From a virus (lineage: Duplodnaviria > Heunggongvirae > Uroviricota > Caudoviricetes), in IMG/VR virus record IMGVR_UViG_2851971941_000003: a stretch of DNA of 37,853 bases; one strand, 5' to 3'. This document shows, piece after piece, positions 1 through 37,853 of the stretch. The notes under the pieces were generated by a model, which saw only the letters and a list, made by a program, of their open reading frames with translations, was not told the DNA's origin and did no database searches. Positions within the stretch are counted from its first letter, which is position 1; the number at the start of each line of letters is the position of its first letter. A program made the translations under genes and the position numbers.

Positions 1-13
1 GATGAAAAGACTG

Positions 14-36
14 TAGGCTGAACTTTTGTCAGCCTA
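14..36 (+). terminator. Hairpin (8-bp stem taggctga / tcagccta, 7-nt loop) followed by a T-rich tract at the left window edge
   Basis: Perfect inverted repeat read directly from sequence; lies in AT-rich DNA left of the invertase remnant. Function not established. Confidence 0.3.
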
Positions 37-159
37 TTTATGTTCTTACTACTCTACATTACCTTCGTCATATCTGTATCCATGCAGCCATGTTAAAAAA
101 TCAACAGAAAAAACCATAAAATCTTCTTCGTATAATGTGTCAGGTATATTTTTTATTGA

Positions 160-276
160 ACTTTGTGCCACTGATTTTATCTTCAAAATCAACTCACATT
201 CTGCACAGTTCAACGAATTACGTTGCAGAGCGGTGTTCCGGTCATTTGTTGATACGCGTACATACCCAATAAGCAT
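160..276 (-). pseudogene. Serine invertase (Gin/Pin/Hin family) 5' remnant: about 38 N-terminal codons, frameshifted and truncated
   Basis: Minus-strand translation from 276 gives MLIGYVRVSTNDRNTALQRNSLNCAECELI, the invertase N-terminus with the catalytic-serine motif. Homology continues in another frame as FEDKISGTK, which implies loss of one T in a T-run near 184-188. Similarity stops near 160 and unrelated AT-rich DNA follows. Confidence 0.6.
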
Positions 277-330
277 GGTAGCTCCCCCTGGCAAAAGCAG
301 GAATGATGCCATTTGCTCGTTATTTCTGCA

Positions 331-356
331 TTTTCATAAACGTTGGTTTGGGAGAA
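331..356. repeat. 26-bp invertase crossover site (gix/hix/pix-like), left copy
   Basis: ttttcataaacgttggtttgggagaa. Its reverse complement matches the right copy at 2179-2204 at 21 of 26 positions and resembles remembered gix/hix consensus (TTnTCCnAAACC..GGTTT). It lies in-frame at the junction of an alternative fibre C-terminus. Confidence 0.6.
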
Positions 357-692
357 GCGGCAAAACGGAATGTGGGAACAGGGGAAAATCAGATACCAGA
401 TATGTCTGCATTTCCATCTGGCAAAAACTGGTTTCAGTTACCAAGTGGTCATATTGTCCAAATGTTTTCGATGAATGTTTATGGGGCGGACACTAACGGA
501 ACTACAGGTAATTTCCCTATTGCATTTCCTTCAGGCGCACTAGCTGTTAGTGCCTTATGGTCAGATGGCTCATTAACGGCTGCTCCGACCTTTAAACTTA
601 TGGGGTACACGACAACAAGGACATCAGTAACTTTAAAAGTATCAACCGGAAATGGTTTGTATGGAACTATGATTATCGCAATAGGAAGATAA
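357..692 (+). CDS. Promoterless alternative tail-fibre C-terminal (variable) domain, silent orientation of the invertible segment
   Basis: Open frame continuing from the crossover site (..INVGLGE|AAKRNVG..) with no fibre N-terminus of its own. It is followed immediately by a Tfa gene, the S'/U' arrangement of the Mu G segment. Confidence 0.5.
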   Translation, partial: AAKRNVGTGENQIPDMSAFPSGKNWFQLPSGHIVQMFSMNVYGADTNGTTGNFPIAFPSGALAVSALWSDGSLTAAPTFKLMGYTTTRTSVTLKVSTGNGLYGTMIIAIGR

Positions 693-693
693 T

Positions 694-1137
694 ATGAATC
701 AATATATTTATTCCCCTTCGGAAAATGCTTTTTATGCTGTTAATTTAAAAAACACTTATGAAGTAAATGGAACATGGCCTGCTGATGCATTAGATATTCC
801 TGATGACATTTCTGTAAAATATATGGCGGAACCGCCACAAGGGAAAATCCGAGTTGCAGGGGAAAATGGTTTTCCCACATGGGCTGAAATACCTCCACCA
901 TCACATGAGGAACTTATTGAACAGGCCGAATCAGAGAGGCAATTATTGATTAACCATGCCAACGAATACATGAACAGTAGGCAATGGCCTGGTAAAGCAG
1001 CTATTGGTCGCCTGAAGGGGGACGAGCTGGCGCAATATAATTTGTGGCTGGATTATCTGGACGCACTGGAACTGGTCGATACTTCCGGGGCGCCAGATAT
1101 TGAATGGCCTACGCCTCCGGCAGTTCAGGCCAGATGA
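694..1137 (+). CDS. Tail fibre assembly protein (Tfa), alternative-cassette copy
   Basis: 147 aa; the C-terminus DTSGAPDIEWPTPPA matches the conserved Tfa C-terminal motif (lambda Tfa DTSTAPDIEWP, from memory). Convergent with the second Tfa and overlapping it at the 3' end. Confidence 0.8.
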   Translation: MNQYIYSPSENAFYAVNLKNTYEVNGTWPADALDIPDDISVKYMAEPPQGKIRVAGENGFPTWAEIPPPSHEELIEQAESERQLLINHANEYMNSRQWPGKAAIGRLKGDELAQYNLWLDYLDALELVDTSGAPDIEWPTPPAVQAR

Positions 1138-1711
1138 CATCCGGCGCTGTGCTGGTATTTGTTGCCGTCACCGCGTCAATGTAATCCAGCACAGCGTTAA
1201 GCCGGGTTGTTTCTGCCTGCATCAACTTCCGTCCGGCCTGTAATTTCAGCTGAATCAGACTGATGGAAGCCATTGCAGCATCAATCAGTGACTGACGCTG
1301 TGCTTCTGCCGCGTCTACTGCGGCGCTATGCTGTGCCTCAGTATCGGTCACCCATTTCTCACCATCCCATTTATCGTATGGCGTTAATGGGGCGATAGTG
1401 GTTGTATTTTCGGGGTAATCACCCGGTGCTGTGATTTCTTTGGCATCTCCCGTTTCGGTGTTATAGACGATTTCACCGCGATGGTCTGGCACATATTCCC
1501 ATGAATTTAAATCTACAGAACGGCAAATTGTATAACCAGCCTTATATGTACCAGGAGCGTCTAAACAGGAATATGCTGGAATACCGACACCCACTGCAAG
1601 ATATTCAGTTGATGCAGAAATATATTCCCGAGTTTCACCATCGTAGTTATAGACGGTAATATTCCCCGCCTTCGTGGCAATAAACTCGCTATTTAATACT
1701 GCGTTATCCAT
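1109..1711 (-). CDS. Tail fibre assembly protein (Tfa), expressed-orientation copy
   Basis: 200 aa; C-terminus TSTAPDVIWPELPEA; sits immediately downstream of the tail fibre gene on the same strand. Confidence 0.8.
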   Translation of the reverse strand: MDNAVLNSEFIATKAGNITVYNYDGETREYISASTEYLAVGVGIPAYSCLDAPGTYKAGYTICRSVDLNSWEYVPDHRGEIVYNTETGDAKEITAPGDYPENTTTIAPLTPYDKWDGEKWVTDTEAQHSAAVDAAEAQRQSLIDAAMASISLIQLKLQAGRKLMQAETTRLNAVLDYIDAVTATNTSTAPDVIWPELPEA

Positions 1712-2481
1712 TATGCAGCCCTCACGATAAAGTTAAATGCAATATTTCGTGGACGGGTCTCACTCCCGCCAGTATTACCGATACTCCCTCGTGAATGAAG
1801 TGTCGGTGATGGGATCAGACTCCCTCCTGTATTTGTGGCATCAAGTCCCCGTCCTTGTGTGTATGTTTTTTTGAAAATCGTAGCCAGTTCCCATTCATCT
1901 TTTGTGTCGTAACCATCATTGGCAACAACAATATGGCGGTGTTTTTCCAGCATCCCAGCCTGAAGGCTCAATAAAGCACGTCCAGCATCAATACCACGCC
2001 CGTCATCCCAGCCACGAATAAACTCACCACGTAAATCTGGCAATTTATTTGTCGGGTAAGCCTTTGCCAGTTCCGGGTATTCTTCAGCAGAAAAAGCTGC
2101 TCCGTTGCATTTCAGCCAGCCTGTTGGCGGAGTGGCTGAAGGCCACGGAACAGGGACACCAACAGGTAATGCAGAGCCTTCTCCCAAACCAAGGTTTTCG
2201 AGAGCCGTTTTCACCGTGCCATCCGATTTGATATCGCCAAACGGATTTTTGCGACTTAACAGCAGCGCACGAAGCGCGGTAAGCAGCTGGTCGTGCCTCT
2301 CCTTCTCCAGGCTGGCACCGGATGCCTCCACCACGCTACAAAGCTCTTCCTGCAACATGTCAAAGTAGTCATCATCCAGATCGGTGGCAGGCGTGCCGGT
2401 CTGGGGGTTGCCACGGGTAAAACCGTTCTTACCCGCGCCGAACTTATCCTTCTGCGCGGTTTTCGTGTCTATGCGATGCAT
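1711..2481 (-). CDS. Tail fibre protein with phage tail-collar domain (constant N-terminus joined to variable C-terminus at the crossover site)
   Basis: 256 aa; tail-collar-like block [10 protein letters not shown]...[22 protein letters not shown] and C-terminal [13 protein letters not shown]. Crossover site copy 2179-2204 lies in-frame at codons 93-101 (ALENLGLGE). Confidence 0.8.
2179..2204. repeat. 26-bp invertase crossover site, right copy (inverted relative to 331-356)
   Basis: ttctcccaaaccaaggttttcgagag; position confirmed by codon arithmetic from the fibre ORF. Confidence 0.6.
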
Positions 2482-2484
2482 GGA

Positions 2485-3069
2485 TTACTCCGGATATTTA
2501 AAAATTACGTAGGTATGAGACGGACAGAGTTTGTTAAGCACACATTCGACAACGGTGTCGCCCCAGATACGCAGTGCGGAATCACAGGGATCGCCACATG
2601 TCATCCAGGTGGTGTTTGTGGCGGCTGGCATGTTGACCTGCCAGTAATACCGCCATTCCGGCGCATTCACCGCGTCAGTACAGGCCGATGAGCAGGTGAA
2701 CGTGCTTTTGTCGTATCGCGTGATGGTAGCGTCTGGTCTGCCCAGGGCAGCAAGCTGTGCAAGATAAAAATTCTCGTTGATGCCGCCCGCCAGGTTAACC
2801 TTCGCATCCAGCCGTTGCTGACGCTGGCGAAGGGTCTGTGTCCCTGCGGGAATACATTCATCCGGCAGACCGCACAGACGCTCCCAGCGGTTTATCAGTT
2901 CAGTGGTGGTGCGCGGATCCAGCTCCCGCATCAGGGCATCCGCACGCTGATGAACGCGGGTTAATGACGGTGCCGCACCGGCAATCGACGGATCGCTGGC
3001 TGACCACGCCGGACCGGGGGGCAACAGTGCCGACAACAGACGGATGTAATCATCGTTTGTCACGTCCAT
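2485..3069 (-). CDS. Baseplate/tail protein, Mu gp48 / YmfQ (DUF2313)-like
   Basis: 194 aa; position between the baseplate J-like gene and the fibre gene as in Mu-like tails; family assignment from memory. Confidence 0.6.
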
Positions 3070-4118
3070 GAAATCGTCCCCAGTACCGCCAGTTCATTTT
3101 TTGCAATGGAGATATTGTCTGCCGGTGCAAGCAACTGATGGCTGTATTCCCCGTTCGCACCGGAAATCGCCTCACTGATACGCGATACCTTCAGTTCTCC
3201 CTGCGGATAACCATCACGCAGCAGGAACGAACGCAACTCCGCGGTGATGGCAGCCCGTATTTCCGGTGTGTCCGGCGTCACGCGGATATGAAAATCCACC
3301 GTATGTGCCACCGGCCTGAACACATACAAATCAGAGCCTGCCACCGGGGCCAGTGGCCCGATATGTTGTCTTGCCGCCGTTTCCGTTGATTCTTCCGGAA
3401 TGGGATTAATCAGGTCACTGCTGGCAATCATCACACCGACAGTTCCCGTTCCCATCCAGTGACGGTATGTCCATGCGCGGGTAATGCCGGGCACTTCTTT
3501 AGCCCAGACGACATAGTCCCCGTCAGCCCCGCCCTGCGGCGTCCAGTAATACCGCTCAATGACGCGGGCGCGCCACGTTTCCAGCTCTTCAGTATCAAAT
3601 CCGCCTGTCAGGGTGTCAGCCACACCGGAAGACGGCAGACCATTCACCGGCGTGACCAGGATTAATGCCGTACCGTCGTCAGCGTTACCGACCGCGCCTG
3701 CACTTGAGCAGGCGATCGGCACGCGCAGGACACCACCGGAGCTGGTTGCATCGGCAGTTGCCGTGTACTGAACCAGGTCATCGCGCTGAATAACACTCCC
3801 GGCGGTCACCTTCAGGCCATCGCTGACACCTTCCCAGCGCATATACCCGCTGGCAGCCGTGGCCCCCTTGCGCGGACACCGTTTCATCGCAGCATGTCGC
3901 GCCAGCCAGGACTCATCGCACAGGTCAGGCAGCATGTTCATTGCCAGATAATCGATGTACCCGTAAACCGTATGCAGCGCCGCCGCATACACCTTTGCCC
4001 GCACGTCTTCATCCATGCGCCGGAGCGTGTCGCTGACGTCCAGCCTGGCGAATAAATCGTTACGGAGCATACTGATATTTTCTGCCAGCGTCGGGCGCTG
4101 AAATTCACTGTCCGCCAT
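3060..4118 (-). CDS. Baseplate J-like protein (Mu gp47 / P2 gpJ family)
   Basis: 352 aa; size and position in a Mu-order tail module. Confidence 0.7.
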
Positions 4119-4533
4119 GCGTTATCGCACTCCACAGATCATCAAAAGAAATCATTACCGGTCCGTCACGACGCCAGAGGGTGATACTGTTACCCAGTTC
4201 ATTAATCCCGGTGCGGCGGATATCCAGATCAATACGGGACACCACGCCGTCATCAATCATCCATTGCAGGCATTCGCGGATATACCCCCTTACCGTCAGC
4301 ACCAGCTGATTGGTCAGTTTGCTGCGCTGAAGCAGCCACAGTCGGGAGCCGTAACGGTCATTCTGTACCGCAGGCCAGGTATCCCCCCACCATCCCATCG
4401 GGACGTCGGCGTTGTCATCAGGCTCCGCCCGCCGCCAGGTAAACAGGGAAATCACCACGGCGCGGGTCAGCGGATCCAGCGGTGCGCTGGCGCAGGTGCG
4501 TTTACCGTTCACCGTCAGCCACAGTTCCATCAT
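4105..4533 (-). CDS. Baseplate protein, Mu gp46-like
   Basis: 142 aa; ends overlap both neighbours in a Mu-like baseplate operon. Confidence 0.55.
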   Translation of the reverse strand: MMELWLTVNGKRTCASAPLDPLTRAVVISLFTWRRAEPDDNADVPMGWWGDTWPAVQNDRYGSRLWLLQRSKLTNQLVLTVRGYIRECLQWMIDDGVVSRIDLDIRRTGINELGNSITLWRRDGPVMISFDDLWSAITHGGQ

Positions 4534-5078
4534 GCCTCCATCGCTTTATCAGGTTTGTCGGTGTTACTGCCCTGACCGTTCTCTCTGTGACGATGCCCGT
4601 TATAGGCAAGCCGCATCGCTGACATGGTGGTGCCGCTGGAGTCGCACAGGTCTTTCACCTGTCCTGTCACTTCCAGGTCCATTTCAAAACGTGCTTTAGG
4701 TGAATTGCGAAACGTGATCGTTTTACCTGCACCGTCCACCACGATCCCCTCCCGGGTCAGCGTCACGGACTGCCCCTGATCGTCATAGACAGCCACCTCA
4801 CCAGTCTGCAGCCCTTTCAGGCGGTAGCGCCGGTCCGACACCGTAACAACCACCGCATGAGAACGGTCACCATCCGGAAACAACACCACCGCTTCCGCAC
4901 CGCTGTTTGCTCTTGCGGTAAAACCGTAGGGTTCAAGATGTTCAACCCCGGCTTTGGGTTCACCGGCAATCAGGGACACATCCACGGTCTGACATTTCGT
5001 GGCGGCACTGATGCTTTTCACCACCGCCCGCCCAATCAGGCCGAGGAGTTGTCGCTGTATGGTTTCAATCGCCTTCAT
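4530..5078 (-). CDS. Baseplate assembly protein V / spike (Mu gp45-like)
   Basis: 182 aa; position and size. Confidence 0.6.
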   Translation of the reverse strand: MKAIETIQRQLLGLIGRAVVKSISAATKCQTVDVSLIAGEPKAGVEHLEPYGFTARANSGAEAVVLFPDGDRSHAVVVTVSDRRYRLKGLQTGEVAVYDDQGQSVTLTREGIVVDGAGKTITFRNSPKARFEMDLEVTGQVKDLCDSSGTTMSAMRLAYNGHRHRENGQGSNTDKPDKAMEA

Positions 5079-6157
5079 CAGAACGGGTCCTCCTGTACTC
5101 TGGCTTTTTTCTTTTTCCGCGCGCCGGGGGCTTCGGGTTCAGGCAGATAAGCATCAGGTGGGCCGACACGGATTTCCGTCAGGGTGCCATTCTGGTCCTG
5201 AGTAAACGTGACTTCCGAGACAAGCAGTTCGGTATTGTCGAAACCACAGACCGGATCGAAGACAATCACCCGCTGGTTGGGCTGCCACAGCGTACCGTTA
5301 CCCTGTCGCCAGCCCTGCACCACATAGGTGGTTTCATCCGTCCGCGCCGCCCGTTGTCGGGCTTCAAAGTCAGCACGCGCAATACAGCCTGCCCCCGTAG
5401 CCTGCCCTGTCTGCCTGATATACATCGGACGGTAACGGGCAATAAATGCATCCTCTGTGCGGGCCCGCAGCGCGGTGGTGGTGGCCTCACCGAAATCATC
5501 GTCGTTTCCGGCACGCTGCCCCGCCACCTGGTAAACTGAAAACCGCTCCCGGATACTCTTCTCCGTATCACAGGAAAGGATGTTTTCCCCAAGTACCAGC
5601 GCGGTATGTGCCTGCGTTGAGCCAATACCACCAATCACCAGCCTGCCGTGCGGGTCGTCATAAGCCAGCGCCTGCTGCTGACCGAGTATTTTGTTGATCA
5701 CCTCGATCACCGTTTCACCGTGATCAGGCTGGACATCCGGAATAACACCCGACGGCGCATCGCTGTTCACCACCTCAATGCCGAAAGGCGCAGCAAGCGC
5801 CTGCGCAATCTGTACCAGCGATCGTCCGTTAAACTGTGTCGGTTCGGCTGCACAGTCAATCAGGTCAGCAGTCAGACTACGTCCGGCAATACCGGTGCTG
5901 ACCGAACGGGCATCGTAACGAACGGGGGTCGCCTCCACCCAGCCGGTGATCACCAGCTCATCACCAATCAGCACTTCCACTTTTGAACCATTTTTAATGC
6001 GCGGCTGAAGCGTGGTGATACCCTCATCACCCGGCCACTGGCGGGTGATCTCCACGCTGAAATCCCGCGCCAGCCGTTCAATACCGGCACCGATGCGCAC
6101 CGATGTCCAGCCATTCCACTCCCGGCCATTTACCCGTAGCGTGACATTGTCGTTCAT
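5078..6157 (-). CDS. Baseplate hub-like tail protein (Mu gp44 / P2 gpD-like)
   Basis: 359 aa; position after the DNA-circulation-like gene. Confidence 0.55.
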   Translation of the reverse strand: MNDNVTLRVNGREWNGWTSVRIGAGIERLARDFSVEITRQWPGDEGITTLQPRIKNGSKVEVLIGDELVITGWVEATPVRYDARSVSTGIAGRSLTADLIDCAAEPTQFNGRSLVQIAQALAAPFGIEVVNSDAPSGVIPDVQPDHGETVIEVINKILGQQQALAYDDPHGRLVIGGIGSTQAHTALVLGENILSCDTEKSIRERFSVYQVAGQRAGNDDDFGEATTTALRARTEDAFIARYRPMYIRQTGQATGAGCIARADFEARQRAARTDETTYVVQGWRQGNGTLWQPNQRVIVFDPVCGFDNTELLVSEVTFTQDQNGTLTEIRVGPPDAYLPEPEAPGARKKKKARVQEDPF

Positions 6158-7482
6158 TGCACTGGCACCTTCAGAGGGATCACCGGCACAAAGCCGGGAT
6201 GCGTAATGGCATTACGCCGGATAATGTCCGCGTCACGCGCCGCGTTATCAAACCAGGTCGCCGCCAGCACCAGCGCGGGTAAAACCTCATCCGGTGTGCG
6301 CTGAATGATCCGTGCAGACTGTTCAAGGCGCGTGTTGATATCCGCATTCAGATCTGCTTTCACCCGGCGCAGCGCCAGAAACAGCGCATCGCTGGTTGTA
6401 CGGGACAACTCCTTATCAATTGCCGTATTCAGTGTGTCGCGAATGTCAGTCAGTTCTTCCCACGTCGGCAGGTCAACCGTGTTTTTCACCGCCGGTGCAT
6501 TGTTCAGTGCCGGATGCGTGACGGAAGGCCAGCCAGTGCTCTGCGCGGGTGTTGTTGCCTGCCCCACTGCGGAATTCTGCATCACCGCGGAAGTTGTTGG
6601 CGCAGGCAATCGGGTGACGGCATACGCCGCTTCGCTGATTGCGGTCGTACGAAGGGTGCTGGCAACCACGTTACGCTGCTGCGTCGCCGTGGCGGTGGTT
6701 TTACTGTCCGTTTTCCAGACGCCGCGCGGTTGCAGATCGCTGCCGAGGCTGACACCGGAAAGCGTTTTGATCATGGTGACCAGGTCGCTGGCGTTACCAT
6801 AAAGGCGTTTCCCGGTACGCCACATTTTCTGCACCTGCTCAACGAAATTTTTGCCTGACGATGGCGGCGGCAGAAGTACCGAGATATCCCCCTGCAACAG
6901 CCTGGCGGCATCCGATACGGCAGAATCCACCACTTTCATCGCATCAGAAACATACCCCAGCATTATGCTGGCATTACCGATAACGTCGTTCTGCACGAAA
7001 TCCGCCACACCATCGATACTGAAACCGCTGAAGCTGTCACTGATGCAGTCATCCAGTGCAGAACAGGATGACATCAGCGTCTGCGCCGTCGCCGCACCTG
7101 ATGTGGGGTAAGAGAGTTCTCCTGCTTCGACAAACTTCAGGTCAAAGCGGACAATACGCCCTTCACTTTTCGATGTGCTGACCCGAACTTCCCCGTCAAC
7201 ACAGACTTTCAGCTCACCGTATGTCGGATGGACAAGCGTGCCGGGACCGGGTTTATTCAGCGCGTCAATCAGGCGATCGCGCTGGTCAAAGCAGTCATCT
7301 CCCACCACATAAGCCGTGATGGACGGGCGGAAAGTGACTTTTCCCAGATCTTCGGTATAGGGTTTGTCGCGGTTCGGGTATTCGTGCGTTTCCACACGGC
7401 GACCTGTTCCCGCACTTTCTTCTTCGACCTTAAACGGCACGCCGCGAAATGACGCGTCCTGAAGCCTGTCTTTCCACGTCAT
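6154..7482 (-). CDS. DNA circulation protein-like tail protein (Mu gp43 family)
   Basis: 442 aa; N-terminal region typical of the Mu gp43 family as I remember it; follows the tape measure gene as in Mu. Confidence 0.6.
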   Translation of the reverse strand: MTWKDRLQDASFRGVPFKVEEESAGTGRRVETHEYPNRDKPYTEDLGKVTFRPSITAYVVGDDCFDQRDRLIDALNKPGPGTLVHPTYGELKVCVDGEVRVSTSKSEGRIVRFDLKFVEAGELSYPTSGAATAQTLMSSCSALDDCISDSFSGFSIDGVADFVQNDVIGNASIMLGYVSDAMKVVDSAVSDAARLLQGDISVLLPPPSSGKNFVEQVQKMWRTGKRLYGNASDLVTMIKTLSGVSLGSDLQPRGVWKTDSKTTATATQQRNVVASTLRTTAISEAAYAVTRLPAPTTSAVMQNSAVGQATTPAQSTGWPSVTHPALNNAPAVKNTVDLPTWEELTDIRDTLNTAIDKELSRTTSDALFLALRRVKADLNADINTRLEQSARIIQRTPDEVLPALVLAATWFDNAARDADIIRRNAITHPGFVPVIPLKVPVQ

Positions 7483-7490
7483 ATATACTC

Positions 7491-7526
7491 CGAAAATTAA
7501 AAAGCCACCTATTAGAAGGTGGCCTT
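7491..7526 (-). terminator. Rho-independent terminator of the tail-cluster moron
   Basis: Stem gccacct/aggtggc with 6-nt loop, followed on the minus strand by TTTTTAATTTT; immediately downstream of the moron stop at 7544. Confidence 0.5.
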
Positions 7527-7543
7527 GTAATGAATTTTATTAA

Positions 7544-8074
7544 TTAGCGAGTCAGAAACAACGAATCTTTATACTTTTGCTGTTGTTCATTTAAATACTT
7601 AGCTGTTTCATCGCTGGCAAATGGAAATATTACCGTATTTTTAGGCATGGTAATTTCTTTTTTGTCCAGCGTCAGAGTAAACATAGGAACATACTGAGCA
7701 GAGTAACGCACCGCAGAAACGAGCTCTAGTTTAGACTCTTCAACAACACTTAAATTATCCAGGCTAACTTTCTCTTCATCTTTTTTCTTTGACGCATTTA
7801 AAGTTTTTATTACTTTATTTAATTTCTCCTGAAAATCCTCCTTAAAGTTTTCAGGATTGCCGTCGACAACAAGAATCTGTTCACCCTGATTATCTGGAAA
7901 AATAATCTTTGCACTTATCAATTTATTTTCTTTATAAACATCACCAAGTTTTATGGCTCCTCCAGATAACTGAATAATATGTTCATCTTTAAAGGAGATG
8001 TTGCCAGAGATTATGAGAGATGAAAAAATAGCCGCTGCTCCAAGAATTACACTTGCTGTGATATAGCCTTTCAT
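7544..8074 (-). CDS. AT-rich moron: exported protein with N-terminal signal peptide, unknown function
   Basis: 176 aa; hydrophobic N-terminus MKGYITASVILGAAAIFSSLIISG with no lipobox cysteine; visibly AT-rich against GC-rich tail genes; own terminator. Confidence 0.65.
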   Translation of the reverse strand: MKGYITASVILGAAAIFSSLIISGNISFKDEHIIQLSGGAIKLGDVYKENKLISAKIIFPDNQGEQILVVDGNPENFKEDFQEKLNKVIKTLNASKKKDEEKVSLDNLSVVEESKLELVSAVRYSAQYVPMFTLTLDKKEITMPKNTVIFPFASDETAKYLNEQQQKYKDSLFLTR

Positions 8075-8165
8075 TTTTCGCCTATTAACATTTTTCTAAA
8101 TGTGCATTAATTCTATCACTCTATTTATGACTTACAACCAGCAATACCTGTGAGGGGAATCCTGG

Positions 8166-9998
8166 CTACCAAAATCGGGTATAGCCAACATCGTGATTTA
8201 TATCAATGCCACTGGAGCGTGTTTCCGTAACCCGCATACCTGATGGCATATTTATAAATGATACCTTGATCTCACCATCAACTTTTGGCGCGGTAGCTTT
8301 ATTAATCATGAAAGGATTCGGGCCTGTGGCACCGGAGGCGTTGTTTGCCTGAGCCGGATCCACCTCCGGATAAGGAGTGTATCCCCGTGGCGGTATTCCC
8401 GTCCCATAAGCATCATAAGCACCCGCGCCCCACTGCGCCGAGTTAATGGCATCGACCGTGTCACCGGAACTGTCGGTAAACCACTCAATAATTGGCTTCA
8501 GCTTATCCCACATATCCTGAAACCACTTAACAACCGGTCCCCAGTTATTGATCACCATCCCCAGCGGCGACCAGGCAAAAACCTTCTTCAGAAGTTCCCA
8601 GCCAGCCTCAAAATAAGGACTAATGGTTTCCCAGAGCTTCTTGAAATAAGGTCCGACAACATCCCAGTTAGTGATAATTAATCCCGCAGCCAGGGCTATC
8701 GCCGTCGCAATCATGCCAATCGGCGTCATCGACATAATCCTGCTGACAATACTGATGGCACCGCCAACGCCCATCAATCCCAGTTTCAGAATCGCAAGAC
8801 CGGCAGCAAGCCCGACGACGCCGCGAATAACCCGGGGATTTTCATCCGCAAACTTCGTGAATTTTTCCCCCAACTCCCCCAGCCATTGCGTGATATTTTT
8901 GGCGTCACCAGAAAATGCGCCGCCAATAGCCGCAAGGCCGTTAGTTGCGGTCCCCGTCATTGCCTCCCACAGGTTGGACAGCGTACCAAGCTGGGCCTGA
9001 ACACGTTTATTCAGGCTGGCCTGTTTATTCATCTTCTGCTGGATCTGATCGTAGCCATCCTTTCCTTTATCGATTAGTGCATTGACCACCTGAAGGGTTT
9101 CGGCATCATCACCAAATATTGCCTTAAGTACACCTGTTCGCTTAACGTCGGTCAGTTTTCGCAGCTTTGCCAGTTGCCTGAACATGTTATCAAGACCGCC
9201 AAAACTCCCTTTGCCGTCAGTAAAATCGAGCTGTACCCCGAGTTTCTGGCGGGCCATGACTTTATTGACGTCCCTGATTTTCTTAACGCTTAATCCGGAC
9301 TGGATAACTTTTCGCAGGGCATTACCTGCCGACTCCCCGTTCATCCCCATCTGATCCATCATGACGCTGATGGGGGCAAGGCTCTGTGCAGCCTGAAGAC
9401 CGTCCTTGTTCACCATCTTCAGAACAGAACTGGTTTTAGTGAAGAAGGACAACATGTTGGTATCGTCAACGCCCAGATAAAACGCCTTCTGGATAGTGTC
9501 GAACAGCCCCATCATGTCTTCTGACGCCGTTCCGGTAGCATCCTGCATCTTTGCAGCAAACTCAGCAGCCGCTTCCGGTGTTTTTTTCAGTTGTACCGCA
9601 AGATAAGCTGTCGCTTTACCCACACCACCCAGGATGTTTTCTGCCGGGATCCCCTGACGCACCAGCATCTGCATCATGTTCTGGAAATCAGCCGTTGTAC
9701 CGGGTAGCTGGTTACCCAGGCCAATAGCCAGTTTATTGATGTCCTGAAAGCTCTTTCCAACCTCGCCGTTCGCATCCATCATGGCGACTTTCAGCCCGGT
9801 GGCGGCGTTTTCCTGATCGGCATAAGATTTCAGGGAAAGCGTCAGACCCGCTGCCAGTCCGCCACCAAGCGCCAGCCCACCCTGTGACGCTTCTTCCGCC
9901 TGGCGTTTAAATCCCCGGATTTTCTTTTGCATTTTCGACAGCGCTGGAGAAAGCCTGTCGACACCGGTGATCAACGCCTTAAGCTCAAATTCAGCCAT
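8166..9998 (-). CDS. Tail tape measure protein
   Basis: 610 aa; glycine/alanine-rich repetitive protein directly after the frameshifted chaperone gene. Confidence 0.85.
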   Translation of the reverse strand: MAEFELKALITGVDRLSPALSKMQKKIRGFKRQAEEASQGGLALGGGLAAGLTLSLKSYADQENAATGLKVAMMDANGEVGKSFQDINKLAIGLGNQLPGTTADFQNMMQMLVRQGIPAENILGGVGKATAYLAVQLKKTPEAAAEFAAKMQDATGTASEDMMGLFDTIQKAFYLGVDDTNMLSFFTKTSSVLKMVNKDGLQAAQSLAPISVMMDQMGMNGESAGNALRKVIQSGLSVKKIRDVNKVMARQKLGVQLDFTDGKGSFGGLDNMFRQLAKLRKLTDVKRTGVLKAIFGDDAETLQVVNALIDKGKDGYDQIQQKMNKQASLNKRVQAQLGTLSNLWEAMTGTATNGLAAIGGAFSGDAKNITQWLGELGEKFTKFADENPRVIRGVVGLAAGLAILKLGLMGVGGAISIVSRIMSMTPIGMIATAIALAAGLIITNWDVVGPYFKKLWETISPYFEAGWELLKKVFAWSPLGMVINNWGPVVKWFQDMWDKLKPIIEWFTDSSGDTVDAINSAQWGAGAYDAYGTGIPPRGYTPYPEVDPAQANNASGATGPNPFMINKATAPKVDGEIKVSFINMPSGMRVTETRSSGIDINHDVGYTRFW

Positions 9999-10409
9999 GT
10001 GTGCGTTTCTCCTGCTCTATCCTGTTTGCCTGACTGACCAGCAAGGGAATTTCACTGATCGGCTTATTCAGCAATTCGAAGGGATTAATGCGCCAGTAAC
10101 TGGCGCAGTCAAAGAAGCGATCAGTGAGGTATTCAGCCGTCAGGCCTGGAGGAAAAAACCAGCCACAAGCCACGCCGCTGCATTCAGGTCTGCCGGAGAC
10201 ATCTGGTCGACAGAGCTTTGCGGCACTTTCGCCAGCCGCACAATGTATTTCGACACCACATGCGCCAGAAGTCTGACGGACTCATCCTGATTCATCTGGT
10301 AAGGATACCCCAGCTCGCGGACATCCTTCCCGGTGGGTTCATCAAACTCCAGTACGGAGAGTGTCTCGCCATGAGCGATAATCGGTTTCTTTAACTCAAG
10401 CTCTTTCAT
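9991..10409 (-). other. Tail assembly chaperone -1 programmed-frameshift fusion product
   Basis: Slippery heptamer T_TTT_TTC at 10152-10158 (minus strand), three codons before the zero-frame stop. The -1 frame stays open to 9991, overlapping the tape measure start. Confidence 0.5.
10140..10409 (-). CDS. Tail assembly chaperone, zero-frame product
   Basis: 89 aa between tail tube and tape measure, the conserved position of the frameshifted chaperone pair (lambda G/GT, P2 E/E'). Confidence 0.6.
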   Translation of the reverse strand: MKELELKKPIIAHGETLSVLEFDEPTGKDVRELGYPYQMNQDESVRLLAHVVSKYIVRLAKVPQSSVDQMSPADLNAAAWLVAGFFLQA

Positions 10410-10765
10410 TACTGGTAATCCCCTTCTTCACCGTGGAACTCAAGATCAACCGTGCCTTCTTCGGCATTATGGTTCGCTTCGCCGTGCAGCCAGGCAGACG
10501 ACAGTACATAGACCTGACCGTTCGCCAGCTCGGCAGTAATGGTCATCTCATCAGACGAGGTGATTTTGCTCACCGGAAAATTCTTCGGCACCTTGAAGGT
10601 CCCTTTGACATAAGGCGCACGGTGAGTTTCCTTGCGGTCCACTGAACCGTCCAGGCCGATGATGTCATCATTGACCGTCCTGTTCATGGGCACCTCAATG
10701 CCGCCGGTCAGCGATAGCTGCTGACCGTCAATTTTGAAATAACAGGTTCCCCCGATACGGGCCAT
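10409..10765 (-). CDS. Tail tube protein
   Basis: 118 aa directly downstream of the sheath gene. Confidence 0.7.
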   Translation of the reverse strand: MARIGGTCYFKIDGQQLSLTGGIEVPMNRTVNDDIIGLDGSVDRKETHRAPYVKGTFKVPKNFPVSKITSSDEMTITAELANGQVYVLSSAWLHGEANHNAEEGTVDLEFHGEEGDYQ

Positions 10766-12261
10766 TATGCGGACTCCTCTGAATACTGAAGACGGAACTG
10801 GTTAACCACGGCAAAGACACGCAGCTGGTTAACATAGTCAGGCGGGAACAGCGTGTTCAGGCGGTCCGGATCGCTGGCATCACGCTCCACAACCAGGTAC
10901 TGCTTAAACAGTTCGTAGTTTTCCACGATCCCCACACGCTCAAGCTGACGGTAGGTTGCCAGCAGTTCCCCTTTGATCACCGCCGGAGTGACAATCGCCT
11001 GACCGGGACCAAAGCGGGTACCGTCACTGGCAAGCTTGTGACGCCCGTACTTACTGGTAATGACGGATTTCAGTTTGCGCAGTACATACGCGCTGGTATG
11101 CAGCGTCTCACTGTCGAGGTAGCTGTTATCCGCAACCCCGTAAGCGTTTTTCCTGTACGTGGTGACATCACGCTGAATGCGCAGTACCCCGCTTTCGACA
11201 TACGCCGTTGCCACGCCATGAGACAGCAGGGTCTGTTGTTCGGTCATCGTGAACCGTTTCCCCTTCGGCGCAGGCAGCATACCCACCAGCTCACCGGTCT
11301 GCGTGGGACGTGCCGGATCGTTGCGGATAAACACCGCTGCGCGGGCGGTACGGCTTGCCGCCAGCTCGTCGGCAGGCGTCTGGGTCTCTTTTTCGTACCC
11401 CGCCAGGGTAATGTGCTGCTGGTTAAACTGGTCACCTGCGGTCACCAGTTCTGACAACGTGCCGATCTTTGCCGTATACACATGACCATACAGCTGACGC
11501 GCATAGCTCCAGCGACCGCTGGTATCGTTCATCTCGGTCACCAGCGTGTTAACGGAGGCCGTGTCGTTGAACGGCAGACCGATATAATCAAACGGCTCAT
11601 CCGCCATTGCAGCCACCGCGCCGGTGAGAACAGGAGCCCCCGTTCCGGCGGTCCCCGCCGCCACGGCAATCTGTACGCCCGCTGGCAGCACTTCGCCCCC
11701 ACCAAAGCCGTAGTAATTGAGGCTGACAGGAATTTCATTCCCGCAAAGCCCCTTATGACGCGCGGTCAATGTAACCACGCCAGCCGAAGATGAGGCCGTA
11801 AACGGCAGGGCCGGAACGGCATTGATGGCATCTTTGATACTGCTGGCAATCGTCGCGACGTTATCGCCGTTGGTCACCGGTGCCTGCACGCGGGTACGTC
11901 CCACATAAACATTCACCGTGCCGGTTTCGGTTGCCGCGCCGGTCACCGTCAGCGTAACTGTTGCCGCCGCGCCCGTGGATTCAGGAACGGCAATCACATA
12001 CAGTTCACCAAACGGGTCGGTCTGGCGATAAGCCTCGACCATACGCGCCAGCTGACTTCCCGCACCACAAATCTGGCGTGCATAGTCTGCCGATGGCATC
12101 AGCACCAGACTGTTGGCAACAATCTCTGCACCGTTATTGGCATGACCAATCAGCAGCGATGCCCCGCTGTCCTGTGCAGTATTCGCCGCCTGGTTATCCA
12201 TTTCCGCATAAAACAGCGGAACCAGCGTATTCGACGGAATGGTGTTAAAGCTTATCGTCAT
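10765..12261 (-). CDS. Contractile tail sheath protein
   Basis: 498 aa; size and position typical of myovirus sheath. Confidence 0.85.
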   Translation of the reverse strand: MTISFNTIPSNTLVPLFYAEMDNQAANTAQDSGASLLIGHANNGAEIVANSLVLMPSADYARQICGAGSQLARMVEAYRQTDPFGELYVIAVPESTGAAATVTLTVTGAATETGTVNVYVGRTRVQAPVTNGDNVATIASSIKDAINAVPALPFTASSSAGVVTLTARHKGLCGNEIPVSLNYYGFGGGEVLPAGVQIAVAAGTAGTGAPVLTGAVAAMADEPFDYIGLPFNDTASVNTLVTEMNDTSGRWSYARQLYGHVYTAKIGTLSELVTAGDQFNQQHITLAGYEKETQTPADELAASRTARAAVFIRNDPARPTQTGELVGMLPAPKGKRFTMTEQQTLLSHGVATAYVESGVLRIQRDVTTYRKNAYGVADNSYLDSETLHTSAYVLRKLKSVITSKYGRHKLASDGTRFGPGQAIVTPAVIKGELLATYRQLERVGIVENYELFKQYLVVERDASDPDRLNTLFPPDYVNQLRVFAVVNQFRLQYSEESA

Positions 12262-12415
12262 CGGTGTTCACCTTTTTATTCACGCGCCGGATATCACCCG
12301 CTGCTTCACGGCGCAGCCAGTAGTTGTTCTCATCAACATTTCGCCCCTCGGCGGGCAAAAGGTCGCCGCGGGCAGGGTCAGGCACTGACCGCCCTTTAAC
12401 AGCTTTCACAAACAT
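12245..12415 (-). CDS. Small hypothetical protein (56 aa), not in the ORF track
   Basis: ATG-initiated minus-strand ORF (MFVKAVKGRSVPDP...) that exactly fills the gap between neighbouring genes and overlaps the sheath start. Confidence 0.3.
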   Translation of the reverse strand: MFVKAVKGRSVPDPARGDLLPAEGRNVDENNYWLRREAAGDIRRVNKKVNTDDDKL

Positions 12416-12423
12416 GAGGATCC

Positions 12424-12984
12424 TCAGGAAGGAAGGGTTATTTCGGTGTGATGTTCGATATCGCCGTCAGGCCCGTTACCGGGCTCGAGATAATCAACAT
12501 CAATCGCCAGCGTTTGCAGTTCATCCAGACTGTTCAGATCATCCTGCTGGCGGGTATCGTCTTCAGTCAGCTCTCTGATGACCGAAAAATCGAACTGATA
12601 AATCAGCTCATGACGATTCATATCCAGCAGCGTGCCGCCGTCATAGGTAATCGGGTTACCGCACGCCTCCGGGTTCCAGCCCAGCAGAGCCTTAAAGAGC
12701 ATCTGCCGGACATCGTCCACCACATCATACGAGGCAAACTGACCGCGCTCATCACGCCCGTTACTCAGTATGACAACCACGGAGAAACCCTCTTTCAGCT
12801 CCTGCCAGTAGTCGGTCTGGCTTTTATTTTCTCCCGGAGAATCATCACCCGGTACCACATACGCCGCCGGGAGTCTCAGCTTTCCGACCTCCGGCAGATT
12901 TTTGAACTGTGCCGCGCCTGCCACCCGGTTTTCAAAATACGGGCAGCGGGCACGCAGCGCAGCAATAACAGGCGTCAGTTTCAT
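12424..12984 (-). CDS. Tail/neck protein, Mu gp37-like
   Basis: 186 aa; position upstream of the sheath; family assignment tentative. Confidence 0.5.
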   Translation of the reverse strand: MKLTPVIAALRARCPYFENRVAGAAQFKNLPEVGKLRLPAAYVVPGDDSPGENKSQTDYWQELKEGFSVVVILSNGRDERGQFASYDVVDDVRQMLFKALLGWNPEACGNPITYDGGTLLDMNRHELIYQFDFSVIRELTEDDTRQQDDLNSLDELQTLAIDVDYLEPGNGPDGDIEHHTEITLPS

Positions 12985-13487
12985 CTGTGTCGTCGCTCCG
13001 GCTTCAGTGATTTACGTAATTCCCGCGCCAGAAAATAGCGTGTCCAGCTGCGGTTCTTTTCAAGCGTTTCCACCATAAAGTTATTACGTGGAGCCAGCCG
13101 CCAGCCGCTGCCACCGGATGCACCACGATGATGGCTGCGACGACGCTTTGCCCCTCCCCGGACACCAAAAAACAGAAACGCCGGATAGAAGTCACCAGAG
13201 ATCATCCGGTTCCCCTTCCCGTTGCGCTGGTTAGGGGCAATGCGTGTCATAAAACCGGCTCGCTTTTTACTGGCTCTCGGCACCATGTAACCAATCGAAC
13301 GAGCCAGGCGTCCGGTCTGATAACCGGGGTTTTCACCCGGTGCCGACCGCGCACGGCGCATCACCAGCCGACGGGCATCACGCATATGACGCTGACCAAT
13401 CGTGACAAACGCCCGCCGGACACGGGCGCGGTTAAAGCGCATCTCCGCGGGCTGCTGAAAATCAACGTGCAAAAAGGAAGTCGCCAT
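12981..13487 (-). CDS. Arg-rich virion morphogenesis / neck protein
   Basis: 168 aa, highly basic; between head-tail adaptor and tail genes. Confidence 0.5.
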   Translation of the reverse strand: MATSFLHVDFQQPAEMRFNRARVRRAFVTIGQRHMRDARRLVMRRARSAPGENPGYQTGRLARSIGYMVPRASKKRAGFMTRIAPNQRNGKGNRMISGDFYPAFLFFGVRGGAKRRRSHHRGASGGSGWRLAPRNNFMVETLEKNRSWTRYFLARELRKSLKPERRHR

Positions 13488-13872
13488 TGTTGCCTCCGTG
13501 ACTCTGCGTAAATTCGCCCAGCTCCGTACACTCCAGCAGCAGAAAGCGCCGCGCTCCGTTCAGATCACGCTGACGTTTCACGCGGTACACACTGTCACCA
13601 CAGACCACCTCATAATCAGCGGTGATCCCCCGGCGGTAACGAATGGTGATGTAATGGGTGATGGCGTCCCCGGTCTGCGCGGTTTCCTGCCAGGTGGTGG
13701 CACTGGTCTGGATAACCTTCGCCCATGTCCGGAACGTAACCGGGTATTGAGGCTCCACGCCAAAGTTATCCGCGGGCATATCCACCCGCAGGCGGATCAG
13801 GACGCGTTTATTCAGTTCACCGGGGTCCGGCAGAATGTAGGTTGCGCTGGTCTGCGCCTGACGAATTTTCAT
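13462..13872 (-). CDS. Head-tail adaptor / head closure protein
   Basis: 136 aa; position after the gp6-like connector. Confidence 0.55.
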   Translation of the reverse strand: MKIRQAQTSATYILPDPGELNKRVLIRLRVDMPADNFGVEPQYPVTFRTWAKVIQTSATTWQETAQTGDAITHYITIRYRRGITADYEVVCGDSVYRVKRQRDLNGARRFLLLECTELGEFTQSHGGNNGDFLFAR

Positions 13873-14192
13873 TGCGGAAAGTACCTGTACGGGCCGACAA
13901 GCCAGCCAAAACTCTGCGGCATGTCGAGTTTCTCCACTTCCGTAACCGACGAGCGGTTTTCGTAAAAATGGCTGATAAGCATCAGCATCCCCAGACGAAT
14001 ATCATCCGGCAGGTGCAGCCCGTCCGGATCGCTGTCCGGAATGGTTTCATCCGGTGCATAGAGCTTCCGGTTCAGATACGTTTCCGTCCGCTTTTGTGCC
14101 GCACAGGCCAGCAGTTGCAGATGGCGGTCATCAGCATCGAAATCCTCATCCAGCCGGAGTTGGGCTTTAATCTCTTCCATTGTCAGAAGCAT
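13869..14192 (-). CDS. Head-tail connector protein (HK97 gp6-like)
   Basis: 107 aa; position downstream of the capsid gene. Confidence 0.6.
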   Translation of the reverse strand: MLLTMEEIKAQLRLDEDFDADDRHLQLLACAAQKRTETYLNRKLYAPDETIPDSDPDGLHLPDDIRLGMLMLISHFYENRSSVTEVEKLDMPQSFGWLVGPYRYFPQ

Positions 14193-14194
14193 AC

Positions 14195-14395
14195 TCAGCC
14201 CTCTTTACTGGTCGTGGCTTTTTTCTCTTTTGCCGCTTTACTGCTTTTTGCACTGATTCCGCGCTCTGCTAACCCGGCCTGAAGTGCAATCTCCTGCACC
14301 CGGGCAGGAAGCGCCCCGTCGTCATACTCACCGGCCCGAATGACCTCAACACGCATACCGTCCGGTGACCATTTCAGATCTTGTTTCAGGATCAT
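14195..14395 (-). CDS. Small hypothetical head-module protein
   Basis: 66 aa ORF filling the gap between capsid and connector genes. Confidence 0.35.
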   Translation of the reverse strand: MILKQDLKWSPDGMRVEVIRAGEYDDGALPARVQEIALQAGLAERGISAKSSKAAKEKKATTSKEG

Positions 14396-14444
14396 GATTC
14401 TTCACCCGTCAGAACAGGGGGCGCGGTTCCGCGCCCCTGAGTGA

Positions 14445-15650
14445 TTACGCCGCTGCAATCTTCAGCAGTTTGATGGCCTGCGAATCGACCAGCATCCCGC
14501 CGGTGCGCTTGGTGGTATAAAAACCGACAAACGGTTTATTGGTGTACGGGTCACGCAGAATGCGGGTGCCGATACGGTCAACGATGGTGTAACCCCGTTT
14601 GAAGTTACCAAATGCAATGGCTTTCGCATCAGCGGCGATATCCGGCATCTGTTCGTTTTCAGCGATACCGTAACCCGCCAGAGAGGACGGCTGCCCCAGT
14701 TCCAGCCCCGGACGCCACAGATAGTTACCCTCGGTGTCTTTCAGCAAACGGATGGCAAACAGGCTGTTGTTGTTCATCATGAACTTCGCGCCGGTGCGGT
14801 GTGCCTTTCGCAGCGTGTAAATCAGTTTGATAATGGCGTCTGCGGTCACCCCCGTCGCTTCGCCGGATACAATATGCTGAAGTTTGCCGAACGCCCGGAC
14901 CTTATCGGTTTCATCGGTGGATTCATACGCCAGGAACCCTTTCGGCTTCTTGGTACCATCGCCGGTGGTAAAGGCAATTTCTTCCTGTTCGGCAAATTCG
15001 GTTGCCAGCTCGCTGTTGATCCAGGTCTCCACGTTGAAGAAGGCATCATCCAGCATTTTCTGGGTAGCCTGCGGGTTGCCGTAGATTTCCCCCATGAAAG
15101 GTTCAATCAGTCCCAGTTTTGAGGTGGCGGTCTGGGAGCGTGCATCAGTCTCGCCAACCCATCCGGAAGCCGTGCCGCCCAGATTCACCAGTTTTTTGTA
15201 GTCGGAACCGCCAACAGTGATTACCGTGGCTTCCTGGCGCATCACCACTTCATCTTTCAGCAGGGTGAGAATGTTGCGATCCAGTGCTTCCGGCACGGCA
15301 TAGCCACCGTCTTCATCGGTGCCCACCTGCAATGCCTTGCGCTCCAGATCGCGCAGACCTTCTTCACGGCCTTTACGCAGGAAGCCCACAAACGCCTCTT
15401 TGTGCTCTGTGGCCAGTTTATTTTGCGCACCACCTGCCGGACGTTTCAGCTCAAGCAGCTCTTTTTCAAGGTCGCTTTTGAGATTTTCCAGCTCGCTGAG
15501 TTTCCCGTTCAGGGTTTCCACCTGTCCGGCAAGTTTGCCTTTTTCCTGCTCAATCGCATCCACGCGCTTGTCGTTCTTTGCCTTGAAGTCGTCAAACTTC
15601 TGCTGCAGCTCCTGCGCGACCTGTTCCACATCTTTAATATCAACCGCCAT
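14445..15650 (-). CDS. Major capsid protein (HK97 family)
   Basis: 401 aa; coiled-coil-like N-terminal delta region followed by a capsid-like domain; follows the prohead protease. Confidence 0.85.
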   Translation of the reverse strand: MAVDIKDVEQVAQELQQKFDDFKAKNDKRVDAIEQEKGKLAGQVETLNGKLSELENLKSDLEKELLELKRPAGGAQNKLATEHKEAFVGFLRKGREEGLRDLERKALQVGTDEDGGYAVPEALDRNILTLLKDEVVMRQEATVITVGGSDYKKLVNLGGTASGWVGETDARSQTATSKLGLIEPFMGEIYGNPQATQKMLDDAFFNVETWINSELATEFAEQEEIAFTTGDGTKKPKGFLAYESTDETDKVRAFGKLQHIVSGEATGVTADAIIKLIYTLRKAHRTGAKFMMNNNSLFAIRLLKDTEGNYLWRPGLELGQPSSLAGYGIAENEQMPDIAADAKAIAFGNFKRGYTIVDRIGTRILRDPYTNKPFVGFYTTKRTGGMLVDSQAIKLLKIAAA

Positions 15651-15664
15651 CGTATTCCTCCTGA

Positions 15665-16351
15665 TTAGAAGTTCAGATTTTTCAGTGCATTCAGTGCAGA
15701 GCCCACATCCTCAGCGTCGCGCAGGGACAGTGCGCCATAGCCCCCGGCCATGAATGCTTTGGCCTGGGTACGGGAGAGTCCGACATCACGCAGGACTCTT
15801 TCGATTTTTTTCTGTTCGGGGATTTCCCCGCGGGCCAGTGCGTTCTTGACGTCGCTGATCCGCGCCTCGTCGTTAGACGGGAACGTCACCAGACTGACTT
15901 CCCAGAGGTCGATTTCTTTCAGCAGAAAGGCTTCTTTGCTCCGGTCGTATTCCCAGTCTTTCAGGACGTACCCAATAGAAAGGCCGGTTAACGAACCGGC
16001 CTTCATGTGTGCATGTGCGCGTTTTGCCAAGGGATCATCATCAATGAGCAACCGCCCCCTGACGTAAAGCCCGACATCGTCTTCCTTCATTTCGGTGTAA
16101 ACACCGATGGGCTCATCCATGCGGTGCTGCCAGAGCAGCGCAGGTAACGCTTTTCTGTCACTCCACGCCCGCAGGGAAGCGGCAAATGCCCCTGACATCA
16201 CCACATCATCGTGGCTGTCCTTTACACCAAAGACGGAGCCATACCCTTCAAACTCACCGGAGTCACTGACAGATTTCAGACTCAGCGGTACATCAAGACG
16301 TTGTTTCGTCTGCATTGGCGTTATCCTTCTGCTTACCGGCTTTACTGCCAT
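15665..16351 (-). CDS. Prohead protease (HK97 family)
   Basis: 228 aa between portal and capsid genes. Confidence 0.8.
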   Translation of the reverse strand: MAVKPVSRRITPMQTKQRLDVPLSLKSVSDSGEFEGYGSVFGVKDSHDDVVMSGAFAASLRAWSDRKALPALLWQHRMDEPIGVYTEMKEDDVGLYVRGRLLIDDDPLAKRAHAHMKAGSLTGLSIGYVLKDWEYDRSKEAFLLKEIDLWEVSLVTFPSNDEARISDVKNALARGEIPEQKKIERVLRDVGLSRTQAKAFMAGGYGALSLRDAEDVGSALNALKNLNF

Positions 16352-17534
16352 CGGAGGGTTTCGTGGTCATGTTCATCGGTGTGAGATAGACATCACCACC
16401 GGGACGCGGATTCATATCTTCCAGGTCGCGGCAGTCATTGGGAGAGTAAATTCCCCAATTGATCCCGGTAGCGTAGGCTTCAAAACGGGACTTCATATCC
16501 CCGCGCAGTAAGGCCCCGGCGTTAAATTTGGCGTAATAAACGCCCTGCTTACTTTTTCGTACCAGTCCGGTGTTGATCCGCTGCTCAATGCGGGTCAGAT
16601 ACGGCACCAGTGAATAGTTGATAAATCCCAGCCCCAGCTCTTCGATATTGTTGAAGGTGGCGCGATCGGTGTTCTGCACCATGTGCAATGGCACCCGGAA
16701 CAGACGACAGATTTCTTCAAGCTGAAACTTGCGGGTTTCCAGGAACTGGCTGTCCTCGGCGTTCAGCGCCATCGACTTCCAGTCCAGCCCCATCTCAAGG
16801 ATCATCGGGCGGTGAGCATTGCCAAGCCCGGTGTGACGCTCCTCAAAATCTTTCTTCAGGCGCTCGTAAGCCTGATCTGACAGCGTCTGCTCTGTACGCA
16901 ACACACCCGACGTCACCGCACCATTGCTGAACAGTCTGGCCCCGTGCTCTTCGGTCGCTGCCGCCAGCGATATTGCCTCGCGGGCATAGGCGATGGGATT
17001 CAGCCCCACCAGTCCGTCCAGCGTCAGCGTGCGCACATGCCAGATATCTTCCTGGCTCAGCACATCCGTGGAGCCGTCCGGGAATGTGACCTGATAGACC
17101 GGCTCCCAGCTACTGTTAAGCTTCGGTACCACACAGCCGGGATCGACGGGTAGCAGTTCAGCCACTTCGCCAAATGCTTTCACTTTGTAGGCGTAAAAGT
17201 TTCCCCGCAGGCACAGACAGGTGACCACCAGCTCCCAAAACTCCTGCGGCGTCATATAGCCATTGGGATGCGTGGAAATCAGCTTATGCAGACGTTCGCC
17301 GGTGGCTCTCTGTTTCAGGTTGCCGTTCAGGTGATACAGGTTGCAGGGCAACATCCCGACCGACTCTGCCAGCACCCTGACGCAGGAAAAAACCGCCGTC
17401 AGTCGCATGGCCCGCTGACTGCTGATCTGCTTTCCGGTATAGGTGTCGTAGGACAACCCGATGGCATCCGCCAGCTCTGCTGGCGTGGTCACCGGTGCGT
17501 CACTTTTTCGTTGAAATAATCCCGAAAAGAACAC
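16293..17534 (-). CDS. Portal protein
   Basis: 413 aa directly downstream of the large terminase. Confidence 0.85.
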   Translation of the reverse strand: MFFSGLFQRKSDAPVTTPAELADAIGLSYDTYTGKQISSQRAMRLTAVFSCVRVLAESVGMLPCNLYHLNGNLKQRATGERLHKLISTHPNGYMTPQEFWELVVTCLCLRGNFYAYKVKAFGEVAELLPVDPGCVVPKLNSSWEPVYQVTFPDGSTDVLSQEDIWHVRTLTLDGLVGLNPIAYAREAISLAAATEEHGARLFSNGAVTSGVLRTEQTLSDQAYERLKKDFEERHTGLGNAHRPMILEMGLDWKSMALNAEDSQFLETRKFQLEEICRLFRVPLHMVQNTDRATFNNIEELGLGFINYSLVPYLTRIEQRINTGLVRKSKQGVYYAKFNAGALLRGDMKSRFEAYATGINWGIYSPNDCRDLEDMNPRPGGDVYLTPMNMTTKPSDGSKAGKQKDNANADETTS

Positions 17535-17716
17535 TATTTACCTCCGCCGACAGACGGCTGTGTACGGTCGAGATATCGCGCCACCAGCCACGACCAGAAC
17601 AGGCACAACGCCCCGGCAACAACAAACCCCGCCGGGGGATAAATCAGCCAGGCACCATACGCCAGCAAAAGCGCCCCCAGCACGCCCACCAGAGGCGCGA
17701 GAATCAGCATGATCAT
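17534..17716 (-). CDS. Small hydrophobic protein (60 aa) between terminase and portal
   Basis: Two predicted hydrophobic helices; fits the gap exactly. Confidence 0.35.
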
Positions 17717-17727
17717 AATTACCTCAG

Positions 17728-19461
17728 TTAAAGCGAGCGGATCCCATAGGACTCAATGTGGTCAGACAGCGTGTCTTCTTTCTCGTACAGCATGGCTCTG
17801 CCAACCGCCATAATCAGCGCAACTGCACCATCGATTTTGTTTTCCGCCTGCTCTTTGACGGGCTTCACCACATCATCGTTACCCGGAATGGTTTTGCCGA
17901 CCACGTTGCCAATACACCAGGTCATGATGGGATTGCCATCATGATGAAAGCGCCCCGATTCAATTGCCGCTTCCAGCTCTTTCATCGGGTCGGACATGTT
18001 GGTGTAGTTCTGAATGATAGTGATGGGGTTCAGGTCTTCATCAGCAAGGTCATGTGAGAGCCCGGTCGCCCCGAAGGGGTCGATGGGTGACTCGCTGACC
18101 GGGCTGATTTTGTTCGCCGCTTTGGCCTCCTCGAGGATGTAGCGATAATCCACCTCTGCACCATCGGTAACGGTCAGAACGCCCATTTCCACCCATTTCT
18201 GAAAGCGTTCGGCTGTCCGTCGATCTTCATTTTTCTCGACGCTGTACACCGTGTCATACGGTACCCAGAAACGCGGGGCCACACTGTAGTAATGCGTTTT
18301 ACCGTCAATCTCGCGGGTATAAAGTCGCGCCATGCTGTTCATATCCAGCTTACGCGCCAGGTCAAAGGCCAGAATGCACGGCTGCCCCTCGAACTGCTCA
18401 AGGGTCAGTGATTTATCCTCGCAGCTCTGCCAGCTCACCAGGTTGAAATACGCCGAACGCGCCGACACCCAGATATTGAGGTGTTTTGTTTTAAAGACGT
18501 TTGCCAGACGGGCGTTATTTTTCGCACGCTGCTGCTGACTTAACAAAAATTCGCGATAAACCGACACGCCAATATTTGGATTGGCTTTTTCCAGCACCTG
18601 CGGGTCGGTCCAGTCGTCACCTTCATCAACGGTATAGATGATCCCGAACAGTTCATCGTTAGGCACCGAGCCGTTGAGCATCTCGATGACTTCCCGCCGT
18701 TTGTCGTAGCACGGCCCCTCAATGTTGTACCCGGCGGTAGTGATAGCCCACATCAGTGGCTGACGTCGCGCCCCCATCCCGGTAAGCATCGTGGTGTAAA
18801 GCGCATCTGTGGCGTGCTCGTGATATTCATCCACCACCGCACAGTGGGGTGATGAACCATCACCGGGGTTACCAATCAGCGGTTCAAACCGCGCCCCATC
18901 CTCCGGACGGTTCATGTTTGAGGCGTTAACCTCAATCCCGAACGCTTCCGTCAGCATGGGTGTGCGTTTACACATCAGTCGCGCCGGGCGAAAGACTTCC
19001 CACGCCTGTTTCTCTGTCGTGGCACCGGAATACACTTCCGCGCCAAACTCGTTATCACAGGCAAAACAATACAGGGCAACACCGGCAGAGATTGCCGATT
19101 TGCCGTTCTTACGGGGGATTTCGGTATACACCTCCCGGAAGCGGCGCAGCCGGGAGCCTTTATTGACCCAGCCAAACGCGCAGCAGATCACAAAGAGCTG
19201 CCACGGCTCCAGCGTGATGGGCATCCGTTTAAATGCCCACTCACCCTTGGTGTGCGGCAACAGCTGAATAAATTTGGCGGCCCGTTCAGCCAGATCCTTG
19301 TCGAAGCGGTAACGAAACGACTTACTTTTTTCCGCCATCAGGTCGTCAAGATGGCGCTGGCAGGCCTGAATCACAAACTGGCAGGCCACAATCTTTCCGC
19401 GCACGACATCCCGGGCATACTGATTGGCAGCATTTACGTTGGGGTAAGATTTCCGGCTCAT
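17728..19461 (-). CDS. Terminase large subunit
   Basis: 577 aa; ATPase and nuclease-like regions; classical position. Confidence 0.9.
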
Positions 19462-19961
19462 GACTCGATAATTTTCAGAAACGGGTTAGTGGCTTTCTTC
19501 TTCCCCGCCAGGCCAATCAGACGCTGGCGGCTGCTGGGGTCGAGTCCGAGCATTGCCCCCGTACTGCTCATCTCGGACTCCTGTTCTTTTTTGGCGGTCA
19601 GCTCCGGATTTTTGACCATGCCGCCCATTGCACCGGTGATGGTGTTGCCCTGTCTGGCAATATTTTTCACGGCACGTCGCCAGAACTCATAGGCCACGCA
19701 CCACCGCTCAAGCACTGCGAGGTCAGTCACGCACAGCAGGCCCTGACCGCAGAGTTCTTTGGTTGTCAGTTGCCACATGATCGTAGCGAGAGGAAGCTCT
19801 TCTTCAGCGAACCACTCCGGTGGCTCAACACCTTTGATGGGCGTAAAAACAGGTTCATCTTTGTTCAGGGCTCGCTTGCCGGGGTTTCCGGCCAGCGCCT
19901 TGCGCGCCGTTGGCTTAGGGCGACGCCCGGAACGCCCCGCCGTTCCAGCCATATGCGGCAC
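19458..19961 (-). CDS. Terminase small subunit
   Basis: 167 aa, overlapping the large-subunit start. Confidence 0.7.
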
Positions 19962-20077
19962 TCCTGGTTAAATTTCATTTTTCGCGGGTATAAAAAAACG
20001 ATGGGGCGGGCAGTCCGGAAGACGTCAGGTCACAGGGATTTGACCCGCCCCTCCCCTCTGGCAGTGGGAACTGGTTC

Positions 20078-20428
20078 TCACTTCAGCCGTTCACGGGCCG
20101 TCTTCGCCTTATGACACGGCCAGCACAGGCTCTGCAGATTGCTGTCGGCATCTGTGCCGCCATGCGCTTTAGGGATGATGTGGTCAACGGTTTTCGCCTC
20201 ACGTACCACACCAGCACGCAGACATAACTGACACAGTCCTTTATCACGCTTCAGCACGCACGCGCGGATAACATCCCACTTCGAACCGTAGCCGCGCTGG
20301 TGACGGGATTGTCCAGGTTTGTACTGCTTCCAGCCTTCGCTTTTGTGGCTTTCGCAGTAGCCTGACGGGTCTGTGGTTGTAGAGCGGCAGCCGCGAACAC
20401 GGCAGGCTTTTGGTGTTCGTGGTGGCAT
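20078..20428 (-). CDS. HNH endonuclease (terminase-associated)
   Basis: 116 aa; cysteine pairs and the H-N-H core (CQLC...DHIIPKAHGGTDADSNLQSLCWPCH) directly upstream of the small terminase, as in HK97-like packaging modules. Confidence 0.85.
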   Translation of the reverse strand: MPPRTPKACRVRGCRSTTTDPSGYCESHKSEGWKQYKPGQSRHQRGYGSKWDVIRACVLKRDKGLCQLCLRAGVVREAKTVDHIIPKAHGGTDADSNLQSLCWPCHKAKTARERLK

Positions 20429-20557
20429 GATAGGCTCCCCTCGTAAATGAGGTGATTCACAAAATGAAACAAAAAAAGCACTGGTAGTACCAGCATCCTA
20501 AATTACAGATTCCATAACATGCTCAATGCTGCTAATGGCAAGAAAGGATGTTTTTAA

Positions 20558-20770
20558 ATGACAAGCGATAATCTGGACTCCAAGCCCACAATTGAAGATG
20601 TTGATTTCAAGCATTTGATCTGCGTCGCAGGAGGAATCATCGAGGATCTAAAAGGCCCATTTATATTCAAGGCTCCAGAAAATATTAGGCGATTACTTAA
20701 TCATAAGGGAGTGAATGAAATAAGTAATCTCTCTCAAAAATTTAATGCAGATTCTCCATCTTGCTATTAG
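20558..20770 (+). CDS. AT-rich hypothetical protein (70 aa)
   Basis: Plus-strand ORF in an AT-rich island, convergent with the membrane-protein gene. Confidence 0.3.
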   Translation: MTSDNLDSKPTIEDVDFKHLICVAGGIIEDLKGPFIFKAPENIRRLLNHKGVNEISNLSQKFNADSPSCY

Positions 20771-20846
20771 AGTTCAGCAGCAGGCACTCAGTGAATGCCT
20801 GCTGTAACGACTACTCCAATAATAATGGATGCTCTATGGATACATA

Positions 20847-21440
20847 CTAAAATATGGATGTTAAATAATTGCTAAGTCTTTTTGCATTCTTACAGAATGC
20901 CAAAGCATCTTCCTGAGTACATAAGAGCTTTCCTTGGGATATAGGCTTAATAGACTCTCCTGTTTTTTCATAGAGCTTAACAATGTCACTAGAAATTTTG
21001 TTTGCAGATTGGACATTTTTCAAGGCAGCGATACCTGAAGCCCGCCCTAAAGATGTCCCGTTGATCTCAATCCCCTTTTTAGATGCAAGCGTTATAGCGG
21101 TTAACTCCAATTCGCGCCAAGCTGAAAGTACAGCAACATTAGGCTGAGTACTAGCAAGACTCTCAAAAATATTGAAATTCTCAATGAGTTGAGTCGGCAG
21201 GACAGGATTTGTTCCAGGTAAATTTTTAATAACCTCTATACTTTTAGATTCTATTTCAAACATTTCTTTTTTAAATTTAATCTCATAGTCACCTAGCTTA
21301 ACTGTATTAAGACGACCTAAAACCATTATTATTTCTTTTTTTAAAGTAAAAAAGACAATCAAACAAGCAAGAACAATAAATAAAACATTGCCTTCTTTAA
21401 GAAGCATCTCTATCCAGTAAAAAAAAGTATAGTCCGTCAT
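20847..21440 (-). CDS. AT-rich membrane-anchored hypothetical protein (197 aa)
   Basis: N-terminal hydrophobic helix (VLFIVLACLIVFFTL) then a soluble domain; lies between the lysis cassette and the HNH gene. Confidence 0.55.
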   Translation of the reverse strand: MTDYTFFYWIEMLLKEGNVLFIVLACLIVFFTLKKEIIMVLGRLNTVKLGDYEIKFKKEMFEIESKSIEVIKNLPGTNPVLPTQLIENFNIFESLASTQPNVAVLSAWRELELTAITLASKKGIEINGTSLGRASGIAALKNVQSANKISSDIVKLYEKTGESIKPISQGKLLCTQEDALAFCKNAKRLSNYLTSIF

Positions 21441-21634
21441 TTTCAGTTCTCAAATAGAAATAGTTCTCTCAGTATACGTATATTGAACTCTGCTATCACT
21501 TAGTTTATACAACGTTATGCTGGCCACACGCTCGTAGTTGACGTGCATGTGGCTACTCGCTATTTTAGGTATTTGGGACATCTTCATTAATGCTGAACAG
21601 GCACTTCTTGCTGCGGTCTTTCCACTTTACTGCT

Positions 21635-21892
21635 TCATGGCTCACTCTTCTCTGCTTCAATTTTACGAATATCAGCCTTATCCCTATTACAGGCAGCCAG
21701 CACTGACAGCAGGCTCACGTTTAAATCCAGACTATCTTTGTAAGTCAGCGGATCAGGAATAGCTGGCTGTGGGGTTTCAGCGGTCAGGTTCGCCGGTAGT
21801 GGTACCGCCGGAACTGGCACGTAAATTGTCCGCGTACCGGCGCAGCCGCTCAGTTGCACGAGCAGGAACAAGACGGGAAGCGCAATCATCAT
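21635..21892 (-). CDS. o-spanin (Rz1-like lipoprotein), overlapping the i-spanin in another frame
   Basis: Starts inside the Rz-like gene; lipobox LSGC after a hydrophobic signal; proline-rich mature region. Confidence 0.5.
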   Translation of the reverse strand: MMIALPVLFLLVQLSGCAGTRTIYVPVPAVPLPANLTAETPQPAIPDPLTYKDSLDLNVSLLSVLAACNRDKADIRKIEAEKSEP

Positions 21893-22169
21893 TCTCAACA
21901 GCCACTTTGATATCTTCCTGGGTTCTCTGTGACTCCAGTGCGATCTGCTGTTTTGCATGCTGGTTAGCCTCCAGAACTGTATTTAAGATTTGTATTGATT
22001 GCAGGACGTTATTGGTAATGGCAGTTGCCGATTCAGCATTTTGTACAGCCTCATCAGCACGTTTCTTTTCATGCTGATATTTGCTGTAGTAGTAATTCGC
22101 TGACCAGATGAAAGAGCCAATGACAGTAAAGAAGAAAGCAGAGATAGCCAACTTATAACTCAACTTCAT
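21777..22169 (-). CDS. i-spanin (Rz-like)
   Basis: 130 aa, N-terminal TM helix then coiled-coil-like region; directly after the endolysin. Confidence 0.6.
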   Translation of the reverse strand: MKLSYKLAISAFFFTVIGSFIWSANYYYSKYQHEKKRADEAVQNAESATAITNNVLQSIQILNTVLEANQHAKQQIALESQRTQEDIKVAVENDDCASRLVPARATERLRRYADNLRASSGGTTTGEPDR

Positions 22170-22629
22170 TTACCACCCCACCAGCCTCTTTAAATCGGGC
22201 AATCAGGTCACCGATTCTATGTTCATACTGACCGTAACCAGCACCCGGCAATGAAGCCCAGATATTGCTGCAACGGTCGATTGCCTGACGGATATCGCCG
22301 CGATCAATCATCGGTAAAGCGCCACGCTCTTTAATCTGCAGCAATGCCACTGCGTCCTGGTTTTTGGGGGAGAAGTCTTTCAAACCAAGCTGTTTACGGT
22401 AAGCATCCCACCAACGGGAAAGAAGCTGGTAACGTCCGGCGGCTGTTGATTTGAGTTTTGGGTTCAGCATGACAAGTTTGCGAGGATGATCGGAGTAATC
22501 AGTGAACAGTTCGCCCCCCACAATAACGTCATAACCGTGGTTACGTGTCGGTTGTCGCCCGTTATCCGTTCCTTCTGACCAGGCCACCATATCTAGGAAA
22601 GCTTTACGCTGGGGATTTAGTTCCTGCAT
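22153..22629 (-). CDS. R: Endolysin, lambda R-like lytic transglycosylase
   Basis: 158 aa; near-identical over most of its length to lambda R as I remember it (NPQRKAFLDMVAWSEGTDNGRQPTRNHGYDVIVGGELFTDYSDHPRKLV...). Confidence 0.9.
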   Translation of the reverse strand: MQELNPQRKAFLDMVAWSEGTDNGRQPTRNHGYDVIVGGELFTDYSDHPRKLVMLNPKLKSTAAGRYQLLSRWWDAYRKQLGLKDFSPKNQDAVALLQIKERGALPMIDRGDIRQAIDRCSNIWASLPGAGYGQYEHRIGDLIARFKEAGGVVNEVEL

Positions 22630-22632
22630 AAA

Positions 22633-22959
22633 TTACTCCTTCGAGCTACCAAATTTGTTACCGATTACTCGCATTGCAGCCCCACGAATAGCATCGACAC
22701 CGATCAGCCCAACGCCGCCACCAATGGCAACAGAAAGCGATTTAGGCCATCCGACATACTCAAGAGCGGATGCAAAAGTCAGCGTCAGAGCACCACAGAG
22801 CAAAATCTCGAGCGTTTTTCGTTTCCAGCCACCACCACTGCCAAAATAGGCAATACGTAAACCAGCCATAACGATCGACATAATCACTGCGCCCAGCGGT
22901 GTGTCTCCACGCCACCAGCTCTGGACCAACTCCAGCCAGGTATTTGGGTTATGAGGCAT
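22633..22959 (-). CDS. Holin-like membrane protein
   Basis: 108 aa with several hydrophobic segments, immediately upstream of the endolysin. Confidence 0.6.
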   Translation of the reverse strand: MPHNPNTWLELVQSWWRGDTPLGAVIMSIVMAGLRIAYFGSGGGWKRKTLEILLCGALTLTFASALEYVGWPKSLSVAIGGGVGLIGVDAIRGAAMRVIGNKFGSSKE

Positions 22960-23099
22960 TTGTAGTTATCTCTCACCTCGCCGATACAGGAGGTGCAAAT
23001 TGAGGGAGTACCACGAACCGCAAATCAGAAGCGGAAACGTAAAAGAAGCCGAGCCAATGGATAAGTACTAGATAGAACAAGCCCAACGAATACCAAGGC

Positions 23100-23133
23100 C
23101 CAGAAACGACAAAACCCGCTCAATGGCGGGTTT
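23100..23133 (-). terminator. Minus-strand rho-independent terminator upstream of the holin (tR'-like)
   Basis: Stem aaacccgc/gcgggttt with 6-nt loop, followed on the minus strand by a U-rich tract. Confidence 0.45.
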
Positions 23134-23178
23134 AAGCTGTGTGGCGACGTAACCACTCTTAACACGATACAATACTTT

Positions 23179-23207
23179 TTGCGTACGCGTTAGCATTTTA
23201 GTAATAT
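23179..23207 (+). promoter_or_regulatory. Sigma70-like promoter for the three-gene cassette
   Basis: TTGCGT - 17 bp - TAATAT, about 35 nt upstream of the ATG at 23241. Not validated. Confidence 0.35.
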
Positions 23208-23240
23208 TCTGAAGTACGTTTATCTATTGAATCTATACAA

Positions 23241-24332
23241 ATGAAGAAAATCGAAAAACTGTTCACTGAAGTAATACGGAAGTTGCGCCATAAGAAATTT
23301 ATGCGCTCGATAGCTAGTAAAAGAAGCACAACAGAAAGAAAGCTAAAACGTAATGGAAGTTTAAAAAAAATCGCTCCAGAGAAAATACTTGCTCCAACCA
23401 TACTTGATATTTACAAGGCGGAATATCATGAGAATGTGGTTAATTTTATAGAAAAAATAGAAAACAAAGCAAAGACAGGAAATAAAAAGATATATATATG
23501 TTTTAGAAATACAATTCATATATCGGCTGCTGCTGGCTTATTTCTTCTTGCAAAACTAGAGACGTTAAAAAGCAATCATAGGGACTTAAAATATATCGTA
23601 GCCAAACCGCCAATCAAAACTTCATCAAAAGGAGAACAGCACGTTGTTGATTCTGTTTTGAACAGAATCGGAATCTATGCAGCATTAGGTGTTAAATCAA
23701 GAGAAATGAGAGAAACTCCGTCTGTAAAATGTTGGGAGGTAATTCGTGGCGAACTAGTAGATTCGGAAATTGCAGGAAACTTATTAGAAACAATCACAGA
23801 AAAAATGGGTACCGATTATACAGATTTATATCGTCCCTTGATAGAAGCCATGTCTAATTCAGTAGAACATGCATATCGAGACGATTTATATGACTCAAAT
23901 AAAAATAACAATAAAAATAAATGGTGGTGCTTTGCTGCAATTATGAACAACAAGTTAATATTACTAATTTGTGACCTCGGTGTAGGTATACCTAAAACGT
24001 TAAAACTTACTCAAGGTGAAAAGGTTCTTGCAAAGCTAACCGAGTTCCTTGGTAAGCCATTAGTCCTTGATTCAGAACATATAAAAGCCTCATTGCAGGT
24101 TAAACGAACCCGAACAAAGCTTGGATACAGAGGGAAAGGAGGAACTGATTTACAATCTATCATAGAAAACTTTGAAAATGCACAATTACGAATTATATCC
24201 AACAAAGGAAATTACAGATATACTCATCGTAAGAAAGCAAGACCAGAGTTAATGTGGGATGCCAAACATTCCATCAACGGTACTATAGTTGAATGGAGCG
24301 TACCGCTACCAAATGAAGGAGACTCTCAATGA
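23241..24332 (+). CDS. GHKL-superfamily ATPase / RsbW-like kinase-fold protein with unassigned basic N-terminal domain
   Basis: 363 aa; N-box EAMSNSVEHAY (aa 202-212), G1 box DLGVG (aa 245-249), G2-like GYRGKGGTD (aa 296-304). AT-rich; stop overlaps the next start (ATGA). Confidence 0.75.
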   Translation: MKKIEKLFTEVIRKLRHKKFMRSIASKRSTTERKLKRNGSLKKIAPEKILAPTILDIYKAEYHENVVNFIEKIENKAKTGNKKIYICFRNTIHISAAAGLFLLAKLETLKSNHRDLKYIVAKPPIKTSSKGEQHVVDSVLNRIGIYAALGVKSREMRETPSVKCWEVIRGELVDSEIAGNLLETITEKMGTDYTDLYRPLIEAMSNSVEHAYRDDLYDSNKNNNKNKWWCFAAIMNNKLILLICDLGVGIPKTLKLTQGEKVLAKLTEFLGKPLVLDSEHIKASLQVKRTRTKLGYRGKGGTDLQSIIENFENAQLRIISNKGNYRYTHRKKARPELMWDAKHSINGTIVEWSVPLPNEGDSQ

Positions 24333-24646
24333 AAACCTTATTTATCAAGGACTTTTCAAGATTCCCGGGGCCTAGATACGAAAGGTTAGGTGAAAACAGT
24401 GGCGAAAAATTCCGCGATTTATTTTTGATACCAGCACTTAACGAAAATCCAGACTTAGTCATTGACTTTGATGGTGTTTTTGGCTATGGCTCATCTTTCC
24501 TTGAGGAGGCCTTTGGAGGTTTGGTGCGTAAAGGGATAGAGCGCGAAAAATTGGAGAAGCTTAAGAAGAATCTCAAAAGTAAAGATCAATACATTATTGA
24601 GGAAGTAATTTCATATATTGATGATGCTCTGCGAGATCTAAAATAA
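24329..24646 (+). CDS. STAS-like small protein (DUF4325-type), candidate partner of the ATPase
   Basis: 105 aa; block DFDGVFGYGSSFLEEAFGGL matches my memory of the DUF4325 STAS-like family; translationally coupled on both sides. Confidence 0.65.
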   Translation: MKTLFIKDFSRFPGPRYERLGENSGEKFRDLFLIPALNENPDLVIDFDGVFGYGSSFLEEAFGGLVRKGIEREKLEKLKKNLKSKDQYIIEEVISYIDDALRDLK

Positions 24647-25107
24647 TGGACACTGACGTTACTCAGAATTTATGGACAATGCCTGCAACGATTATAGCGA
24701 TTGTTGGCATTTTTTTAACAATATTAGGCTGGATAGTTACAGCAATACTTACTCGCATTAACAATGCGAAGAATTTAAAAAAACTAGAAATAAATAGACT
24801 TATTGATGAGTTATTTTATAAATTAGATTTTATTTATAGCGAAATGCTTGAATTGCTGCGAGACGATAAAAAAGACAAACAAGTCCTATATTACATTTTT
24901 ACATCATCAGTAAGGCATGTTGAGTTTATTTGCGAGCGAATTGAACTATTAGACAACAAAAAAAACAAAGACAATGGATTAATATCTGAATTAAGACAAG
25001 CATGTACTAACGATGCGAAATATGAAAAAGAAAAAATTGGAACAACATTACATGAAATCCAAAGCGCTAATGAAAAACTCAAAAACAAATATCTGAAATC
25101 ATTTTAA
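24646..25107 (+). CDS. Small membrane protein (one N-terminal TM helix, charged coiled-coil-like tail), candidate effector
   Basis: 153 aa; TM segment about aa 11-36 (TMPATIIAIVGIFLTILGWIVTAIL); start overlaps the previous stop (TAATG). Confidence 0.6.
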   Translation: MDTDVTQNLWTMPATIIAIVGIFLTILGWIVTAILTRINNAKNLKKLEINRLIDELFYKLDFIYSEMLELLRDDKKDKQVLYYIFTSSVRHVEFICERIELLDNKKNKDNGLISELRQACTNDAKYEKEKIGTTLHEIQSANEKLKNKYLKSF

Positions 25108-25109
25108 TT

Positions 25110-25143
25110 AAAAAAGAACCGGCTAAGCCGCCGGTTCTTTTTT
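25110..25143. terminator. Bidirectional rho-independent terminator between the cassette and Q
   Basis: A6 - gaaccggc - taagcc - gccggttc - T6: 8-bp GC-rich stem flanked by A-run and T-run; the T-run overlaps the Q stop codon. Confidence 0.6.
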
Positions 25144-25501
25144 AATTTATTACACAAAGGCAGCCTTCAATAAATCCAATGGCCATTTGTAATTCTTTTC
25201 TAATTGTACCATCAGAATACTTCCTCTTTTTAGCAATAGCACGAAGTGAGATGCCAACAACAAAGTGAGCAATTATCAGCTCATACTCTTCCGGCTTATA
25301 TTTACGCAACCTAGCCACACAACTATCTATCATGATGCCTTCATCATCATCACACTGGAGACGTGACTTTTTACCGTGTGGTAAAAGTCCCTTGAAACCA
25401 GCCGCTATCGGCTGCCAGTCCACACCACTGTTATCTGCTGCCGCCCATGCTCCCCAGCGGTCCAAAACTTCATACATATCACGCATCAACCTTCTCCACA
25501 A
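25142..25501 (-). CDS. Late antiterminator Q (QuuD / phage 21-like family)
   Basis: 119 aa; resembles E. coli DLP12 QuuD from memory (RWGAWAA...WQPIAAGFKGLL...RLQCDDDE...). Confidence 0.75.
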   Translation of the reverse strand: MWRRLMRDMYEVLDRWGAWAAADNSGVDWQPIAAGFKGLLPHGKKSRLQCDDDEGIMIDSCVARLRKYKPEEYELIIAHFVVGISLRAIAKKRKYSDGTIRKELQMAIGFIEGCLCVIN

Positions 25502-25503
25502 AA

Positions 25504-26499
25504 TCAGGCCAGCACACCAATTGCCAACGCACGATCGATAAAACGAAATATCAGCTCCAGCTGGGAGCCATACATCTCTTCAAATGCCACGGTATCCGCA
25601 TGCAGCTCGTCGTGATGCTTTCTGCACAAAGGCAACACAAAGAGGTCATGCGCTTTTGTACCCATTCCACCCTGGCCGTGACCTATCAGGTGGTGGGGAT
25701 CATCAGCAGGCTTTCCACAACATGCACACGGCTGTGTCTTAACCCAGCGCGTGTACTTTTCATTAACCCAGCGGCGACGTTTGGGGCGTAACATAAAAGA
25801 CTCCGGCGACTCCGGATCCACTTTCAGCGTCAGCACCTTTTTCGCTTTATCCTGGATGATGCTGGTGGCAGGAACCGAAGGCACAAAGTCACTTTCCCGG
25901 GTGACAGACGGCACAACAGGCTTCGGTAATCTCAGTGCCTTACGGGCTGCACTTTCCGGTAAGGCATCCGCCAGATCATTACGAATCAGCCACCAGCACA
26001 GTTCCGGCATTGTCACAACGTGACTATCATCAAAACCGAGATCCCGACGCACAACAGACAACACCCAGCGGGCACAGTTATCCGTTGCCATTGATTCCAG
26101 CCGTTCCGTGAACTGATCGCGCAGCTGGTTATCGCAGTGCCAGCACAGACGGATTGCGCCCGGCGCGTGTCGCATTGTGGCCATGTTCTCGCTGTGCCAG
26201 TCGGAATGAGGCCACTGACAGCCCTTTTCACGAAGTAACCAGCTTTCAAGACATTCCACGCCACCAGCACGACGGATCACTGCCTCATTGCGGAACACGG
26301 CCCGAACGGCAGGATCATCCGCCAGCGGTTGTGATGCCGCCGGAACGGCACCACTGGCGAAAGATGAATAACGTTCCGGCTCAGGCTCCAGCAGGACACG
26401 CCCCTGCATAAACAGGGGCATCAGCTCTGAACCTGGTCTGAACAATACGATCCCCATACGCGGGGCAATTTCAGGGGTCAGTAGTGCTCTCACGGTCAC
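25504..26499 (-). CDS. DUF968-family phage protein with C-terminal Cys/His-rich nuclease-like motif
   Basis: 331 aa; C-terminal CACCGKPADDPHHLIGHGQGGMGTKAHDLFVLPLCRKHHDELH; nin-region position upstream of Q. Confidence 0.6.
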   Translation of the reverse strand: MTVRALLTPEIAPRMGIVLFRPGSELMPLFMQGRVLLEPEPERYSSFASGAVPAASQPLADDPAVRAVFRNEAVIRRAGGVECLESWLLREKGCQWPHSDWHSENMATMRHAPGAIRLCWHCDNQLRDQFTERLESMATDNCARWVLSVVRRDLGFDDSHVVTMPELCWWLIRNDLADALPESAARKALRLPKPVVPSVTRESDFVPSVPATSIIQDKAKKVLTLKVDPESPESFMLRPKRRRWVNEKYTRWVKTQPCACCGKPADDPHHLIGHGQGGMGTKAHDLFVLPLCRKHHDELHADTVAFEEMYGSQLELIFRFIDRALAIGVLA

Positions 26500-26500
26500 C

Positions 26501-27331
26501 TCAATGAACGGTATCGAGCAGCTTTAACAGCTCAGGGAATCGGGATTCGAAGAAATGCGGCTGCGTCTCGCGCGGATTTGCGGGACTGGTGATGTTCTTG
26601 CCGAACATGCAGCCTTTCGCTGTCAGCGACCAGAATTTTTTGATGTTGTTAATCGCGGTACGGCTGTATCGTTCGCGTTGTTCAACGATCCCCAGCTTCA
26701 CCATCTGGTGATATGCCTGATTAGCCGTCAGGCGGATACCATACTGCTTCAGCAGTGCACTCAGCGACAGCGTGGGGCGACTTGAGCCATCGTGTGCATC
26801 AGCAGGAGCATCAATGGCATAGCGCGGTGCCAGATTCGGTAAGCCAACAGCCTCCTGGAGTTTCTGACAGGCCCCAAGCACAGATGAGTTAGACAGGTTT
26901 AACTCCCGACGCATAAAGTCCAGCAGAATCACTCCAGCCTGCATCTTGTCAGCAGCCTGTCCGGATAATTTTTCCGGTGCGCTGGTTACCATGTCGAAAG
27001 TACGGATCACCTTCAGATGGAATGACGGGCTGATCCACATTGCATAGGCATACACCAGTTCCTTACAGACATACGTCCCCTGATTATTTCCGCCGCGAAT
27101 AACGTTAACTGGCTCTATATTGACCGAGTTGCAAATCTGCAACTCGCTTATTAAACGTTCAGTTTGCTCATTGCGGAGCCAGAATGCAGGCTTATGCTTA
27201 TCCAGAGAACCGGCAGCCCTGTGCAGATCGTTCAGGCTGTAACGCCCATAAGCATCACGACGAACTTCAATACCATCAATGACCATCAGATTATTCATAC
27301 TTCGTTTCTCCTCTTGATCAGGCGGCTGCAC
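26501..27331 (-). CDS. KilA-N domain protein (antirepressor-like)
   Basis: 276 aa; N-terminal YSLNDLHRAAG...KPAFWLRNEQT is typical of KilA-N. Confidence 0.6.
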   Translation of the reverse strand: MQPPDQEEKRSMNNLMVIDGIEVRRDAYGRYSLNDLHRAAGSLDKHKPAFWLRNEQTERLISELQICNSVNIEPVNVIRGGNNQGTYVCKELVYAYAMWISPSFHLKVIRTFDMVTSAPEKLSGQAADKMQAGVILLDFMRRELNLSNSSVLGACQKLQEAVGLPNLAPRYAIDAPADAHDGSSRPTLSLSALLKQYGIRLTANQAYHQMVKLGIVEQRERYSRTAINNIKKFWSLTAKGCMFGKNITSPANPRETQPHFFESRFPELLKLLDTVH

Positions 27332-27707
27332 CCGCCGTTTTCTCGTACTTACTGATAGTGATCTCGACCTTCCCTTCCGGGATAACCGGTCCCCACTCCA
27401 CCAGCATTCTTTTCACCTGGCTGTCGTCTTCCCACACACCCGCGTGGGTCAGGGCGTCAAACAGCGCCTTGTTATAGTTGTCCAGATCGCGGATCCGGTT
27501 ATCCGGAGGAAACAACACAATCTCCACTGAAGCAGGTGCCGACGTTGGTTTCGGCAGACGACGTAACTGCTCAACTATTGCTGCGCACGCCGCGCTCTGG
27601 AATTTTCGCCCCGCCGCACTTATCAGGCTCTTACCAGCGAATGCCCCTTTGTTGGGGTGTCGCCAGTAGGTGTTCACGCTGGGTGGAAAAGGCAGAATCA
27701 GCTTCAT
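27318..27707 (-). CDS. rusA: Holliday junction resolvase RusA
   Basis: 129 aa; N-terminus MKLILPFPPSVNTYW and the DLDNYNKALFDAL block are characteristic. Confidence 0.8.
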   Translation of the reverse strand: MKLILPFPPSVNTYWRHPNKGAFAGKSLISAAGRKFQSAACAAIVEQLRRLPKPTSAPASVEIVLFPPDNRIRDLDNYNKALFDALTHAGVWEDDSQVKRMLVEWGPVIPEGKVEITISKYEKTAGAAA

Positions 27708-28030
27708 ACTTTCACCCCCCTCTCATGTAACCAGTGGGCTGCACGCAGCCTGGCGTTTTCCTCACCGGCAAGCAGTGAGCGGATAATCCCGACCGCCTCG
27801 CTGTCGTCATCCTTCACCGCGGTATGAAGCGTGATGCCCCGGGCCACGCCACGCTTTATCGTGATGACGCCTTTTTTCTCCAGTGCGCGAAGATGCTCCA
27901 CCGCTGCATTCACTGAACGGTATCCCAGCATGGTAGCCACCTCCTGATTGCTTGGCGGGAAGCCACGTTCTTTCTGGTAAGAAATCAGCATATCCAGCAC
28001 CTGCTGCTGGCATTGAGTTAACGTCGTCAT
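27704..28030 (-). CDS. LexA-like N-terminal winged-helix DNA-binding protein without peptidase domain
   Basis: Likely start at the internal Met (MTTLTQCQQQVLDMLISYQKERGFPPSNQEVATMLGYRSVNAAVEHLRALEKKGVI), which resembles the LexA DNA-binding domain from memory. Confidence 0.5.
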   Translation of the reverse strand: MTTLTQCQQQVLDMLISYQKERGFPPSNQEVATMLGYRSVNAAVEHLRALEKKGVITIKRGVARGITLHTAVKDDDSEAVGIIRSLLAGEENARLRAAHWLHERGVKV

Positions 28031-28518
28031 TAAGCCCCCACGTAATTCCCTGACAGATACCACTCTTCACCCGATGCAGCGCGCTTGCTGCTTTTCCGTA
28101 AGCACCGCTCACGACGCGCCAGAAAATTGTTTCGTTCTGGCTGGGAGTGGCTTTCACGGAATGCCTCCATCCACACCGTTGCAGCTCGACGGAATAAGCC
28201 CCTGGACTCCAGTTCTTCAGCCTGGCGGGTCAGGCACAAAATCGCCCGGGGGTCGTTAGTGCCGACATAGAAATTGCGCACAGGTCTGGTTTCACAAACT
28301 GGTTCCGGCTCCTGCGATATCTCAGCCTGGCGCGGGAAATGTCTGCGTGTATCCTCTTCACAACGGTGAGCCACACGCCCACTCTGACGTAACTTGCTTG
28401 CTGACTGCAGAACTCGCTGCCGTGAGTAACCTGCAAAAGCATCCGCAATGTCTCCGGAAGTACACCCCGGATGGGCTTCAATGAATTTCTGAACGTCATT
28501 CAAAAGACTCATGCTCAC
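28030..28518 (-). CDS. Hypothetical phage early protein
   Basis: 162 aa ORF co-directional and tightly packed between the replication and LexA-like genes. Confidence 0.45.
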   Translation of the reverse strand: MSMSLLNDVQKFIEAHPGCTSGDIADAFAGYSRQRVLQSASKLRQSGRVAHRCEEDTRRHFPRQAEISQEPEPVCETRPVRNFYVGTNDPRAILCLTRQAEELESRGLFRRAATVWMEAFRESHSQPERNNFLARRERCLRKSSKRAASGEEWYLSGNYVGA

Positions 28519-29456
28519 CCCCTGAATCCTGCCGGGATCTGGCTGTAGTCCACATTGTCGTAACTGGCTTTGAAGTACGGGTCTTCGCGTTTTTCTGTGT
28601 GCGTGCTGACGGACGGCGATAAGCGCAGGGAAAGCTCATCCCATTTTTCCCGCAACTTCGACGGGCTGAGCACGTTACGGCACCAGAACGGATCGCGGCT
28701 GACGCGGCTGTACATCTCGCAGATTTGTTTGTGAGTACGACCATCCTGCACACACATCAGGCGAATTTCGTTTGCCCAGGCTGTCCAGTTCGGTTCTTTG
28801 GGACGAACCACCTCGCCGTCACATTCGGCAGCCTGCTCGTACAGGGCGATGATTTTTTTCCAGAGCCACTGTGCGCAGATCAAATCATCCGGCGTTCCCC
28901 ACTGGCGCTTTTTAGGGCTGAATACAACCGCATCAGGATGGCGAGTTAAAAAATCCTGTTCATCCGTCTGCGTGTCCGGTTGCGAAGCGTCCGGACGAGA
29001 AGGTTTTTTATCTGACGGATCATGTTTTGATTTTACTGACGGATCCCCGCCAGATTCTGACGGGTGAAAACCCGATTTTTTGCCAGATTTCGACGCATCA
29101 AATTTTGACGGGTCAGATTTTGATGCGTCAGATTTTGACGGGTCAGAATCTGACAGTTGAGAAAATGCCGCTGCCTGAAGCTTCGCAACGTTAAGCTGAT
29201 AAACATTCGACGCATTGCGGTTACCCTGGCGACGCGCCTTACGCGTTAACCAGCCTTCTGCTTCCAGCCGTGCGATAGCCGTTCTGACGGTACTCATCCC
29301 CGCGCCAATCTGGCGGGCAATAGTTTCAATTGATGGCCAGCACACACCTTCGTCATTACTGAAATCAGCCAGGCGGGCCATAATTGCCACACTGGATAAT
29401 TTCATGCCTGACGCTGCGCAACCATCCCATACATAGCCGGTTAATTTAGTGCTCAT
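28515..29456 (-). CDS. Replication initiation protein (O-like, N-terminal HTH) containing origin-like iterons
   Basis: 313 aa; N-terminal HTH-like region; central low-complexity repeats (DPSKSDASKSDPSKFDASKS) encoded by tandem 15-bp DNA repeats. Confidence 0.6.
   Translation of the reverse strand: MSTKLTGYVWDGCAASGMKLSSVAIMARLADFSNDEGVCWPSIETIARQIGAGMSTVRTAIARLEAEGWLTRKARRQGNRNASNVYQLNVAKLQAAAFSQLSDSDPSKSDASKSDPSKFDASKSGKKSGFHPSESGGDPSVKSKHDPSDKKPSRPDASQPDTQTDEQDFLTRHPDAVVFSPKKRQWGTPDDLICAQWLWKKIIALYEQAAECDGEVVRPKEPNWTAWANEIRLMCVQDGRTHKQICEMYSRVSRDPFWCRNVLSPSKLREKWDELSLRLSPSVSTHTEKREDPYFKASYDNVDYSQIPAGFRG
29040..29156. repeat. Tandem 15-bp direct repeats (about 7 copies, consensus tcagattttgacggg): candidate replication-origin iterons
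   Basis: Read directly from sequence; in-frame within the O-like gene, as lambda ori lies within O. Confidence 0.55.
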
Positions 29457-29465
29457 GACCGACCT

Positions 29466-29804
29466 CTATTTCCCTGAATTTACGACGAAACTGTTCGAGC
29501 GGGCTGAAGCACTCATGCTCATAGCCTTCTCGGAGATAGATAACCCGTTGTGTTTCCGGCTCCCAACGAATGACTCTGACGGGCACTCCGTAGTGATCTT
29601 TGAACCAGCGGTTAACTTCTCGCAAAGGACTGTCTCCTTCTGCCGGTTGAAATCACCCACAGCCCACTCAGCAAAGCTGTGGGTTACAATTTCCCTGTCA
29701 CCTGGTACATTCACTGCATAGCAATACTCCACCTTCGCTTTTCCACCCGGTACAGGAAGCGCAATCAGTTGCGAGCGACGGTAGTGTGTTGTTAAACTGT
29801 TCAT
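29466..29804 (-). CDS. Hypothetical protein
   Basis: 112 aa ORF filling the gap between the regulatory gene and the replication gene; start uncertain. Confidence 0.3.
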
Positions 29805-30364
29805 GCGTTAGTTTCTCCACAGTCACGACACGCCACGGCGCCCGGAGCTGCACACTCGCGGGCGTCATTACTTTCTGAAATGCAAAAGATTTTGTAGACC
29901 AGTGCTGCATGCTCCTGCAGCTTCGAAATTGAGAGATACAGCTCGTCGTTAATTGCTGTCTTCTCATGCGGTTCCACTACACCGTCTTCGATTGCTGAAC
30001 GAATCTGTCTGGAATAACTGCCAATCTGTTCAATGACTTCCAGCAGGCGCTGGTTGATATCAGCGTTGTCCACATCCTCGACGTCAGGAAGAGACACAAA
30101 GACGCCATTTGCAGACTGCGCCACAGCATCAGCAATGAAGTGAGTGCCACCAGCACGCTGTAAAACCATTGCCCATCCCAGCGGGAAAATCTGATCGCCA
30201 TCTGCACGAAGGCGGTTGAATAAAGCGTTTTCTGTTACATCGAGCCAGTCAGCCGCTTCAGCGTAACCCCCCGGCAACGCCGCGATAGTTTTTCTGACAG
30301 CTTTCACGTACCACTCAGGCTGTTTTTCTATTTTCCAGTGATGCTTACCCACGATTAGCCTCAT
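29801..30364 (-). CDS. Early regulatory protein in the cII position, function uncertain
   Basis: 187 aa directly downstream of the cro-like gene; C-terminal Cys-rich tail. Confidence 0.4.
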
Positions 30365-30395
30365 CGTTCTGTGGTTAAAAATTGAAAGTGTTCTG

Positions 30396-30596
30396 CTAAT
30401 CTTTCGGATAGATATCCGGTCTTAAGTCAGATTTCGTAATTGCACCTGACGTGCATTGCTCAAGTTTTTTAGCCAGCACAAAACTGGCTTTTTTATAGCC
30501 ATTGAAAACCAGCCGTAAGTAGCCAGGTGTTGAGCCAACTTTTCCGGCCAACTCGCCCTGCTGTTCTTTGGTTAAAGAGTCCCAATACGCTTTCAT
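30396..30596 (-). CDS. Cro-like small HTH regulator
   Basis: 66 aa from the internal ATG (MKAYWDSLTKEQQGELAGKVGSTPGYLRLVFNGYKK...), with GGAGG 8-9 nt upstream; divergent from the repressor gene. Confidence 0.6.
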   Translation of the reverse strand: MKAYWDSLTKEQQGELAGKVGSTPGYLRLVFNGYKKASFVLAKKLEQCTSGAITKSDLRPDIYPKD

Positions 30597-30601
30597 ACAA
30601 T

Positions 30602-30620
30602 ATGTACCTCCGGTATACAT
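30602..30620. promoter_or_regulatory. Candidate operator (imperfect palindrome ATGTACC-N5-TATACAT)
   Basis: In the cI/cro intergenic region; same half-site as the other operator candidates; overlaps the cro ribosome-binding region. Confidence 0.4.
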
Positions 30621-30650
30621 ATTACATGATTGAAATGAACCTTCAAGATA

Positions 30651-30671
30651 CTTGTACCTTAACGGTACAAG
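30651..30671. promoter_or_regulatory. Candidate operator (perfect palindrome CTTGTACC-ttaac-GGTACAAG)
   Basis: 8-bp perfect inverted repeat with 5-bp spacer between the divergent cI and cro starts. Confidence 0.45.
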
Positions 30672-30686
30672 GGTTTTAATTTTGTT

Positions 30687-31361
30687 ATGAAAACAATCCA
30701 TGACATCCGGCGGTCTAACGCCAGAAAACTGAGAGATGGTGTTGGCGGGAATTCTTCCTTTGCCACTATGATTGATCGCGAGCCAACCCAGACCAGCAGG
30801 TTTATGGGAGATGGTGCTACTAAAAATATCGGTGACAGCATGGCACGACACATCGAAAAATGTTTCGACCTGCCTGTCGGATGGCTCGATCAAGAACACC
30901 AGACAACGAACATCACAAAAAAACCTGATGTTTCAATCACTAATAAACAAATCACATTAGTCCCTGTCATATCATGGGTACAGGCCGGAGCATGGAAAGA
31001 AGTTGGATATTCTGAGGTTGATTTGAGCACAGCAGAAACGTATCCCTGCCCTGTCCCCTGTGGGGAAATGACTTATATCTTGCGGGTGATAGGTGATTCA
31101 ATGATTGATGAGTACCGCCCGGGAGACATGATTTTTGTCGATCCTGAAGTACCTGCCTGCCACGGTGACGACGTTATTGCATTGATGCACGATACAGGTG
31201 AAACCACCTTCAAAAGGTTGATAGAAGATGGGACACAGCGTTATCTCAAAGCGTTAAACCCAAACTGGCCTGAGCCTTACATTAAGATCAACGGTAATTG
31301 CTCTATAATTGGTACAGTGATTTTCTCAGGAAAACCAAGAAGATACAAAATCAAAGCCTAA
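30687..31361 (+). CDS. CI-type prophage repressor (HTH plus S24 LexA-like autopeptidase domain)
   Basis: 224 aa; C-terminal S24-like region with the GDSM serine motif (RVIGDSMIDEY), found in lambda CI/LexA-type repressors. Confidence 0.85.
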   Translation: MKTIHDIRRSNARKLRDGVGGNSSFATMIDREPTQTSRFMGDGATKNIGDSMARHIEKCFDLPVGWLDQEHQTTNITKKPDVSITNKQITLVPVISWVQAGAWKEVGYSEVDLSTAETYPCPVPCGEMTYILRVIGDSMIDEYRPGDMIFVDPEVPACHGDDVIALMHDTGETTFKRLIEDGTQRYLKALNPNWPEPYIKINGNCSIIGTVIFSGKPRRYKIKA

Positions 31362-31373
31362 TCAATGTTTATG

Positions 31374-31396
31374 AACCTGCTTCGGCAGGTTTTTTT
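31374..31396 (+). terminator. Rho-independent terminator after the repressor gene
   Basis: aacctgc-ttcg-gcaggtt hairpin followed by seven T. Confidence 0.55.
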
Positions 31397-31400
31397 ATAC

Positions 31401-31429
31401 TTGACAATGTACCTTTGAGATACATAATG
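31401..31429 (+). promoter_or_regulatory. pL-like promoter with overlapping operator
   Basis: Consensus -35 TTGACA, 16-17 bp spacer, -10 CATAAT. The operator-like palindrome ATGTACC-N5-GATACAT (31407-31425) sits in the spacer and a further ATGTACC follows at 31427-31433. Confidence 0.45.
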
Positions 31430-31554
31430 TACCCAAGCGAAACAACAAACAGGCAGGTCGTCCACGAAGTAGCCCCCTGGAGCATATGAAGTCCAGGATG
31501 ATTCGTTGAGTCATGTTGTGCCACTAGGCACTCATGTTAAAGCAGGTGTATGAA

Positions 31555-31830
31555 ATGAAAGTCCAGATTTTAAACAATAACTGTGAAGTCGTTTGGTCAT
31601 ACGACATAGCCGCCCCTGTAGATCAGAGCGGCGATAGCTGGACCAATGGGAAACATCAGATTATGGCTGGAGTTGTGTTCTCTTTACGCCGTGCTTTGGA
31701 ACAGGCTGAAGTATTTCCATCAGACCCTGAATGGAAATGGCCTTTTTCTATTTGTCCAAATTCGGAGAGCACATTTCAGAAAATTGGTCAGAAAGTCGCA
31801 CTCGAAGAGCATCAGCCAACTGTTTCCTGA
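31555..31830 (+). CDS. Hypothetical immunity-region protein (rex-slot), first gene after the pL-like promoter
   Basis: ORF with AGGTG 6 nt upstream of the internal ATG at 31555; AT-rich; no recognisable family. Confidence 0.4.
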   Translation: MKVQILNNNCEVVWSYDIAAPVDQSGDSWTNGKHQIMAGVVFSLRRALEQAEVFPSDPEWKWPFSICPNSESTFQKIGQKVALEEHQPTVS

Positions 31831-31993
31831 TTTTTTCAGGTAACTCGTCGGCATCGCAGAAACAACAACGCTCGATCATGTTGAAAGCCGATTCGTAGAA
31901 CTGTTTCTGCTGAGTGTCGCTGAGACAGGAAAAGAGCGACGTTACGATGATTTTATTAATTGCATTATCAAGTTCTTTTTCATCAAAAGTCAT
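31748..31993 (-). CDS. Hypothetical protein convergent with and overlapping the preceding ORF
   Basis: 81 aa, GGAA 7 nt upstream of the ATG; Cys-containing (CCFCDADE). Confidence 0.35.
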   Translation of the reverse strand: MTFDEKELDNAINKIIVTSLFSCLSDTQQKQFYESAFNMIERCCFCDADELPEKIRKQLADALRVRLSDQFSEMCSPNLDK

Positions 31994-32248
31994 TTGATTT
32001 TCCTTTTATGTATACGGGCTTAAAAGGATACCACCGAGCCTGAAGTGGTGAAAAGACAGGCACATAACAGCTAAGTATTTTCAACCAAAGAGAATCCTTA
32101 GCGTTGTGGTGAATGCGGCTCAGCGCACGCGGGTTAAGGTTGAGGCTGACAGTCGACCTTCTGTGGATACCCACCCGCCTGGTGTGCAACCTTCGCCAGG
32201 CACCGGGAGGCACCCGGCACCACAACTTTATGCTGTGTGTAGTCCTGG

Positions 32249-32294
32249 CGGTACCAGCTTGTACCCTTGCTTCCGGCTGGTACCGTCCTTTTTA
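32249..32294 (+). terminator. Rho-independent terminator in the early-left leader
   Basis: 10-bp stem cggtaccagc/gctggtaccg with 17-nt loop, followed by tcctttttac. Confidence 0.5.
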
Positions 32295-32382
32295 CAAAAC
32301 AGAGAAGAGCATCACCGGACGACGGGCTCATAACCCAATCCATCCGGGCGGCTGCCACCGCAGGTGTTCTTCTCTGTTTTGT
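32294..32382. repeat. 15-bp perfect inverted repeat (acaaaacagagaaga / tcttctctgttttgt) enclosing a 59-nt GC-rich core
   Basis: Read directly from sequence; immediately upstream of the first early-left gene. Confidence 0.5.
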
Positions 32383-32430
32383 GGAGAAACTAATCGGCCT
32401 TGCAGGGTCGATATGATGAGGAGCAGCAAA

Positions 32431-32793
32431 ATGGCTAGCGAACGCAGTACTGATGTGCAGGCATTTATCGGGGAGCTGGACGGCGGCGTATTTGAAACCA
32501 AAATCGGCGCAGTTCTCAGTGAAGTCGCTTCCGGTGTGATGAACACGAAAACCAAAGGTAAGGTCTCACTCAACCTGGAAATCGAACCATTTGATGAGAA
32601 CCGTGTGAAAATCAAACACAAACTCTCATATGTTCGCCCGACTAACCGCGGGAAAATTTCCGAAGAAGACACCACCGAAACGCCGATGTATGTCAATCGC
32701 GGTGGTCGCCTGACTATTCTGCAGGAAGACCAGGGACAGTTACTGACTCTTGCCGGTGAACCTGACGGAAAACTCCGCGCAGCAGGTCGTTAA
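32431..32793 (+). CDS. YfdP-like hypothetical protein
   Basis: 120 aa from the ATG preceded by GAGGAG; same length and position as yfdP in the K-12 CPS-53 remnant, from memory. Confidence 0.5.
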   Translation: MASERSTDVQAFIGELDGGVFETKIGAVLSEVASGVMNTKTKGKVSLNLEIEPFDENRVKIKHKLSYVRPTNRGKISEEDTTETPMYVNRGGRLTILQEDQGQLLTLAGEPDGKLRAAGR

Positions 32794-32858
32794 TATCGTT
32801 TTTAATTAACTGATTATTTATCTCATCACTGAATATCTTTATATAGTGAGGACTTATT

Positions 32859-33683
32859 ATGTCTCAGAACTTAGACGCAACCGCAATTAATCAAATCCAT
32901 GCCCTTATTTCTGCTCAGGGTGTTAATGAAATTATCAGTAAGATTGGTGCCGATGCTGTGGCATTGCCTGAGAATTTCCGCATTCATGATCTGGAAAAAT
33001 TTAATTTAAATCGCTTCCGTTTCCGTGGTGCGCTTTCCACTGCCAGCATCGATGACTTTACCCGTTATTCTAAAGATCTTGCAGATGAAGGCACCCGCTG
33101 CTTTATCGATGCTGATAATATGCGTGCCGTCAGTGTGCTTAACCTGGGTACTATTGATGAACCAGGTCACGCAGATAACACCGCCACACTCAAACTGAAA
33201 AAGACAGCACCGTTCTCTGCTCTGTTGTCTGTTAACGGCGAGCGTAACTCCCAGAAGTCACTGGCAGAATGGATTGAAGACTGGGCCGACTATCTTGTGG
33301 GCTTTGATGCTAATGGTGACGCTATTCAGGCAACAAAAGCGGCTGCGGCTGTCCGTAAAATCACGATTGAAGCAAACCAGACCGCTGATTTTGAAGATAA
33401 TGACTTCAGCGGCAAACGCTCCCTGATGGAGTCTGTCGAAGCGAAGACCAAAGACATTATGCCAGTGGCATTTGAATTTAAATGCGTTCCGTTTGAAGGT
33501 CTGAAAGAACGTCCGTTTAAATTACGCCTCAGTATTATCACTGGCGATCGTCCTGTACTGGTTCTGCGCATTATTCAGCTGGAGGCGGTGCAGGAAGAAA
33601 TGGCTAACGAATTTCGTGATCTGCTTGTTGAGAAATTCAAGGACAGCAAAGTAGAAACCTTTATTGGTACTTTCACCGCCTGA
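32859..33683 (+). CDS. yfdQ: YfdQ-like protein (DUF2303)
   Basis: 274 aa; length and sequence recalled as CPS-53 YfdQ family. Confidence 0.7.
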
Positions 33684-33810
33684 TTTCATTACTGCATATG
33701 CCCCTGCGGGGGCATTTATGGAAACGTAATTTACTCAATAATCGCCGGATGGTGAGGGATTCTTTTTACCAGAATTCAGCGCGGTGCAGCGCATATACGT
33801 GGAGAACAAA

Positions 33811-34347
33811 ATGTCATTTATTAAAACTTTTTCCGGGAAGCATTTTTATTATGACAGGATAAATAAAGACGACATCGATATTAACGATATCGCGGTTTCC
33901 CTTTCAAATATCTGTCGCTTTGCCGGTCATCTTTCGCACTTCTACAGCGTCGCCCAACATGCGGTTCTTTGCAGCCAGCTGGTGCCGCAGGAATTTGCTT
34001 TTGAAGCGTTAATGCATGATGCAACAGAAGCGTATTGCCAGGACATTCCCGCACCACTGAAACGCCTTCTTCCTGACTATAAACAAATGGAAGAAAAAAT
34101 AGACGCCGTAATCCGTGAGAAATACGGGTTACCCCCAGTTATGAGTACGCCCGTGAAATATGCCGATCTCATCATGCTGGCAACCGAACGCCGCGATCTC
34201 GGGCTTGATGATGGCTCTTTCTGGCCTGTACTGGAAGGTATCCCGGCAACAGAGATGTTCAACGTGATTCCACTGGCACCGGGCCATGCCTACGGAATGT
34301 TTATGGAACGCTTTAACGAGTTATCGGAGTTACGCAAATGCGCATGA
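33811..34347 (+). CDS. yfdR: HD-domain 5'-deoxynucleotidase YfdR-like
   Basis: 178 aa from the ATG preceded by GGAGA; H...HD metal-binding motif (FAGHLSH...LMHDATEAY). Confidence 0.7.
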   Translation: MSFIKTFSGKHFYYDRINKDDIDINDIAVSLSNICRFAGHLSHFYSVAQHAVLCSQLVPQEFAFEALMHDATEAYCQDIPAPLKRLLPDYKQMEEKIDAVIREKYGLPPVMSTPVKYADLIMLATERRDLGLDDGSFWPVLEGIPATEMFNVIPLAPGHAYGMFMERFNELSELRKCA

Positions 34348-34700
34348 ATGTTTTCGAAATGGAAGGGTTTCTTCGTGGGAGATGTGTACCGCGAGATCTG
34401 AAAGTAAATGAAACAGATGCTGAATACCTGGTGCGTAAATTCGATGCGCTTGAAGCTAAATGTGCAGCACAGGAAAACAAAGTAATACCAGTGTCAACTG
34501 AACTGCCACCAGCAAATGAAAGTGTTTTGTTATTCGATGCTAACGGAGAAGGCTGGCTAATTGGCTGGCGTTCTCTCTGGTACACCTGGGGACAAAAAGA
34601 AACCGGAGAATGGCAGTGGACATTTCAGGTCGGGGACCTTGAAAACGTCAATATCACTCACTGGGCAGTAATGCCAAAAGCACCGGAGGCTGGAGCATAA
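34338..34700 (+). CDS. YfdS-like hypothetical protein
   Basis: 120 aa, overlapping the stop of the previous gene. Confidence 0.55.
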   Translation: MRMNVFEMEGFLRGRCVPRDLKVNETDAEYLVRKFDALEAKCAAQENKVIPVSTELPPANESVLLFDANGEGWLIGWRSLWYTWGQKETGEWQWTFQVGDLENVNITHWAVMPKAPEAGA

Positions 34701-35005
34701 TGACCACTTTTACCGACAAAGAACTGATTAAAGAAATTAAAGAGCGTATCAGCAGCCTTGACGTGCGAGACGATATTGAGCGCCGTGCTTATGAAATCGC
34801 ACTCCTATCTCTGGAAGTAGAACCAGATGAACGCGAAGCTTATGAATTATTCATGGAAAAGCGTTTCGGTGACTTAGTAGATCGTCGGAGAGCAAAAAAC
34901 GGCGATAACGAATACATGGCATGGGATATGACTCTCGGTTGGATCGTCTGGCAGCAACGAGCTGGTATCCATTTTTCAACAATGTCACAGCAAGAGGTGA
35001 AATAA
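34700..35005 (+). CDS. YfdT-like hypothetical protein
   Basis: 101 aa; translationally coupled to the next gene (TAATG). Confidence 0.55.
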   Translation: MTTFTDKELIKEIKERISSLDVRDDIERRAYEIALLSLEVEPDEREAYELFMEKRFGDLVDRRRAKNGDNEYMAWDMTLGWIVWQQRAGIHFSTMSQQEVK

Positions 35006-35355
35006 TGGAGCCATACAGCCTCACACTCGATGAGGCCTGTCATTTTCTCAAGATATCCAGACCGACTGCCATTAACTGGATACGCACAGGGCGTCTTCAG
35101 GCAACACGCAAAGATCCCACTAAGAATAAATCTCCTTACCTCACAACACGACAAGCCTGCATTGCGGCTCTTCAGTCTCCGCTGCATACTGTCCAGGTGA
35201 GCGCGGGTGATGGCATAACAGAGGAAAGAAAATGTCACTCTTCCGCAGAGGTGAAATATGGTACGCCAGTTTCACATTGCCGAACGGTAAAAGATTTAAA
35301 CAGTCTCTTGGAACAAAGGACAAAAGGCAGGCGACAGAACTCCATGACAAGCTAA
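35005..35355 (+). CDS. Excisionase-like HTH protein (AlpA/Xis family)
   Basis: N-terminal [29 protein letters not shown]. The frame stays open into the integrase start, so the true 3' end is uncertain. Confidence 0.45.
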
Positions 35356-36395
35356 AGGCTGAAGCATGGCGGGTCAGCAAACTTGGTGAAATACCTGATA
35401 TAACGTTCGAGGAAGCGTGTGTCAGGTGGCTTGAAGAGAAAGCACATAAAAAATCACTGGACGATGACAAAAGCCGGATCGGATTCTGGCTTCAACATTT
35501 CGCAGGAATGCAACTAAGAGACATTACTGAATCAAAAATTTATTCAGCAATGCAGAAAATGACGAACCGGCGTCATGAGGAAAACTGGAAACTCAGGGCA
35601 GAAGCATGCAGAAAAAAAGGGAAACCTGTTCCAGAATACACGCCAAAACCAGCGTCCGTTGCAACGAAGGCTACGCATCTTTCATTTATAAAGGCCCTAC
35701 TAAGAGCCGCAGAGCGTGAATGGAAAATGCTGGATAAGGCACCAATTATTAAAGTGCCTCAACCAAAGAATAAACGGATCCGCTGGCTGGAGCCCCATGA
35801 AGCACAAAGGCTGATTGATGAATGTCCGGAGCCATTAAAGTCTGTTGTTGAATTTGCACTGGCAACAGGCTTAAGACGCTCGAACATCATCAACCTTGAA
35901 TGGCAACAAATAGATATGCAGCGCCGGGTGGCATGGATAAACCCGGAAGAGAGTAAATCAAACCGCGCAATTGGCGTTGCGCTGAATGATACTGCATGTC
36001 GCGTATTGAAAAAACAAATCGGGAATCATCACCGTTGGGTATTTGTGTACAAGGAAAGCTGTACCAAACCAGACGGAACGAAAGCGCCAACAGTAAGGAA
36101 GATGCGGTATGACGCAAACACAGCCTGGAAAGCGGCGCTGAGACGGGCTGGTATTGATGATTTCAGATTTCACGACTTGAGACACACCTGGGCAAGTTGG
36201 CTGGTTCAAGCCGGAGTCCCGTTGTCAGTGTTACAGGAAATGGGAGGCTGGGAGTCTATCGAAATGGTTCGTCGATATGCTCACCTTGCACCTAATCACC
36301 TTACCGAACACGCACGGCAAATAGACTCGATCCTGAACCCATCGGTCTCAAATTTGTCCCAGTCAAAAAATAAGGAAGGTACTAATGATGTGTAA
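35232..36395 (+). CDS. Tyrosine integrase (P4/IntS-type)
   Basis: 387 aa; N-terminus [34 protein letters not shown]; C-terminal catalytic region with HDLRHT...RYAHL; immediately adjacent to the tRNA 3' end. Confidence 0.9.
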
Positions 36396-36409
36396 CTTAT
36401 TGATTTTAA

Positions 36410-36485
36410 TGGTGCCGATAATAGGAGTCGAACCTACGACCTTCGCATTACGAATGCGCTGCTCTACCAACTGAGCTATATCGGC
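36410..36485 (-). tRNA. thrW: tRNA-Thr (anticodon CGU), prophage integration target
   Basis: Minus-strand 76-nt sequence GCCGATATAGCTCAGTTGGTAGAGCAGCGCATTCGTAATGCGAAGGTCGTAGGTTCGACTCCTATTATCGGCACCA with clover-leaf features and CGT anticodon; next to proA as thrW is in E. coli. Confidence 0.9.
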
Positions 36486-36599
36486 CCTGAAAGAACATGT
36501 TCACGAACGTGAATCACGGTGGACAAGGTTAAAACTAACCGGGCGATGCGTCAATGGCCTTGTGAATCAAATGGCTACTTTTGCATCACCCGGTTTTAT

Positions 36600-37853
36600 T
36601 TACGCACGAATGGTGTAATCACCAATGCCGATCCACTTGTAAGTGGTCAGAGCTTCCAGCCCCATTGGGCCGCGCGCGTGGAGTTTTTGTGTGCTTACCG
36701 CAACTTCCGCCCCCAGACCAAACTGGCCGCCGTCGGTAAAACGCGTAGAGGCGTTAACGTAAACAGCGGAGGAATCCACTTCGTTAACAAAACGCTGGGC
36801 GTTGCGCATATCGCGGGTCAGGATCGCATCGGAGTGTTGCGTGCCGTGTTCACGAATATGGGCAATGGCGTCATCCAGATCGCTAACGATTTTGACGTTC
36901 AAATCTAATGACAGAAACTCATCGTCATACTCTTCGGCTTTAACAGCCACCACCTTCGCGGGGCCTGCCTGCAACTGCGCCAGCGCGGCTGCATCAGCGT
37001 GTAACGTCACGCCGCTTTCCGCCATTTGTTTGCTTAATGCGGGCAGGAAGCTATCTGCGATGTTTTTATTTACCAGCAACGTTTCTACCGTATTACATGT
37101 GCTCGGTCGCTGAGTTTTCGCGTTGACGATCACTTTTAATGCTTCAGCGATCTCTGCGCTTTCATCAACGTAAATATGGCATACGCCTATACCGCCTGTG
37201 ATCACCGGGATTGTCGACTGCTCGCGGCACAGTTTATGCAAACCAGCCCCACCGCGCGGGATCAGCATGTCGATGTATTTATCCATACGCAGCATTTCAC
37301 TGACCAGCGCACGGTCAGGATTATCAATTGCCTGCACGGCACCCGCCGGTAAGCCGCAGGATTTCAGGGCGTCCTGAATCACCGCTACCGTTGCAGCGTT
37401 AGTGCGACAGGTTTCTTTGCCGCCGCGCAGGATCACCGCGTTACCGGTTTTCAGGCACAGGGAAGCAACATCAACCGTCACGTTCGGGCGCGCTTCATAA
37501 ATCACGCCAATCACCCCCAGCGGTACGCGACGACGCTCAAGACGCAGGCCGCTGTCCAGTACGCCGCCATCGATTACCTGCCCCACCGGATCGGCGAGAT
37601 TGCACACCTGGCGCACATCGTCGGCAATGCCTTTCAGCCGTGCGGGCGTCAGTGCCAGACGGTCAAGCATCGCTTCGCTAAGGCCATTGGCACACGCGTC
37701 TGCAACATCCTGCGCGTTAGCGTTGAGGATACTTTCGCTTTGTGCTTCCAGTTCATCGGCGATTTTTTCCAGCACACGATTTTTTTCGCGGCTGGAGAGT
37801 TGCGCTAATTTATACGAGGCTTGCTTCGCGGCAATGCCCATTTGTTCCAGCAT
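36600..37853 (-). CDS. proA: Gamma-glutamyl phosphate reductase
   Basis: 417 aa, complete; matches E. coli ProA almost throughout as I remember it ([40 protein letters not shown]...). Confidence 0.95.

What the first reader, a model, noticed from the sequence alone, without database searches (positions are those of the whole stretch)
160..276. The invertase that should drive the segment is a frameshifted, truncated stump
Seen: minus-strand translation from 276 gives a canonical serine-invertase N-terminus (MLIGYVRVSTNDRNTALQRNSLNCAECELI). The frame then breaks; homology resumes for nine codons in another frame (FEDKISGTK), implying loss of one T in a homopolymer near 184-188. It ends abruptly near 160, where unrelated AT-rich DNA begins. 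Inference: the switch is locked in its current orientation unless a Pin/Gin-like enzyme from elsewhere in the genome acts in trans. The junction near 160 may mark a deletion or the decayed prophage end.
Basis: partly seen in the sequence, partly recalled or inferred. Interest (0 to 1): 0.45.

Follow-up and report, generated by a model that had tools for sequence, protein, structure and literature searches.

The report
Dead invertase stump, switch still flips
The DNA-flipping enzyme gene beside this E. coli prophage's tail-fibre switch really is a 39-codon, frameshifted remnant. The switch is not frozen, though: identical copies of the locus occur in both orientations in public assemblies, so an enzyme encoded elsewhere must be turning it.

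Summary
Window 161-276 (minus strand) is the first 39 codons of a Pin/Gin-type serine DNA invertase. It carries a 1-nt deletion in the run at 185-188, and homology to intact pinE stops at base 160. RefSeq already annotates it as a frameshifted, incomplete recombinase pseudogene.

- **Not the prophage end.** The junction at 160 is an internal deletion or replacement joint with a cargo block. That block holds the DUF4145 gene, its terminator hairpin and the 3' remnant of a small convergent ORF. The prophage's distal thrW att repeat lies 5.1 kb further left.
- **Not locked.** All cis parts survive: two 26-bp pix sites (331-356 and 2179-2204), both fibre and chaperone cassettes, and the stretch homologous to the annotated P1 cin enhancer (window about 187-258, inside the stump).
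- **Both orientations exist.** The exact same stump haplotype is found flipped. One 36-kb metagenome contig is 100% identical over 6,312 nt to the in-silico flipped window. Three short-read contigs are also flipped, and two more end at the pix repeat.
- **A third site.** One assembly shows a second inversion through a third pix-like site in the cargo, joined exactly at the central AA.

This is an orphan member of a known kind, served in trans. The source of the acting invertase was not identified.

The parts
161..276 (-). pin pseudogene stump: codons 1-39 of a Pin/Gin-type serine invertase, including the Ser10 motif GYVRVST, in 116 nt
   Evidence: RefSeq pseudogene annotation at the same coordinates.
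185..188 (.). Homopolymer with the 1-nt deletion: A4 on the + strand here, A5 in intact pinE, gin and cin. This is the -1 frameshift after codon 30.
   Evidence: Identical in all stump copies.
160..161 (.). Deletion or replacement junction. Homology to intact pinE ends here, at the first base of codon 40.
187..258 (.). Stretch positionally homologous to the annotated enhancer of Cin-mediated inversion (nt 19-90 of P1 cin). The conserved blocks GTATCAACAAATGA and GCAG(G/A)ATGTGA are kept.
   Evidence: P1 record feature. Gap-free alignment of cin, gin, pinE and the stump. Fis binding was not tested.
49..136 (-). 3' remnant of a small (about 90 aa) ORF that lies convergent to the DUF4145 gene in other enterobacteria. 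Bases 137-159 are of unclear origin.
   Evidence: 85% DNA identity of window 1-117 to the Yokenella, Superficieibacter and UViG loci. Alignments.
49..312 (-). Chimeric 87-aa ORF: upstream ATG, pin codons 1-30, 9 out-of-frame codons, then the remnant of the small ORF in its own frame. Gene callers predict it; no function is implied.
13..37 (+). Terminator-like hairpin just after the stop codon of the DUF4145 gene, which ends immediately left of window base 1
331..356 (-). pixL, a 26-bp recombination site (TTCTCCCAAACC-AA-CGTTTATGAAAA on the minus strand). The crossover dinucleotide is at 343-344.
   Evidence: Same repeat as published for e14 (PMC12529663). All orientation breakpoints fall here.
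2179..2204 (+). pixR, a 26-bp recombination site (TTCTCCCAAACC-AA-GGTTTTCGAGAG). The crossover dinucleotide is at 2191-2192, inside the tail-fibre gene.
357..692 (+). Silent alternative fibre C-terminal cassette (gp53-like). It is open, and after inversion it gives an in-frame 212-aa fibre.
   Evidence: A 212-aa fibre gene is actually called in the flipped contig L017.
694..1137 (+). Silent tail-fibre assembly (chaperone) gene belonging to the alternative cassette
1109..1711 (-). TfaE-like tail-fibre assembly gene, currently in the expressed position
1711..2481 (-). Tail-fibre gene (256 aa): a constant N-terminal part (about 2205-2481) joined at pixR to the currently expressed variable part (1711-2178)

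Best explanation
The window begins inside the cargo end of an e14/SfV-like E. coli prophage integrated at thrW. Its tail-fibre host-range switch is a roughly 1.85-kb invertible segment between two 26-bp pix sites. The switch has lost its own invertase. A deletion or replacement fused pin codon 39/40 to the 3' flank of a DUF4145 cargo cassette, and a 1-nt deletion shifts the frame after codon 30. The stump therefore cannot make an enzyme.

Everything the reaction needs in cis is still present. Both pix sites carry matching AA cores. Both fibre and chaperone cassettes are intact. The first 90 nt of the gene remain, which in the related cin gene are the Fis-dependent enhancer.

The segment still inverts. 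It is flipped by a Pin/Gin/Cin-type invertase made elsewhere, either in another prophage, on a plasmid, or by an infecting phage.

**Shown:** the pseudogene state, the junction, intact sites and cassettes, and both orientations of the identical haplotype with breakpoints at the pix cores.

**Inferred:** that the enhancer-homologous stretch is functional, that a single deletion made the junction, and which enzyme acts.
For: **Pseudogene and junction.**

**Prophage context.** The tRNA-Thr and integrase are at the far end of the window. The 48-bp att repeat is 5.1 kb left of base 1.

**Sites and cassettes.** The pix sites and the in-frame 212-aa alternative fibre are shown.

**Enhancer.** The P1 record annotates the enhancer at nt 19-90 of cin. 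The alignment is gap-free. Published work places the Hin enhancer (65 bp) about 100 bp from hixL (PMC3798978). It also reports three Fis sites inside the gin coding region (PMC3378877).

**Flipping of the identical haplotype.**
- L017 is 100% identical over 6,312 nt to the in-silico flipped window.
- L020, L021 and L022 run through pixL into the flipped arrangement at 100%.
- L016, L018 and L025 have the window's orientation.
- L023 and L024 end at 354 and 357, the end of the shared 20-nt repeat.

**Flipping in older lineages.** EC6563 and UViG 2681813166 share a 99.6% identical left arm with the same stump but have opposite orientations. The change occurs at the pix site.

**Signature of a serine invertase.** Contig L019 carries hybrid sites between pixL or pixR and a third site X, joined exactly at the central AA/TT.

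**Precedent for trans action.** PinQ of prophage Qin inverts the e14 P segment (PMC12529663).

**No other source nearby.** No other pin-like sequence lies in the 59 kb around the locus.
Against: - The trans-acting enzyme was not identified.
- Three of the four complete genomes with the identical locus have one further chromosomal match to a query made of the DUF4145 region plus the pinE C-terminal 438 nt. Its position, which part of the query it matches, and its intactness are unknown. The B1172 chromosome has no such match.
- All four complete genomes, two metagenome contigs and one UViG show the window's orientation. Switching may therefore be slow or strain-dependent.
- Fis binding and enhancer function of the stump were not tested. 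The stump differs from intact pinE inside the putative distal block (GCAGAATGTGAGT against GCAGGATGTGAGC).
- Keeping nt 1-90 is expected for 84% of random deletion endpoints within the gene, so retention is not evidence of selection.
- An ancestor with intact pin next to the DUF4145 cassette was not found.
Confidence: 0.8

Rival explanations
1. Locked relic: with its invertase dead, the segment is frozen in the present orientation and the silent cassette is merely decaying.
For: The stump cannot encode an enzyme. All four complete genomes with the identical locus have the same orientation. The B1172 chromosome has no other pin-like DNA match.
Against: - The identical haplotype is found flipped at 100% identity over 6.3 kb.
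- Flipped contigs come from several independent samples.
- Some contigs end at the repeat.
- Both silent ORFs are intact.
- Diverged stump lineages differ in orientation.
Confidence: 0.08
2. The orientation differences come from homologous recombination with other prophages or from assembly artefacts, not from site-specific inversion after the truncation.
For: Tail-fibre cassettes are mosaic. Cassette identity between the stump lineages is only 90-93%, against 97-99.6% in the flanks. Short-read contigs can be chimeric.
Against: - The flipped and unflipped versions are 100% identical on both sides and inside the segment.
- The breakpoints coincide with the 20-nt shared repeat and, in L019, with the 2-bp core.
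- A 20-nt repeat is too short for efficient RecA recombination and shorter than the assemblers' usual k-mer. This last point rests on general knowledge.
- EC6563 and L008 are identical right up to the site.
Confidence: 0.07
3. Sequencing or assembly error: the gene is really intact and full length.
For: The frameshift lies in a homopolymer, a classic error site.
Against: - The C-terminal 438 nt are absent, not merely shifted.
- The same sequence appears in 4 complete genomes, 4 metagenome or viral contigs and 44 blocks of independent assemblies.
- It also appears in diverged lineages.
Confidence: 0.01
4. The junction at 160 is the decayed end of the prophage, and the DNA to the left is host chromosome.
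For: Composition and homology change abruptly at 160.
Against: - The distal att repeat (48 bp of thrW) lies 5.1 kb further left. Next to it is the integrase remnant of the neighbouring vat island.
- In EC6563 the same stump and DUF4145 block is followed by retron Ec48 before the att repeat and the pao genes.
- The DNA left of 160 is a mobile DUF4145 cassette that sits in defence-island-like contexts in other genera.
Confidence: 0.02

Closest known systems
e14 P segment with PinE (E. coli K-12)
   Same: It uses the same pix repeat (TTGGTTTGGGAGAAG...) inside a tail-fibre gene. It has two alternative fibre C-termini with their own Tfa chaperones, and the invertase gene starts about 55 bp from the site and reads away from the segment. 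The retained 39 residues are 35/39 identical to a PinE.
   Different: Here the invertase is reduced to 39 frameshifted codons. The prophage sits at thrW, not icd. The DNA downstream of pin is a DUF4145 cargo block, not the e14 arrangement.
Mu G segment with Gin, and P1 C segment with Cin
   Same: They belong to the same family of Fis/enhancer-dependent serine invertases, with 26-bp sites, a 2-bp core and an enhancer inside the 5' part of the invertase gene. The stump aligns without gaps to nt 1-88 of gin and cin, including the annotated cin enhancer.
   Different: Those systems encode their own active enzyme. In P1 the gene faces the segment, so the enhancer is about 500 bp from cixL.
Cross-prophage inversion of the e14 P segment by PinQ of Qin (Kirigo et al. 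2025, PMC12529663)
   Same: An invertase from one prophage flips the tail-fibre segment of another. In that study 33% of the deposited genomes examined had the segment inverted.
   Different: In K-12 the cognate PinE is also present and active. The paper reports the pinE deletion mutant as locked. Here the cognate gene is naturally dead but keeps its first 116 nt, and flipping is still seen.
Quasi-recombination sites and multi-site inversion systems (quasi-cix sites of Cin; Min of p15B). This comparison is from my own knowledge and was not checked in a paper here.
   Same: A third site X (TTCTATAAACTC-AA-GGTTTATTACTA) has one good half-site, one poor half-site and a matching AA core. It recombined with pix exactly at the core.
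   Different: It was seen in one contig only. X lies in a cargo gene, not in a fibre gene. Whether it is a chance quasi-site or a used site is unknown.

Membership tests
Serine DNA invertase (Hin/Gin/Cin/Pin), as a functional enzyme | N-terminal catalytic motif with the nucleophilic serine (GY.RVS..DQ) | tested here: met
   MLIGYVRVSTND is present. Pfam Resolvase E=1.5e-6 over residues 3-39. 35/39 identical to PinE. In this window Q13 is changed to R; it is still Q in EC6563.
Serine DNA invertase (Hin/Gin/Cin/Pin), as a functional enzyme | Complete catalytic domain (about 140 residues) in one open frame | tested here: not met
   Only 39 codons remain and the frame breaks after codon 30. The Pfam match covers profile positions 2-46 of 145.
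Serine DNA invertase (Hin/Gin/Cin/Pin), as a functional enzyme | C-terminal helix-turn-helix DNA-binding domain | tested here: not met
   No match to PinE residues 40-184 at the locus or anywhere in the surrounding 59 kb, by tblastn and blastn.
Din-type invertible tail-fibre segment (G, C and P segments) | Two 26-bp sites in inverted orientation with identical central dinucleotide | tested here: met
   Sites at 331-356 and 2179-2204, both with an AA core, and 20 nt identical.
Din-type invertible tail-fibre segment (G, C and P segments) | One site inside the fibre gene, so that inversion swaps the C-terminal part and the chaperone | tested here: met
   The current fibre is 256 aa. The in-silico flipped fibre is 212 aa and in frame. 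A 212-aa fibre followed by the 147-aa chaperone is called in the naturally flipped contig L017.
Din-type invertible tail-fibre segment (G, C and P segments) | Both orientations occur in nature | tested here: met
   for the identical haplotype. for the diverged lineages.
Din-type invertible tail-fibre segment (G, C and P segments) | Fis-bound enhancer in cis | tested here: inconclusive
   The stretch homologous to the annotated cin enhancer (nt 19-90) is wholly retained at window about 187-258. Binding and function cannot be tested with these tools.
Din-type invertible tail-fibre segment (G, C and P segments) | Cognate invertase gene adjacent | tested here: not met
   Only the stump is present. 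The system is an orphan.

The most novel reading that the evidence does not exclude
The locus may be more than an orphan two-site switch. Site X lies in the first cargo gene, 2.05 kb left of pixL. With it, the block carrying the two hypothetical genes, the DUF4145 gene and the enhancer-bearing stump would itself be invertible. That would make a three-site, shufflon-like system driven entirely by a foreign invertase. It would switch the cargo (possibly defence) operon on and off as well as changing phage host range. On this reading the stump persists because it supplies the enhancer for both inversions.
Probability: 0.12. Interest if true: 0.55.

Novelty: new member of a known kind. Interest (0 to 1): 0.3.

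Why it matters
A pseudogene call next to an invertible segment is usually read as 'switch dead'. Here public assemblies show the opposite. The cis elements outlive the enzyme, and the prophage's host-range switch keeps working on invertases borrowed from other elements in the cell. This matters in three ways:
- **Annotation.** The orientation, and hence the predicted fibre protein, is not fixed.
- **Host range.** Predictions for induced prophages need to allow for both fibres.
- **Prophage interactions.** It fits recent work showing that invertases of one cryptic prophage rearrange another.

It does not change any principle. Cross-complementation among Hin, Gin, Cin and Pin has long been known.

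Tried and rejected
- **Locating the other pin-like locus in FDAARGOS_1267.** Composite queries made of a unique bait plus pinE only gave counts of places: 2 in three genomes and 1 in B1172. The search tool lists only the best place per record, so position and intactness stayed unknown. The extra match could in principle be to the DUF4145 bait. No control search was run.
- **Nothing pin-like nearby.** No further pin-like sequence lies within the 59 kb around the locus.
- **Classical enhancer papers** (PMC4384473, PMC400844, PMC146962) are not held. I used the P1 GenBank feature and two held papers instead.
- **My own scan for Fis-like 15-mers** gave plausible proximal and distal blocks. It is not a test, and I do not rely on it.
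- **Searching for an ancestor with intact pin beside the DUF4145 cassette.** None was found in complete E. coli genomes. The junction pattern is absent from the species-representative genomes. DUF4145 relatives in other genera have no pin nearby.
- **PADLOC on the cargo proteins** gave only a weak PD-T7-4 hit for DUF4145, E=0.0034.
- **Selection for keeping the enhancer** was considered and rejected. A random endpoint within the gene keeps nt 1-90 in 84% of cases.
- **Programmed frameshifting** was rejected, because the C-terminal 146 codons are simply absent.

Full report
**What is at 160-276.** Translating the minus strand from 276 gives MLIGYVRVSTNDRNTALQRNSLNCAECELI followed by unrelated residues. 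The frame one base over reads FEDKISGTK and then stops. With one T restored, the 39-residue peptide matches Pfam Resolvase (E=1.5e-6, above the curated cut-off). It is 35/39 identical to an intact PinE from strain ET670; the 15 nucleotide differences are 11 synonymous and 4 not. A gap-free alignment with P1 cin, Mu gin and intact pinE over nt 1-88 places the lesion in the run at window 185-188, which has four A on the plus strand against five in the intact genes. Homology to intact pin genes stops at base 160, the first base of codon 40. So 146 of 185 codons are gone, including most of the catalytic domain and the entire DNA-binding domain. RefSeq already annotates this stretch as a frameshifted, incomplete recombinase pseudogene.

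The lesion is not a sequencing artefact. The same junction and frameshift occur in four complete genomes, two metagenome contigs and two IMG/VR contigs. They also occur in two diverged lineages. The exact 87-aa ORF across the junction is recorded in 44 blocks of public assemblies.

**Where it sits.** The window is E. coli, 100% identical to FDAARGOS_1267. It covers an e14/SfV-like prophage with an HK97-type head and a Mu-type baseplate and tail. Its tyrosine integrase abuts tRNA-Thr (thrW) next to proA.

The junction at 160 is not the prophage end. A 48-bp copy of the thrW 3' part lies 5.1 kb to the left of base 1, beside the integrase remnant of the neighbouring vat island. Five cargo genes lie between that repeat and the stump: a PLP aminotransferase, a DMT transporter, two hypothetical genes and a DUF4145 gene whose stop codon is immediately left of base 1.

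Window 1-117 is 85% identical to the DNA downstream of DUF4145 homologues in Yokenella, Superficieibacter and an uncultivated viral contig. There the gene sits among defence-like genes and has no pin nearby. This flank contains a terminator-like hairpin at 13-37. It also holds the 3' end of a small ORF convergent to DUF4145, whose remnant can be followed to about base 136.

The simplest history is therefore one deletion, or an illegitimate replacement, that fused pin codon 39/40 to the last third of that small ORF. This is inferred; no ancestor with both genes intact was found. By chance or not, the 1-nt deletion puts pin codons 1-30 in frame with that remnant. That is why gene callers predict an 87-aa protein.

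**The switch itself.** Two 26-bp sites of the e14 pix type lie at 331-356 and 2179-2204, both with an AA core and 20 nt identical. The same repeat is published for e14 (PMC12529663). pixR lies inside the 256-aa tail-fibre gene (1711-2481). Inversion in silico gives an in-frame 212-aa fibre that uses the silent cassette at 357-692, followed by its own chaperone at 694-1137. All four cassette ORFs are open.

The P1 GenBank record annotates the enhancer of Cin-mediated inversion at nt 19-90 of cin. The homologous stretch of the stump is window about 187-258, 86-157 bp from the pixL core and wholly retained. This fits published statements. The Hin enhancer is 65 bp long and about 100 bp from hixL (PMC3798978). 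Three Fis sites lie within the gin coding region (PMC3378877). Whether the stump still binds Fis is not shown. Because 84% of random endpoints within the gene would keep nt 1-90, retention is not evidence of selection.

**Is it locked? No.** Looking up the 87-aa junction ORF returned contigs that all carry the identical stump. Compared with the window and with an in-silico flipped window, they fall into four groups:
- A 36-kb JGI contig (L017) is 100% identical over 6,312 nt to the flipped version. It has the predicted 212-aa fibre gene.
- Three Logan contigs (L020-L022) also run through pixL into the flipped arrangement at 100%.
- Three contigs (L016, L018, L025) have the window's orientation.
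- Two contigs (L023, L024) end at 354 and 357, the end of the repeat shared by both orientations. That is what a mixed population would produce in a graph assembler. This reading is an inference.

On an older time scale, strain EC6563 and UViG 2681813166 share a 99.6% identical left arm, with the same stump and a retron Ec48 in the outer cargo slot. They hold the segment in opposite orientations, and the change falls at the pix site.

One more contig (L019) shows a double inversion that uses a third site, X. X reads TTCTATAAACTC-AA-GGTTTATTACTA and lies at L001 10275-10300, inside the first hypothetical cargo gene, 2.05 kb left of pixL. Both hybrid junctions are joined exactly at the central dinucleotide. 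That is the signature of a serine invertase, not of homologous recombination or misassembly. X is identical in all stump-bearing loci.

**Who does the flipping.** No other pin-like sequence lies in the 59 kb around the locus, and the annotation lists none in the prophage. The enzyme must therefore come from elsewhere.

Three of the four complete genomes with the identical locus have one further chromosomal match to a query made of the DUF4145 region plus the pinE C-terminal 438 nt. The B1172 chromosome has none, and EC6563 has three. I could not obtain the positions of these matches or judge whether they are intact genes.

Trans action has direct precedent. PinQ of prophage Qin inverts the e14 P segment (PMC12529663). 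From general knowledge, Hin, Gin, Cin and Pin complement one another.

**Verdict.** The 'prophage end' idea is refuted, and the 'deletion' idea is supported in modified form. This is an orphan member of the Din class of invertible tail-fibre segments. It is worth a note, mainly as a caution against reading a dead invertase as a dead switch, and for the extra site X. It is not a new kind of system.

Noticed in passing
L001 10275-10300 (about 1.7 kb left of window base 1); contig L019 555-580 and 2612-2637: A third pix-like site X lies inside a 95-aa hypothetical cargo gene. In one Logan assembly (ERR1543398) the 2.05-kb block between X and pixL is inverted as well as the fibre segment. That block holds the rest of that gene, a second hypothetical gene, the DUF4145 gene and the pin stump. 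Both joints fall exactly at the AA core. The inversion truncates the 95-aa gene to about 51 codons.
   Followed up: partly
window 49-312 (-): The 1-nt deletion places pin codons 1-30 in frame with the 3' remnant of a small ORF that is convergent to DUF4145 in other genera. The result is an 87-aa chimeric ORF that gene callers predict in 44 blocks of public assemblies. There is no evidence that it is expressed or functional.
   Followed up: partly
L001 10165-12000; L004 5871-10365; L014 1-8546: The slot between pin and the distal att site is a variable cargo region. This lineage has two hypothetical genes and DUF4145, plus a DMT transporter and a PLP aminotransferase. EC6563 and UViG 2681813166 have the same three genes plus retron Ec48. 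In Yokenella, Superficieibacter and a UViG, the DUF4145 cassette sits beside genes that look like a kinase, a receiver and a receiver-nucleosidase system, and a RelA/SpoT-like gene. The defence role is only suggested: the PADLOC PD-T7-4 hit has E=0.0034.
   Followed up: partly
L001 6355-6890 and 1137-5267: The prophage lies in tandem with the vat (vacuolating autotransporter toxin) island at thrW. The 48-bp att repeat is followed by a truncated Arm-DNA-binding integrase remnant, a MarR regulator gene and vat.
   Followed up: no
L001 9623-9957: A roughly 335-bp unannotated stretch between the DMT transporter gene and the cargo genes matches 5,315 of 5,426 E. coli genomes at about 85% identity, usually in two places. 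Several short-read contigs break inside it, at L001 9721. Its identity is unknown.
   Followed up: no
window about 23241-25107 (+): Three genes lie on the opposite strand between the holin and the Q antiterminator: a 363-aa hypothetical, a STAS-like domain protein and a 142-aa hypothetical. They look like a moron or cargo insertion.
   Followed up: no
window about 32106-32416 (+): RefSeq marks a second frameshifted pseudogene (a hypothetical protein) in the early region of the prophage.
   Followed up: no
L022 1622-1936; L023 1534-1902: In two Logan contigs the second hypothetical cargo gene is called at 104 or 122 aa instead of 146 aa. This suggests indel variants of that gene among otherwise near-identical loci.
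   Followed up: no

Follow-up and report, generated by a model that had tools for sequence, protein, structure and literature searches.

Among described systems, the closest to the locus reported here is the P region of the e14 element of Escherichia coli K-12 (stfP/ycfK–tfaP–tfaE–stfE–pinE). Inversion of the e14 P segment has been detected in growing K-12 cultures by sequencing and PCR (PMC4272514), and quantitative PCR has shown that it is carried out by PinE and also, in trans, by PinQ and PinR (PMC12529663). The next relatives are the G segment of phage Mu, with its invertase gene gin, and the C segment of phage P1, with cin; both encode a working invertase and have the layout Sc–Sv–U/U′–Sv′. 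We analysed a 37,853-nucleotide viral sequence of the Caudoviricetes (IMG/VR record IMGVR_UViG_2851971941_000003; hereafter, the window), in which this same layout is found near the left end.

The initial annotation had placed the locus in the Mu G-segment/e14 P-region architecture, and the identity of its crossover sites, its gene layout and the existence of a natural flipped form show that this is exactly the type to which it belongs. It is orthologous to the e14 P segment and therefore an already known system. Little new biology attaches to the switch itself, the type being documented across E. coli genomes (PMC4272514, PMC12529663); what is added here is that this copy is orphaned, its invertase having been lost. 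In the explanation that we consider best (probability of about 0.85), the locus is an e14 P region that has been orphaned and is now either locked or flippable only in trans.

Comparison with known invertible segments

The window and e14 of K-12 have the same gene order downstream of ymfQ, tfaE genes of the same length and identical 26-bp sites, which in K-12 lie within stfP/ycfK and in the interval from stfE to pinE, and they belong to one prophage family (ymfQ, ymfR, ymfL, ymfK and ymfT are shared). They differ in several respects. K-12 has an intact pinE, whereas the window retains a 39-codon remnant; the segment measures 1,827 bp in K-12 and 1,848 bp, centre to centre, in the window; the alleles differ in the gp53-like arm and over the distal 90 or so residues of the collar arm; and the K-12 reference has the opposite orientation. 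In addition, e14 is a defective element at icd, whereas the window holds a complete prophage at thrW.

With Mu and P1, the window shares the half-site pattern of the 26-bp sites, with 14 positions invariant over the eight sites compared, and its invertase remnant is homologous to the N-terminus and enhancer-bearing 5′ coding region of their invertases. However, the Mu and P1 sites match those of the window at only 17–20 of 26 positions, the gix core being TC rather than TT, and the fibres of both phages are far longer. P1 cin points towards its segment; gin and pin point away from theirs.

A further copy of the cassette is found in P2-like prophages of E. coli TUM13066 and JP538, which match window positions 160–2195 at 97.5–97.8% identity, a stretch that takes in the beginning of the invertase gene together with the two arms and the two chaperones. 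There, a 509-aa fibre N-terminus of the P2 H type precedes the cassette, the two meeting at the crossover site, and the recombinase is intact (188 aa). This arrangement fits the known modular exchange of such cassettes between phage types.

Anatomy of the invertible segment

The invertible segment occupies positions 343..2192 and divides a split fibre gene, which our analysis confirms: the constant N-terminus lies outside the segment, and two opposed C-termini lie inside it, each followed by its own Tfa gene. The expressed fibre gene proposed at 1711–2481 (minus strand) is a 256-aa ORF with a Collar domain. Its constant N-terminal part (Sc, approximately aa 1–96; 2193..2481, minus strand) sits directly downstream of ymfQ, is common to both natural isoforms and is nearly identical to residues 1–100 of K-12 StfP. 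The variable C-terminus in present use (Sv; 1711..2192, minus strand) is of the collar type (Pfam Collar PF07484, E = 1.6e-15), in a StfP2-like state. Up to about residue 165 the expressed fibre is identical, or nearly so, to K-12 StfP2 as reconstructed in silico, and the distal approximately 90 aa diverge.

The alternative C-terminus (Sv′) is encoded on the plus strand, is gp53-like from position 345 (Pfam Gp53-like_C, E = 4.1e-9) and occupies the position of K-12 StfE2. It had been described as a promoterless arm at 357–692. The arm is indeed present, and a consensus scan found no promoter-like site within approximately 180 bp upstream of it, a scan that returned fewer consensus sites than shuffled sequences and is uninformative on expression of the silent arm. 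Its extent has to be revised, because the frame is open upstream to ATG codons at 303/306, so that the arm forms an ATG-initiated ORF (303..692) for which RefSeq annotates a CDS at 306..692. An AGGA lies only 0–3 nt from these ATGs.

Between the sites lie two chaperone genes, the first co-oriented with Sv (tfaE, also so named in RefSeq; 1109..1711, minus strand; Pfam Caudo_TAP, E = 2e-30) and the second, of the tfaP type, co-oriented with Sv′ (694..1137, plus strand; Caudo_TAP, E = 1.4e-32). They form the convergent, overlapping pair that had been noted: both match PF02413 and they overlap by 29 bp, with the identity between the two proteins (34%) confined to the C-terminal 80 aa. The two fibre C-termini carry different Pfam domains and are unrelated by BLASTP as well (E = 0.44). 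Strand exchange in silico at the central dinucleotides yields an in-frame fibre of 212 aa. With unrelated C-termini, a chaperone for each and a flip that preserves the frame, the claim that inversion would exchange both the fibre C-terminus and its chaperone is upheld; such an exchange would probably alter receptor specificity. For annotation, the locus is instructive in that RefSeq presents it as five separate ORFs, with the silent arm as an ordinary CDS.

Crossover sites

The invertase-proximal, pix-type site is at 331..356 on the plus strand (TTTTCATAAACG TT GGTTTGGGAGAA; in full, TTTTCATAAACGTTGGTTTGGGAGAA), and its partner within the expressed fibre gene is at 2179..2204 on the minus strand (CTCTCGAAAACC TT GGTTTGGGAGAA; the reverse complement of 2179–2204 is CTCTCGAAAACCTTGGTTTGGGAGAA). 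Coordinates and match count were reproduced as first given: in inverted orientation the two sites agree at 21 of 26 positions, and the central dinucleotide is TT/AA in both. Translation likewise bears out the in-frame junction described at each site, both encoding GLGE. Dyad symmetry between half-sites amounts to 8/12 and 9/12 matches, and the top inverted repeat in positions 1–3200 is the pair 338–357/2178–2197 (19/20).

On its own, the 21/26 repeat statistic is weak, because 2 of 30 shuffled versions of the first 3.2 kb also contain an inverted match as good. The sites were therefore judged not by the raw repeat statistic but by a family core motif and by identity with the K-12 sites. The core motif, AAACSWWGGTTT, occurs only twice in the 37.8-kb window, at precisely the two sites (0.04 occurrences expected), and none of 100 shuffles contained as many matches. 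Each site is intact, as had been claimed, being identical at 26/26 positions to its K-12 e14 counterpart, 331–356 to the one beside pinE and 2179–2204 to the one in stfP/ycfK. Aligned as the initial annotation suggested, the sites are also in register with P1 cixL and cixR as annotated (19–20/26) and with the Mu gix sites that bound the G segment (17–18/26).

Natural occurrence of both orientations

Window positions 1–2600 are 100% identical to four complete E. coli genomes (FDAARGOS_1267, B1172, AST216 and OZ547033), and all four have the same orientation, which corresponds to the 'inverted' state of K-12 nomenclature (StfP2/StfE2). Among related genomes, both orientations occur. The flipped fibre gene was found as one contiguous gene at full length in five genomes (97.5–97.8% identity) and at 85% coverage in two more; overall, the parental form is present in 74 genomes and the flipped form in 7.

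In strain muskdeer13-4, pinE is intact and both Tfa proteins have the accessions found in the genome of the window. Against the window flipped in silico, its locus gives a single collinear alignment of 2,942 bp at 98.0% identity. Against the real window it aligns in three pieces, with block 338–2197 inverted (99.5% identical) and the flanks collinear. The breakpoints of this natural inversion therefore fall inside both 26-bp sites, 331–356 forming the left switch point and 2179–2204 the right.

These breakpoints also bear on the possibility that the sites are a coincidental inverted repeat, produced by a GLGE-coding motif common to fibre genes, at which no site-specific recombination takes place. 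The same peptide is encoded at both sites, and the shuffles show that a 21/26 match can arise somewhere in 3.2 kb. However, the sites are identical to those used experimentally in e14, the core motif is unique to them in the window, the natural breakpoints lie exactly within them, and the similarity to the P2-like prophage cassette stops at 2195, within the right-hand site. The breakpoints and the 26/26 identity effectively refute a chance origin, to which we give almost no credence, and the earlier claim of inversion at these sites is supported by the two orientations found in relatives.

Invertase remnant, cargo and prophage setting

What remains of the Pin-family serine invertase gene is a stub at 160..276 on the minus strand, comprising codons 1–39 of 184, with a 1-bp deletion in a T-run near 186–189 (gene nt 89–93). 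In an alignment with intact pinE, similarity is limited to the stretch between 276 and about 160. The stub gives a weak Pfam match to the Resolvase N-terminal domain, and RefSeq labels it a pseudogene ('frameshifted; missing C-terminus'). The truncation was not part of the finding reported in the initial annotation. There is no adjacent intact serine invertase gene at this locus, whereas orthologous loci have an intact pinE. Because its cognate invertase is reduced to a 39-codon frameshifted remnant, this copy of the switch is not autonomous; it is a degraded member that descends from the Gin/Hin/Cin/Pin family of switches.

To the left of the remnant lies unrelated DNA ending in a DUF4145 gene, and an exact 48-bp copy of the tRNA-Thr 3′ end is found 5.1 kb further left. 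This copy places the aminotransferase, the DMT transporter, two hypothetical genes and DUF4145 within the borders of the prophage, as cargo. The cargo DNA displaced the 3′ part of pin. The same spot downstream of pin is occupied elsewhere by other genes, namely mcrA in K-12 and a GIY-YIG protein gene in MB15, in place of the DUF4145, DMT transporter and aminotransferase genes seen here. The junction between DUF4145 and the remnant is rare, occurring in 5 of 5,426 genomes. The locus shows how, in nature, the arrival of cargo at the hot spot downstream of pin can orphan an invertible cassette.

The prophage around it is of the e14 family and essentially complete: it has terminase, portal, capsid, sheath, tube and tape-measure genes, Mu-like baseplate genes and ymfQ, together with lysis genes, Q, the repressor gene ymfK and an integrase gene by tRNA-Thr and proA.

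The enhancer-equivalent interval

In the P1 record, the Cin enhancer is annotated at cin nt 19–90, and the 5′ ends of the invertase genes are collinear. Projected through this alignment, the equivalent of the recombinational (Fis) enhancer would lie at 187..258 in the window, an interval that starts 85 bp from the centre of the site. This distance is consistent with that of the Hin enhancer, which is approximately 100 bp from its site (PMC3798978).

The interval has two candidate positions for G-N13-C motifs resembling Fis cores, 49 bp apart. The corresponding spacing in Hin is 48 bp. The remnant keeps the proximal motif (nt 22–36) and has lost the distal one (nt 71–85) through the changes C85T and G77A; the single-base deletion, at nt 89, lies just past the distal motif. 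Altogether, the remnant departs at six positions from bases that do not vary among seven intact genes (pinE, three copies; P2-like recombinase, two copies; gin; cin). The enhancer-equivalent interval is thus physically retained, and the enhancer appears to be partly degraded. Given the altered distal Fis-like motif, even an invertase supplied in trans might fail.

Can the switch still flip

The locus is the P region of an e14-family prophage that lies at tRNA-Thr beside proA, and this region is its invertible tail-fibre segment. In our model, a Pin-type serine DNA invertase would bind both 26-bp sites and, assisted by Fis on an enhancer at the 5′ end of its own gene, would exchange strands at the central TT/AA and so invert 1,848 bp; dependence on Fis and the enhancer is what we infer. 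The fibre N-terminus, ending ...ENLGLGE, would stay constant. In one state, the present one, it would continue into the collar-type C-terminus followed by tfaE, as a fibre of 256 aa; in the other, it would continue into the gp53-like C-terminus followed by the other tfa gene, as a fibre of 212 aa. Inversion would accordingly change the receptor-binding tip together with its chaperone. The window copy, in the StfP2/StfE2 orientation and with its invertase cut to 39 frameshifted codons, cannot flip itself. It could presumably be changed only by a Pin paralogue of another prophage, acting in trans on the retained enhancer, and would otherwise be locked.

We searched for such paralogues with chimeric queries. 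The first query was dropped, because it matched 5,423 of 5,426 genomes through ubiquitous paralogues of part of the cargo, and the search was redone with a tighter anchor and an anchor-only control. The resulting counts are of extra invertase-homologous places on the chromosome, irrespective of location or intactness: one each in FDAARGOS_1267, AST216 and OZ547033, and three in EC6563. On the B1172 chromosome, the same search, with its anchor-only control, found no second invertase homologue.

Two outcomes can be envisaged. Inversion of the window copy in trans may still be occurring, or the locus may be a frozen relic that inverts in no carrier, the fibre being fixed in the collar type while the other arm decays as silent DNA. 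The latter is a serious possibility, to which we give somewhat less than even odds. It is favoured by the single orientation in all four genomes identical to the window, by the six altered positions and the missing distal motif in the remnant, by B1172, which has no other chromosomal invertase homologue, and by the report that K-12 strains deleted for pinE are locked even though their chromosomes carry pinQ and pinR (PMC12529663). The delta-pinE deletions, we infer, remove the enhancer too, unlike the situation here, where it is retained. Several observations speak against a frozen state. Neither arm has lost its ORF, and neither site differs from its K-12 counterpart; a further invertase homologue is present in three of the four genomes that are identical to the window; and EC6563, which has three more homologues, shares the truncated junction (97.5% identity over window positions 1–357) in the opposite orientation.

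EC6563 was considered as a clean case of inversion after truncation and rejected as such: identity in its tfaE/collar arm falls to 92.8%, and the gp53-like arm there is another allele. Its orientation may stem from replacement of the cassette through homologous recombination instead of from inversion in trans.

The silent arm and a possible role in defence

The alternative arm invites a different reading, in which the locus is a host-domesticated defence switch and not a host-range device of the phage. As reported for K-12, the present orientation sets the ORF 303..692 beside what is left of the invertase gene; the ORF product would keep other phages from adsorbing, a state that would have become fixed when the invertase was lost. 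The window is in the StfP2/StfE2 orientation, its ORF begins with the 17-aa leader of K-12 StfE2, and over-produced StfE2 is reported to block adsorption of T2 (PMC12529663). However, beyond the leader the body of the ORF is a different gp53-like allele, identical to K-12 StfE2 at 49 of 134 positions, and the adsorption-blocking function of StfE2 cannot be transferred to it. The K-12 evidence comes from over-production from a plasmid, whereas the ORF here has no promoter-like site within the approximately 180 bp scanned upstream and has its AGGA almost abutting the ATGs. The prophage is structurally complete, which makes a role in the fibre the simpler reading, and we regard domestication for defence as improbable.

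A related proposal is that what is left of the invertase gene at its 5′ end persists because of the cis enhancer that it carries. Pin paralogues in other prophages would then operate the orphan switch in trans, as PinQ and PinR do on e14 in K-12, and the switch would serve, possibly, host defence through the StfE2-like ORF instead of host range. In line with this, EC6563, a carrier of the truncated junction with three other invertase homologues, shows the opposite orientation. We consider this proposal unlikely too. The orphaned P region, locked or flippable only in trans, could serve as a test case of whether an enhancer-bearing 5′ invertase stub is enough for control in trans by the invertases of other prophages. 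Two independent truncations of pin end just past the enhancer-equivalent interval (nt 19–90), with approximately 118 nt kept in the window and 105 nt in strain 2012C-4221.

Exchange of the invertible cassette between phage types

The invertible cassette, an e14 P-region-type arrangement, is also present in P2-like prophages of E. coli TUM13066 and JP538 (3052-6583 in both loci), with 97.5–97.8% identity to window 160-2195. In these prophages, it follows an H-type fibre N-terminus of 509 aa. The similarity between the window and the two prophages stops at the crossover site, indicating that different phage types have exchanged the cassette.

In RefSeq, the silent fibre arm (306-692, + strand) appears as an ordinary CDS for a 'gp53-like domain-containing protein' (WP_019842908.1), the first ~14 codons of which derive from the spacer between the pin remnant and the crossover site. 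This annotation obscures the structure of the invertible segment.

Independent truncation of the invertase gene

We found that the invertase gene has been truncated a second time, independently of the window, in E. coli 2012C-4221 (locus positions 5706-5965). There, the remaining 105 nt are fused directly to a 3' tfa fragment, with the invertible segment in the flipped orientation. In both 2012C-4221 and the window, where ~118 nt are retained, the stub extends only slightly beyond the enhancer-equivalent interval (187-258 in the window).

Cargo DNA and prophage borders

Within the prophage borders, the 3' part of pin has been replaced by cargo DNA, seen in window positions 1-160 and in L001 (1-6000), the genome sequence immediately to the left. 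The cargo carries genes for a PLP-dependent aminotransferase and a DMT transporter, two hypothetical genes, and a DUF4145 gene with a terminator-like hairpin at window 13-37. In E. coli EC6563, retron Ec48 (reverse transcriptase and effector) lies upstream of the DUF4145 block. The position that the cargo occupies in the window is taken by mcrA in K-12 e14 and by a GIY-YIG protein in MB15. The region downstream of pin looks like a hot spot for cargo and defence genes.

The 3' end of the tRNA-Thr gene is present twice, as a 48-bp exact direct repeat (window 36408-36455 and L001 843-890) that is likely to be the att core. The L001 copy places the far prophage border ~5.1 kb to the left of the window start. 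Just beyond the repeat on that side lies an incomplete integrase fragment with an Arm DNA-binding domain, which suggests tandem elements at thrW.

Between the holin and Q antiterminator genes, three genes on the opposite strand (23241-25107, +) encode a hypothetical protein (363 aa), a STAS-like domain protein and another hypothetical protein (~150 aa); together they look like an accessory module, a moron or defence candidate.

Follow-up and report, generated by a model that had tools for sequence, protein, structure and literature searches.

The stretch of DNA analyzed here (37,853 nucleotides, hereafter the window) comes from a lambdoid, HK97-type prophage of Escherichia coli, whose late genes lie on the minus strand. 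Between its lysis and packaging genes it holds an AT-rich island with two convergent genes, ORF197 and ORF70, which are separated by a gap of 76 bp. The features of the locus are as follows.

20078-20428, minus strand: HNH endonuclease gene, the left boundary of the slot (Pfam HNH, 60.1 bits; PGAP annotation), with TerS and TerL beyond it on the same strand
20429..21634, no strand: AT-rich cargo island of 1206 bp, bounded exactly by the HNH start codon and the Rz1/LysC stop codon
20558..20770, plus strand: ORF70, 70 aa, phrog_22590, in the anti-late (bor/iss-like) orientation
20776..20805, no strand: GC-rich hairpin at a distance of 6 nt from the stop codon of ORF70 and of 42 nt from that of ORF197, lacking a U-tract on both strands
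20847..21440, minus strand: ORF197, 197 aa, PGAP hypothetical protein WP_001560812.1, matching the function-less phrog_30030
20850..21194, minus strand: HEPN-fold helical domain of ORF197 (codons ~83-197), predicted to be cytoplasmic
20934..20960, minus strand: ORF197 codons 161-169 (GESIKPISQ), the counterpart of LRxLRNxAxH in its relatives (alignment A2 and hhalign)
21342..21392, minus strand: single N-terminal transmembrane (TM) helix of ORF197 (codons 17-33; from hydropathy, flank charges, and alignment), predicted N-out/C-in, where I/V-V/L/A stands instead of the family's WP
21420..21427, minus strand: T8 homopolymer (coding strand) in ORF197 codons 5-8
21471..21499, minus strand: sigma-70 promoter-like site GTGATA-17-TATACT, ~30 bp upstream of the ORF197 start (consensus scan)
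21635-21958, minus strand: Rz1/LysC o-spanin gene, the right boundary of the slot (Pfam LysC, 60.6 bits; PGAP annotation)
21777-22169, minus strand: Rz
22153-22629, minus strand: GH24 lysozyme
22633-22959, minus strand: holin

An initial annotation had placed both open reading frames at these coordinates and had described them as an AT-rich pair between the spanin genes and the HNH/terminase genes, in the position of lambda bor and other lysogenic-conversion genes. The base composition bears this out, as the GC fraction of the island (0.368; ORF197 0.342, ORF70 0.376) lies well apart from that of its left flank (0.56), its right flank (0.49), and the whole window (0.507). Among stretches of 1206 bp, just 3.7% are this rich in AT, and nearly all of them fall in the island or in a second AT-rich island, which is situated near 23000-25141. 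The location was likewise described correctly, since the island takes up all of the DNA that separates the Rz1/LysC stop codon from the HNH start codon. No RNA family was found in it with Rfam.

What lies between the stop codon of LysC and the start codon of HNH varies across collinear prophages. This interval can be empty (26 bp in L019; CP072204) or hold iss, the bor homolog (L021), a DUF6979 gene with a 67-aa gene (L022), two hypothetical genes (L020), or, in a related collinear prophage, a GrlR-family gene. Homology between the window and these prophages ends at 20428/20429 on one side and at ~21626-21697 on the other. When the island was searched together with its flanks, 2840 genomes matched, but the island itself is carried by only 19 of 5426 complete E. 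coli genomes, every copy at an identity of at least 99%. The island thus displays two marks of a moron, namely presence/absence polymorphism in collinear phages and a foreign GC content (0.37 vs 0.49-0.56), and the LysC-HNH slot is a hotspot for lysogenic-conversion (moron) cargo in related E. coli prophages. The label "bor position" was therefore apt, because the identical slot holds iss and other cargo elsewhere. One correction concerns orientation: ORF197 runs with the late operon, and only ORF70 shares the anti-late orientation of lambda bor and the E. coli iss lipoprotein gene, the classical cargo of this lysis-packaging slot. Beyond that, the likeness to bor/iss stops, as there is no homology (no Bor/Iss match in Pfam or NCBIfam) and no lipoprotein signal (no lipobox at the N-terminus of either ORF197 or ORF70).

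ORF197 had been called a membrane-anchored protein, and a single strongly hydrophobic segment at residues 17-33 (GNVLFIVLACLIVFFTL; Kyte-Doolittle mean 2.64) agrees with that description. Its flanks carry a net charge of -2 on the N side and +3 on the C side, from which the positive-inside rule predicts an N-out/C-in topology. The TM helix is followed by a long juxtamembrane helix and a C-terminal domain with the fold of the HEPN superfamily (a four-helix up-down bundle in HEPN topology), which we infer to face the cytoplasm on the same grounds. Two shorter starts, M39 (phrog_30030) and M12 (PGAP, in some strains), were considered and rejected, as residues 1-38 are conserved in homologs, including F7, W9, and E11-M12.

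The family to which ORF197 belongs only emerges from sensitive comparisons. Direct scans of ORF197 and ORF70 against Pfam, PADLOC, and NCBIfam gave nothing useful; for ORF197, there was no Pfam match at E<=1 (DUF4145, PF13643, included), no PADLOC model, and no holin, antiholin, or spanin family in Pfam or among the annotated PHROG lysis families. A word-indexed protein search returned six diverged homologs, mostly of 196-197 aa and with identities of 47-69%. An alignment of these six with the window protein and the representative of the 99%-identical E. coli cluster has 49 invariant columns, including several in the N-terminal helix. An exhaustive profile search of representatives extended the set to 264 relatives (E<=1e-3), nearly all of them 180-200 aa long and aligned from the TM helix to the C-terminus. 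Among these, P0013 surpasses the Pfam cutoff for DUF4145 (24.4 bits vs 23.1), P0015 and P0020 stay just under it, and weak matches to other HEPN models occur as well.

These relatives lead to a family described by Anantharaman et al. (2013, Biol Direct 8:15; PMC3710099), in which a WP-TM helix is fused to a DUF4145-like HEPN domain that is predicted to be cytoplasmic. Against 25 canonical members of this family, the window clade aligned in hhalign with a probability of 99.8% (E 5e-29) over 184 columns (columns 8-196), at an identity of ~22%. ORF197 has the size of such members (~180-200 aa; e.g., Vibrio cholerae gi 153825856 and Escherichia phage D6 orf24), and it shares with them the order of domains (a single N-terminal TM, then a C-terminal HEPN, in ~190 aa), conserved positions in the juxtamembrane helix (R43, G50, and F56), and the W-R-E-x-E motif of helix 2. 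We thus consider the assignment of ORF197 to the WP-TM + DUF4145-like HEPN family and architecture to be very probable. The view of the initial annotation that neither protein resembled a family must be given up for ORF197, which profile search, alignment, and hhalign identify as a divergent member; ORF70, on the other hand, matched no family. Of the profile and structure searches that had been proposed, the former placed ORF197, but Foldseek found nothing significant in the PDB or BFVD, and the HEPN matches that a profile search returned from PDB sequences all stayed below threshold. Searches of the literature on the WP-TM-HEPN family returned the computational description of 2013 only and no experimental study.

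The ORF197 clade departs from its family at precisely the positions after which the family and superfamily are recognized. The canonical set (A9) shows no variation at R151 and H156 or at W13 and P14, and among 148 distant relatives of ORF197, RNxxxH occurs in 112. ORF197 has neither the catalytic Arg nor the catalytic His at the motif site, where its clade shows the consensus G-E/D-S/A-I/V-K-P/L-I/L-S; the Rx4-6H catalytic motif of the HEPN superfamily is thus absent, and both defining residues are missing from all seven clade members of alignment A2. The otherwise strictly conserved WP signature is lost as well, with I/V/W followed by V/T/A at those columns. Branches with partly decayed motifs exist in between (RNQAIG in P0014; RKLAxN/D in P0022, P0024, and P0025), so that the loss in this lineage looks graded. 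RAZR, a defence RNase with a DUF4145 domain, no longer conferred defence once its corresponding Arg and His had been replaced by Ala. Given this result and the missing Arg/His pair, we regard ORF197 as putatively nuclease-dead. Noncatalytic HEPN families are known (PMC3710099).

Several features of the ORF197 locus would fit a self-contained moron. The promoter-like site upstream of the gene has equivalents at a similar position in the homologous loci L003, L004, and L009 according to the scan, which registers consensus matches only (six sites in the window vs a mean of 3.8 in shuffled sequence). For L006, such a site was identified visually in the alignment; the match that the scan gave for this locus lies elsewhere. 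A GTTnAATA box is conserved in the upstream alignment of ORF197 loci. At the 3' end, terminators follow the homolog in L004 and L009, and the window has only the hairpin without a U-tract. The foreign composition recurs too, as the homologs at four other loci have a GC fraction of 0.34-0.36 vs 0.42-0.49 in the surrounding DNA.

All ORF197 contexts are prophage accessory regions. In three of the five distinct ones (the window, L003, and L004), the gene directly follows the spanin genes on the same strand, each time with a different lysis cassette: GH24 in the window, Phage_lysozyme with Phage_lysis in L003, and GH19 with DUF2570 in L004. In the other two, it neighbors a UmuD-like gene (L006) or a glycosyltransferase moron (L009). 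ORF197 has no match in GenBank phages or PLSDB plasmids (megablast, tblastn), and two scans of species-representative genomes confirmed no locus. As for the canonical members, orf24 of phage D6 sits after the darA/ddrAB operon of this P1-like phage. Some lineages appear to dispense with ORF197, since frameshifted alleles exist: the T8 run is a T7 in E. coli AR_0061, where the PGAP product is 186 aa, and in a second lineage (L009-L012) the TM helix is lost through an A8-to-A7 frameshift. Among the E. coli copies of ORF197, five synonymous and five nonsynonymous changes were counted, three of the latter being I-to-V.

The smaller gene, ORF70, was never annotated by PGAP, and a first search found near-identical copies only. 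A sensitive DNA search then revealed a 70%-identical stretch in the same slot of five other E. coli genomes (L032/L033). This stretch encodes a 69-aa homolog with aligned start and stop codons and indels in multiples of three; the amino acid identity to ORF70 is 58-63%, depending on the alignment, and dN/dS is 0.16 at a saturated dS. The homolog in a third lineage, P0160 of L034, has an identity of ~57%, and an AGGA(G) ribosome-binding site is conserved among the lineages. Judging from this pattern of conservation, ORF70 is a real, separately inherited protein-coding gene. An AF2 model of the protein was uninformative (pLDDT 51), and the DNA upstream of the gene gave no match to the sigma-70 consensus in any of the three lineages.

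In all three lineages, ORF70 adjoins the HNH start in divergent orientation and is followed, within a few bases of its stop codon, by a hairpin of 10-12 bp (~-20 kcal/mol; z ~-3 to -4). The window copy folds with a free energy of -20.4 kcal/mol when read as the plus strand and of -22.7 kcal/mol when read as the minus strand (z ~-3.8). From the hairpin to the lysis cassette, each lineage carries another gene: ORF197 on the opposite strand, one for a 113-aa phrog_12178 protein, or one for a 173-aa HTH_3 protein. ORF70 and its hairpin were thus shown to form a constant element next to HNH with a variable adjoining gene. A terminator-like minus-strand stem with a T7 tract in the gap between ORF70 and HNH (20479..20495) was discarded as a candidate, as its z-score against shuffled sequence is -1.05 and it is not conserved in L032 and L034.

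With both genes characterized, the question arises whether they form a pair. The initial annotation had floated a toxin-antitoxin-like pair, and a related possibility is that ORF70, in its antisense orientation, encodes the cognate inhibitor of ORF197, which would be a toxic or a defence effector. A precedent for such an arrangement is offered by Tha of Staphylococcus aureus phages, a single-protein HEPN defence with a small inhibitor gene, ith, in an antisense context. The genes in the window are convergent, their transcription would overlap, and they have the hairpin in common; moreover, ORF70 is genuine and present in all 19 E. coli copies of ORF197. Those copies, however, make up one lineage at an identity of at least 99% and count as a single observation. 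ORF70 homologs without ORF197 exist in L034 as well as in five other E. coli genomes, the partner there being the phrog_12178 or the HTH_3 protein, and tblastn detected no ORF70 at five diverged ORF197 loci in the DNA available there (0.4-2 kb downstream). Each gene is therefore found without the other, and co-occurrence does not extend across lineages, so the two do not form an obligate module, and a functional pair, in either form, has little probability.

Turning to systems with a known function, a similar layout is seen in Csx28, an accessory protein of type VI-B2 CRISPR systems. It is small and combines an N-terminal TM helix with a cytoplasmic, divergent HEPN four-helix bundle; it forms an octameric membrane pore, has no nuclease activity, and depolarizes infected cells. 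The TM + HEPN layout is the only likeness to ORF197, and the comparison serves as an analogy only, because no specific similarity was found (neither Csx28 homology nor cas13b linkage). Among HEPN proteins in defence, HepS of prophage Gifsy-1, like Tha, acts as a single protein, and RAZR and Ishtar are DUF4145 RNases. HepS, Tha, and RAZR are soluble and need an intact Rx4-6H, whereas ORF197 is membrane-anchored and lacks the motif. The DefenseFinder system FS_HEPN_TM is a two-protein system. Compared with its own family, finally, the ORF197 clade stands out by the absence of both WP and RNxxxH, by its AT-rich cassette in prophage accessory slots, and, for ORF197 itself, by the lack of a Pfam DUF4145 match.

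Taking all of this together, the slot carries two independent accessory genes, and we tentatively propose, at somewhat less than even confidence in the explanation as a whole, that one of them, ORF197, would encode a lysogen-expressed, non-nuclease membrane protein for phage conflict. In the lysogen, a sigma-70 promoter of its own would drive ORF197, and Q-antiterminated read-through of the late operon would transcribe it once more. At the membrane, it may act noncatalytically as a sensor or effector in phage-phage conflict, be it superinfection exclusion or abortive infection; oligomerization with perturbation of the membrane, as in the TM-HEPN protein Csx28, is a conceivable mode. A noncatalytic action is suggested by the combination of missing nuclease residues and purifying selection, the latter being read from the 49 invariant columns across proteins that are only 47-69% identical to the window protein. 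For the defence or exclusion role as such, which we derive by inference, we would go no further than calling it a reasonable candidate that may well turn out to be wrong.

A role linked to lysis would fit part of the data as well, since three of the five contexts place ORF197 directly after spanin genes on the same strand. As an accessory made from the late transcript, it could tune the function or timing of holin, endolysin, or spanin at the inner membrane, in the manner of an antiholin or of lysis inhibition. The three lysis cassettes concerned are unrelated, the protein is predicted to reside in the inner membrane, and late read-through to HNH and the terminase genes necessarily transcribes ORF197. 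Most collinear prophages nonetheless lyse without it (19 islands vs 2840 flank-matched genomes), its homologs also occur away from lysis genes (L006 and L009), its matches include no family of holins, antiholins, or spanins, and it has a promoter-like site and a foreign base composition of its own. We thus judge a lysis accessory to be rather unlikely. Cotranscription with the late genes would also suit an anti-defence decoy, that is, a dead membrane HEPN that poisons active WP-TM-HEPN RNases, be they from the host or from rival prophages, by dominant-negative heterodimerization. ORF197 retains the full architecture and the WRELE motif of helix 2 and lacks only the R/H motif and WP; HEPN RNases depend on active sites that are composites of a dimer (RAZR, Csx28, and HepS papers); and an active WP-TM-HEPN member exists in E. 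coli phage D6. Yet no active WP-TM-HEPN gene was found in the examined loci, the low identity of the clade to canonical members (~22%) makes heterodimerization doubtful, and the putative promoter of ORF197 suggests a role in lysogeny, so that we give the decoy little credence.

The parent family, in turn, was predicted to process or degrade RNA at the inner membrane face (PMC3710099), and ORF197 might still cut RNA there through substitute residues, such as R133, K141, K165, and S168, all of which are invariant in the clade. Set against the absence of both catalysis-defining HEPN residues in all seven clade members of A2, and against the loss of defence in RAZR upon Ala substitution of the corresponding Arg and His, continued RNase activity seems improbable. 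That the island is a decaying relic, i.e., nonfunctional hitch-hiking DNA, may be suspected from its rare and patchy distribution (19 of 5426 genomes) and from the homopolymer frameshift alleles. We find this extremely improbable, considering that ORF197 keeps its full length down to 47% identity with 49 invariant columns, that synonymous and nonsynonymous changes within E. coli stand at five each, and that dN/dS of ORF70 is 0.16 at saturated dS.

A bolder version of the proposed phage-conflict role can be imagined, although we consider it unlikely. A prophage clade of membrane HEPN proteins would have given up RNA cleavage to become either a standalone Csx28-like effector (a pore or depolarizer working in lysogens and at lysis time) or a dominant-negative decoy, with ORF70 and the hairpin as the anchor or regulator beside exchangeable cargo, in the way that Aca genes accompany variable anti-CRISPR genes. 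The most likely outcome is one more prophage accessory or defence gene, and should ORF197 prove to be a plain accessory gene without a phenotype, the finding would be an ordinary one.

What is new is a family variant devoid of both WP and RNxxxH, located in a genuine moron hotspot and beside a conserved small gene that had escaped annotation. The LysC-HNH junction of HK97-like E. coli prophages is now documented as a hotspot for cargo, and the 70-aa gene has been identified as a marker of this slot. ORF197, being compact, apparently "nuclease-dead" by nature, and part of a cassette with a putative promoter in an E. coli prophage, makes for an easy system. It could thus reveal what a membrane-tethered HEPN does without cutting RNA, whether as a sensor, a pore, or a decoy.

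In this group of HK97-like E. coli prophages, cargo genes turn over at a hotspot, the junction between lysC (Rz1) and the HNH gene. Compared across genomes, the slot is vacant in some (26 bp), and elsewhere it is occupied by iss/bor, by a DUF6979 gene together with a 67-aa gene, by a plus-strand pair of hypothetical genes, or by a GrlR-family gene.

Homologues of ORF70, the small conserved gene adjoining HNH, are also found beside alternative partners, both of which share the ORF70 strand:

L034 1022-1543, 173-aa HTH_3 (Xre-type) protein
L032 4328-4669, 113-aa phrog_12178 protein

Downstream of ORF70 and of these homologues lies a hairpin:

window 20776-20805
L034 ~780-810
L032 ~4160-4185

Its stem is retained (GCAGGCA...TGCCTGC), and the loop in L034 (TTCACTGAG) is the reverse complement of that in the window (CTCAGTGAA), so that, from sequence, it looks as if the whole hairpin element had been inverted between the two. 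A U-tract is absent at this hairpin on both strands.

A second AT-rich island (GC 0.35) occupies window positions 23000-25141, with the holin gene on one side and the gene for antiterminator Q on the other, and holds three ORFs:

23241-24332, plus strand, 363-aa protein (phrog_3364)
24329-24646, plus strand, 105-aa STAS-like DUF4325 protein, translationally coupled to the 363-aa gene
24646-25107, plus strand, 153-aa ORF following the DUF4325 gene

Boxes resembling those of GHKL ATPases (NSVEHA, DLGVGIP, and GKGGTDL) were read by eye in the 363-aa protein, and the layout of this gene and its DUF4325 neighbour recalls the partner-switching pairs of anti-sigma and anti-anti-sigma factors. PADLOC returned no match on the island; in L032 the holin-Q slot carries two different hypothetical genes instead.

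The family of ORF197, the membrane-anchored HEPN-fold protein of the LysC-HNH slot, extends to the P1-like Escherichia phage D6, where orf24, a match of the canonical member P0015, lies directly downstream of the anti-restriction operon darA/ddrA/ddrB:

L035 4001-4558 (NC_050154 25650-26207), orf24, WP-TM-DUF4145 family protein

RefSeq annotation of these genes has gaps. ORF70 (20558-20770) is left unannotated by PGAP in every genome examined, and in CP069522 lysC is called by PGAP while the overlapping i-spanin ORF (Rz, window 21777-22169) is missed. Start calls for ORF197 conflict as well: most strains are assigned M1 and two are assigned M12, whereas phrog_30030 uses M39.

Independent lineages carry frameshifts at homopolymer tracts in the 5' portion of ORF197-family genes:

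window 21420-21427
L002 ~6990-7000
L009 ~1255-1275

The T8 tract of the window is T7 in E. coli AR_0061, and in the relatives L009-L012 an A8 tract has become A7, thereby cutting off the TM helix. Such frameshifts could reflect either decay or on/off switching by slipped-strand events.

What the first reader, a model, noticed from the sequence alone, without database searches (positions are those of the whole stretch)
23179..25143. Three-gene AT-rich cassette (GHKL-type ATPase + STAS-like protein + small membrane protein) in the Q-to-holin slot: candidate undescribed partner-switching defence module
Seen in sequence: three plus-strand ORFs (363, 105, 153 aa) with overlapping stop/start codons, visibly AT-rich against GC-rich phage genes, and oriented opposite to the entire late operon. 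They have a candidate sigma70 promoter (TTGCGT-17-TAATAT, 23179-23207) and a strong bidirectional terminator (25110-25143). Gene 1 carries Bergerat-fold ATP-binding motifs in its C-terminal half: N-box EAMSNSVEHAY, G1 box DLGVG and a G2-like GYRGKGGTD, as in RsbW/SpoIIAB-type kinases. Its first ~190 residues are Lys/Arg-rich and unassigned. Gene 2 resembles the STAS-like DUF4325 family and has a GYGSS loop where anti-sigma antagonists carry their phospho-acceptor serine. Gene 3 is a single-pass membrane protein with a charged coiled-coil-like tail. Established knowledge: the Q-to-lysis interval is the classical cargo site of lambdoid phages (stx lies there). Inference: a kinase/ATPase-STAS partner switch that senses infection and releases a membrane effector, expressed from the lysogen. 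I do not recognise this gene combination as a named defence system.
Basis: partly seen in the sequence, partly recalled or inferred. Interest (0 to 1): 0.9.

Follow-up and report, generated by a model that had tools for sequence, protein, structure and literature searches.

The report
Kinase–STAS–membrane protein prophage defence cassette
An E. coli prophage carries, in a slot where sister prophages carry known anti-phage systems, a conserved three-gene cassette (serine kinase, small STAS-like protein, membrane-anchored helical protein) that looks like an untested membrane-effector variant of the kinase-controlled toxin–antitoxin defence system VapKSC described in 2026.

Summary
There are three overlapping plus-strand genes (363, 105 and 153 aa). 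They are AT-rich, opposite to the late operon, and end in a strong bidirectional terminator. The proposed promoter is only a 7/12 consensus match.

- **Gene 1** has a basic tail, a STAS-like domain and a SpoIIAB/RsbW-type GHKL serine kinase.
- **Gene 2** is Pfam DUF4325 with invariant Ser55/Ser56.
- **Gene 3** is a one-pass membrane protein with a predicted cytoplasmic four-helix bundle.

The triad is a fixed unit. In 77–78 of 80 viral loci the gene-2 relative is flanked by relatives of genes 1 and 3. It recurs in several prophage cargo sites, often just after the repressor gene. In sister E. coli prophages the same holin–Q slot holds Kiwa, a KAP NTPase and other cargo.

The kinase/STAS pair is no longer undescribed. 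It is homologous to VapK/VapS of VapKSC and related to CapK/CapS (Chambers et al., EMBO J 2026). In VapKSC the kinase phosphorylates the STAS antitoxin and so frees a PIN toxin.

Here the PIN toxin is replaced by an orphan membrane protein. That combination has no PADLOC hit and I found no description of it in the searched literature.

Most likely it is an abortive-infection-type defence module with a membrane effector. Function and trigger are inferred, not shown. I rate it a new variant of a known kind.

The parts
23241..24332 (+). Gene 1 (K), 363 aa: basic N-terminal tail + STAS-like domain + GHKL serine-kinase domain; a VapK/CapK-like kinase
23241..23375 (+). Gene 1 residues 1-45: Lys/Arg-rich helical tail (absent from VapK)
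   Evidence: Mean of 15.9 K+R in the first 45 residues across 34 family members, against 15% in the rest of the protein. Predicted helix 2-28.
23379..23690 (+). Gene 1 residues ~47-150: STAS-like domain
23718..24311 (+). Gene 1 residues ~160-357: Bergerat-fold (GHKL) kinase domain. N box E202/N206/H210 (N206 codon 23856-23858), G1 D245/G247 (D245 codon 23973-23975), G2-like R297-G300
   Evidence: These columns are invariant in 34 sequences. HATPase_c_2 hits in 16 of 34 members. RsbW and SpoIIAB are the best PDB profile hits.
24329..24646 (+). Gene 2 (S), 105 aa: DUF4325 STAS-like protein with a short helical C-terminal region. Candidate phospho-acceptor S55/S56 (codons 24491-24496)
   Evidence: Pfam DUF4325 E=2.8e-15. 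GYGSSFLEEAFGGL is invariant. S55 aligns with VapS S48. VapS is also DUF4325, E=2.7e-17.
24646..25107 (+). Gene 3, 153 aa: N-terminal transmembrane helix (residues ~13-36, nt 24682-24753) continuing into a four-helix bundle that is predicted to be cytoplasmic. Near-universal T121 (codon 25006-25008). Proposed effector
25106..25147 (.). Bidirectional intrinsic terminator between gene 3 and the stop of Q
   Evidence: Hairpin -24.7 / -26.1 kcal/mol, z -7.3 / -7.4, flanked by A and T runs.
23179..23207 (+). Candidate promoter TTGCGT-17-TAATAT (weak, unverified). It straddles the backbone/cargo boundary at ~23199/23200
   Evidence: Sequence read directly. 7/12 match to consensus and not reported by the scan. 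The -35 lies in sequence conserved across prophages with different cargo.
23112..23133 (-). Context, not part of the cassette: conserved minus-strand terminator-like hairpin upstream of the holin, possibly the tR' of the Q-dependent late promoter
   Evidence: Scan hit. Fold -12.8 kcal/mol, z -2.2. Stem conserved and loop variable in six prophages.

Best explanation
The cassette is a prophage-borne, three-component anti-phage module of the toxin-antitoxin or abortive-infection type. It is built on the kinase/STAS ('K-S') switch recently described for VapKSC.

Proposed mechanism:
1. In the uninfected lysogen, gene 2 (STAS-like, DUF4325) binds the cytoplasmic four-helix bundle of gene 3 and keeps it inert.
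2. A cue from an infecting phage activates gene 1. By analogy with CapK/VapK the cue would be single-stranded DNA or another nucleic-acid intermediate. The Lys/Arg-rich tail and the STAS-GHKL groove may read it.
3. Gene 1 phosphorylates gene 2 on Ser55 (or Ser56).
4. Phosphorylated gene 2 lets go of gene 3.
5. Freed gene 3 then damages or depolarises the inner membrane and stops phage production.

Shown here:
- the domain architectures;
- homology of K and S to VapK and VapS;
- invariance of the catalytic and acceptor residues;
- obligate linkage of the three genes;
- location in defence hotspots.

Inferred:
- the kinase-substrate relation;
- binding of gene 2 to gene 3;
- toxicity of gene 3;
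- the trigger;
- protection against phage;
- expression in the lysogen.
For: K-S homology:
- The gene 1 family profile aligns to VapK across both the STAS-like and GHKL domains (hhalign 90%, E=1.5e-6; 32 bits with a broader profile).
- The best structural matches are anti-sigma serine kinases that phosphorylate STAS partners: SpoIIAB, RsbW, UsfX and SiaB.
- Gene 2 and VapS both belong to Pfam DUF4325. Invariant S55 aligns with VapS S48. That residue is the site whose phosphomimetic substitution releases the toxin (PMC13373217).
- A natural K+S fusion exists. Gene 2 matches the C-terminus of the 441-aa phrog_5816. A 'HATPase_c | DUF4325' protein is listed in the hotspot tables of Rousset 2022.

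Linkage of the three genes:
- In 80 IMG/VR loci found with gene 2, 77 have an upstream gene-1 relative (all E<=5e-31). 78 have a downstream 139-194 aa gene-3 relative.
- The same triad occurs in Vibrio, Citrobacter, Pseudomonas, Marinobacter phage AS1, Pasteurella, Leptospira, Acinetobacter and Novosphingobium.
- Genes overlap at stop/start, which suggests translational coupling.

Defence context:
- The same holin-Q slot in sister E. coli prophages, in the same orientation, carries Kiwa, a KAP NTPase and other variable cargo.
- The triad sits in the P2 A-Q (tin/old) hotspot. 'hypothetical + hypothetical + DUF4325' sets appear in the published hotspot tables.
- It often lies directly after the cI-type repressor on the same strand, as rexAB does in lambda.
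- On plasmids it lies next to toxin-antitoxin pairs.

Gene 3 topology: N-out/C-in in 66 of 70 homologues. This puts the helical bundle in the cytoplasm, where K and S are.

VapKSC itself protects E. coli against phage Bas42.
Against: - No experiment exists on this triad. PADLOC 2.0 finds nothing.
- Direct gene 2 to VapS similarity is weak outside the shared Pfam family (hhalign E=0.09; 9.9 bits).
- The aromatic residue that CapK (W68) and VapK (F54) use for ssDNA is not conserved at the aligned position in the gene 1 family. That position is H93 in gene 1 and is variable. The trigger may therefore differ.
- The gene 3 fold is a generic four-helix bundle with no known toxin relative. Nothing shows that it is toxic or that gene 2 binds it.
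- If DNA damage were the trigger, the module could fire during the prophage's own SOS induction. That would be awkward for a phage-encoded system.
- The cassette's own promoter is not established.
Confidence: 0.6

Rival explanations
1. The K-S pair is a real kinase switch, but gene 3 is not the toxin. Gene 3 would instead be a membrane anchor or sensor, for example detecting DNA injection or envelope perturbation. It could also be a superinfection-exclusion protein whose activity K-S tunes. In this reading the output is phosphorylation of phage or host proteins by gene 1, or binding of gene 2 to another target.
For: - Gene 3 has no recognisable toxin or pore fold.
- Its only near-universal residue is a threonine (T121, 97%) in an otherwise fast-evolving protein. 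That residue could be a second kinase target.
- The basic tail of gene 1 could bind acidic lipids and bring the kinase to the membrane.
Against: - The bundle is predicted to be cytoplasmic, not periplasmic.
- In the homologous VapKSC system the third gene is the toxin and the STAS protein is its antitoxin.
- No fourth conserved gene that could serve as effector travels with the triad.
Confidence: 0.2
2. The cassette serves the prophage itself rather than defending against other phages. It could be a DNA-damage-responsive module that adjusts induction or lysis timing, or a toxin-antitoxin addiction module that stabilises the prophage or plasmid.
For: - CapK, and by inference VapK, respond to DNA damage rather than to phage specifically.
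- In this window the cassette lies next to the lysis genes.
- The triad occurs on plasmids beside RelE/ParE and HepT/MNT pairs.
Against: - The triad appears at unrelated positions: cI-int, the P2 A-Q hotspot, after repressors, and Vibrio islands. It is therefore not tied to lysis genes.
- The slot it occupies here holds Kiwa in a sister prophage.
- Toxin-antitoxin-like modules in such hotspots commonly prove to be defensive, and VapKSC does protect against a phage.
Confidence: 0.12
3. It is a CapK/CapS-type transcriptional regulator. Gene 2 would repress a promoter, and phosphorylation would de-repress expression of the downstream gene.
For: The kinase + STAS pair is related to CapK/CapS, which regulate downstream immune operons.
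Against: - Gene 2 is 105 aa, and its only detected domain is DUF4325. It lacks the winged-helix DNA-binding domain that defines CapS.
- Gene 1 has no detected HTH.
- Genes 2 and 3 overlap by one base, which leaves no room for a regulated promoter. The operon ends at a terminator right after gene 3.
Confidence: 0.03

Closest known systems
VapKSC (VapK kinase / VapS STAS antitoxin / VapC PIN toxin; Chambers et al., EMBO J 2026, PMC13373217)
   Same: - Three-gene operon in the same order: kinase, small STAS protein, third protein.
- The kinase has a STAS + GHKL architecture and is detectably homologous.
- The STAS protein is ~105-116 aa, belongs to Pfam DUF4325, and has a conserved Ser at the aligned position plus a short helical C-terminal region.
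- It is found near other defence genes.
   Different: - The third gene is a membrane-anchored four-helix bundle protein of an orphan family, not a PIN nuclease.
- Gene 1 carries an extra 45-residue Lys/Arg-rich tail.
- The ssDNA-contacting aromatic residue (VapK F54) is not conserved at the aligned position.
- Sequence identity is low (about 22% over aligned columns).
- This clade is predominantly phage- or prophage-borne.
CapK/CapS (DNA-damage-activated kinase and STAS-wHTH repressor controlling CBASS, Bub and other operons; same paper)
   Same: A GHKL serine kinase with an internal STAS domain is paired with a small STAS substrate that carries a conserved serine.
   Different: - CapS has a winged-helix DNA-binding domain and acts as a repressor. 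Gene 2 has none.
- CapK has an N-terminal HTH. Gene 1 has a basic helix instead.
- No multi-gene immune operon follows.
SpoIIAB/SpoIIAA and RsbW/RsbV partner-switching modules
   Same: - The partner is a STAS protein with Ser-Ser at the start of helix 2.
   Different: - No sigma factor partner and no PP2C phosphatase.
- The kinase is fused to its own STAS-like domain.
- The proposed output is release of a membrane protein, not of a sigma factor.
Lambda RexA/RexB (functional analogue only)
   Same: - Prophage-encoded.
- In many relatives the cassette lies directly downstream of the repressor gene on the same strand.
- It has a cytoplasmic sensor plus a membrane protein as presumed executor of abortive infection (from established knowledge of RexAB).
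   Different: - No sequence or fold relationship was detected.
- RexB is polytopic, whereas gene 3 is single-pass.
- RexAB has no kinase/STAS switch.

Membership tests
VapKSC | Kinase with STAS + GHKL domains and no HTH (VapK) | tested here: met
   [not shown]
VapKSC | [quoted passage not shown] | tested here: met
   Both gene 2 and VapS hit Pfam DUF4325 (E=2.8e-15 and 2.7e-17). S55 and S56 are invariant and S55 aligns with VapS S48. Direct profile-to-VapS similarity is weak.
VapKSC | VapC-like PIN nuclease as third gene (toxin) | tested here: not met
   Gene 3 has no PIN or any other Pfam domain. It is a TM helix plus a four-helix bundle. All 78 downstream genes in viral loci belong to the gene 3 family.
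VapKSC | Phosphorylation of the STAS protein releases the toxin; activation by ssDNA; protection against phage | not testable with these tools
   This needs biochemistry, phage assays or complex structure prediction. The aligned position of the ssDNA-contacting F54 is variable in the gene 1 family.
CapK/CapS | CapS = STAS + winged-helix DNA-binding domain | tested here: not met
   Gene 2 is 105 aa. Its only detected domain is DUF4325 (residues 24-79), followed by a short helical tail.
CapK/CapS | CapK = HTH + STAS + GHKL | tested here: not met
   STAS-like and GHKL domains are present. The N-terminus is a Lys/Arg-rich helix with no HTH hit in Pfam or NCBIfam.
CapK/CapS | Located upstream of a multi-gene immune operon whose promoter it controls | tested here: not met
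   Only gene 3 follows, overlapping gene 2 by 1 nt, and then a terminator.
RsbW/RsbV-type partner switch | GHKL serine kinase of the anti-sigma type | tested here: met
   [not shown]
RsbW/RsbV-type partner switch | Sigma factor held by the kinase, and a PP2C phosphatase that resets the antagonist | tested here: not met
   No such genes are in the cassette or conserved beside it.
Known defence systems in PADLOC-DB 2.0 | A profile match of any of the three proteins to a catalogued system | tested here: not met
   Zero hits at E<=1 for all three proteins.

The most novel reading that the evidence does not exclude
The K-S-membrane triad is a distinct, mainly phage-borne immune system. A serine kinase with a nucleic-acid-binding basic tail reads a phage-specific cue different from the ssDNA signal of CapK/VapK. 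It then controls a new class of membrane-anchored four-helix-bundle executioner. Control would work through phosphorylation of the STAS protein, and possibly also through direct phosphorylation of the near-universal Thr121 of the effector. This would show that the kinase/STAS switch is a general, effector-swappable sensor module of bacterial immunity. It would also add a new membrane effector family.
Probability: 0.25. Interest if true: 0.75.

Novelty: new variant of a known kind. Interest (0 to 1): 0.6.

Why it matters
If the cassette protects against phage, the kinase/STAS switch would not be tied to PIN toxins or to transcription. So far it is known from one 2026 paper. It would instead be a portable sensor that phages and plasmids couple to different effectors, here a membrane protein.

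The cassette would also give:
- a new, small membrane effector family to study;
- a clean genetic system (three genes, about 1.9 kb, with clear point mutants);
- a further example of prophage cargo slots as exchange sites for defence systems. The holin-Q slot also holds Kiwa and a KAP NTPase, among other cargo.

If the cassette does not protect, the conserved triad still needs an explanation. It is found in 182 viral contigs and across several bacterial phyla.

Tried and rejected
- **PADLOC, NCBIfam and Pfam scans.** The three proteins gave no named system. PHROGs gave only families of unknown function.
- **Megablast against isolated phages.** No match. tblastn found only Marinobacter phage AS1.
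- **PDB sequence searches for gene 2.** Neither the single sequence nor the profile retrieved VapS or CapS. The best hit was a generic STAS protein at E=0.03. I therefore took the VapK and VapS sequences from the paper's supplementary AlphaFold file.
- **Profile search of gene 3 against 1.84 billion representatives.** It found only 15 relatives, all about the same size and with no fusions.
- **Literature searches.** I searched for DUF4325, STAS + anti-phage, GHKL + STAS, VapKSC and the three protein accessions. I also looked inside DefensePredictor and a 2025 modularity preprint. None described this triad.
- **CapKS-type transcriptional regulation.** Rejected because gene 2 lacks a DNA-binding domain.
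- **Classical partner switch.** Rejected because there is no sigma factor or phosphatase.
- **Apparent truncation of gene 3 in some Citrobacter loci.** This was a gene-caller artefact; the ORF is intact.
- **The proposed sigma-70 promoter.** It could not be supported.
Full report
**1. The observation**

The window is an HK97/lambdoid-type prophage of E. coli. It is 100% identical to strain PSUO2, and the cassette itself occurs in only 6 of 5,426 complete E. coli genomes.

They overlap by 4 nt and 1 nt. GC is 0.32-0.39, against 0.47-0.58 in the neighbouring phage genes. The holin (22633-22959) and antiterminator Q (25142-25501) flank the cassette on the opposite strand.

The terminator is a perfect hairpin flanked by A and T runs. 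It folds at -24.7 and -26.1 kcal/mol on the two strands, with z about -7.3.

The proposed promoter is present but matches the consensus at only 7 of 12 positions. The scan did not report it, and it found fewer promoter-like sites in the region than in shuffled sequence.

**2. The three proteins**

*Gene 1.*
- It has 92 homologue clusters in Enterobacterales, Vibrio, Pseudomonas, Marinomonas and others.
- 16 of 34 members hit Pfam HATPase_c_2. The best PDB profile hits are RsbW and SpoIIAB.
- An AlphaFold2 model (pLDDT 80, pTM 0.79) matches GHKL domains by Foldseek.
- The 'unassigned' N-terminal half is therefore a STAS-like domain (about residues 47-150). It is preceded by a 45-residue tail that is 35% Lys/Arg across the family.

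*Gene 2.*
- It matches Pfam DUF4325 at E=2.8e-15.
- It is the most conserved of the three. GYGSSFLEEAFGGL, including S55 and S56, is invariant in 28 homologues from many genera.
- The Ser-Ser aligns with the same motif of a solved STAS protein.

*Gene 3.*
- It has no family assignment.
- Among 70 distinct homologues, Lys/Arg residues lie after the hydrophobic helix in 66. The bundle should therefore be cytoplasmic.
- Only T121 (97%) and G28-W29 in the membrane helix are well conserved.
- A profile search of 1.84 billion representative proteins found just 15 relatives, all of similar length.

**3. The triad is one unit and lives in cargo slots**

A scan of IMG/VR with the gene 2 alignment found 182 viral contigs. 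Of the 80 loci returned, 77 have an upstream ORF matching the gene 1 profile (E<=5e-31). 78 have a downstream 139-194 aa ORF recovered from gene 3 by iterative search.

The same order is seen in the following places:
- Vibrio parahaemolyticus islands;
- Citrobacter 186-like prophages, between cI and int;
- a P2-like phage, between gpA and the portal gene, which is the tin/old hotspot;
- directly after CI/S24-type repressors;
- Marinobacter phage AS1, gp41-gp39 after the repressor-side gene gp42;
- plasmids or phage-plasmids of Pasteurella, Leptospira, Acinetobacter and Novosphingobium, in two cases beside toxin-antitoxin pairs.

The supplementary tables of Rousset et al. 2022 list 'hypothetical + hypothetical + DUF4325' gene sets in E. 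coli P2/P4 hotspots. They also list a fused 'HATPase_c | DUF4325' protein. DUF4325 does not occur in the file that lists the tested systems.

In this window the left edge of the cargo is at about 23199/23200. Sequence to the left is shared with more than a thousand prophages that carry the same holin.

In sister prophages the same slot, in the same orientation, holds:
- Kiwa (KwaA/KwaB);
- a KAP-family NTPase;
- a TIGR04255 protein plus two unknowns;
- an SDH Clp-fold protease;
- a nucleoid-associated protein plus an unknown;
- two unknowns.

This is a variable cargo site that includes at least one validated defence system.

**4. Comparison with what is known**

A literature search found Chambers et al. 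(EMBO J 2026; preprint February 2026; PMC13373217).

- CapK (HTH-STAS-GHKL kinase) phosphorylates a conserved serine of CapS (STAS-wHTH repressor) when activated by ssDNA. This de-represses downstream immune operons.
- The same paper describes VapKSC. VapK (STAS + GHKL), VapS (STAS + short C-terminal region) and VapC (PIN toxin) form a three-gene operon.
- VapS neutralises VapC, and the phosphomimetic S48E abolishes this. The operon gives about 2 logs of protection against phage Bas42.

I took the VapK and VapS sequences from the paper's supplementary model file and compared them directly.
- VapS is itself a DUF4325 protein (E=2.7e-17).
- The gene 1 family aligns to VapK over both domains (hhalign 90%, E=1.5e-6; 32 bits with a broader profile).
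- S55 of gene 2 aligns with VapS S48, although the direct similarity is weak.
- A 2017 survey had already noted a VapC subgroup transcriptionally coupled to DUF4325 genes.

The kinase/STAS pair here is thus a relative of VapK/VapS. The third gene is different. It is a membrane-anchored helical protein and not a PIN nuclease, so the cassette fails that defining feature of VapKSC. It also lacks the DNA-binding domains that define CapK/CapS. It lacks the sigma factor and phosphatase of classical partner switches. PADLOC 2.0 has no model for any of the three proteins.

**5. Most likely mechanism**

By homology and anatomy, gene 2 is the substrate of gene 1 and the keeper of gene 3. Phosphorylation of Ser55/56 would release the cytoplasmic bundle of gene 3, and the freed protein would then compromise the membrane and abort infection.

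The architecture, homology, residue conservation, gene linkage and hotspot location are shown. The kinase-substrate relation, the gene 2-gene 3 contact, toxicity, trigger, lysogenic expression and phage protection are inferred.

The trigger is the weakest step. The aromatic residue used by CapK and VapK for ssDNA is not conserved at the aligned position. Gene 1 has a basic tail that VapK lacks. A DNA-damage trigger would also clash with the prophage's own induction.

My confidence in the whole model is about 0.6. It is higher (about 0.85) for the kinase/STAS pair alone, and about 0.7 for a defence role.

**6. Rivals**

- Gene 3 as anchor, sensor or exclusion protein rather than toxin (0.2).
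- A prophage-serving or addiction module (0.12).
- CapKS-like transcriptional control (0.03). This is largely excluded by the missing DNA-binding domain and the 1-nt gene overlap.

**7. Novelty and score**

That publication removes the 'undescribed partner-switching module' claim for the K-S pair.

What remains new is the obligate pairing of this K-S clade with an orphan membrane effector family, its strong association with phages, and the basic tail on the kinase. I rate it a new variant of a known kind, with interest 0.6.

Noticed in passing
window 22960-23199 (both strands), with hairpin 23112-23133 (-): The ~240 nt between the holin start and the cargo are conserved in sister prophages regardless of cargo. 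They contain a minus-strand terminator-like hairpin whose stem is conserved while its loop varies. This looks like the Q-dependent late promoter/tR' region. If so, cargo is inserted between the Q gene and pR', not downstream of tR' as stx is. The backbone motif TTTTTGCGTACGCGTTAG abuts every cargo and may supply a shared -35 or operator.
   Followed up: partly
window 20847-21440 (-): An AT-rich (GC ~0.35) orphan ORF of 197 aa with an N-terminal hydrophobic segment, between the lysis genes and the HNH/terminase genes. It has no Pfam or PADLOC hit. Sister prophages carry other genes here (DUF6236, GrlR-family, Rha regulator), so this is a second variable slot.
   Followed up: partly
window 7544-8074 (-): An AT-rich (GC ~0.34) orphan ORF of 176 aa with an N-terminal signal or TM-like segment. 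It is wedged between the tape-measure gene (8166-9998) and a 442-aa tail protein (6154-7482). No Pfam or PADLOC hit. Candidate moron inside the tail operon.
   Followed up: partly
window 36413-36485 (-): A tRNA gene (Rfam 71.8 bits) near the right end of the window, beyond the early/regulatory genes. It is possibly the prophage attachment site.
   Followed up: no
L013 6490-6960 (+) and L099 ~3760-4290 (+): Gene-3-like ORFs (TM helix + helical domain with the conserved xT motif) are present but not annotated downstream of the K-S pair in Pseudomonas fluorescens and in a Novosphingobium plasmid. Gene callers miss this small fast-evolving gene, so database counts of the triad will be underestimates.
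   Followed up: partly
Rousset et al. 2022 supplement; phrog_5816: A fused kinase + DUF4325 protein (~441 aa) exists in phage and hotspot collections. It is a natural fusion of the gene 1 and gene 2 types. I did not examine which effector, if any, accompanies it.
   Followed up: no

Follow-up and report, generated by a model that had tools for sequence, protein, structure and literature searches.

Accessory genes adjoin the repressor gene in phage lambda, in which rexA and rexB lie between cI and OL/PL and are cotranscribed with cI from PRM. Phage morons, following the concept of Hendrix and Juhala, are autonomous accessory transcription units. Convergent transcription units are known from the excludons of Listeria and from the convergent-promoter switch formed by pR and pL of coliphage 186, and some type I toxin-antitoxin systems, such as par/Fst of pAD1 and bsrG/SR4, are laid out as convergent transcripts that overlap at their 3' ends.

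A further described arrangement of this kind is found in the e14 element of Escherichia coli K-12, in a cassette with ymfJ co-directional with cI and ymfI convergent to it, the two overlapping by 63 nt at their 3' ends. The ymfJ gene is induced late in the SOS response (log2 fold change of 4.05 to 4.83), with ymfM and intE; the YmfJ protein is detected, and ymfI changes much less than ymfJ (PMC11002266). An antibiotic conjugate that induces SOS gives the same ymfJ pattern (PMC10012262), as do hupAB mutants (PMC2634741), and RNA-seq placed ymfI-ymfJ among the convergent excludons (PMC12288877). A gSELEX peak of RpoH near ymfI was set aside as uninformative, since the estimated coordinate offset puts it inside xisE, at a distance of about 650 bp.

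Two convergent ORFs downstream of cI in an SfV-like prophage

The window, i.e., the whole stretch of 37,853 nucleotides analyzed here, is an SfV-like lambdoid prophage of E. coli. Positions 31362 to 32430 are 99% identical to Shigella phage SfV, and at least 80% of this section is present in 376 complete E. coli genomes. Locally, ymfL-type and cro-type genes on the minus strand are followed by the repressor gene on the plus strand (annotated cI in SfV and ymfK in E. coli), the region of the ORF pair, and a right flank composed of yfdP, yfdQ, yfdR, yfdS, yfdT, xis, and int, all on the plus strand. The three genes of central interest are as follows.

30687 to 31361, plus strand: cI-type repressor of the YmfK/CohE type with a Peptidase_S24 domain (Pfam PF00717, E 1.5e-26)
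31555 to 31830, plus strand: plus ORF, 91 aa, SfV orf33, phrog_3195; constrained part residues 1 to 84 (to 31806)
31748 to 31993, minus strand: minus ORF, 81 aa, phrog_3311; constrained part residues 1 to 74 (down to 31772)

A first-pass annotation, made from the sequence alone, had described two convergent ORFs with ribosome-binding sites and overlapping 3' ends, and both are present as described. The Shine-Dalgarno (SD) sequences are AGGTG at 31544-31548 for the plus ORF, which ends with a stop codon at 31828-31830, and AAGGA at 32005-32001 for the minus ORF, which runs from the ATG at 31993-31991 to the stop at 31750-31748, so that the nominal overlap is 83 nt (31748-31830). The plus-strand frame opens already at the ATG at 31534, from where it is annotated in SfV (98 aa), while PGAP starts it at 31555 (91 aa); since all diverged relatives begin with MKVQI..., the conserved ATG at 31555 (MKVQIL...) is the true start. 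The minus ORF is annotated neither in SfV nor by PGAP and is called in phage 720R4; one member of the pair is usually left unannotated, despite the presence of both in 424 of 5,426 complete E. coli genomes. The description of the stretch as AT-rich is correct in direction and only mildly so in degree, with a GC content of 0.44 for the stretch of the ORF pair compared to 0.51 for the whole window; the minus ORF itself has 0.41 against 0.51 in its surroundings, and the values for the exchangeable insert range from 0.41 to 0.45.

A terminator and an early-left promoter separate the pair from cI

The first-pass annotation had assigned both ORFs to a slot equivalent to that of rex and had considered them candidates for expression in the lysogen. 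The following features lie between cI and the plus ORF.

31373 to 31392, plus strand: intrinsic terminator ending the cI transcript, formed by a T run behind an 8-bp stem that contains GC pairs; an annotated terminator in SfV
31401 to 31428, plus strand: PL-type early-left promoter, TTGACA-16-CATAAT, matching 11 of 12 consensus positions
31408 to 31424 and 31428 to 31444: OL, two cI operators with the motif TGTACC-N5-GRTACA, overlapping PL
31476 to 31497, plus strand: PL-leader hairpin CCTGGA-GCATATGAAG-TCCAGG, with compensatory changes in e14 and in locus L223

The promoter is the top sigma-70 match in the 2.6 kb scanned (30300-32900). Three copies of the operator motif lie in the cro-cI interval (30603-30669), and the motif has 11 matches in the window against 2.8 +/- 1.9 expected, a number reached by none of 100 shuffles. 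From the -10 element of PL to the start of the plus ORF it is 127 nt, with no ORF in between, and the leader hairpin in this interval changes its arms to CCCGGT/ACCGGG in e14 and to CCGGTG/CACCGG in L223 while keeping a similar loop. Together, the terminator of cI and an 11/12 promoter with overlapping cI operators identify 31401-31444 as PL/OL and the plus ORF as its first gene. Judged from these sequence features, the plus ORF is the predicted first gene of a repressed early-left operon, which is the position of N and not of rex.

The comparison with lambda thus yields one similarity and one difference: like rexA-rexB, the pair consists of accessory genes adjoining the repressor gene of a lambdoid prophage, but here a terminator and PL/OL come between cI and the pair, whereas rexAB is found on the cI side of OL/PL. 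The proposed rex-equivalent slot therefore does not apply to the plus ORF. A true rex-like position is occupied in the Salmonella locus L221, where a 384-aa HSDR_N protein follows directly after cI, ahead of the terminator. No similarity to RexA, RexB, or defense proteins was obtained at meaningful E-values in PADLOC, Pfam, NCBIfam, and PHROGs scans. N-type antiterminators carry an arginine-rich RNA-binding motif at the N terminus and are indispensable genes kept by all relatives. The plus ORF shares with them its place as first gene downstream of PL; it differs from them by its N terminus, MKVQILNNNCEVVW, which is without arginine (pI 4.95), and by being swapped for unrelated cassettes in e14, SfII, SfIV, and PhiR29.

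The same order recurs in seven other immunity contexts, in which a repressor unit, usually an intrinsic terminator, and promoter-like hexamers and/or repeats precede the plus ORF, the repeats being common to the cro-cI intergenic region; terminators equivalent to that of the window follow the repressor unit in L003, L221, L224, L226, and L227. The most direct comparison is with e14, in which the end of the cI gene is near-identical to that of the window, the terminator and PL/OL are identical, and the leader is near-identical up to about position 31510, after which a nonhomologous cassette with the same layout begins. Its genes ymfJ and ymfI take the same position behind cI and PL and in front of the same downstream element (HP1, see below), but they represent an alternative cassette, not a homologue, and no sequence similarity of the plus and minus proteins to YmfJ or YmfI was found. 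Given the shared cI end, terminator, PL/OL, and leader on the one hand and the SOS induction of ymfJ on the other, the plus ORF would by analogy be induction specific rather than lysogen expressed: it lies behind a PL repressed by cI, and its positional counterpart ymfJ is silent until SOS induction. This argues against the idea that the plus ORF is expressed in the lysogen and leaves the minus ORF alone as a candidate for such expression. For a common accessory hot spot of prophages, a location downstream of PL instead of in the cI operon changes the expected timing of expression.

A shared structured leader precedes alternative antisense genes

On the other side of the pair, three elements precede the minus ORF.

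32061 to 32088, minus strand: candidate promoter of the minus ORF, TTGGTT-16-TATGTG, weak (8 of 12 positions), with a TG upstream of the -10 element
32030 to 32049, minus strand: hairpin HP1, ACCAC-N10-GTGGT, preceded by GCCTGTCTTTT (32061-32051)
32001 to 32027, minus strand: hairpin HP2, in which CCTTTT (32027-32022) pairs with AAAAGG (32007-32002), enclosing the SD of the minus ORF (32005-32001)

HP2 begins right after GGTAT and closes on or beside the SD. It is found at the same place in 18 distinct 5' untranslated regions with arm sequences that vary; besides CCTTTT/AAAAGG, the arms form the pairs CCTTC/GAAGG, CCTTG/CAAGG, CCTCT/AGAGG, CTTGG/CCAAG, GCTGG/CCAGC, and TCTGG/CCAGA, and this covariation implies that the nucleotides of HP2 are transcribed. 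A promoter embedded in HP1 (TTCACC-16-TGgTATCCT, 32052-32025) was set aside for this reason, since the nucleotides after its TAT covary with the region adjoining the SD and so must be RNA. The candidate promoter farther upstream is kept only where the right flank is of the SfV/e14/SfII type; the scan of 30300-32900 gave no consensus sigma-70 promoter for the minus ORF and did not report TTGGTT-16-TATGTG. An Rfam scan of the region returned nothing at gathering score.

HP1 lies upstream of a minus-strand gene in every allele and also in the nonhomologous cassettes (with arms ACCGC/GCGGT in L226). Its exact 23-nt sequence is present in at least 120 IMG/VR contigs, and in the 100 HP1 contigs with a callable ORF, an SD and a start codon follow 32 to 39 nt after HP1. 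The leader stands ahead of at least 12 unrelated small proteins of 61 to 163 aa, including members of the BssS and YdiH families; the minus ORF is the most frequent cargo, with 53 of the 100 sampled. By these comparisons, the slot appears to be a hot spot at which one structured leader serves a range of alternative antisense cargo genes. Through a leader shared by at least 12 cargo genes, accessory genes of the lysogen phase in SfV/e14-type prophages can be located and tested in a simple way.

These features bring the minus ORF close to the morons: it is a small, antisense accessory gene of low GC content (0.41 versus 0.51), has a conserved 5' unit of its own, and can be exchanged between conserved flanks for any of at least 12 other cargo genes. 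It departs from them in that no flanking terminator was found, its promoter is a candidate only, and it has a co-inherited convergent partner that overlaps it within the coding sequence.

Co-inheritance of the two ORFs across lineages

Because ORFs of this size are common by chance (5 kb contain 56 ORFs of at least 30 aa), diverged copies were sought by profile search and exhaustive HMMER search, and the DNA of the relatives was then compared. Many of the seemingly diverged early matches were frameshifted copies of the same DNA. IMG/VR scans with two-sequence protein alignments of both ORFs gave, among the 80 loci kept per scan, only matches of 99 to 100% identity, which were informative on polymorphism alone, and a scan of species-representative genomes with the minus ORF found no relatives. 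Both ORFs were recovered in nine sequences from six lineages with 60 to 70% nucleotide identity to each other. They are intact in all nine, and the plus and minus ATGs are 439 nt apart in every case, with zero indels; the conservation in related prophages that had been proposed as a check on the two frames is thereby observed for each of them. The plus-ORF homologues of the six lineages share 46 to 88% amino acid identity, and the minus ORF is intact, with 74 to 81 aa, in all diverged loci.

The pair accompanies at least seven different repressor regions, occurs in Salmonella, and is found beside a lysis cassette in locus L234. There, with 50 to 52% amino acid identity and again a spacing of 439 nt, it is located next to the holins of another phage, the plus homologue having the orientation of the neighboring phage genes and the minus homologue the opposite one. 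A Fic/Phd module lies a few genes away from the pair of L234. Across the relatives, the pairwise identities of the plus and minus proteins correlate with r = 0.92. In SfII, by comparison, the plus ORF is kept, together with the leader, only through codon 16, after which come a stop and a different convergent pair, and SfIV and PhiR29 carry other minus-strand genes in the slot. These comparisons indicate that cassettes at the hot spot are readily exchanged, yet the plus and minus ORFs are apparently inherited as a unit, and such strict co-inheritance suggests that both proteins act on the same process. The minus ORF also has distant homologues (P0062, P0064, P0065, and P0067), and homologues with about 40% identity stand alone, without a plus-ORF partner, in L231 and L232, one of these solo copies being placed between Q and a holin, again in antisense orientation. 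The existence of solo homologues shows that the minus protein does not need the plus protein.

Alternatively, the two genes could both be real and simply abut, the plus ORF as an early gene close to PL and the minus ORF as an antisense moron independent of it, with overlap and co-inheritance as by-products of compaction and linkage. Several observations would be explained in this way. In every sampled cargo family of the hot spot, a convergent ORF (of at least 45 aa) overlaps the 3' end of the cargo gene by 4 to 167 nt, and overlap may reflect tight packing in a region that has to be kept without terminators. Linkage alone can explain why two genes within 439 nt are inherited together, the minus ORF has the solo homologues just mentioned, the nominal overlap is labile in length (83 nt in the window, 161 nt in L003, and 110 nt in L234), and both C-terminal tails are unconstrained (see below). 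However, hot-spot recombination is seen to replace cassettes up to codon 16 of the plus ORF in SfII, and the pair has nonetheless been kept together across six lineages, down to about 50% amino acid identity, and in two genomic settings, early-left and late/lysis, always 439 nt apart. We therefore consider two unrelated genes a possibility to be taken seriously, albeit one that we doubt.

An excludon-like model of expression

The explanation that we favor, with a probability of roughly 0.55, is that the two genes form a mobile cassette that has entered a lambdoid prophage immediately behind its PL, the promoter controlled by the repressor. The plus ORF, an acidic, cytoplasmic protein of about 84 functional residues, would be made only when cI is inactivated, i.e., upon induction or infection. 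The minus ORF, with about 74 functional residues likewise acidic and with three predicted helices, would be an antisense moron behind the HP1/HP2 leader, transcribed in the lysogen. To reach yfdP...xis-int, transcription from PL would have to cross the whole minus ORF in antisense, and no terminator-like site was found in 31555-31993 on either strand. From these two features, mutually exclusive, excludon-like expression is expected, with mutual interference of the two units: the minus ORF would be expressed when PL is repressed and the plus ORF when PL fires. The two proteins might act on the same process, for instance as a lysogen-phase factor and its lytic-phase counterpart. We commit ourselves to the regulatory model alone; a partnership of lysogen factor and lytic antagonist is the most attractive reading of the co-inheritance, and if it were true, it would constitute a compact new logic by which a prophage-encoded function is switched off at induction.

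Antisense regulation between the two ORFs, as contemplated in the first-pass annotation, gains plausibility from the missing terminator and, by analogy, from the listing of ymfI-ymfJ of e14 as a convergent excludon (PMC12288877). With excludons and convergent-promoter switches, the locus shares convergent units without an intervening terminator, an arrangement in which a strong promoter is expected to silence a weaker one. The correspondence is one of geometry, transcript overlap being documented for the e14 analogue only, and what sets it apart from the known cases is that about 35 nt of the overlap are constrained as protein-coding sequence in both frames. The pair would belong to known kinds, as a probable moron and a convergent excludon-like pair, and its doubly coding overlap is unusually well supported.

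A more far-reaching version, which we put forward tentatively and hold to be rather unlikely, would regard the locus as a self-contained, mobile two-protein switch. The minus protein would be an effector of the lysogen phase, acting for instance in phage exclusion or abortion or in modulation of the host. Its antidote would be the plus protein, produced in the lytic phase from PL or, in L234, from a late promoter. Lacking a terminator and coding on both strands, the 3' overlap would allow only one of the two to be expressed at a time, and the pair would belong to a much larger, undescribed set of antisense cargo genes that have the HP1/HP2 leader in common at the PL-proximal hot spot of SfV/e14-type prophages.

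Protein properties and a possible toxin-antitoxin function

Both proteins are acidic and hydrophilic (pI 4.6 and 5.0, GRAVY -0.4). In agreement with the initial impression that neither belongs to a recognizable family, Pfam, NCBIfam, and PADLOC scans gave no match for either protein, and the PHROGs scan led only to groups of unknown function, phrog_3195 for the plus and phrog_3311 for the minus protein. PDB profile searches with both family alignments returned nothing below E 0.07. The AlphaFold2 models are of low confidence (pLDDT 47.6 and 57.9), showing four strands and two helices for the plus and three helices for the minus protein, and neither had a Foldseek match in the PDB below E 2. 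For the minus protein, structure prediction and the exhaustive search took a single sequence as input. The minus protein features a CCxC motif that is lost in distant homologues.

These properties bear on whether the pair might be a toxin-antitoxin or addiction-like module, in which one small protein is harmful and the other protein, or an antisense transcript, neutralizes it. Two small co-inherited genes in an accessory hot spot of prophages would fit such a module, as would convergent transcripts overlapping at their 3' ends, the layout of some type I systems, and the Fic/Phd module in the neighborhood of the L234 pair. However, the searches described above revealed no toxin-antitoxin or defense family, neither protein is hydrophobic or basic, and the pair consists of two conserved proteins, unlike the combination of protein and RNA in type I systems. 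Moreover, either gene carries rare premature stops (E71* in the plus ORF; S19* and E50* in the minus ORF) among 41 haplotypes from 196 near-identical copies. A toxin-antitoxin function thus seems improbable to us.

Both frames evolve as coding sequences

To what extent each frame is constrained was determined from codon substitutions between the window and L003, with pN and pS obtained by Nei-Gojobori counting, as listed here for the nonoverlapping segments.

31555 to 31747, plus frame: pN 0.18, pS 0.86; substitutions by codon position 17/7/37
31831 to 31993, minus frame: pN 0.18, pS 0.83; substitutions by codon position 15/4/30

In the same comparison, none of the other five frames per segment combines openness with a coding-like substitution pattern: four have omega values of 0.7 to 7, and the fifth, which shares its wobble position with the real frame, has 0.24 to 0.32 but contains 4 to 5 stop codons. 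In a sliding analysis of divergence by codon position, the periodicity of the plus frame extends to about 31764 and that of the minus frame begins at about 31795. Polymorphism among the 41 haplotypes points in the same direction, as 7 of 23 changes in the part read in the plus frame alone are synonymous, compared to 8 of 19 in the part read in the minus frame alone, and common variants are enriched in synonymous changes; in the plus-only part, 5 of 9 single nucleotide polymorphisms present in at least 4 haplotypes are synonymous. The plus and minus ORFs are both genuine genes under coding constraint. The earlier suspicion that only one of them might be real is contradicted by purifying selection in both frames and by the switch of codon phase between them, and the outcome that would have spoken against the pair altogether, synonymous and nonsynonymous patterns without constraint in either frame, is the opposite of what the pN and pS values display. 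That a single frame is a real gene and the other an artefact of antisense-strand annotation, as the annotations might suggest (SfV, PGAP, and the gene callers of metagenome loci report the plus ORF alone, the annotators of phage 720R4 the minus ORF alone), is very improbable and refuted as far as sequence comparison can go, because each frame has a segment of its own with third-position bias and a pN/pS ratio near 0.2, the codon phase switches from one segment to the other, and both ORFs are intact in nine of nine sequences.

Within the nominal overlap, the constraint in both frames concentrates on a short core.

31772 to 31806 (35 nt), both frames: dual-coding core of the overlap, with the motif '..[QK][VI][AG][RQ]xVA[LI]E' in the plus frame and 'L[SA][ED]ALRxRL..' in the minus frame

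In this core, divergence at the wobble position (position 3) of the plus frame is 0.18 compared to 0.51 elsewhere (p 5e-4), and at that of the minus frame 0.19 compared to 0.56 elsewhere (p 5e-5), i.e., both wobble classes drop to the levels of second positions. Such suppression is the signature of both frames being constrained at once, and the pair is a clean natural example of protein genes on opposite strands that share doubly constrained sequence. On either side of the core, 31807-31830 tracks the minus frame only, and constraint on the plus frame is weak at most in 31748-31771. Alleles of the plus ORF with 122 aa carry 31 additional codons with an omega of about 5.5. Since the tails outside the core are free of constraint, the functional proteins comprise about 84 and about 74 residues, and the real coding overlap amounts to about 35 nt.

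Exchange and deletion of the convergent cassette

In phage SfII (L008 1602-1665), the leader and codons 1 to 16 of the plus ORF (31555-31830) are identical at the nucleotide level, after which an in-frame stop is followed by an unrelated convergent pair. This junction is a recombination scar, corresponding to the left edge of a cassette exchange. Deletion derivatives of the cassette were also found (protein P0058 and locus L357): in one, residues 1 to 66 of the plus ORF are fused to the C terminus of YfdQ; in another, which lies in a decayed prophage, the minus ORF (31748-31993) retains its first 200 nt (5' end), and these run into the remains of a tail gene. The minus ORF is preceded by a conserved leader:

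32024-32061, minus strand: two-hairpin 5' leader (HP1 and HP2), also found in loci L237-L356

The small cargo genes that follow this leader in IMG/VR prophage contigs (L237-L356) number at least 12 and are unrelated to one another. In every cargo family sampled, the 3' end of the cargo is overlapped by a convergent ORF with a length of 45 aa or more.

A leader hairpin and a possible structured RNA flanking the cassette

Two further elements lie on the plus strand, one in the leader of the early-left promoter PL and one between the cassette and yfdP:

31476-31497, plus strand: PL-leader hairpin, also in the e14 prophage (L007) and in L223 (~3000-3110)
32081-32296, extending to ~32420, plus strand: noncoding GC-rich (0.57) stretch

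The stems of the hairpin vary with compensatory changes (CCTGGA/TCCAGG, CCCGGT/ACCGGG, and CCGGTG/CACCGG), and its loop, RCRTAYGAAR, is conserved in the window, L007, and L223. Before the hairpin stands CAGGCAGGnCGnCCACGAAGTAG. In L223, the element is located downstream of the cassette, not upstream.

The GC-rich stretch (32081-32296) matches the full STnc100 model (Rfam RF02076) with 41.4 bits (E = 2.4e-7; gathering score, 47) and is followed by an inverted repeat with 25-nt arms (32294-32318 and 32358-32382). It is possibly a structured RNA within the PL transcript; PGAP annotates it as a frameshifted pseudogene. Part of the query 31362-32430, which includes this stretch, is matched in 2,789 of 5,426 E. 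coli genomes.

A rex-like position in a Salmonella prophage and other sites

L221 2552-3706, Salmonella prophage: 384-aa protein with HSDR_N domains
36413-36485, minus strand: tRNA gene (71.8 bits), close to the prophage's integrase end

The HSDR_N gene begins 32 nt after the repressor gene and ahead of the terminator, making it a candidate for a lysogen-expressed defense gene in a true rex-like position. The tRNA gene is probably the attachment-site tRNA. Inside the plus ORF, an operator-like sequence, TGGACCAATGGGAAACA, occurs with two mismatches (31639-31655, plus strand), probably as a chance match.

Follow-up and report, generated by a model that had tools for sequence, protein, structure and literature searches.

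The 437-nt stretch at positions 31994-32430 of the window (the whole 37,853-nt DNA that was analysed, an SfV-type prophage) is an RNA-only cassette within the cI-repressed pL transcript, and it consists of two independently mobile structured-RNA modules. The upstream one, module A, is by sequence and predicted fold a divergent relative of the STnc100/PasD small RNAs. The downstream one, module B, is a three-way-junction RNA that is apparently undescribed and carries the anticodon stem-loop sequence of the initiator tRNA at its tip. As the best explanation, to which we give about even odds (a probability of roughly 0.5), the cassette would yield two small stable RNAs, freed by termination and, probably, RNase III cleavage, and the terminator between the modules would gate yfdP-xis-int. 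The stretch was matched in 2785 of 5426 complete E. coli genomes (about half) and nearly whole in 1813, and no RNA is annotated at this place in any of the 25 records that match best.

Position of the cassette within the pL operon

The preliminary description took the region for the leader of the early-left operon. It is instead a spacer internal to the pL operon, between orf33 and yfdP: the cI-controlled pL promoter (TTGACA-16-CATAAT, 31401-31428) is overlapped by two repressor operator copies (31408-31424 and 31428-31444) matching the three at oR, promoter and operators together spanning 31401-31444, and the stretch lies approximately 560-1000 nt within the operon, downstream of orf33. The early-left gene order ends with xis, int and tRNA-Thr, the last of which (36410-36485) is the sole tRNA detected in the window. 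orf33 had no Pfam match and fell only into a PHROG family whose function is unknown; neither Pfam nor PHROGs gave a functional clue for orf33, for the minus-strand ORF at 31748-31993 or for yfdP.

Conservation and curated annotation both indicate that the stretch is non-coding and under selection as RNA. The GAGGAG ribosome-binding site reported earlier is present at 32418-32423, ahead of the yfdP ATG at 32431-32433, and SfV (orf32), PGAP and K-12 all begin yfdP at the position equivalent to 32431, in agreement with the earlier judgement that the region holds no convincing coding frame. The yfdP homologues of other genera use the same start methionine, with unrelated sequence upstream of it. 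The ORF inside the region is a frameshifted pseudogene or 'frameshifted hypothetical protein' according to PGAP, and a coding role of the region was rejected on the curated yfdP starts together with such spurious or pseudogene calls. The enrichment in G+C was confirmed (0.578 in 32100-32400 vs 0.44-0.46 in the flanks). The region had also been called highly structured, and this holds at the RNA level: folding and covariation analysis, which the preliminary description had proposed, found the pairing conserved among homologues, both structures retaining their pairs through compensatory and G-U changes. Many of the conserved G-U pairs in modules A and B are compatible with the plus strand alone, and it is on this strand that all elements of the cassette lie.

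The arrangement is a mosaic, in which the terminator, module B and yfdP travel jointly behind three different upstream modules (SfV, mEp460 and phiNP). The K-12 prophage CPS-53 has lost the cassette. Regular-expression searches and a low-stringency BLAST of the window turned up none of the modules a second time, whether in the right or the late operon. Literature searches with sequence strings of all three motifs, as well as those on yfdP and on tRNA-like decoys, returned nothing relevant, and no transcript ends, processing sites or read-through data for the locus were found in the searchable literature.

Small elements flank the modules. The conserved element H0 (ACCACCGAGCCUGAAGUGGUGAAAAGACAGGC, 32030-32064) is predicted to form a hairpin or, possibly, an H-type pseudoknot. 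Near-identical copies are found upstream of the window-type (variant-B) module A in Lelliottia, Pantoea, Buttiauxella and E. coli, where the neighbouring divergent genes are unrelated; the second stem of H0, the pairing of which is a prediction, is invariant among the copies. The P0 hairpin (32070-32102), seen as inverted repeat I3 and in the minimum-energy fold, abuts the closing helix of module A, and a helix of different sequence was recognised by eye at the same position in the mEp460, phiNP and Buttiauxella loci. Another small hairpin is predicted at 32393-32412 (ΔG -10.4), 5-6 nt before the ribosome-binding site; at its position ST64B, phiNP and IMG/VR variants have a hairpin of different sequence, also by eye.

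Module A and the terminator

A small RNA was among the functions initially suggested for the region, and this option suits its 5' half. The Rfam search proposed at the time aligned this half to STnc100 (RF02076) over the full length of the model (positions 1-206) with 41.4 bits and an E-value of 2.2e-7; the score is below the gathering cut-off of 47 bits, and the match is absent from a gathering-threshold scan. The core of module A (32103-32226) includes an exact copy of the 21-nt signature of the family, CACCGGGAGGCACCCGGCACC (32201-32221), which comprises the P5 hairpin and the 3' strand of P1 and occurs identically in more than 120 Enterobacterales loci. GGUGAAU (32108-32114) is likewise matched exactly. 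The predicted helices are P1 (32103-32111 with 32218-32226), which closes the core, P2 (within 32114-32130), P4 (32177-32184 with 32194-32201) and P5 (CCGGG-AGGCA-CCCGG, 32203-32217). In P2, GCGGCUCAGCGCACGC replaces the CCCCCUnnGCGGnGGGG of STnc100, and the same variant is present in 17 of the 133 copies. Module A can be assigned to a divergent STnc100/PasD-type RNA, in which P1 is predicted to close four helices and an H-type pseudoknot and which would end at its own terminator.

Closing helix P1 covaries: its position 1 is UA, CG, UG or AU, and the P1 extension reaches 3.27 pairs vs 2.62 in shuffled data. The pseudoknot, in which the stretch following P2 (AAGGUUG, 32136-32142) pairs with the P4 loop (CAACCUU, 32187-32193), is without annotation in the Rfam STnc100 structure. 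Column-wise counting was impossible given the variable inserts and was replaced by a permutation test, in which the pseudoknot scored 6.10 vs 4.46 ± 0.13 and none of the 5000 permutations equalled it.

Canonical STnc100 copies score 48-90 bits, whereas among the window-type copies only one (L015, 47.8 bits) reaches the Rfam cut-off, and by this measure the latter form a divergent subfamily. In Buttiauxella and Pantoea they lie directly 5' of yfdP or yfdR homologues and in the same orientation. The exact word of the pL-proximal motif discussed below is absent from the window-type loci of other genera, and for this reason we do not claim all of them as early-left operons. Several window-type copies have no terminator and adjoin a ribosome-binding site, which keeps in play a cis-regulatory role that module A may have. 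In another locus (L076) STnc100 cores are interleaved with tRNA genes. By eye, canonical copies have -10-like boxes just 5' of P1, and no convincing sigma-70 or sigma-54 promoter was seen adjoining module A; as no sigma-70 promoter is seen directly upstream, the module A RNA would exist here solely after induction. PasD is reported as an abundant Hfq-bound small RNA validated by northern blotting (bioRxiv 10.64898/2026.05.13.724894); expression of STnc100 has been reported (PMC12370729), and STnc100 itself has no known function (PMC9029176).

The strong terminator with a 10-bp stem that had been placed at 32249-32294 is real. Its arms (32249-32258 and 32276-32285) are 100% complementary, and the stem predicted by RNAfold is longer, with 13 pairs (32247-32259 with 32275-32287), and has CUUUUU (32288-32293) directly after it, giving an intrinsic terminator at 32247-32293 with ΔG of -23.0 kcal/mol. 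A simple terminator scan missed it because the loop of 15-17 nt exceeds the limit of 8 nt set in that scan. The terminator aligns to the terminator part of the Rfam STnc100 model, and in ST64B, phiNP and IMG/VR group-2 loci module B is likewise preceded, at this position, by a terminator of other sequence. In our model, it would serve both as the 3' end of the module A RNA and as an internal tL1-like barrier in the pL operon. With five U, preceded by a C, in its U-tract and with its large loop, the terminator may be inefficient at 32293, and Hfq may bind the small RNA poorly.

Module B and its tRNA-like tip

Module B (32289-32387) begins at the U-tract of the terminator and folds into a three-way junction with ΔG of -51 (z-scores -7.1 and -7.8; none of 200 shuffles folds as well). 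The 15-bp inverted repeat of the preliminary description is indeed perfect (32294-32308 and 32368-32382) and extends to 25-nt arms with 84% complementarity. In the entire 37.8-kb window only two inverted repeats reach 15 nt or more without a mismatch when the loop is limited to 100 nt, and the mean number of such repeats in 100 first-order Markov simulations of the window was 0.00. The repeat is real, but it does not make a simple hairpin around a GC-rich core. It belongs to the outer stem of the junction, which has 25 bp when G-U pairs are counted (32289-32313 with 32363-32387) and encloses arm A (32315-32319 with 32343-32347), tipped by GGG-CUCAUAA-CCC (32324-32336), and arm B (32348-32351 with 32358-32361).

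Homologues of module B have three architectures. Across the 12 homologues of the long-stem group, to which the pair counts are confined, 96.5% of cells are paired, 6 pairs have changed on both sides, and the covariation score was reached by none of 500 shuffles. The other groups were compared by anchored scripts; when all three groups were aligned together by MAFFT with RNAalifold, the outer stem and arm B came out of register. A 24-nt core, GACGGGCUCAUAAYCCAAUCCAUC, is near-unchanged in Escherichia, Klebsiella and Citrobacter homologues and has one substitution in Salmonella ST64B, while both helices flanking it change by compensation. No Rfam family matches module B, the best matches being noise (E > 1).

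The tip contains CGGGCUCAUAACCC (32323-32336), which reproduces the anticodon stem-loop of E. coli initiator tRNAfMet without a mismatch over 14 nt; three G-C pairs and the 7-nt loop CUCAUAA form the predicted apical hairpin. The tRNAfMet sequence was verified in 5425 E. coli genomes by its 100% identity to annotated tRNA-Met genes, of which each genome has approximately 4. BLAST, and a pattern search that itself required the tip motif, retrieved homologues that retain the motif; in the Klebsiella-type group, a C-to-U change turns one pair into G-U. ARAGORN and the Rfam tRNA model are negative for module B, and the Klebsiella-type relative is likewise not called. The Klebsiella-type or late-region relatives, of about 71 nt, lie a few nucleotides 3' of tRNA-Arg or tRNA-Asn genes, and approximately 13 of the 14 late-region variants have an N-CCA end. 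Module B of the window has no acceptor-type N-CCA; the early-left form has the 25-bp stem instead, and this is preserved by compensatory changes. Viral contig L222 carries both architectures. As the same core would be excised in two ways, by a long stem or in the manner of a tRNA, we argue that the core is the product. The 25-bp stem has the length of an RNase III site (about two turns, at least 20 bp of near-perfect double-stranded RNA) and, judging solely by this length, would most likely be cleaved by RNase III.

Proposed mechanism, alternatives and related systems

From the order and folds of these elements we infer processing, RNA release and a gating role, as follows. Upon induction, pL transcripts would arrive at the terminator. 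Those stopping there would give the module A small RNA, of approximately 190-240 nt if it is cut near a putative 5' end at 32056-32103. Read-through transcripts would carry module B, whose two-turn double-stranded stem would be cut, most likely by RNase III; this would free a small tRNA-like RNA and leave a yfdP message with the hairpin 32393-32412 at its 5' end, just before the ribosome-binding site. The terminator would make yfdP-yfdQ-yfdR-xis-int dependent on read-through.

What the freed module B might do is a separate and more doubtful matter. It could be a mimic of the initiator-tRNA anticodon arm and represent a new class of phage RNA, cut from early transcripts by means of an RNase III stem and from late ones by tRNA-type processing, and acting as a decoy or sponge for tRNAfMet-loop factors; we regard this as quite improbable in its full form. 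Shigella and Salmonella VapC-type toxins, which cleave exactly the tRNAfMet anticodon loop (PMC4705866), would be the obvious targets, with IF3 at the 30S P site and MetRS as alternatives. If true, the mimic would protect or retune translation initiation during phage development. It is also unlikely, in our estimate, that module B is nothing more than what is left of a decayed tRNA gene, or else a simple hairpin that serves RNase III or acts as an insulator; its tip would then be functionless, and its stem would merely keep the yfdP message apart from the RNA upstream. Long intercistronic stems are well-known processing sites, as in the lambda N leader and the early RNase III sites of phage T7, the location of the late-region relatives in tRNA arrays makes an origin from a CAU-anticodon tRNA gene plausible, and the failure of ARAGORN and the Rfam tRNA model to recognise module B fits a remnant. 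However, the core is near-constant across genera while its flanking helices compensate, the Klebsiella-type group preserves pairing by G-U, and both architectures coexist on one contig; a decaying pseudogene would not hold the loop so strictly. We consider it extremely unlikely that the region acts as DNA, namely a palindromic protein-binding or recombination site, or encodes an N-terminal extension of yfdP. The ORF from 32113 to 32793 does span the region, where PGAP has its frameshifted hypothetical protein, and the inverted repeat is perfect and palindrome-like. Nevertheless, the curated yfdP starts map to 32431 with GAGGAG ahead, yfdP of other genera begins at the same methionine behind unrelated sequence, and the conserved G-U pairs (U2-G, U4-G, U5-G, U24-G and G21-U) become A-C mismatches on the opposite strand and are meaningless in a DNA palindrome.

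Two other readings assign the regulatory role to the RNA in cis. Module A and the terminator might constitute a riboswitch-like attenuator, with the core binding a small molecule or a protein and thereby setting the choice between stopping at 32293 and reading into yfdP-xis-int. The core is pseudoknotted and extremely conserved, with invariant single-stranded nucleotides across genera; by eye, canonical copies appear to begin at or near transcript 5' ends; cores precede a terminator (46 of 133 by strict scanning) or adjoin the ribosome-binding site of a gene, much as riboswitch platforms vary, and about 15 copies lead a KdgM-family porin gene. Set against this, the downstream genes are mixed (porin, lysozyme, Rha-like, yfdP and others), some cores are directly followed by tRNA genes, which leaves no room for an expression platform, and no conserved anti-terminator pairing was found by inspection, the sole and weak candidate (CCUGGCG, 32244-32250, with the 3' strand of P4) not being kept, by eye, in ST64B or mEp460. 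PasD and STnc100 are, moreover, reported as trans-acting Hfq-associated small RNAs, and an attenuator is in our opinion unlikely. The second reading, which we deem very improbable, makes module A or B a put-like processive antiterminator, whose nascent RNA binds RNA polymerase and takes it past this and later terminators, replacing the missing N. No N-like gene is annotated in an identical prophage, which has only a Q-family protein for the late genes; expression of xis and int requires passing a terminator, a structured RNA lies just 5' of that terminator, and STnc100 cores elsewhere are also found within terminator-rich operons. The put element, however, is about 70 nt with two stem-loops, located directly after pL and present once more in the right operon (PMC9378689), whereas this element lies approximately 670 nt from the pL start and has no putR-like second copy. 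A pattern search of HK022, Rfam scans of the HK022 and HK639 control regions and a direct reading of putL revealed no relation in sequence or architecture, and the 21-mer is absent from HK022 even with 3 mismatches allowed. Furthermore, the family is reported as discrete small RNAs and its Rfam model has a terminator, which fits stopping and not suppression, and module A is replaced by a non-STnc100 sequence in phiNP, where terminator and module B are retained. The nut-like element also suggested at first fared no better than the put-like one: no boxA or boxB is found in 31400-32440, which covers the interval between pL and yfdP. On these comparisons the cassette appears to be neither a nut nor a put site and not itself an antiterminator; if an RNA gives read-through, the conserved, strongly covarying motif just downstream of pL (31445-31507), which matches no Rfam family (best matches noise, E > 1), is the better candidate.

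STnc100, among the most widely annotated enterobacterial small RNAs, gains a covariation-supported pseudoknot as well as a divergent subfamily that is mostly missed by the Rfam cut-off and is here found in a repressor-controlled early-left operon. What had been recorded as a perfect inverted repeat corresponds to a conserved tRNAfMet-like RNA with two architectures, a concrete object for the role of tRNA-like RNAs in temperate phages. SfV-, ST64B- and phiNP-type phages are N-less, yet expression of their xis and int requires transcription through strong terminators, and the cassette together with the covarying motif at 31445-31507 makes the question of N-less read-through directly testable.

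Among known systems, lambda has the order repressor gene, pL, first small gene, internal terminator, and then the recombination and xis-int genes. With its nutL, N-leader RNase III site and tL1 the cassette shares the layout only, along with a long double-stranded stem just before the ribosome-binding site, but it is without boxA and boxB, and no N-like protein is annotated. With put of HK022 and HK639 the cassette has in common that an N-less phage makes a structured RNA as part of its early-left transcript, ahead of an intrinsic terminator; the two are related neither in sequence nor in fold, and the cassette is single-copy and far downstream of the pL start. STnc100 and PasD are, like module A, prophage-borne and multi-copy in Enterobacterales, and the likeness extends to full-length model alignment, exact CACCGGGAGGCACCCGGCACC, GGUGAAU, P1, P4, P5 and a 3' intrinsic terminator. 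Module A differs from them in its second helix (GCGGCUCAGCGCACGC vs CCCCCUnnGCGGnGGGG), in extra 5' helices, in its score (41.4 vs 47 bits) and in location, as STnc100 sits between Q and the lysis genes or after stx2, whereas module A lies in the early-left operon under cI control, where no separate promoter was seen for it. Module B is closest to tRNAs and the tRNA-like stable RNAs of phage tRNA clusters and to mimics of the anticodon arm such as the thrS operator. It resembles a tRNA in the 7-nt CUCAUAA loop on three G-C pairs and in its tRNA-sized late-region relatives ending in N-CCA, but has no D arm or T arm, and its 'anticodon' arm is far too long (7 bp, an internal loop and 3 bp).

Position of the RNA cassette in the prophage

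The window is a prophage of SfV type. Over the region 31994-32430, which lies directly 5' of yfdP, identity reaches 99.5% with phage SfV and 100% with many E. coli chromosomes. Minus-strand genes resembling cro and CII open the gene order, followed by the S24 repressor (30687-31361, +) and orf33 (31534-31830, +), which is annotated by PGAP and matches a PHROG family of unknown function. Beyond the region come yfdP (ATG at 32431), yfdQ (DUF2303), yfdR, xis, int and, past int, a tRNA-Thr gene (36410-36485). Three operator-like repeats, TGTACC-N7-ATACA, are located between the repressor and cro (30603-30669), and two further operators matching these three oR sites, TGTACCTTTGAGATACA and TGTACCCAAGCGAAACA, were found at 31408-24 and 31428-44. 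The latter overlap TTGACA-16-CATAAT (31401-28), the top promoter match in the area, and this promoter is pL. The early-left transcript therefore begins near 31435, and the region, described previously as a leader, is an internal spacer between orf33 and yfdP: promoter and operators (31401-31444) move the start of the operon about 600 nt upstream. The 3' end of orf33 is overlapped on the minus strand by an 81-aa ORF (31748-31993) that has a good ribosome-binding site and whose transcript would be antisense to the one from pL; this ORF also matches a PHROG family of unknown function, and PGAP annotates orf33 only.

The terminator, the inverted repeat and the other features reported in the preliminary description were all found, far beyond chance. 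Its reading of the region as non-coding holds as well, a coding role having been considered and rejected. No second copy of the cassette was found elsewhere in the prophage. Just one further perfect inverted repeat of 15 nt or longer exists in the window (25106-25147); made up of AATTAAAAAAGAACCGGC and its complement, it is a bidirectional-terminator-like hairpin on which two ORFs converge. In the K-12 prophage CPS-53 the entire RNA cassette is swapped for unrelated repeat-rich sequence, hence K-12 transcript data are uninformative for this element; in that yfdO-yfdP spacer (5248-5604 of the comparison locus) nothing but the ribosome-binding site and the yfdP start is left.

Module A, a divergent STnc100-like RNA

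A relaxed Rfam scan gave a single significant match, STnc100 (RF02076), spanning the full model at 32081-32296 (+) with 41.4 bits (E 2e-7), which falls short of the family cut-off of 47 bits. The 5' half of the cassette (module A, core 32103-32226) is a divergent STnc100, ending 3' in an intrinsic terminator (32247-32293; 13-bp stem and CUUUUU, dG -23). Exact copies of the 21-mer CACCGGGAGGCACCCGGCACC (32201-21) were found at over 120 loci in a one-genome-per-species Enterobacterales set, often several per locus. Copies aligned on this anchor share a common plan: a closing helix P1 round GGUG...CACC, AAU, the P2 hairpin, variable inserts, the P4 hairpin and the P5 hairpin CCGGG-AGGCA-CCCGG. 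Covariation was seen in P1, where the first extension pair is UA, CG, UG or AU (3.27 pairs against 2.62 in shuffles). In nearly all copies the P4 loop is complementary to the stretch 3' of P2, in many different sequences, AAGGUUG (32136-42) with CAACCUU (32187-93) in the window. A non-redundant set of 58 copies had a mean complementary run of 6.10 nt, as compared with 4.46 ± 0.13 with permuted loops, and none of 5000 permutations reached the observed value. The pairing is an H-type pseudoknot, absent from the Rfam annotation.

The P2 variant of the window copy, GCGGCUCAGCGCACGC, is carried by 17 of 133 copies, most of which miss the Rfam cut-off, whereas canonical copies score 48-90 bits. Several variant copies lie directly 5' of co-oriented yfdP/yfdR homologues (Buttiauxella, Pantoea), some of them without an intervening terminator. 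Phage mEp460 has a further-diverged version of module A, in phiNP the position is filled by unrelated sequence, and HK639 carries a canonical copy in the interval from Q to the holin gene. Both STnc100 and its relative PasD are sRNAs of prophages, located in the interval from Q to the lysis genes or downstream of stx2; Hfq binding is reported for PasD (bioRxiv 10.64898/2026.05.13.724894), and the literature assigns no function to STnc100 (PMC9029176).

Other surroundings of the family were also observed. In a Citrobacter braakii locus (3717-5512) tRNA genes are interleaved with STnc100 cores, and in one locus and about 14 similar ones (Kosakonia, Enterobacter, Klebsiella, Raoultella) a KdgM-family porin gene follows a canonical core at a distance of ~100-200 nt; such a core has also been reported in Stx phages, upstream of a sialate esterase gene. 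An element at 32030-32064 (+), ACCACCGAGCCUGAAGUGGUGAAAAGACAGGC, is near-identical across several genera 5' of window-type copies, in every case beside the beginning of an unrelated gene on the minus strand; it may fold as a hairpin or as an H-type pseudoknot with ACCAC/GUGGU interleaved with GCCUG/CAGGC. Matches to C4 antisense RNA and isrK above the Rfam cut-offs in the annotated Rha regulatory protein gene of mEp460 (323-511, -) point to a putative P1-type c4/ant-like module there.

Module B, a three-way junction with a tRNAfMet-like loop

In the predicted fold, a three-way junction (module B, 32289-32387) has the inverted repeat of the preliminary description as its outer stem. The tip of arm A reads GGG-CUCAUAA-CCC, and 14 nt at 32323-36, CGGGCUCAUAACCC, exactly reproduce the anticodon stem-loop of the E. 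coli initiator tRNAfMet, the reference having been verified against annotated tRNA-Met genes. Neither Rfam families nor tRNA finders recognised module B. Homologues collected by a viral-contig pattern search and BLAST fall into three architectures: the E. coli early-left form of the window; another early-left form, whose outer stem differs in sequence; and a Klebsiella-type form in late regions, a few nt 3' of tRNA-Arg or tRNA-Asn genes, with a 6-7 bp outer stem and followed by N-CCA in ~13 of 14 variants. One IMG/VR contig carries the early-left long-stem form and the late tRNA-like N-CCA form together (6075 and 14629). In ST64B, phiNP and a second viral-contig group a terminator of different sequence occupies the equivalent position, immediately 5' of module B.

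Twelve long-stem homologues have standard pairs in 96.5% of pair cells and two-sided changes at 6 pairs, such as A-U to C-G (5 sequences) and G-C to C-G (4 sequences). The covariation score was 0.150 against 0.096 in shuffles, none of which was as high; between groups, arms A and B likewise vary by compensation. Since G-U pairs are conserved, the + strand is the functional one.

Proposed roles and a candidate antiterminator at pL

The cassette most likely encodes two small stable RNAs, because both are found again in the late regions of phages, amid tRNA genes and terminators, and module B keeps one conserved core in two different excision contexts. Termination would release the module A RNA, while cleavage of the two-turn stem, probably by RNase III, would release module B and leave a 5' hairpin (32393-32412) on the yfdP mRNA ahead of the ribosome-binding site; the terminator may gate the remaining operon, xis and int included. 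A tRNA remnant is a rival explanation, as is a riboswitch-like attenuator, against which stand the cores directly followed by tRNA genes. A put-like antiterminator, suggested earlier, is opposed by the report of family members as discrete sRNAs and by the poor position of the window copy, and the HK022 and HK639 putL sequences, read directly, proved unrelated to the cassette. The nut-like alternative fails too, a search having found neither boxA nor boxB, and the small-RNA option survives for part of the region, the STnc100-like module A. The region holds a novel variant within a known sRNA family, together with an apparently undescribed tRNAfMet-like RNA.

We hypothesise that the best candidate RNA for promoting read-through lies outside the region, in a 63-nt motif (31445-31507, +) immediately 3' of pL. 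Its helices P1 (31445-49 with 31503-07), P2 (31452-54 with 31460-62) and P3 (31476-80 with 31493-97) surround an invariant CCACGAAGUAGCC, and compensatory changes were found at 8 of the 13 predicted pairs. SfV, ST64B, phiNP and over 100 viral contigs share the conserved motif, and the operator sequences 5' of it differ among the carrier phages. It had no match in Rfam, and a literature search by sequence string found no trace of it. In these N-lacking phages it may serve as an antiterminator or a leader, and it resembles HK022 putL in position but not in sequence.
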